Source: a virus
Taxonomy: Duplodnaviria > Heunggongvirae > Uroviricota > Caudoviricetes
Direction: 5' to 3' (one strand)
IMG/VR virus record: IMGVR_UViG_2541047913_000003
DNA: 4,404 bases
The stretch's first letter is position 1, and the number at the start of each line of letters is the position of its first letter. Made by a program: the position numbers and the translations under genes. Under the pieces are notes generated by a model. It was given only the letters and a program-made list of their open reading frames with translations. It had not been told where the DNA came from and searched no databases. Positions 1 through 4,404 of this stretch are shown in pieces.

Positions 1-524
1 CGGGGCGGCAGATTATCCAGAATCACCGACGCCAGGAACTGCGAGGTGGTCTTGCCGTTAATGGTGACATCCTTTTCCGTCATCCATTTACCACCACGCT
101 CAAGCTGAATCAGCAGGCGGACAGACGTCGGGTTACGGTCACCCTTTGACGTGGTCTGCACCAGTGACTGCACCCCGAAGGTAACCCGCAGGCGGTCAAT
201 GTTCGCTGACGTAATGGTGCGCGTCACCGGTTTTGCCTTCGTCACTTCCACGCCCAGTACAGTTTCAGCTCCGGAGGACTCAAAGCCTTCCGGTGGTGTC
301 TGCTCCTGCTCCCCGGCACGCCAGACCGCGGTCACACCGTGTATCACGGGATTACCGTCCGTGTCCGTCAGCGGGGTTTTGTTCACCAGAATACTCTGCA
401 GGCCTTTCACCGGACCTTCAATGGGTCCCTCACCAATCGCATCAATCACGCTCATCATCTGCGTGGATTTGAGATTATCCTTCGCCTCACGCGGTGTGTG
501 CCCCTTGCCGCCCCCTTTACCCAC
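1..524 (-). CDS. J: Central tail fibre / host specificity protein J, N-terminal 174 codons (3' end runs off the window at position 1)
   Basis: Hand translation of the minus strand from 524 gives VGKGGGKGHTPREAKDNLKSTQMMSVIDAIGEGPIEGPVKGLQ...RLLIQLERGGKWMTEKDVTINGKTTSQFLASVILDNLPP with no stop to the window edge. This closely matches the lambda gpJ N-terminus as I recall it (MGKGSSKGHTPREAKDNLKSTQLLSVIDAISEGPIEGPVDGLK...). The start is GTG at 522..524, preceded by a purine-rich SD-like GGAGAGGGGGA. It is absent from the ORF track because it has a non-ATG start and no in-window stop. Confidence 0.85.
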   Translation of the reverse strand, partial: MGKGGGKGHTPREAKDNLKSTQMMSVIDAIGEGPIEGPVKGLQSILVNKTPLTDTDGNPVIHGVTAVWRAGEQEQTPPEGFESSGAETVLGVEVTKAKPVTRTITSANIDRLRVTFGVQSLVQTTSKGDRNPTSVRLLIQLERGGKWMTEKDVTINGKTTSQFLASVILDNLPP

Positions 525-566
525 TCTGTCCCCCTCTCCTGTCTGATGTCTGAATCTGTTTATGCC

Positions 567-599
567 CAAAAAACAACAGGCACCCCGGAGGATGCCTGT
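567..599 (-). terminator. Intrinsic (rho-independent) terminator-like hairpin plus U-tract on the minus strand, between the small ORF and the J start
   Basis: Minus-strand sequence ACAGGCA-TCCTCCGGGG-TGCCTGT: a perfect 7-bp stem (plus coords 576..582 pairing with 593..599) with a 10-nt loop, followed on the minus strand by UGUUUUUU (plus 568..575). On the plus strand the same hairpin has no T-run after it, so it is directional. Confidence 0.55.
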
Positions 600-600
600 A

Positions 601-696
601 TCATGACTGAATAAAAATTCTGAATATCTTCACATTTTCACAAACTGACTGTGGCGCGTATAATTTCGCTGCGTTAGTGTTTTTTTGCCGTGACAT
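601..696 (-). CDS. Hypothetical small protein, 31 aa (MSRQKNTNAAKLYAPQSVCENVKIFRIFIQS), moron-like ORF in the I-J intergenic region
   Basis: ATG at 694..696 lies 10 nt downstream of a consensus SD AAGGAG (plus 707..712, reverse complement). The 31 codons end in a TGA stop at 601..603, one nucleotide before the minus-strand terminator hairpin at 567..599. It is below the size cutoff of the ORF track and I recognise no homolog; composition is AT-rich, unlike the flanking tail genes. Confidence 0.35.
   Translation of the reverse strand: MSRQKNTNAAKLYAPQSVCENVKIFRIFIQS
637..664 (+). promoter_or_regulatory. Sigma70-like promoter on the plus strand, antisense to the tail operon (-35 TTCACA 637..642, 16-bp spacer, -10 TATAAT 659..664)
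   Basis: Read directly: TTCACAaactgactgtggcgcgTATAAT. The -10 is a perfect consensus and the -35 matches 5 of 6 to TTGACA. The predicted start is about 671. It lies in AT-rich non-coding DNA and faces a plus-strand terminator about 100 nt downstream. Confidence 0.45.
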
Positions 697-776
697 AAAA
701 AAACAACTCCTTAACACTAATCTTCATTTGTCTGAATCTCCCGCAGCTCCGCAACTCTGCGGGATTTTTTTTATTC
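671..776 (+). ncRNA. Candidate small RNA of about 105 nt on the plus strand (predicted promoter to intrinsic terminator); function unknown
   Basis: The interval between the predicted promoter and the plus-strand terminator has no ATG on the plus strand. Its architecture is typical of an Hfq-type sRNA: a 5' A/U hairpin (678..686 pairing with 697..705), an unstructured C/A-rich stretch (about 706..738, AACUCCUUAACACUAAUCUUCAUUUGUCUGAAUCU), then a GC stem and long U-tail. The 5' end is inferred, not observed. Confidence 0.35.
739..776 (+). terminator. Intrinsic (rho-independent) terminator on the plus strand, abutting the I stop codon
   Basis: TCCCGCAG (739..746) and CTGCGGGA (757..764) form a perfect 8-bp GC-rich stem with a 10-nt loop, followed immediately by TTTTTTTT (765..772) and then ATTCTTTT. 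On the minus strand the hairpin is preceded by the A-run and followed by no U-run, so it should terminate plus-strand transcripts only. Confidence 0.65.
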
Positions 777-779
777 TTT

Positions 780-1460
780 TTACCCCTGCCGCCCGATAAC
801 CACGACCTTTCCGCCCCCGCCTTCATCACGGGTACTGATGTCCTGGGATATACGGCGGGAGCCAACCAGCATTTCCCCGTAAGGCACCGGCATCGGGTTG
901 CCCTGGGCAATCATGTTGTCCAGTGAGGAAAAGTACGTGTTCTGTTTACCGTTATCCGTTGCCCGGTAATCCGGTGTTTTTGCCTTCGGGGCCAGCATCT
1001 GGGCCACACCGCCCAGAATCATGCTGGCTCCAAGTGAAAACAGCATCGTGGTGGCAGAAAAACCACCGGCTGCCAGGGCTGAACCCCATAACGCCATCGA
1101 GGCTCCGGCCGTGATGAACGACCCCACGATGGCCGCCGCCCCCAGCACAATCTGCAGTCCGCCCTTTCCGGCACCGGCCAGTCGCGGCACAATGTGGATG
1201 ACCGTTCCCTCACCCAGCTGTTCGTGAAGACGGGCGTACACCGCCTCCGGTGCCGTGTCCTCACCGGCAATACGTATCTGGTACCAGCCTTCGTTCATCT
1301 GACGGCGGAATCCGGGCACCTGTAACGACAGCGCCCGGATGGCTTCCGCTGCCGTGTTCACATACAGGCTGAGGCGGCGGCCAAATCGTTGTAAATCCCC
1401 GTGAAGGCAGATGCGTGCCAGTGGCGGTGACGCCAGACAGAATGCGTTCGTCGTTGCCAT
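780..1460 (-). CDS. I: Tail tip assembly protein I (226 aa)
   Basis: The ORF-track protein MATTNAFCLASPPLARICLHGDLQRFGRR...DNGKQNTYFSSLDNMIAQGNPMPVPYGEMLVGSRRISQDISTRDEGGGGKVVVIGRQG is collinear with lambda gpI as I recall it (223 aa), including the ARICLxGDLQRFGRR and NGKQNTYFSSLDNM blocks and the Gly/Ala-rich central segment. The position between K and J is correct. Stop TAA at 780..782. Confidence 0.9.
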   Translation of the reverse strand: MATTNAFCLASPPLARICLHGDLQRFGRRLSLYVNTAAEAIRALSLQVPGFRRQMNEGWYQIRIAGEDTAPEAVYARLHEQLGEGTVIHIVPRLAGAGKGGLQIVLGAAAIVGSFITAGASMALWGSALAAGGFSATTMLFSLGASMILGGVAQMLAPKAKTPDYRATDNGKQNTYFSSLDNMIAQGNPMPVPYGEMLVGSRRISQDISTRDEGGGGKVVVIGRQG

Positions 1461-2101
1461 TTTTCGGAATACCTCTCCCGTTTACTCAGTTGTTCAGGCA
1501 GATGGTGAAGCAGCTCACCGTTGCCACAGTAAATGGCGGCATGGTTCGGTACCGAAGCACCAAAGCAGCACAGCAGCACATCGCCCGGTTGTGCTGATGA
1601 CAACGGCACCTGATACAGCCCTGTGGCCTCCAGATTATCCAGGTACAGGTTCTGGCCGTTGCGCCACCAGTCATCCTCGCGATGAAAATCCGGCATATCA
1701 ATGCCTGCCAGATGGTATGCATCCCGGAACAGGGTGTAACAGTCCGTCACCCCGTGCGCAAAACGTCGCCCGGTCAGGTGTGGCACACAGCGGAATTTGT
1801 GAATGTCACCCCGGCTGACCAGCCACCAGGGCAGTGCGCTTTTTATCTGCAGCCGCCGGTCAGCCTCGCTCAGCCAGGGCAGACCACCGGGATGACTGTG
1901 GACCAGTGCCACAATCTCCCCCTGCATCTCTGCCCGCAGCCAGTCTTCCGGTGCGATACGAAAATACGTCTCCGGCTCTGCGGAAATATTCACACAAGGG
2001 ATATACCACTCCCCCTCCGGCGTGCTTATCACGAAGCCGCACGACTCCGCAGGCGCACACCGCCGGGCATGCGCCAGAATCGCTGATTCAGTCTGTGTCA
2101 T
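1358..2101 (-). CDS. K: Tail tip assembly protein K (247 aa) with N-terminal JAMM/MPN-type metalloprotease motif and C-terminal NlpC/P60-type domain
   Basis: Frame of ORF 1358..2362, with the start placed at the ATG at 2099..2101 (MTQTESAILAHARRC...), 10 nt after the L stop. Further upstream ATGs would overlap L extensively. Contains the JAMM signature HSHPGGLPWLSEAD (H-x-H-x7-S-x2-D) with an upstream Glu (ESCGF), and a C-terminal half with conserved Cys (GVTDCYTLF) and His (VPNHAAIY) typical of NlpC/P60. The last 103 nt overlap the start of I out of frame, as I recall for lambda K/I. Confidence 0.8.
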   Translation of the reverse strand: MTQTESAILAHARRCAPAESCGFVISTPEGEWYIPCVNISAEPETYFRIAPEDWLRAEMQGEIVALVHSHPGGLPWLSEADRRLQIKSALPWWLVSRGDIHKFRCVPHLTGRRFAHGVTDCYTLFRDAYHLAGIDMPDFHREDDWWRNGQNLYLDNLEATGLYQVPLSSAQPGDVLLCCFGASVPNHAAIYCGNGELLHHLPEQLSKRERYSEKWQRRTHSVWRHRHWHASAFTGIYNDLAAASACM

Positions 2102-2111
2102 AAACCGGGAT

Positions 2112-2810
2112 TTACTGCGAAAGTTTATTAATGGAAAGGAAACCGCCAAAATTGCCGACATTCCTGCGCAGTTCACACCCGCGCATGCACTTGCTGCATC
2201 TGTCCTTACGGATATCCGTGGTGGGTTTATCGAACTCATCCGCCACAGCCCCGCCCGTGTAACCACACTCATCAGAGCGGTAGGTCCACATACAGGTGTT
2301 CGCCAGCATGATACGACCGGGAAACAGCGCCCCGTCCGTCTCGGTCGGTGTGGCCAGCACAAACGAGGCCGTCATGGCTGTCAGCTGCGACATCTGCTCC
2401 ACCACCCAGCGGTCACTCAGCTCCTGCTCCGGGTCCGCTTCCGGATTGCCCGCAACGAAATTCACCGCATCCAGAAAACGGGCATACACCCGGCGGCGGA
2501 CCACCGTGGCCCCCACCAGGCTCTGCAAATCCTCCGCCATTCCGGTGACAAGGCCGAAAAGATTGGACACCGTCAGCGACGGGCGGGCACTGCTGCCCTT
2601 TCCGTTCATCTCAAAGCCACTCCCCTCAATCGGGTACGCCTGATATTGCCGCCCCTGCCAGGTGACCGGCTCCCCTTTTTCATTCAGCTCATTGCAGAAA
2701 AAATACCGCTCACCGCCCTGTACCGTCAGGTCGATTTCCCAGAGCACCACCCGCGGTGACTGCTCTGATTTAACCGACTCGTTCAGACTTTCTTCGTGAA
2801 TATCCTGCAT
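2112..2810 (-). CDS. L: Tail tip assembly protein L (232 aa)
   Basis: The ORF-track protein MQDIHEESLNE...VVLWEIDLT...GGERYFFCNE.NEKGEPVTWQGRQYQ...GRIMLANTC.WTYR.DECGY...KCSKC...NVGNFGGFLSINKLSQ matches lambda gpL as I recall it along its length, including the Cys-rich C-terminal region, and has the same length. Its ATG at 2808..2810 overlaps the M stop codon by one nucleotide (TGATG). Confidence 0.9.
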   Translation of the reverse strand: MQDIHEESLNESVKSEQSPRVVLWEIDLTVQGGERYFFCNELNEKGEPVTWQGRQYQAYPIEGSGFEMNGKGSSARPSLTVSNLFGLVTGMAEDLQSLVGATVVRRRVYARFLDAVNFVAGNPEADPEQELSDRWVVEQMSQLTAMTASFVLATPTETDGALFPGRIMLANTCMWTYRSDECGYTGGAVADEFDKPTTDIRKDRCSKCMRGCELRRNVGNFGGFLSINKLSQ

Positions 2811-3139
2811 CAGTTCACCACCTGCTTAAACTCCGCGCTGAACTCAACGCGCAACATCCCGACCCGCGCAGACCACCCGGCACAGGTCACCTTTATCTGC
2901 CGGTATGCATAGGGTGGCTTCCACAAAAATGCCTTCCAGCCACCGTGCTCTGCCAGGAACGCTTCCAGATGACGGGCCTCCTCCCGGGTCACGGAAAGCA
3001 TCACCCGGTATGTTTTCAGGTCAGCATTCAGCCCTGCCGCCATACGCTGTGAGTACCCGTCACCAAAACGCACTTCACGCACCGATGGCTGCGAGTTCAC
3101 CTCCATATCCGGTTTCACTTTCCAGCGAAAGGTTTTCAT
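2810..3139 (-). CDS. M: Tail tip assembly protein M (109 aa)
   Basis: The ORF-track protein MKTFRWKVKP...VRFGDGYSQR...LKTY.V.LSV.REEA..LE.FL.EHGGWK.FLW.PPY..RQIKVTCA.WS.RV.MLRVEFSAEF.QVVN matches lambda gpM as I recall it and has the same length. Its ATG overlaps the H stop codon (ATGA), the lambda H/M junction arrangement. Confidence 0.9.
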   Translation of the reverse strand: MKTFRWKVKPDMEVNSQPSVREVRFGDGYSQRMAAGLNADLKTYRVMLSVTREEARHLEAFLAEHGGWKAFLWKPPYAYRQIKVTCAGWSARVGMLRVEFSAEFKQVVN

Positions 3140-4404
3140 CGCCCGCTCCCCGATAACAGACCGCCATCACGCAACTGCAGCCGGAGCTCATCCTGCGCAC
3201 CTTTACGGGCCATCTCATACACCGCTTTCATCAGCTGCGGCCCGGCCTGTCCGTTGATGCCGTCGTTCTGAATCACCACGTGATTGTTCTGATTAAAATT
3301 AATGCCTTCGGCCCGCCGCATCTGCGCCGGACTTCCGGCAGCACCCACATACCCCCCTTCCGCATAGCCCCGCATCAGGCGGTACAGGTTCCCGACACCA
3401 ATCCGGCTGGTTGCCTCCTTCGTGAAGACAAACTCCCCGCGGTGGACAATCCCCGCTGGCTCATATTTGCCACCGGTTCCCGTAAATCCCCCGGTCGCGA
3501 AATGGAAGTTCGCCGCCGCAGCCTGAATGGCCGTCCCCGTGGAAGCGGATGCGCCACCACCGAAAGCACCACCAATGGCGCTGCCGATACGCCCGACAAT
3601 CCTCACCATCGCCTGCTTCAGAAAAATCTCTGTCAGCATGGAGAGCACGGAACGGGTGAAACCACGCCAGTTCTGTTCGCTGCCGGTCAGCATCGCTGCC
3701 ATATTCTGTGCAATACCGTCAAAGGTCTGCGTGGCCGCGCTTTTAACCTGCGAAAAACTGTCCGTCGCACTTTCCGCCCACTCGCCCCAGCCGGACTTCA
3801 GACCCGCCATCCAGCTTCCACGAAGCTGCTCCTCCGCAGACCAGGTGTTCTTCAGTGCAGATGTGGCCTTCGCCAGCGCATCCGGATTATCACCGTACAC
3901 GTCACGAAGGCGCTGCTCTTCCGACTCCCGCTGCGCCTGACGGTCGGTGAGGCCGCGGGCTTTTGCGCTGATGGCGGCCTGCTTCGCGCTCTGCTGCTGT
4001 TCAAACCGCGCCGCCTGCTGTGCCAGCTCATTCAGCCGTTTCTGGTGTTCAACCTTGTCGCCCAGGTCAGCCAGCTGGCGTTTGTACTCCAGCGTCTCTT
4101 TCTCATGGGCCAGCAGGGATTTTTCCTGCTCAGATAACTGCCGTTTCGTGGCGGCCTCTTTCAGGACCACATACTGATTTTCCGCTTTCCATAAATCCCG
4201 GCGCTGCTGGCTGATTTTTTCATTCGCACCGGCATGCTTTTCCAGCGTCAGGAGCTCGGTTTCAAGCGCCAGCATGGCTGCATGCGCCCGGTCTTCCTGG
4301 CGCTCACCGGCAGACACCTTCACACCGGACGGCTTTTTCTGCGTCGACTCATAATCCTTTTTTGCCGACGCCATCAGCGTGTTGTAATCCGCCTGCAGGA
4401 TTTT
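3136..4404 (-). CDS. H: Tail tape measure protein H, C-terminal 422 codons (5' end is beyond the window at 4404)
   Basis: The frame is open from the window edge to the TGA stop at 3136..3138; the ORF track shows only the part from an internal Met at 4374. The protein has a long charged, coiled-coil-like segment (QQRRDLWKAENQ...EQEKSLLAHEKETLEYKRQLADLGDKVEHQKRLNELAQQAARFEQQQ), a Gly/Ala-rich segment (GRIGSAIGGAFGGGASASTGTAIQAAAANFHFATGGFTGTGG) and a conserved C-terminal region, consistent with lambda-family tape measure proteins. It sits immediately upstream of M. Confidence 0.9.
   Translation of the reverse strand, partial: KILQADYNTLMASAKKDYESTQKKPSGVKVSAGERQEDRAHAAMLALETELLTLEKHAGANEKISQQRRDLWKAENQYVVLKEAATKRQLSEQEKSLLAHEKETLEYKRQLADLGDKVEHQKRLNELAQQAARFEQQQSAKQAAISAKARGLTDRQAQRESEEQRLRDVYGDNPDALAKATSALKNTWSAEEQLRGSWMAGLKSGWGEWAESATDSFSQVKSAATQTFDGIAQNMAAMLTGSEQNWRGFTRSVLSMLTEIFLKQAMVRIVGRIGSAIGGAFGGGASASTGTAIQAAAANFHFATGGFTGTGGKYEPAGIVHRGEFVFTKEATSRIGVGNLYRLMRGYAEGGYVGAAGSPAQMRRAEGINFNQNNHVVIQNDGINGQAGPQLMKAVYEMARKGAQDELRLQLRDGGLLSGSGR

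Follow-up and report, generated by a model that had tools for sequence, protein, structure and literature searches.

Why does a tail operon whose genes otherwise overlap or nearly abut leave 255 bp between genes I and J, and what do those 255 bp carry? The question arises in the window, by which we mean the whole 4,404-nt stretch of viral DNA analyzed here (IMG/VR record IMGVR_UViG_2541047913_000003), where all genes lie on the minus strand in the order H, M, L, K, I, J (from position 4404 to position 1). The 3′ part of the tape-measure gene H (4404..3136) overlaps M (3139..2810) by 4 nt (3136–3139), M overlaps L (2810..2112) by 1 nt (2810), L and K (about 2101..1358) are spaced by 10 nt, and K in turn overlaps the tail assembly gene I, which was taken from the ORF list (1460..780, with the stop codon ending at 780; Pfam Lambda_tail_I, PF06805, 59.5 bits). 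Of J, the tail tip and host specificity gene, the window holds the 5′ part (1..524, minus strand; Pfam FNIII-A_GpJ, PF24801), comprising the first 174 codons from a GTG start at 524..522 (translation VGKGGGKGHTPREAKDNL...) before the gene runs off the window. In the RefSeq annotation of a 100% identical locus, gene I is shorter (582 nt, start at 1361) and gpJ ends at the same base as our J call. The J start codon is GTG in the window, VT1-Sakai and phage PhiR12_1, and ATG at the aligned position in E2348/69 and lambda.

An earlier note on this DNA had described the gap as an AT-rich insert of about 255 bp in an otherwise tightly packed operon, to be compared with a spacer of roughly 60 bp in lambda, and had proposed that it is a moron-like cargo slot. 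The dimensions were given correctly: the gap spans exactly 525..779 (255 bp), the remaining tail junctions overlap or lie at most 10 nt apart, the GC content in 100-bp windows is 0.35–0.44 across 551–800 as against 0.52–0.69 in the flanks, and the lambda I-J spacer (15445..15504) measures 60 bp. The further claim that the gap has promoter-like and terminator-like signals on both strands holds for the terminators and fails for the promoters. Between positions 400 and 900 we found two terminator-like matches (0.3 expected from shuffled sequences), one on each strand (plus, 748–763 and a T-run; minus, 599..576 and a T-run), and two promoter-like matches (0.4 expected), but the promoter scan gave a plus-strand signal alone and found no minus-strand promoter in the I-J gap. 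Searched against Rfam with E values up to 1 allowed, the whole window gave just two chance matches, both snoRNA-like and both inside J.

A Predicted sRNA Gene on the Plus Strand

We predict that the I-J gap carries a self-contained gene for a small RNA (sRNA) of the PasB family, encoded on the plus strand and antisense to the tail operon (671..772, as delimited by alignment to PasB of E2348/69 and by a covariance model). Its sigma-70 promoter (637–664, plus strand) agrees with the consensus at 11 of 12 positions in the promoter scan and is made up of a −35 box TTCACA (637–642), a 16-nt spacer and a −10 box TATAAT (659–664); from the position of the −10 box, the sRNA is predicted to start at about 671 and to measure about 87–102 nt. 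At the other end, folding recovers an intrinsic terminator and Hfq-binding module (740..772, plus strand), in which the stem strands CCCGCAG (740–746) and CTGCGGG (757–763) enclose a 10-nt loop and are followed by a U8 tract (765–772), with the 3′ end of PasB mapping to 772. The unpaired stretch directly upstream of the terminator, AAUCUUCAUUUGUCUG (719..734, plus strand), is the putative seed and holds an AUCUU core that is invariant across the family. With this promoter, this terminator and a direction opposite to that of the tail genes, the unit has the autonomy that the earlier note had ascribed to it.

The supported structure of the sRNA is the invariant terminator stem only. This stem is unchanged in 17 of 17 variants, which leaves no covariation to test, and RNAalifold applied across the variants retained the terminator alone. 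The minimum-energy fold of the window allele contains in addition a long-range 5′ helix that is 85% paired across variants, and the covariation in this helix was reached by 111 of 500 shuffles.

The cargo would be a small RNA and not a protein, and no ORF frame in the gap is conserved across the I-J variants. A protein moron would have to reside in a 38-aa ORF at 601..717 (minus strand) or a 40-aa ORF at 677..799 (plus strand), and both ORFs do exist in the window; moreover, one phage record lists a 32-aa hypothetical protein in the gap. However, the variants differ by indels of 1, 2 and 4 nt, in E2348/69 and in other classes the ORFs are interrupted or out of frame, no Shine-Dalgarno sequence or start codon is kept, and the plus-strand ORF runs across the terminator. 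We consider it highly improbable that the gap encodes a small protein.

Relationship to PasB

PasB is an 83-nt, Hfq-dependent sRNA of the EPEC strain E2348/69 that was found by RIL-seq and confirmed by Northern blot, and it maps to the minus strand of NC_011601 (1466343→1466261) between E2348C_1436 and E2348C_1437 (Pearl Mizrahi et al. 2021, PMC8550237, Table S6). Our inspection of this region identifies the two flanking genes as I and J, to both of which PasB is antisense; in PP6 of E2348/69, the last base of I is 1466255, the first base of J is 1466496, and PasB ends 6 nt past the I stop codon. The window gap and the E2348/69 PasB locus align over the entire stretch between the start of J and the stop of I, with order and orientation alike, and the published 5′ and 3′ ends of PasB correspond to window positions 686 and 772. 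Identity between the two loci is 83% over the RNA and 95% over 85 nt that include the promoter and the 5′ end. A covariance model (R1) built from 14 other variants, with the window left out, matched the window at 670..771 (plus strand) over the full model length (85.7 bits, E 4e-15), whereas lambda and eight lambda-type loci gave no match.

The −35 and −10 hexamers are the same in the window and in E2348/69 and are separated by a 16-nt spacer with two differences; the terminator stem, the U-tract and the conserved stretch 5′ of the terminator are shared; and both elements occupy the slot between I and J, antisense to the tail operon. The seed of the window, AAUCUUCAUUUGUCUG, equals its counterpart in PasB, GAUCUUCAUUUGUCUG, at 15 of 16 positions. 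By its homology, position and orientation, terminator and putative seed, the window element is a member of the PasB sRNA family. The expectation that this gap would hold something undescribed is accordingly not borne out, as PasB was published in 2021 (PMC8550237) and surveyed in 2026 (bioRxiv 10.64898/2026.05.13.724894); what our analysis adds is a rare allele, together with three hypotheses absent from the literature consulted, which concern a conserved CRP-like box, changes beside the seed that are peculiar to this allele, and a potential influence on J expression in cis.

The two alleles do differ, however. About 17% of the RNA positions are not the same, indels separate the sequences and the terminator loop differs; beside the seed, CUCCUUCACAUUG carries three substitutions, and from putative seed to terminator the window is four bases longer. 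Because of these substitutions and extra bases, the targets of the window allele may differ from those of PasB. In E2348/69, the half of the spacer next to J consists of another module.

The published RNA also bears on a further reading of the locus, namely that the gap is a mere extended untranslated leader of J with no independent gene. Positions 525–600 do hold the J ribosome-binding site and a hairpin, as in lambda-type phages, but a leader of this kind would leave the near-consensus promoter and the terminator on the opposite strand unexplained, 60 bp suffices in lambda-type phages, and the homologous RNA has been mapped by Northern blot and RIL-seq (PMC8550237). We find this reading scarcely credible.

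Other prophage-encoded sRNAs were compared as well. AgvB and AsxR, from lambdoid prophages of EHEC, lie downstream of PR′ beside stx or other morons and serve as sponges for GcvB or FnrS (Tree et al. 2014, PMC4104026). We rejected an identity of the window element with these anti-sRNAs on the grounds of its location in the tail operon and of the lack of any match to the Rfam models RF02702 and RF02703 at E values up to 1; the EcOnc supplement of Tree et al. holds nothing on tail genes. AgvB and AsxR resemble PasB as prophage-encoded, Hfq-bound short RNAs that occupy insertion-tolerant sites and have variable regions beside conserved 3′ ends, whereas sponging is a feature of AgvB and AsxR and location in the tail operon one of PasB.

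Presence, Absence and Exchange of Cargo at the I-J Junction

The earlier note had regarded presence/absence polymorphism as the mark of acquired cargo and the same sequence in most phages as the mark of a conserved spacer. We assembled a window-type set of 82 junctions, consisting of 79 IMG/VR loci with an I protein 96–99% identical to that of the window, the window itself, E2348/69 and phage PhiR12_1, and compared it with loci that carry the lambda-type I allele. All 82 window-type junctions contain a PasB-like segment in gaps of at least 231 bp, whereas all 80 lambda-type loci have a gap of 59–60 bp with a GC-rich hairpin and T-run only, so that 82 of 82 junctions of one type have the cassette, as against 0 of 80 of the other. 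From this comparison of window-type and lambda-type gaps, the cassette of about 180 bp is placed with the I stop codon on one side and, on the other, an older hairpin located in front of J.

The I-J spacer is a mosaic of a conserved cassette on the I side and a module on the J side that is exchanged between classes. The window-type J-proximal module has the minus-strand hairpin at 599..576. In the most common class among the sampled loci, with a gap of about 340 bp (such as L047, L065, L080 and L099, the last from Escherichia albertii), the place of window positions 525–600 is taken by an unrelated module next to J, about 180 bp long, which has a hairpin of its own (CCCCGGTATC...GATACCGGGG). 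Three further loci (L041, L063 and L074) have an 848-bp gap with a gene for a 175-aa Cu,Zn superoxide dismutase, sodC (PF00080), in the orientation of the sRNA; here the sRNA promoter and its upstream box have been replaced, and a PasB-like body is kept downstream of the sodC terminator (88.3 bits with model R1). Prophage sodC is a protein moron in the same I-J slot and the same orientation, which shows that the junction tolerates cargo, whereas the window holds the RNA cassette alone. Given sodC in this slot and the swapped modules, the reading of the junction as a moron slot stands.

Morons in the sense of Juhala et al. 2000 are said to have their own promoter and terminator, variable presence, a distinct composition and expression from the repressed prophage. 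The window has the promoter and terminator, the presence/absence and the deviating GC content (0.35–0.44 against 0.52–0.69). The proposal of an acquired moron cargo slot is thus upheld by the polymorphism, the unit's own signals, the low GC content and the alternative cargo, and needs amending in that the cargo is a known sRNA and not a protein. Nothing in our analysis points to a phage-defence function, which the earlier note had suggested as one possibility.

Distribution and Annotation

The 255-bp gap has matches in 1,768 of 5,426 complete E. coli genomes, at a median of 2 places per genome and at up to 10, and in 147 phage records, mainly of Stx-converting phages; the sRNA segment alone has matches in 1,236 of the 5,426 genomes. 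By these counts, between roughly one quarter and one third of complete E. coli genomes have matches to PasB-like cassettes, often several per genome. Of the 1241 records that match over 665–779, just 18 reach an identity of 90% or more to the window allele, while most of the 1241 are 80–90% identical; the window therefore represents a rare allele of a common family. The whole gap is 100% identical in a prophage of E. coli 2015C-3121 and in four other complete genomes.

This rarity, together with the indels relative to canonical PasB, would be in line with the cassette being an inactive relic in this strain, diverged and either unexpressed or non-functional. Several findings argue against such a relic. 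The promoter hexamers equal or surpass those of E2348/69, and neither the upstream box nor the terminator stem nor the U-tract has been damaged; of the 16 seed bases, 15 are kept, and five other complete genomes carry identical copies. We regard a relic as very unlikely.

A scan for the promoter motif (an 18-base pattern, with one genome per species) returned mostly chance matches and a genuine copy in Escherichia albertii only, in agreement with the restriction of PasB to Escherichia/Shigella (Zhu, Shabalina and Storz 2026, bioRxiv 10.64898/2026.05.13.724894). A match to the promoter motif in Brenneria was discarded as unrelated sequence that has no PasB-like element.

Among the matches listed, the RefSeq annotation shows no feature under the sRNA cassette, because Rfam has no model for the PasB family. 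The record of phage PhiR12_1 (L002, 1602–1700, XSB41643.1) has the sRNA gene covered, on the strand of the tail genes, by a hypothetical protein of 32 aa; this is probably a mis-annotation because the frame is not conserved among the variants. Recognition of the cassette corrects the annotation and makes the I-J junction a recurrent cargo site for sRNA and sodC.

Proposed Mode of Action

We hypothesize, and consider it highly probable, that the cassette is an antisense-inserted PasB-family sRNA that is made in the lysogen, bound by Hfq and paired with host and virulence mRNAs. Host RNA polymerase would start at the sigma-70 promoter of the cassette in the lysogen, where the tail genes are silent, and the resulting RNA of about 87–102 nt would terminate at the GC-rich hairpin and the U8 tail, the usual Hfq-binding module, with a possible contribution to Hfq binding from the A-rich tract at 696–704. 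The Hfq-bound RNA would then pair through its unpaired stretch AAUCUUCAUUUGUCUG, possibly together with CUCCUU upstream, with host and virulence mRNAs, and the pairing would alter the translation or stability of these targets. For the window allele, we infer expression, seed, regulatory direction and cAMP-CRP control from the sequence.

The data on PasB in E2348/69 are consistent with this scheme. PasB drops in an hfq mutant (log2 fold changes of −6.8 and −2.4), has baseMean values of 482 and 1,082 in the lysogen as against about 5–15 for the flanking tail genes, and reaches a higher level in static LB than in virulence-inducing medium (PMC8550237). In every one of its RIL-seq chimeras, with bfpB, bfpI, ftsZ, galE, ler, perB and rplX, PasB forms the 3′ part (PMC8550237); the evidence for these targets is physical proximity on Hfq. 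The seed of PasB has been proposed to lie in the region upstream of the terminator (Zhu et al. 2026, bioRxiv 10.64898/2026.05.13.724894). In our k-mer test, seed complements comprised a 10-mer in bfpI and an 8-mer in ler, with a pooled P of about 0.3, and full-length RNAduplex predictions between PasB and its RIL-seq partners gave long looped duplexes with z-scores near 0.

Among the PasB partners, ftsZ has the highest odds ratio (43.6, activating condition; PMC8550237). The fragment of ftsZ in the chimera (NC_011601 111363–111505, L208) covers the gap between ftsA and ftsZ together with the ftsZ start codon. DicF, an sRNA of the Qin prophage that is processed from the dicB operon transcript, contacts the translation-initiation region of ftsZ. 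The parallel between the two prophage sRNAs is one of outline only: both contact ftsZ, at the start codon in the case of the PasB chimera fragment, where the contact on the PasB side is an Hfq chimera, and their sequences are unrelated.

A CRP-like Box Upstream of the Promoter

Upstream of the −35 box lies a CRP-like box, TCTGA-N6-TCACA (619..634, plus strand), which we regard as a candidate activator site. It is the sole match in the window at no more than one mismatch, and at least one such match occurred in 19 of 200 shuffles. The two half-sites of the box are the same in every one of the 41 spacers that bear the promoter, whereas the N6 and the −35 and −10 hexamers vary. The center of the box, at about −44.5, is at no canonical class II position.

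In static LB, the CRP-repressed Spf is about 5-fold lower and PasB is higher (PMC8550237). This pattern and the conserved box fit an activation of the sRNA promoter by CRP, without proving it. The PasB papers do not discuss the promoter, a regulator, the antisense relationship or the CRP-like box.

The J Leader and Action in cis

The leader of J (525..565, minus strand) has a Shine-Dalgarno sequence, AGGAGAGGGGG, at 540..530, and two tandem TGTCTGA heptamers (540–553, plus strand) lie just upstream of the J ribosome-binding site. The copy number of TGTCTGA varies, with two in the window and four in the J leader of another locus (L058).

Preceding this leader is a terminator-like hairpin (566..599, minus strand; terminator scan), with a fold z-score of −3.9 and the form ACAGGCAUCC-UCCG-GGGUGCCUGU followed by UGUUUUUUGG. 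Its one mismatch reads as G-U on the minus strand and as C-A on the plus strand. The I-J gap of lambda likewise has a GC-rich hairpin and T-run on the operon strand shortly before the J ribosome-binding site, but the two hairpin sequences are unrelated and the 60-bp gap of lambda is otherwise empty. We know of no function assigned to a terminator-like hairpin before J within a Q-antiterminated late operon.

An exact 11-nt direct repeat, TGTCTGAATCT, occurs at 547–557, in the J leader by the Shine-Dalgarno sequence, and at 729–739, in the sRNA just before the terminator. By virtue of this repeat, the sRNA of the window allele is complementary to the J leader.

It is conceivable, then, that the main job of the sRNA lies in cis, as a convergent transcript antisense to the I-J late mRNA that tunes J relative to I during lytic growth through processing or transcription interference, with the trans contacts being secondary. 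The sRNA is indeed fully complementary to the I-J late mRNA, its 3′ end lies 7 nt from the I stop codon, and in the window allele the repeat would pair the pre-terminator segment with the J leader. PasB of E2348/69, however, is abundant while there is hardly any expression of the tail genes, and its chimeras include unlinked mRNAs. Pairing between the window sRNA and its J leader has a z-score of about 0 relative to shuffled leaders, the J-proximal module is swapped between classes, and across the variants we found no consistent signal of sRNA pairing with the J leader. Since this complementarity is not conserved in the other variants, we treat cis control of J as a minor alternative and consider it unlikely that it is the main role; action in trans, through Hfq, is the reading we prefer.

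A composite of these elements may also be envisaged, in which the cassette is a cAMP-CRP-activated riboregulator with an allele-diversifying seed that has trans targets and also acts on the overlapped tail mRNA, with the 11-nt repeat serving in this allele as a second pairing site by the J Shine-Dalgarno sequence. We consider this composite distinctly unlikely; if true, the nutritional state of the host would feed into the synthesis of the host-range protein J.

The I-J spacer as a whole is flanked by a 12-nt near-repeat, with one copy (CCCTTGCCGCCC, 502–513) in the first codons of J and the other (CCCCTGCCGCCC, 783–794) in the last codons of I. The near-repeat may be a chance feature of glycine-rich, GC-rich coding sequence, or it may be a substrate for recombination.

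Follow-up and report, generated by a model that had tools for sequence, protein, structure and literature searches.

Does the spacer between the tail genes I and J of a lambda-like prophage carry a gene of its own, read against the direction of the late operon? The question is raised by a 4,404-nucleotide stretch of virus record IMGVR_UViG_2541047913_000003 (hereafter, the window), which represents a lambda-like prophage tail module with the minus-strand gene order H, M, L, K, I and the start of J. Gene H lies at 3136-4374+, the tail assembly gene I at 780..1460 (stop codon at 780-782) and the 5' part of the tail tip gene J at 1..527 (GTG start at 527-525, translation MGKGGGKGHTPREAK..., annotated as gpJ), preceded by a ribosome-binding site at about 533-540. 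The I-J spacer of the window measures 252 nt (528-779), compared with 60 nt in phage lambda, where it holds no sRNA element; the unit described below therefore sits in an insertion relative to lambda. A stretch identical to the window was found in the prophage adjoining aspS in E. coli 2015C-3121, and the RefSeq annotation of that copy comprises protein genes only, with no feature in the I-J spacer.

A first-pass annotation had proposed that the spacer encodes a prophage-borne, independently transcribed trans-acting sRNA of the Hfq type, antisense to the tail operon and expressed in the lysogen, a description that matches its homologues in the same spacer, PasB and EcOnc22-24. We consider it highly probable that positions 611-772 form a self-contained, moron-like cassette in the lambdoid I-J spacer, an allele of the PasB/EcOnc22-24 sRNA family acting in trans via Hfq. 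For the homologues, others have shown that a transcript is made, how long it is, that it depends on Hfq and which mRNAs it partners with (PMC8550237, PMC4104026). By the proposed mechanism, a sigma-70 promoter at 637-664 would fire in the lysogen, opposite to the late operon, and yield an RNA of roughly 87-102 nt ending at the hairpin and U8 terminator at 739-772. Hfq would probably bind the U-tail and the (ARN)n motif at 699-707, and the segment 708-727 would pair in trans with mRNAs of the host and of islands, in many cases at or close to their ribosome-binding sites, with a presumed regulatory effect on those mRNAs. This diverged allele, which carries no annotation, belongs to an already known sRNA family and is not the discovery of a new RNA.

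A predicted transcription unit antisense to the tail operon

The promoter scan identified a plus-strand sigma-70 promoter at 637-664, which comprises a -35 hexamer TTCACA (637..642) and a -10 hexamer TATAAT (659..664) separated by a 16-bp spacer, matches 11 of the 12 consensus positions and points away from the direction of the late operon. Across 500 dinucleotide shuffles of the window, promoters with at least 11/12 matches arose at 0.012 per shuffle, and any such promoter in 1% of shuffles, so that the near-consensus rightward promoter of the first-pass annotation is borne out. Most alleles share the TTCACA hexamer, with TTCTGT or TTTGCA in some classes, and the -10 hexamer is mostly TATAAT among 49 alleles, the others having AATAAT, GATAAT or TATCAT. 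The BP-4795-type alleles combine the weak -35 TTCTGT with the -10 TATCAT, indicating that promoter strength differs within the family.

Immediately 5' of the -35 hexamer lies a conserved AT-rich block (611..636, plus strand) that holds the sequence TCTGA-N6-TCACA at 619-634. It forms the left edge of the conserved module, beyond which the allele classes diverge, and is near-identical in the window, E2348/69, BP-4795, 1720a-02, PhiR12_1 and Sakai Sp11/14/15. The IMG/VR sample was retrieved using this very block and hence cannot show its conservation. The block may represent an UP element or a regulator site.

At the other end of the unit, a plus-strand Rho-independent terminator (739..772) is composed of an 8-bp stem (739-746/757-764; six of the eight base pairs are G-C), a 10-nt loop that differs between alleles, and a U8 tail (765-772). 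The first reading had placed such a terminator right by the stop codon of I, and the U-run indeed ends 7 nt short of that codon, the sRNA and gene I being convergent. From promoter to terminator, the predicted plus-strand RNA is about 102 nt long (671..772) and antisense to the late tail operon, its putative start being G671, 7 nt after the -10 hexamer. On the opposite, late-operon strand, outside the sRNA and just upstream of J, a terminator-like hairpin with a U-run (566..599; 10-bp stem with six G-C pairs) recurs at roughly one locus in two and shows a single compensatory change, from C-G to U-A.

The interval 671-776 contains no plus-strand ATG, as had been noted before. A 40-codon frame starting with GTG (677..799, plus strand) exists in the window and was rejected as a coding sequence, the GTG being present in 14 of 42 alleles and the transcript lengths falling into all three classes modulo 3.

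Relationship to PasB and EcOnc22-24

Five prophage sRNAs of EPEC E2348/69 were detected by RIL-seq and confirmed by Northern blotting (Pearl Mizrahi et al. 2021, PMC8550237). One of them, pathogenicity-associated sRNA B (PasB), is encoded in prophage PP6 of EPEC O127:H6 E2348/69, at NC_011601 positions 1466343 to 1466261 on the minus strand (83 nt; Table S6, PMC8550237), its ends having been set from RNA-seq coverage and Northern size. Gene I and gpJ are both plus-strand genes in that genome, the former with its end at 1466255 and the latter with its start at 1466496. PasB hence occupies the spacer separating them, on the strand opposite to the tail genes, and stops 6 nt from I. The window is 85% identical to the E2348/69 I-J spacer and 87% identical to the PasB RNA over 78 nt of the 83-nt PasB. 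The two elements share the I-J slot, the antisense orientation, the terminator stem and the U-tail, as well as a near-identical promoter block and first 20 transcribed nucleotides and the CUCCUU and AAUCUUCAUUUGUCUG blocks. They differ by three substitutions in the 20-nt seed stretch (UUAACACUAAUC in the window vs UUCACAUUGAUC in PasB), by another variable segment after the U-run, by 3 extra nt before the terminator and by the loop.

The longest word shared by the window and PasB is 15 nt, and for this reason a blastn search with word size 28 and the 83-nt PasB query did not find the window allele. The same word size was used in the survey of Zhu, Shabalina and Storz (2026 preprint), in which PasB was described as having just a few nucleotide differences. 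This setting likely explains the low PasB diversity of that survey, although the family is diverse.

PasB has the profile of a canonical trans-acting Hfq sRNA and not of a sponge. Loss of hfq lowers its level (log2 fold change -6.8 and -2.4), PasB was RNA2 in about 99-100% of the chimeric fragments in RIL-seq, and its 37 partners included 30 in coding sequences or 5'UTRs, 4 in 3'UTRs or intergenic regions, and 0 sRNAs (PMC8550237). Almost all PasB fragments were joined to core-genome partners, with an accessory-genome share of 0.5-2%, and PasB was more active in the non-activating condition (PMC8550237). The partners include a PP9 gene junction, the napF 5'UTR, map, yhhX, hflX and the fabR-yijD junction, and further caiF, rplX, bfpB, espC and the tolC 5'UTR (PMC8550237).

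The second set of homologues, EcOnc22/23/24, is a homologous trio from prophages Sp15 (Stx1), Sp14 and Sp11 of EHEC O157:H7 Sakai (Tree et al. 2014, PMC4104026), which showed Hfq-CRAC peaks and a ~85-nt Northern band that was destabilised in an hfq mutant (Table S2, PMC4104026). The reverse complement of the 33-nt Northern probe shared by the trio matches the plus strand of the I-J spacer of Sp15, Sp14 and Sp11 exactly over 23 nt, while the remaining 10 nt, as extracted from the PDF, match none of the three copies. The Sakai spacer element aligns with the window, and the CRAC peak, once corrected for offset, spans the A-rich region through the terminator. Like the window element, EcOnc22-24 lie in the I-J spacer in the same orientation, with the AAUCUUCAU motif, the terminator and a homologue of the promoter block; their Hfq binding, length of about 85 nt and Hfq dependence are known. 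They differ from the window in the -10 hexamer (AATAAT), in the -35 region, in a shorter leader (91 nt predicted for the RNA) and in the seed core (CCAUAACGUUAAUC).

Since the window is homologous to both, PasB and EcOnc22-24 form, on sequence comparison, one family. We found no paper connecting PasB with EcOnc22/23/24: the table of Pearl Mizrahi et al. has no EHEC homologue entry for PasB (PMC8550237), the preprint of Zhu, Shabalina and Storz on Pas sRNAs mentions neither the EcOnc names nor the promoter, and the one further paper found to name EcOnc22, a review, lists the targets of EcOnc22-24 as unknown without a link to PasB.

Searches against RNA family models were silent on the element. 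The Rfam/Infernal search that the first-pass annotation had suggested was run with cmscan on the whole window against all of Rfam 15 (E <= 1), and it returned no relevant family, the only hits being two chance snoRNA matches at 405-462. Rfam holds the anti-sRNAs AgvB (RF02702) and AsxR (RF02703), according to the Zhu preprint. These RNAs are 51-60 nt long and lie as convergent pairs downstream of PR', at a moron site (Tree et al., PMC4104026). They resemble the window element in being prophage-encoded and Hfq-binding and in having ARN motifs, an intrinsic terminator and a variable pairing region on a conserved scaffold. In contrast to it, they act on core sRNAs (GcvB, FnrS), and they show no similarity to the window in sequence or by covariance model. 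Identity with AgvB or AsxR was ruled out by the I-J site, the length of ~87-102 nt and the lack of a match to RF02702/RF02703 (~42-nt 3' scaffold), and the caution with which the first reading had mentioned these two RNAs was well placed, as the locus and size are different and their Rfam models miss the window. HnrS (EcOnc10/11/12), a multicopy prophage sRNA repressing hha (PMC13502914), is likewise a multicopy Hfq sRNA of lambdoid prophages; it is transcribed from a promoter of its own, ends at its own terminator and acts on a host mRNA at the ribosome-binding site. Identity with HnrS was also ruled out, given its location in the late-gene region of Sp9/Sp10/Sp12, its length of 66 nt and its unrelated sequence.

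Homologues of 630-776 were detected at 3798 places in 1786 of 5426 complete E. coli genomes, the carriers usually having several copies, and none of the 30 matches listed for these genomes overlapped an annotated feature. The phage collection contributed 137 records, mostly Stx-converting phages, and a 21-mer of the upstream block was present in at least 120 IMG/VR contigs. A scan of species-representative genomes with this 21-mer gave mostly chance matches, of which that in E. albertii alone looked genuine. Two small contigs carrying the 21-mer are labelled Streptomyces and Asaia and are probably contamination. The allele set comprises 49-53 distinct alleles, with sub-analyses performed on 42 or 33 of them. 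Synteny is well preserved: gene I ends 9-14 nt beyond the U-run in 119 of the 123 fetched loci, a distance of 84-269 nt separates the conserved block from the J start upstream of it in 118 of 123, and the position in the I-J slot, antisense to both genes, holds for the window, E2348/69 and Sakai.

Predicted transcript ends, Hfq contacts and pairing region

Promoter geometry predicts transcripts of 102 nt in the window (start at G671), 98 nt in E2348/69 and 91 nt in Sakai, and the ~85-nt Northern band of Sakai fits the last value reasonably well. For PasB, whose 5' end was placed using RNA-seq coverage and the rough size of the band, the annotated RNA begins 15 nt downstream of the promoter-predicted start, on the final U of the U-run (about 686 in window coordinates). 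The PasB-equivalent stretch, as annotated in E2348/69, thus aligns with 686..772 on the plus strand (87 nt here, 83 nt there). The offset between 671 and ~686 reflects either imprecise coverage or processing at the U-run. The U7 run at 680..686, which is kept as U5-U9 in all alleles, would then be a possible processing site yielding the shorter 5' end. A start at exactly 671, as put forward in the first-pass annotation, follows from the promoter only, and the coverage-based end of PasB does not agree with it. Calibration with the AgvB probe shows the CRAC coordinates of Tree et al. to differ from those of NC_002695.2 by ~135-143 nt, and a CRAC peak is not a transcript end, so the start of the RNA is not fixed from those coordinates.

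The interval 671-776 folds with -21.1 kcal/mol (z = -2.74 against shuffles). The minimum free energy structure pairs 673-681 with 713-721 and contains no U7/A7 hairpin, and part of the stretch that had been described as single-stranded and C/A-rich is accordingly paired. With 33 alleles as input, RNAalifold kept nothing but the invariant terminator, in which no covariation was found, the stem being invariant in the sample and this invariance partly imposed by the sample filter. Of the fold envisaged at first, the terminator was retained across alleles, whereas the 5' A/U hairpin is absent from the predicted structure and not conserved, and the fully single-stranded C/A stretch did not hold up either. 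The helix 673-681/713-721 was paired in 81% of cells across alleles, compared with 33-43% in slid controls, and 12 cells had double changes vs 4.1 in shuffles. Folded individually, 13 of the 42 alleles predict it at P > 0.5, and we therefore do not claim it as a feature of the family.

An (A-R-N)3 motif, AAAAACAAC, lies at 699..707 on the plus strand. Although the run in the window allele alone is not significant (P about 0.07), 39 of 42 alleles carry an (ARN)n motif with n of at least 3 at this relative position even though its sequence changes, with n=5 in E2348/69 PasB and 3 in the window. ARN motifs are sites for the distal face of Hfq (Tree et al., PMC4104026). Positions 699..707 are a likely contact for the distal face, and the terminator region (739-772) is a likely proximal-face site; the combination of ARN motif and U8 tail fits an sRNA that would contact both faces ("class II"-like). 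The C/A-rich stretch of the first-pass annotation would then be partly Hfq site and partly seed.

The seed-equivalent region, UCCUUAACACUAAUCUUCAU, was placed at 708..727 (plus strand) by homology to the pairing stretch of PasB. No target motif was reported for PasB by Pearl Mizrahi et al. (PMC8550237), and Zhu et al. proposed a PasB seed from conservation only. We mapped the seed with eight of the highest-count RIL-seq target fragments, taking the best local duplex over 24-nt sliding windows of PasB; these windows, together with a random control, replaced full-length RNAduplex, which gave unrealistic whole-molecule duplexes and was dropped. All eight best duplexes fell on PasB nt 37-56, counted from the promoter-predicted start (UCCUUCACAUUGAUCUUCAU), compared with 21% of 150 random 220-nt E. 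coli segments placing their best site on this seed; the mapping relies on simple duplex energies and on eight targets of the E2348/69 allele, not of the window allele. The duplex with napF is near-perfect over 16 bp, and yijD contains an exact 11-mer match (AAUGUGAAGGA) at its ribosome-binding site. The stretch opens with an anti-Shine-Dalgarno-like CUCCUU, and several of the target sites are at gene starts.

The seed of the window allele (708-727, UCCUUAACACUAAUCUUCAT) differs from that of PasB at 3 of 20 positions, which makes a different target set probable. When the window allele was tried on the eight PasB targets, the best duplex was off the seed in six cases and weaker in the other two, again suggesting that its targets are probably not those of PasB. 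Among 33 alleles, the seed core ranks with the segments that vary most, with 20 variants and 1.05 bits per column, whereas its flanks are conserved (0.52 bits for CUCCUU and 0.15 bits for AAUCUUC). The promoter block, the GCGUUA leader, the U-run, the ARN site, CUCCUU, AAUCUUC and the terminator are all kept as a scaffold around a hypervariable core of 6-8 nt; leader positions 7-9 are equally variable and partly co-vary with the core. Different alleles thus probably recognise different mRNAs.

A bolder and rather speculative extension, which we regard as possible without favoring it, is that the family is a variable-seed cassette that retargets with each prophage, some of its transcripts, that of the window included, keeping their seed masked until the first ~15 nt have been lost at the U-run. 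Unmasking of the seed by cleavage at the U-run would explain the 15-nt gap between the promoter-predicted and the coverage-based 5' ends. If this were true, each lambdoid prophage would retarget its own set of host mRNAs.

Alternative roles and the significance of the family

The alternative that survives best, and which we nevertheless judge unlikely, is that the RNA is chiefly a cis-antisense regulator, pairing with the I-J spacer of the late mRNA or causing transcription collision, so that RNase III cleavage or damped expression of J and downstream genes, in the lysogen or upon induction, would be its main effect and any trans targets secondary. About 100 nt of perfect complementarity to the late transcript would allow such pairing, and the hairpin that roughly half of the loci carry ahead of J hints that transcription across the spacer is managed. 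The I-J slot and antisense orientation, fixed in 119 of 123 loci, can be read in the same sense, but descent within a conserved tail module explains the fixed position equally well. Moreover, the RNA covers neither the J ribosome-binding site (about 533-540) nor coding sequence, ending as it does 7 nt before the I stop codon, and the many mRNA partners of PasB in RIL-seq act in trans and are almost all outside the prophage.

A role as an anti-sRNA or sponge appears very improbable. On this reading, a core sRNA with a GU-rich seed, such as GcvB, would be sequestered by the C/A-rich stretch posing as its mRNA targets, in the manner of AgvB. The stretch AAAAACAACUCCUUAACAC is indeed C/A-rich, and the CACAACA motif of AgvB and the ARN motifs of the anti-sRNAs are similar to it in composition. 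Pairing of this stretch with a GU-rich sRNA seed, as had been speculated at the outset, finds no support in the homologue: no sRNA occurred among the 37 partners of PasB, while GcvB and other core sRNAs had dozens of partners each in the same data set. The element also lacks sequence or Rfam similarity to AgvB and AsxR and differs from them in genomic site and size, and its A-rich part is better explained as the conserved (ARN)n Hfq site.

There is also little to suggest that the signals are fortuitous or the remains of a dead element, with a relic promoter and terminator and no stable RNA from the window allele. The element has no RefSeq annotation, as a relic might, but its promoter match is very unlikely to arise by chance, at least 49 alleles and a third of the complete E. 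coli genomes share the cassette in conserved form, and two diverged alleles, those of E2348/69 and Sakai, are expressed and Hfq-bound. Least probable of all is a protein-coding or type-I-toxin-like pair, with the RNA antisense to the ribosome-binding site and start of a small minus-strand frame of 31 codons (696..601) that follows a strong AAGGAG (712..707) and has counterparts annotated as hypothetical proteins in PhiR12_1 and 1720a-02, because most alleles are cut to 18-19 codons without an ATG or lack the stop context, the starts differ, an in-frame TAA interrupts the allele of E2348/69, for which the RNA is validated, the peptide lacks a hydrophobic helix, and the AAGGAG needs no explanation beyond being complementary to the CUCCUU that the sRNA conserves. 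[quoted passage not shown]

The trans-acting Hfq sRNA of the I-J spacer, which we prefer over these readings, was already documented in EPEC and EHEC. What the present analysis adds is the union of PasB and EcOnc22-24 in one family, and the finding that this family, present in about a third of complete E. coli genomes, is far commoner than the published PasB survey suggests. Having no Rfam model, the family keeps being missed by annotation pipelines. The core of the one pairing stretch to which the RIL-seq partners point is among the most variable parts of the RNA, and look-alike prophages with similar tail genes may therefore regulate different host mRNAs.

Gene I and related copies of the spacer element

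The longest open reading frame of gene I spans positions 780-1460 of the minus strand and begins with an ATG at 1460 (226 aa), whereas the RefSeq call in identical sequence is a 193-aa protein that starts at 1361. This disagreement leaves the start of gene I ambiguous. Comparison of two loci from the current Sakai RefSeq record NC_002695.2 (L151 and L154) with the EcOnc coordinates of Tree et al. 2014 (Table S2, PMC4104026) showed that the published positions lie ~135-143 nt below those of the current record, an offset that holds around 1.94-2.90 Mb. Mapping of the EcOnc RNAs onto NC_002695.2 therefore requires a correction. The spacer is identical throughout in all three Sakai copies (Sp11, Sp14 and Sp15). 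The full element, from the conserved AT-rich block upstream of the -35 to the terminator, is also present on a 3.4-kb contig filed under Streptomyces flavalbus (L016), and a match limited to the 21-mer from that block occurs on a 546-bp contig filed under Asaia platycodi (L007). Both contigs, assigned as they are to genera with no relation to E. coli, most likely represent E. coli or phage contamination of these assemblies.

Variable islands of the sRNA and the opposing small ORF

In the alignment of sRNA alleles (A3), the two most variable short islands are three leader positions (columns 7-9, window 677-679) and the core of the seed (columns 50-55, window 713-718). These islands co-vary in part as a helix would, with A-U/G-C and U-A/C-G exchanges, and could form a seed-masking stem in some alleles; in many alleles, they do not pair with each other. 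The minus strand carries a 31-codon ORF in window 601-712 (ATG at 696-694, stop at 603-601), preceded by a perfect AAGGAG (712-707), which is the complement of a conserved CUCCUU in the sRNA. In PhiR12_1 and 1720a-02, comparable ORFs have been annotated as hypothetical proteins. Across the alleles, the 31-codon ORF is not conserved.

Candidate signals upstream of the sRNA

A plus-strand sequence, TCTGA-N6-TCACA (619-634), the right half of which, TCACATTT, is perfect, resembles a CRP site. Its centre lies 44.5 nt ahead of the promoter-inferred start G671, a spacing that is not canonical for either class I or class II. Levels of PasB, the homologue in EPEC E2348/69, are higher in LB-type than in DMEM-type conditions. 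The site is a candidate, and the likeness could be coincidental. On the late-operon (minus) strand, a strong terminator-like hairpin at 566-599, consisting of a 10-bp stem followed by UUGUUUUUUGG, is located between I and J, ~40 nt ahead of the start of J. About half of the related loci have this structure, with one compensatory change (C-G to U-A) observed among them; loci of the other allele class have a flank unrelated to that of the hairpin-bearing class. This hairpin might block non-antiterminated transcription before it reaches J and the genes past J.
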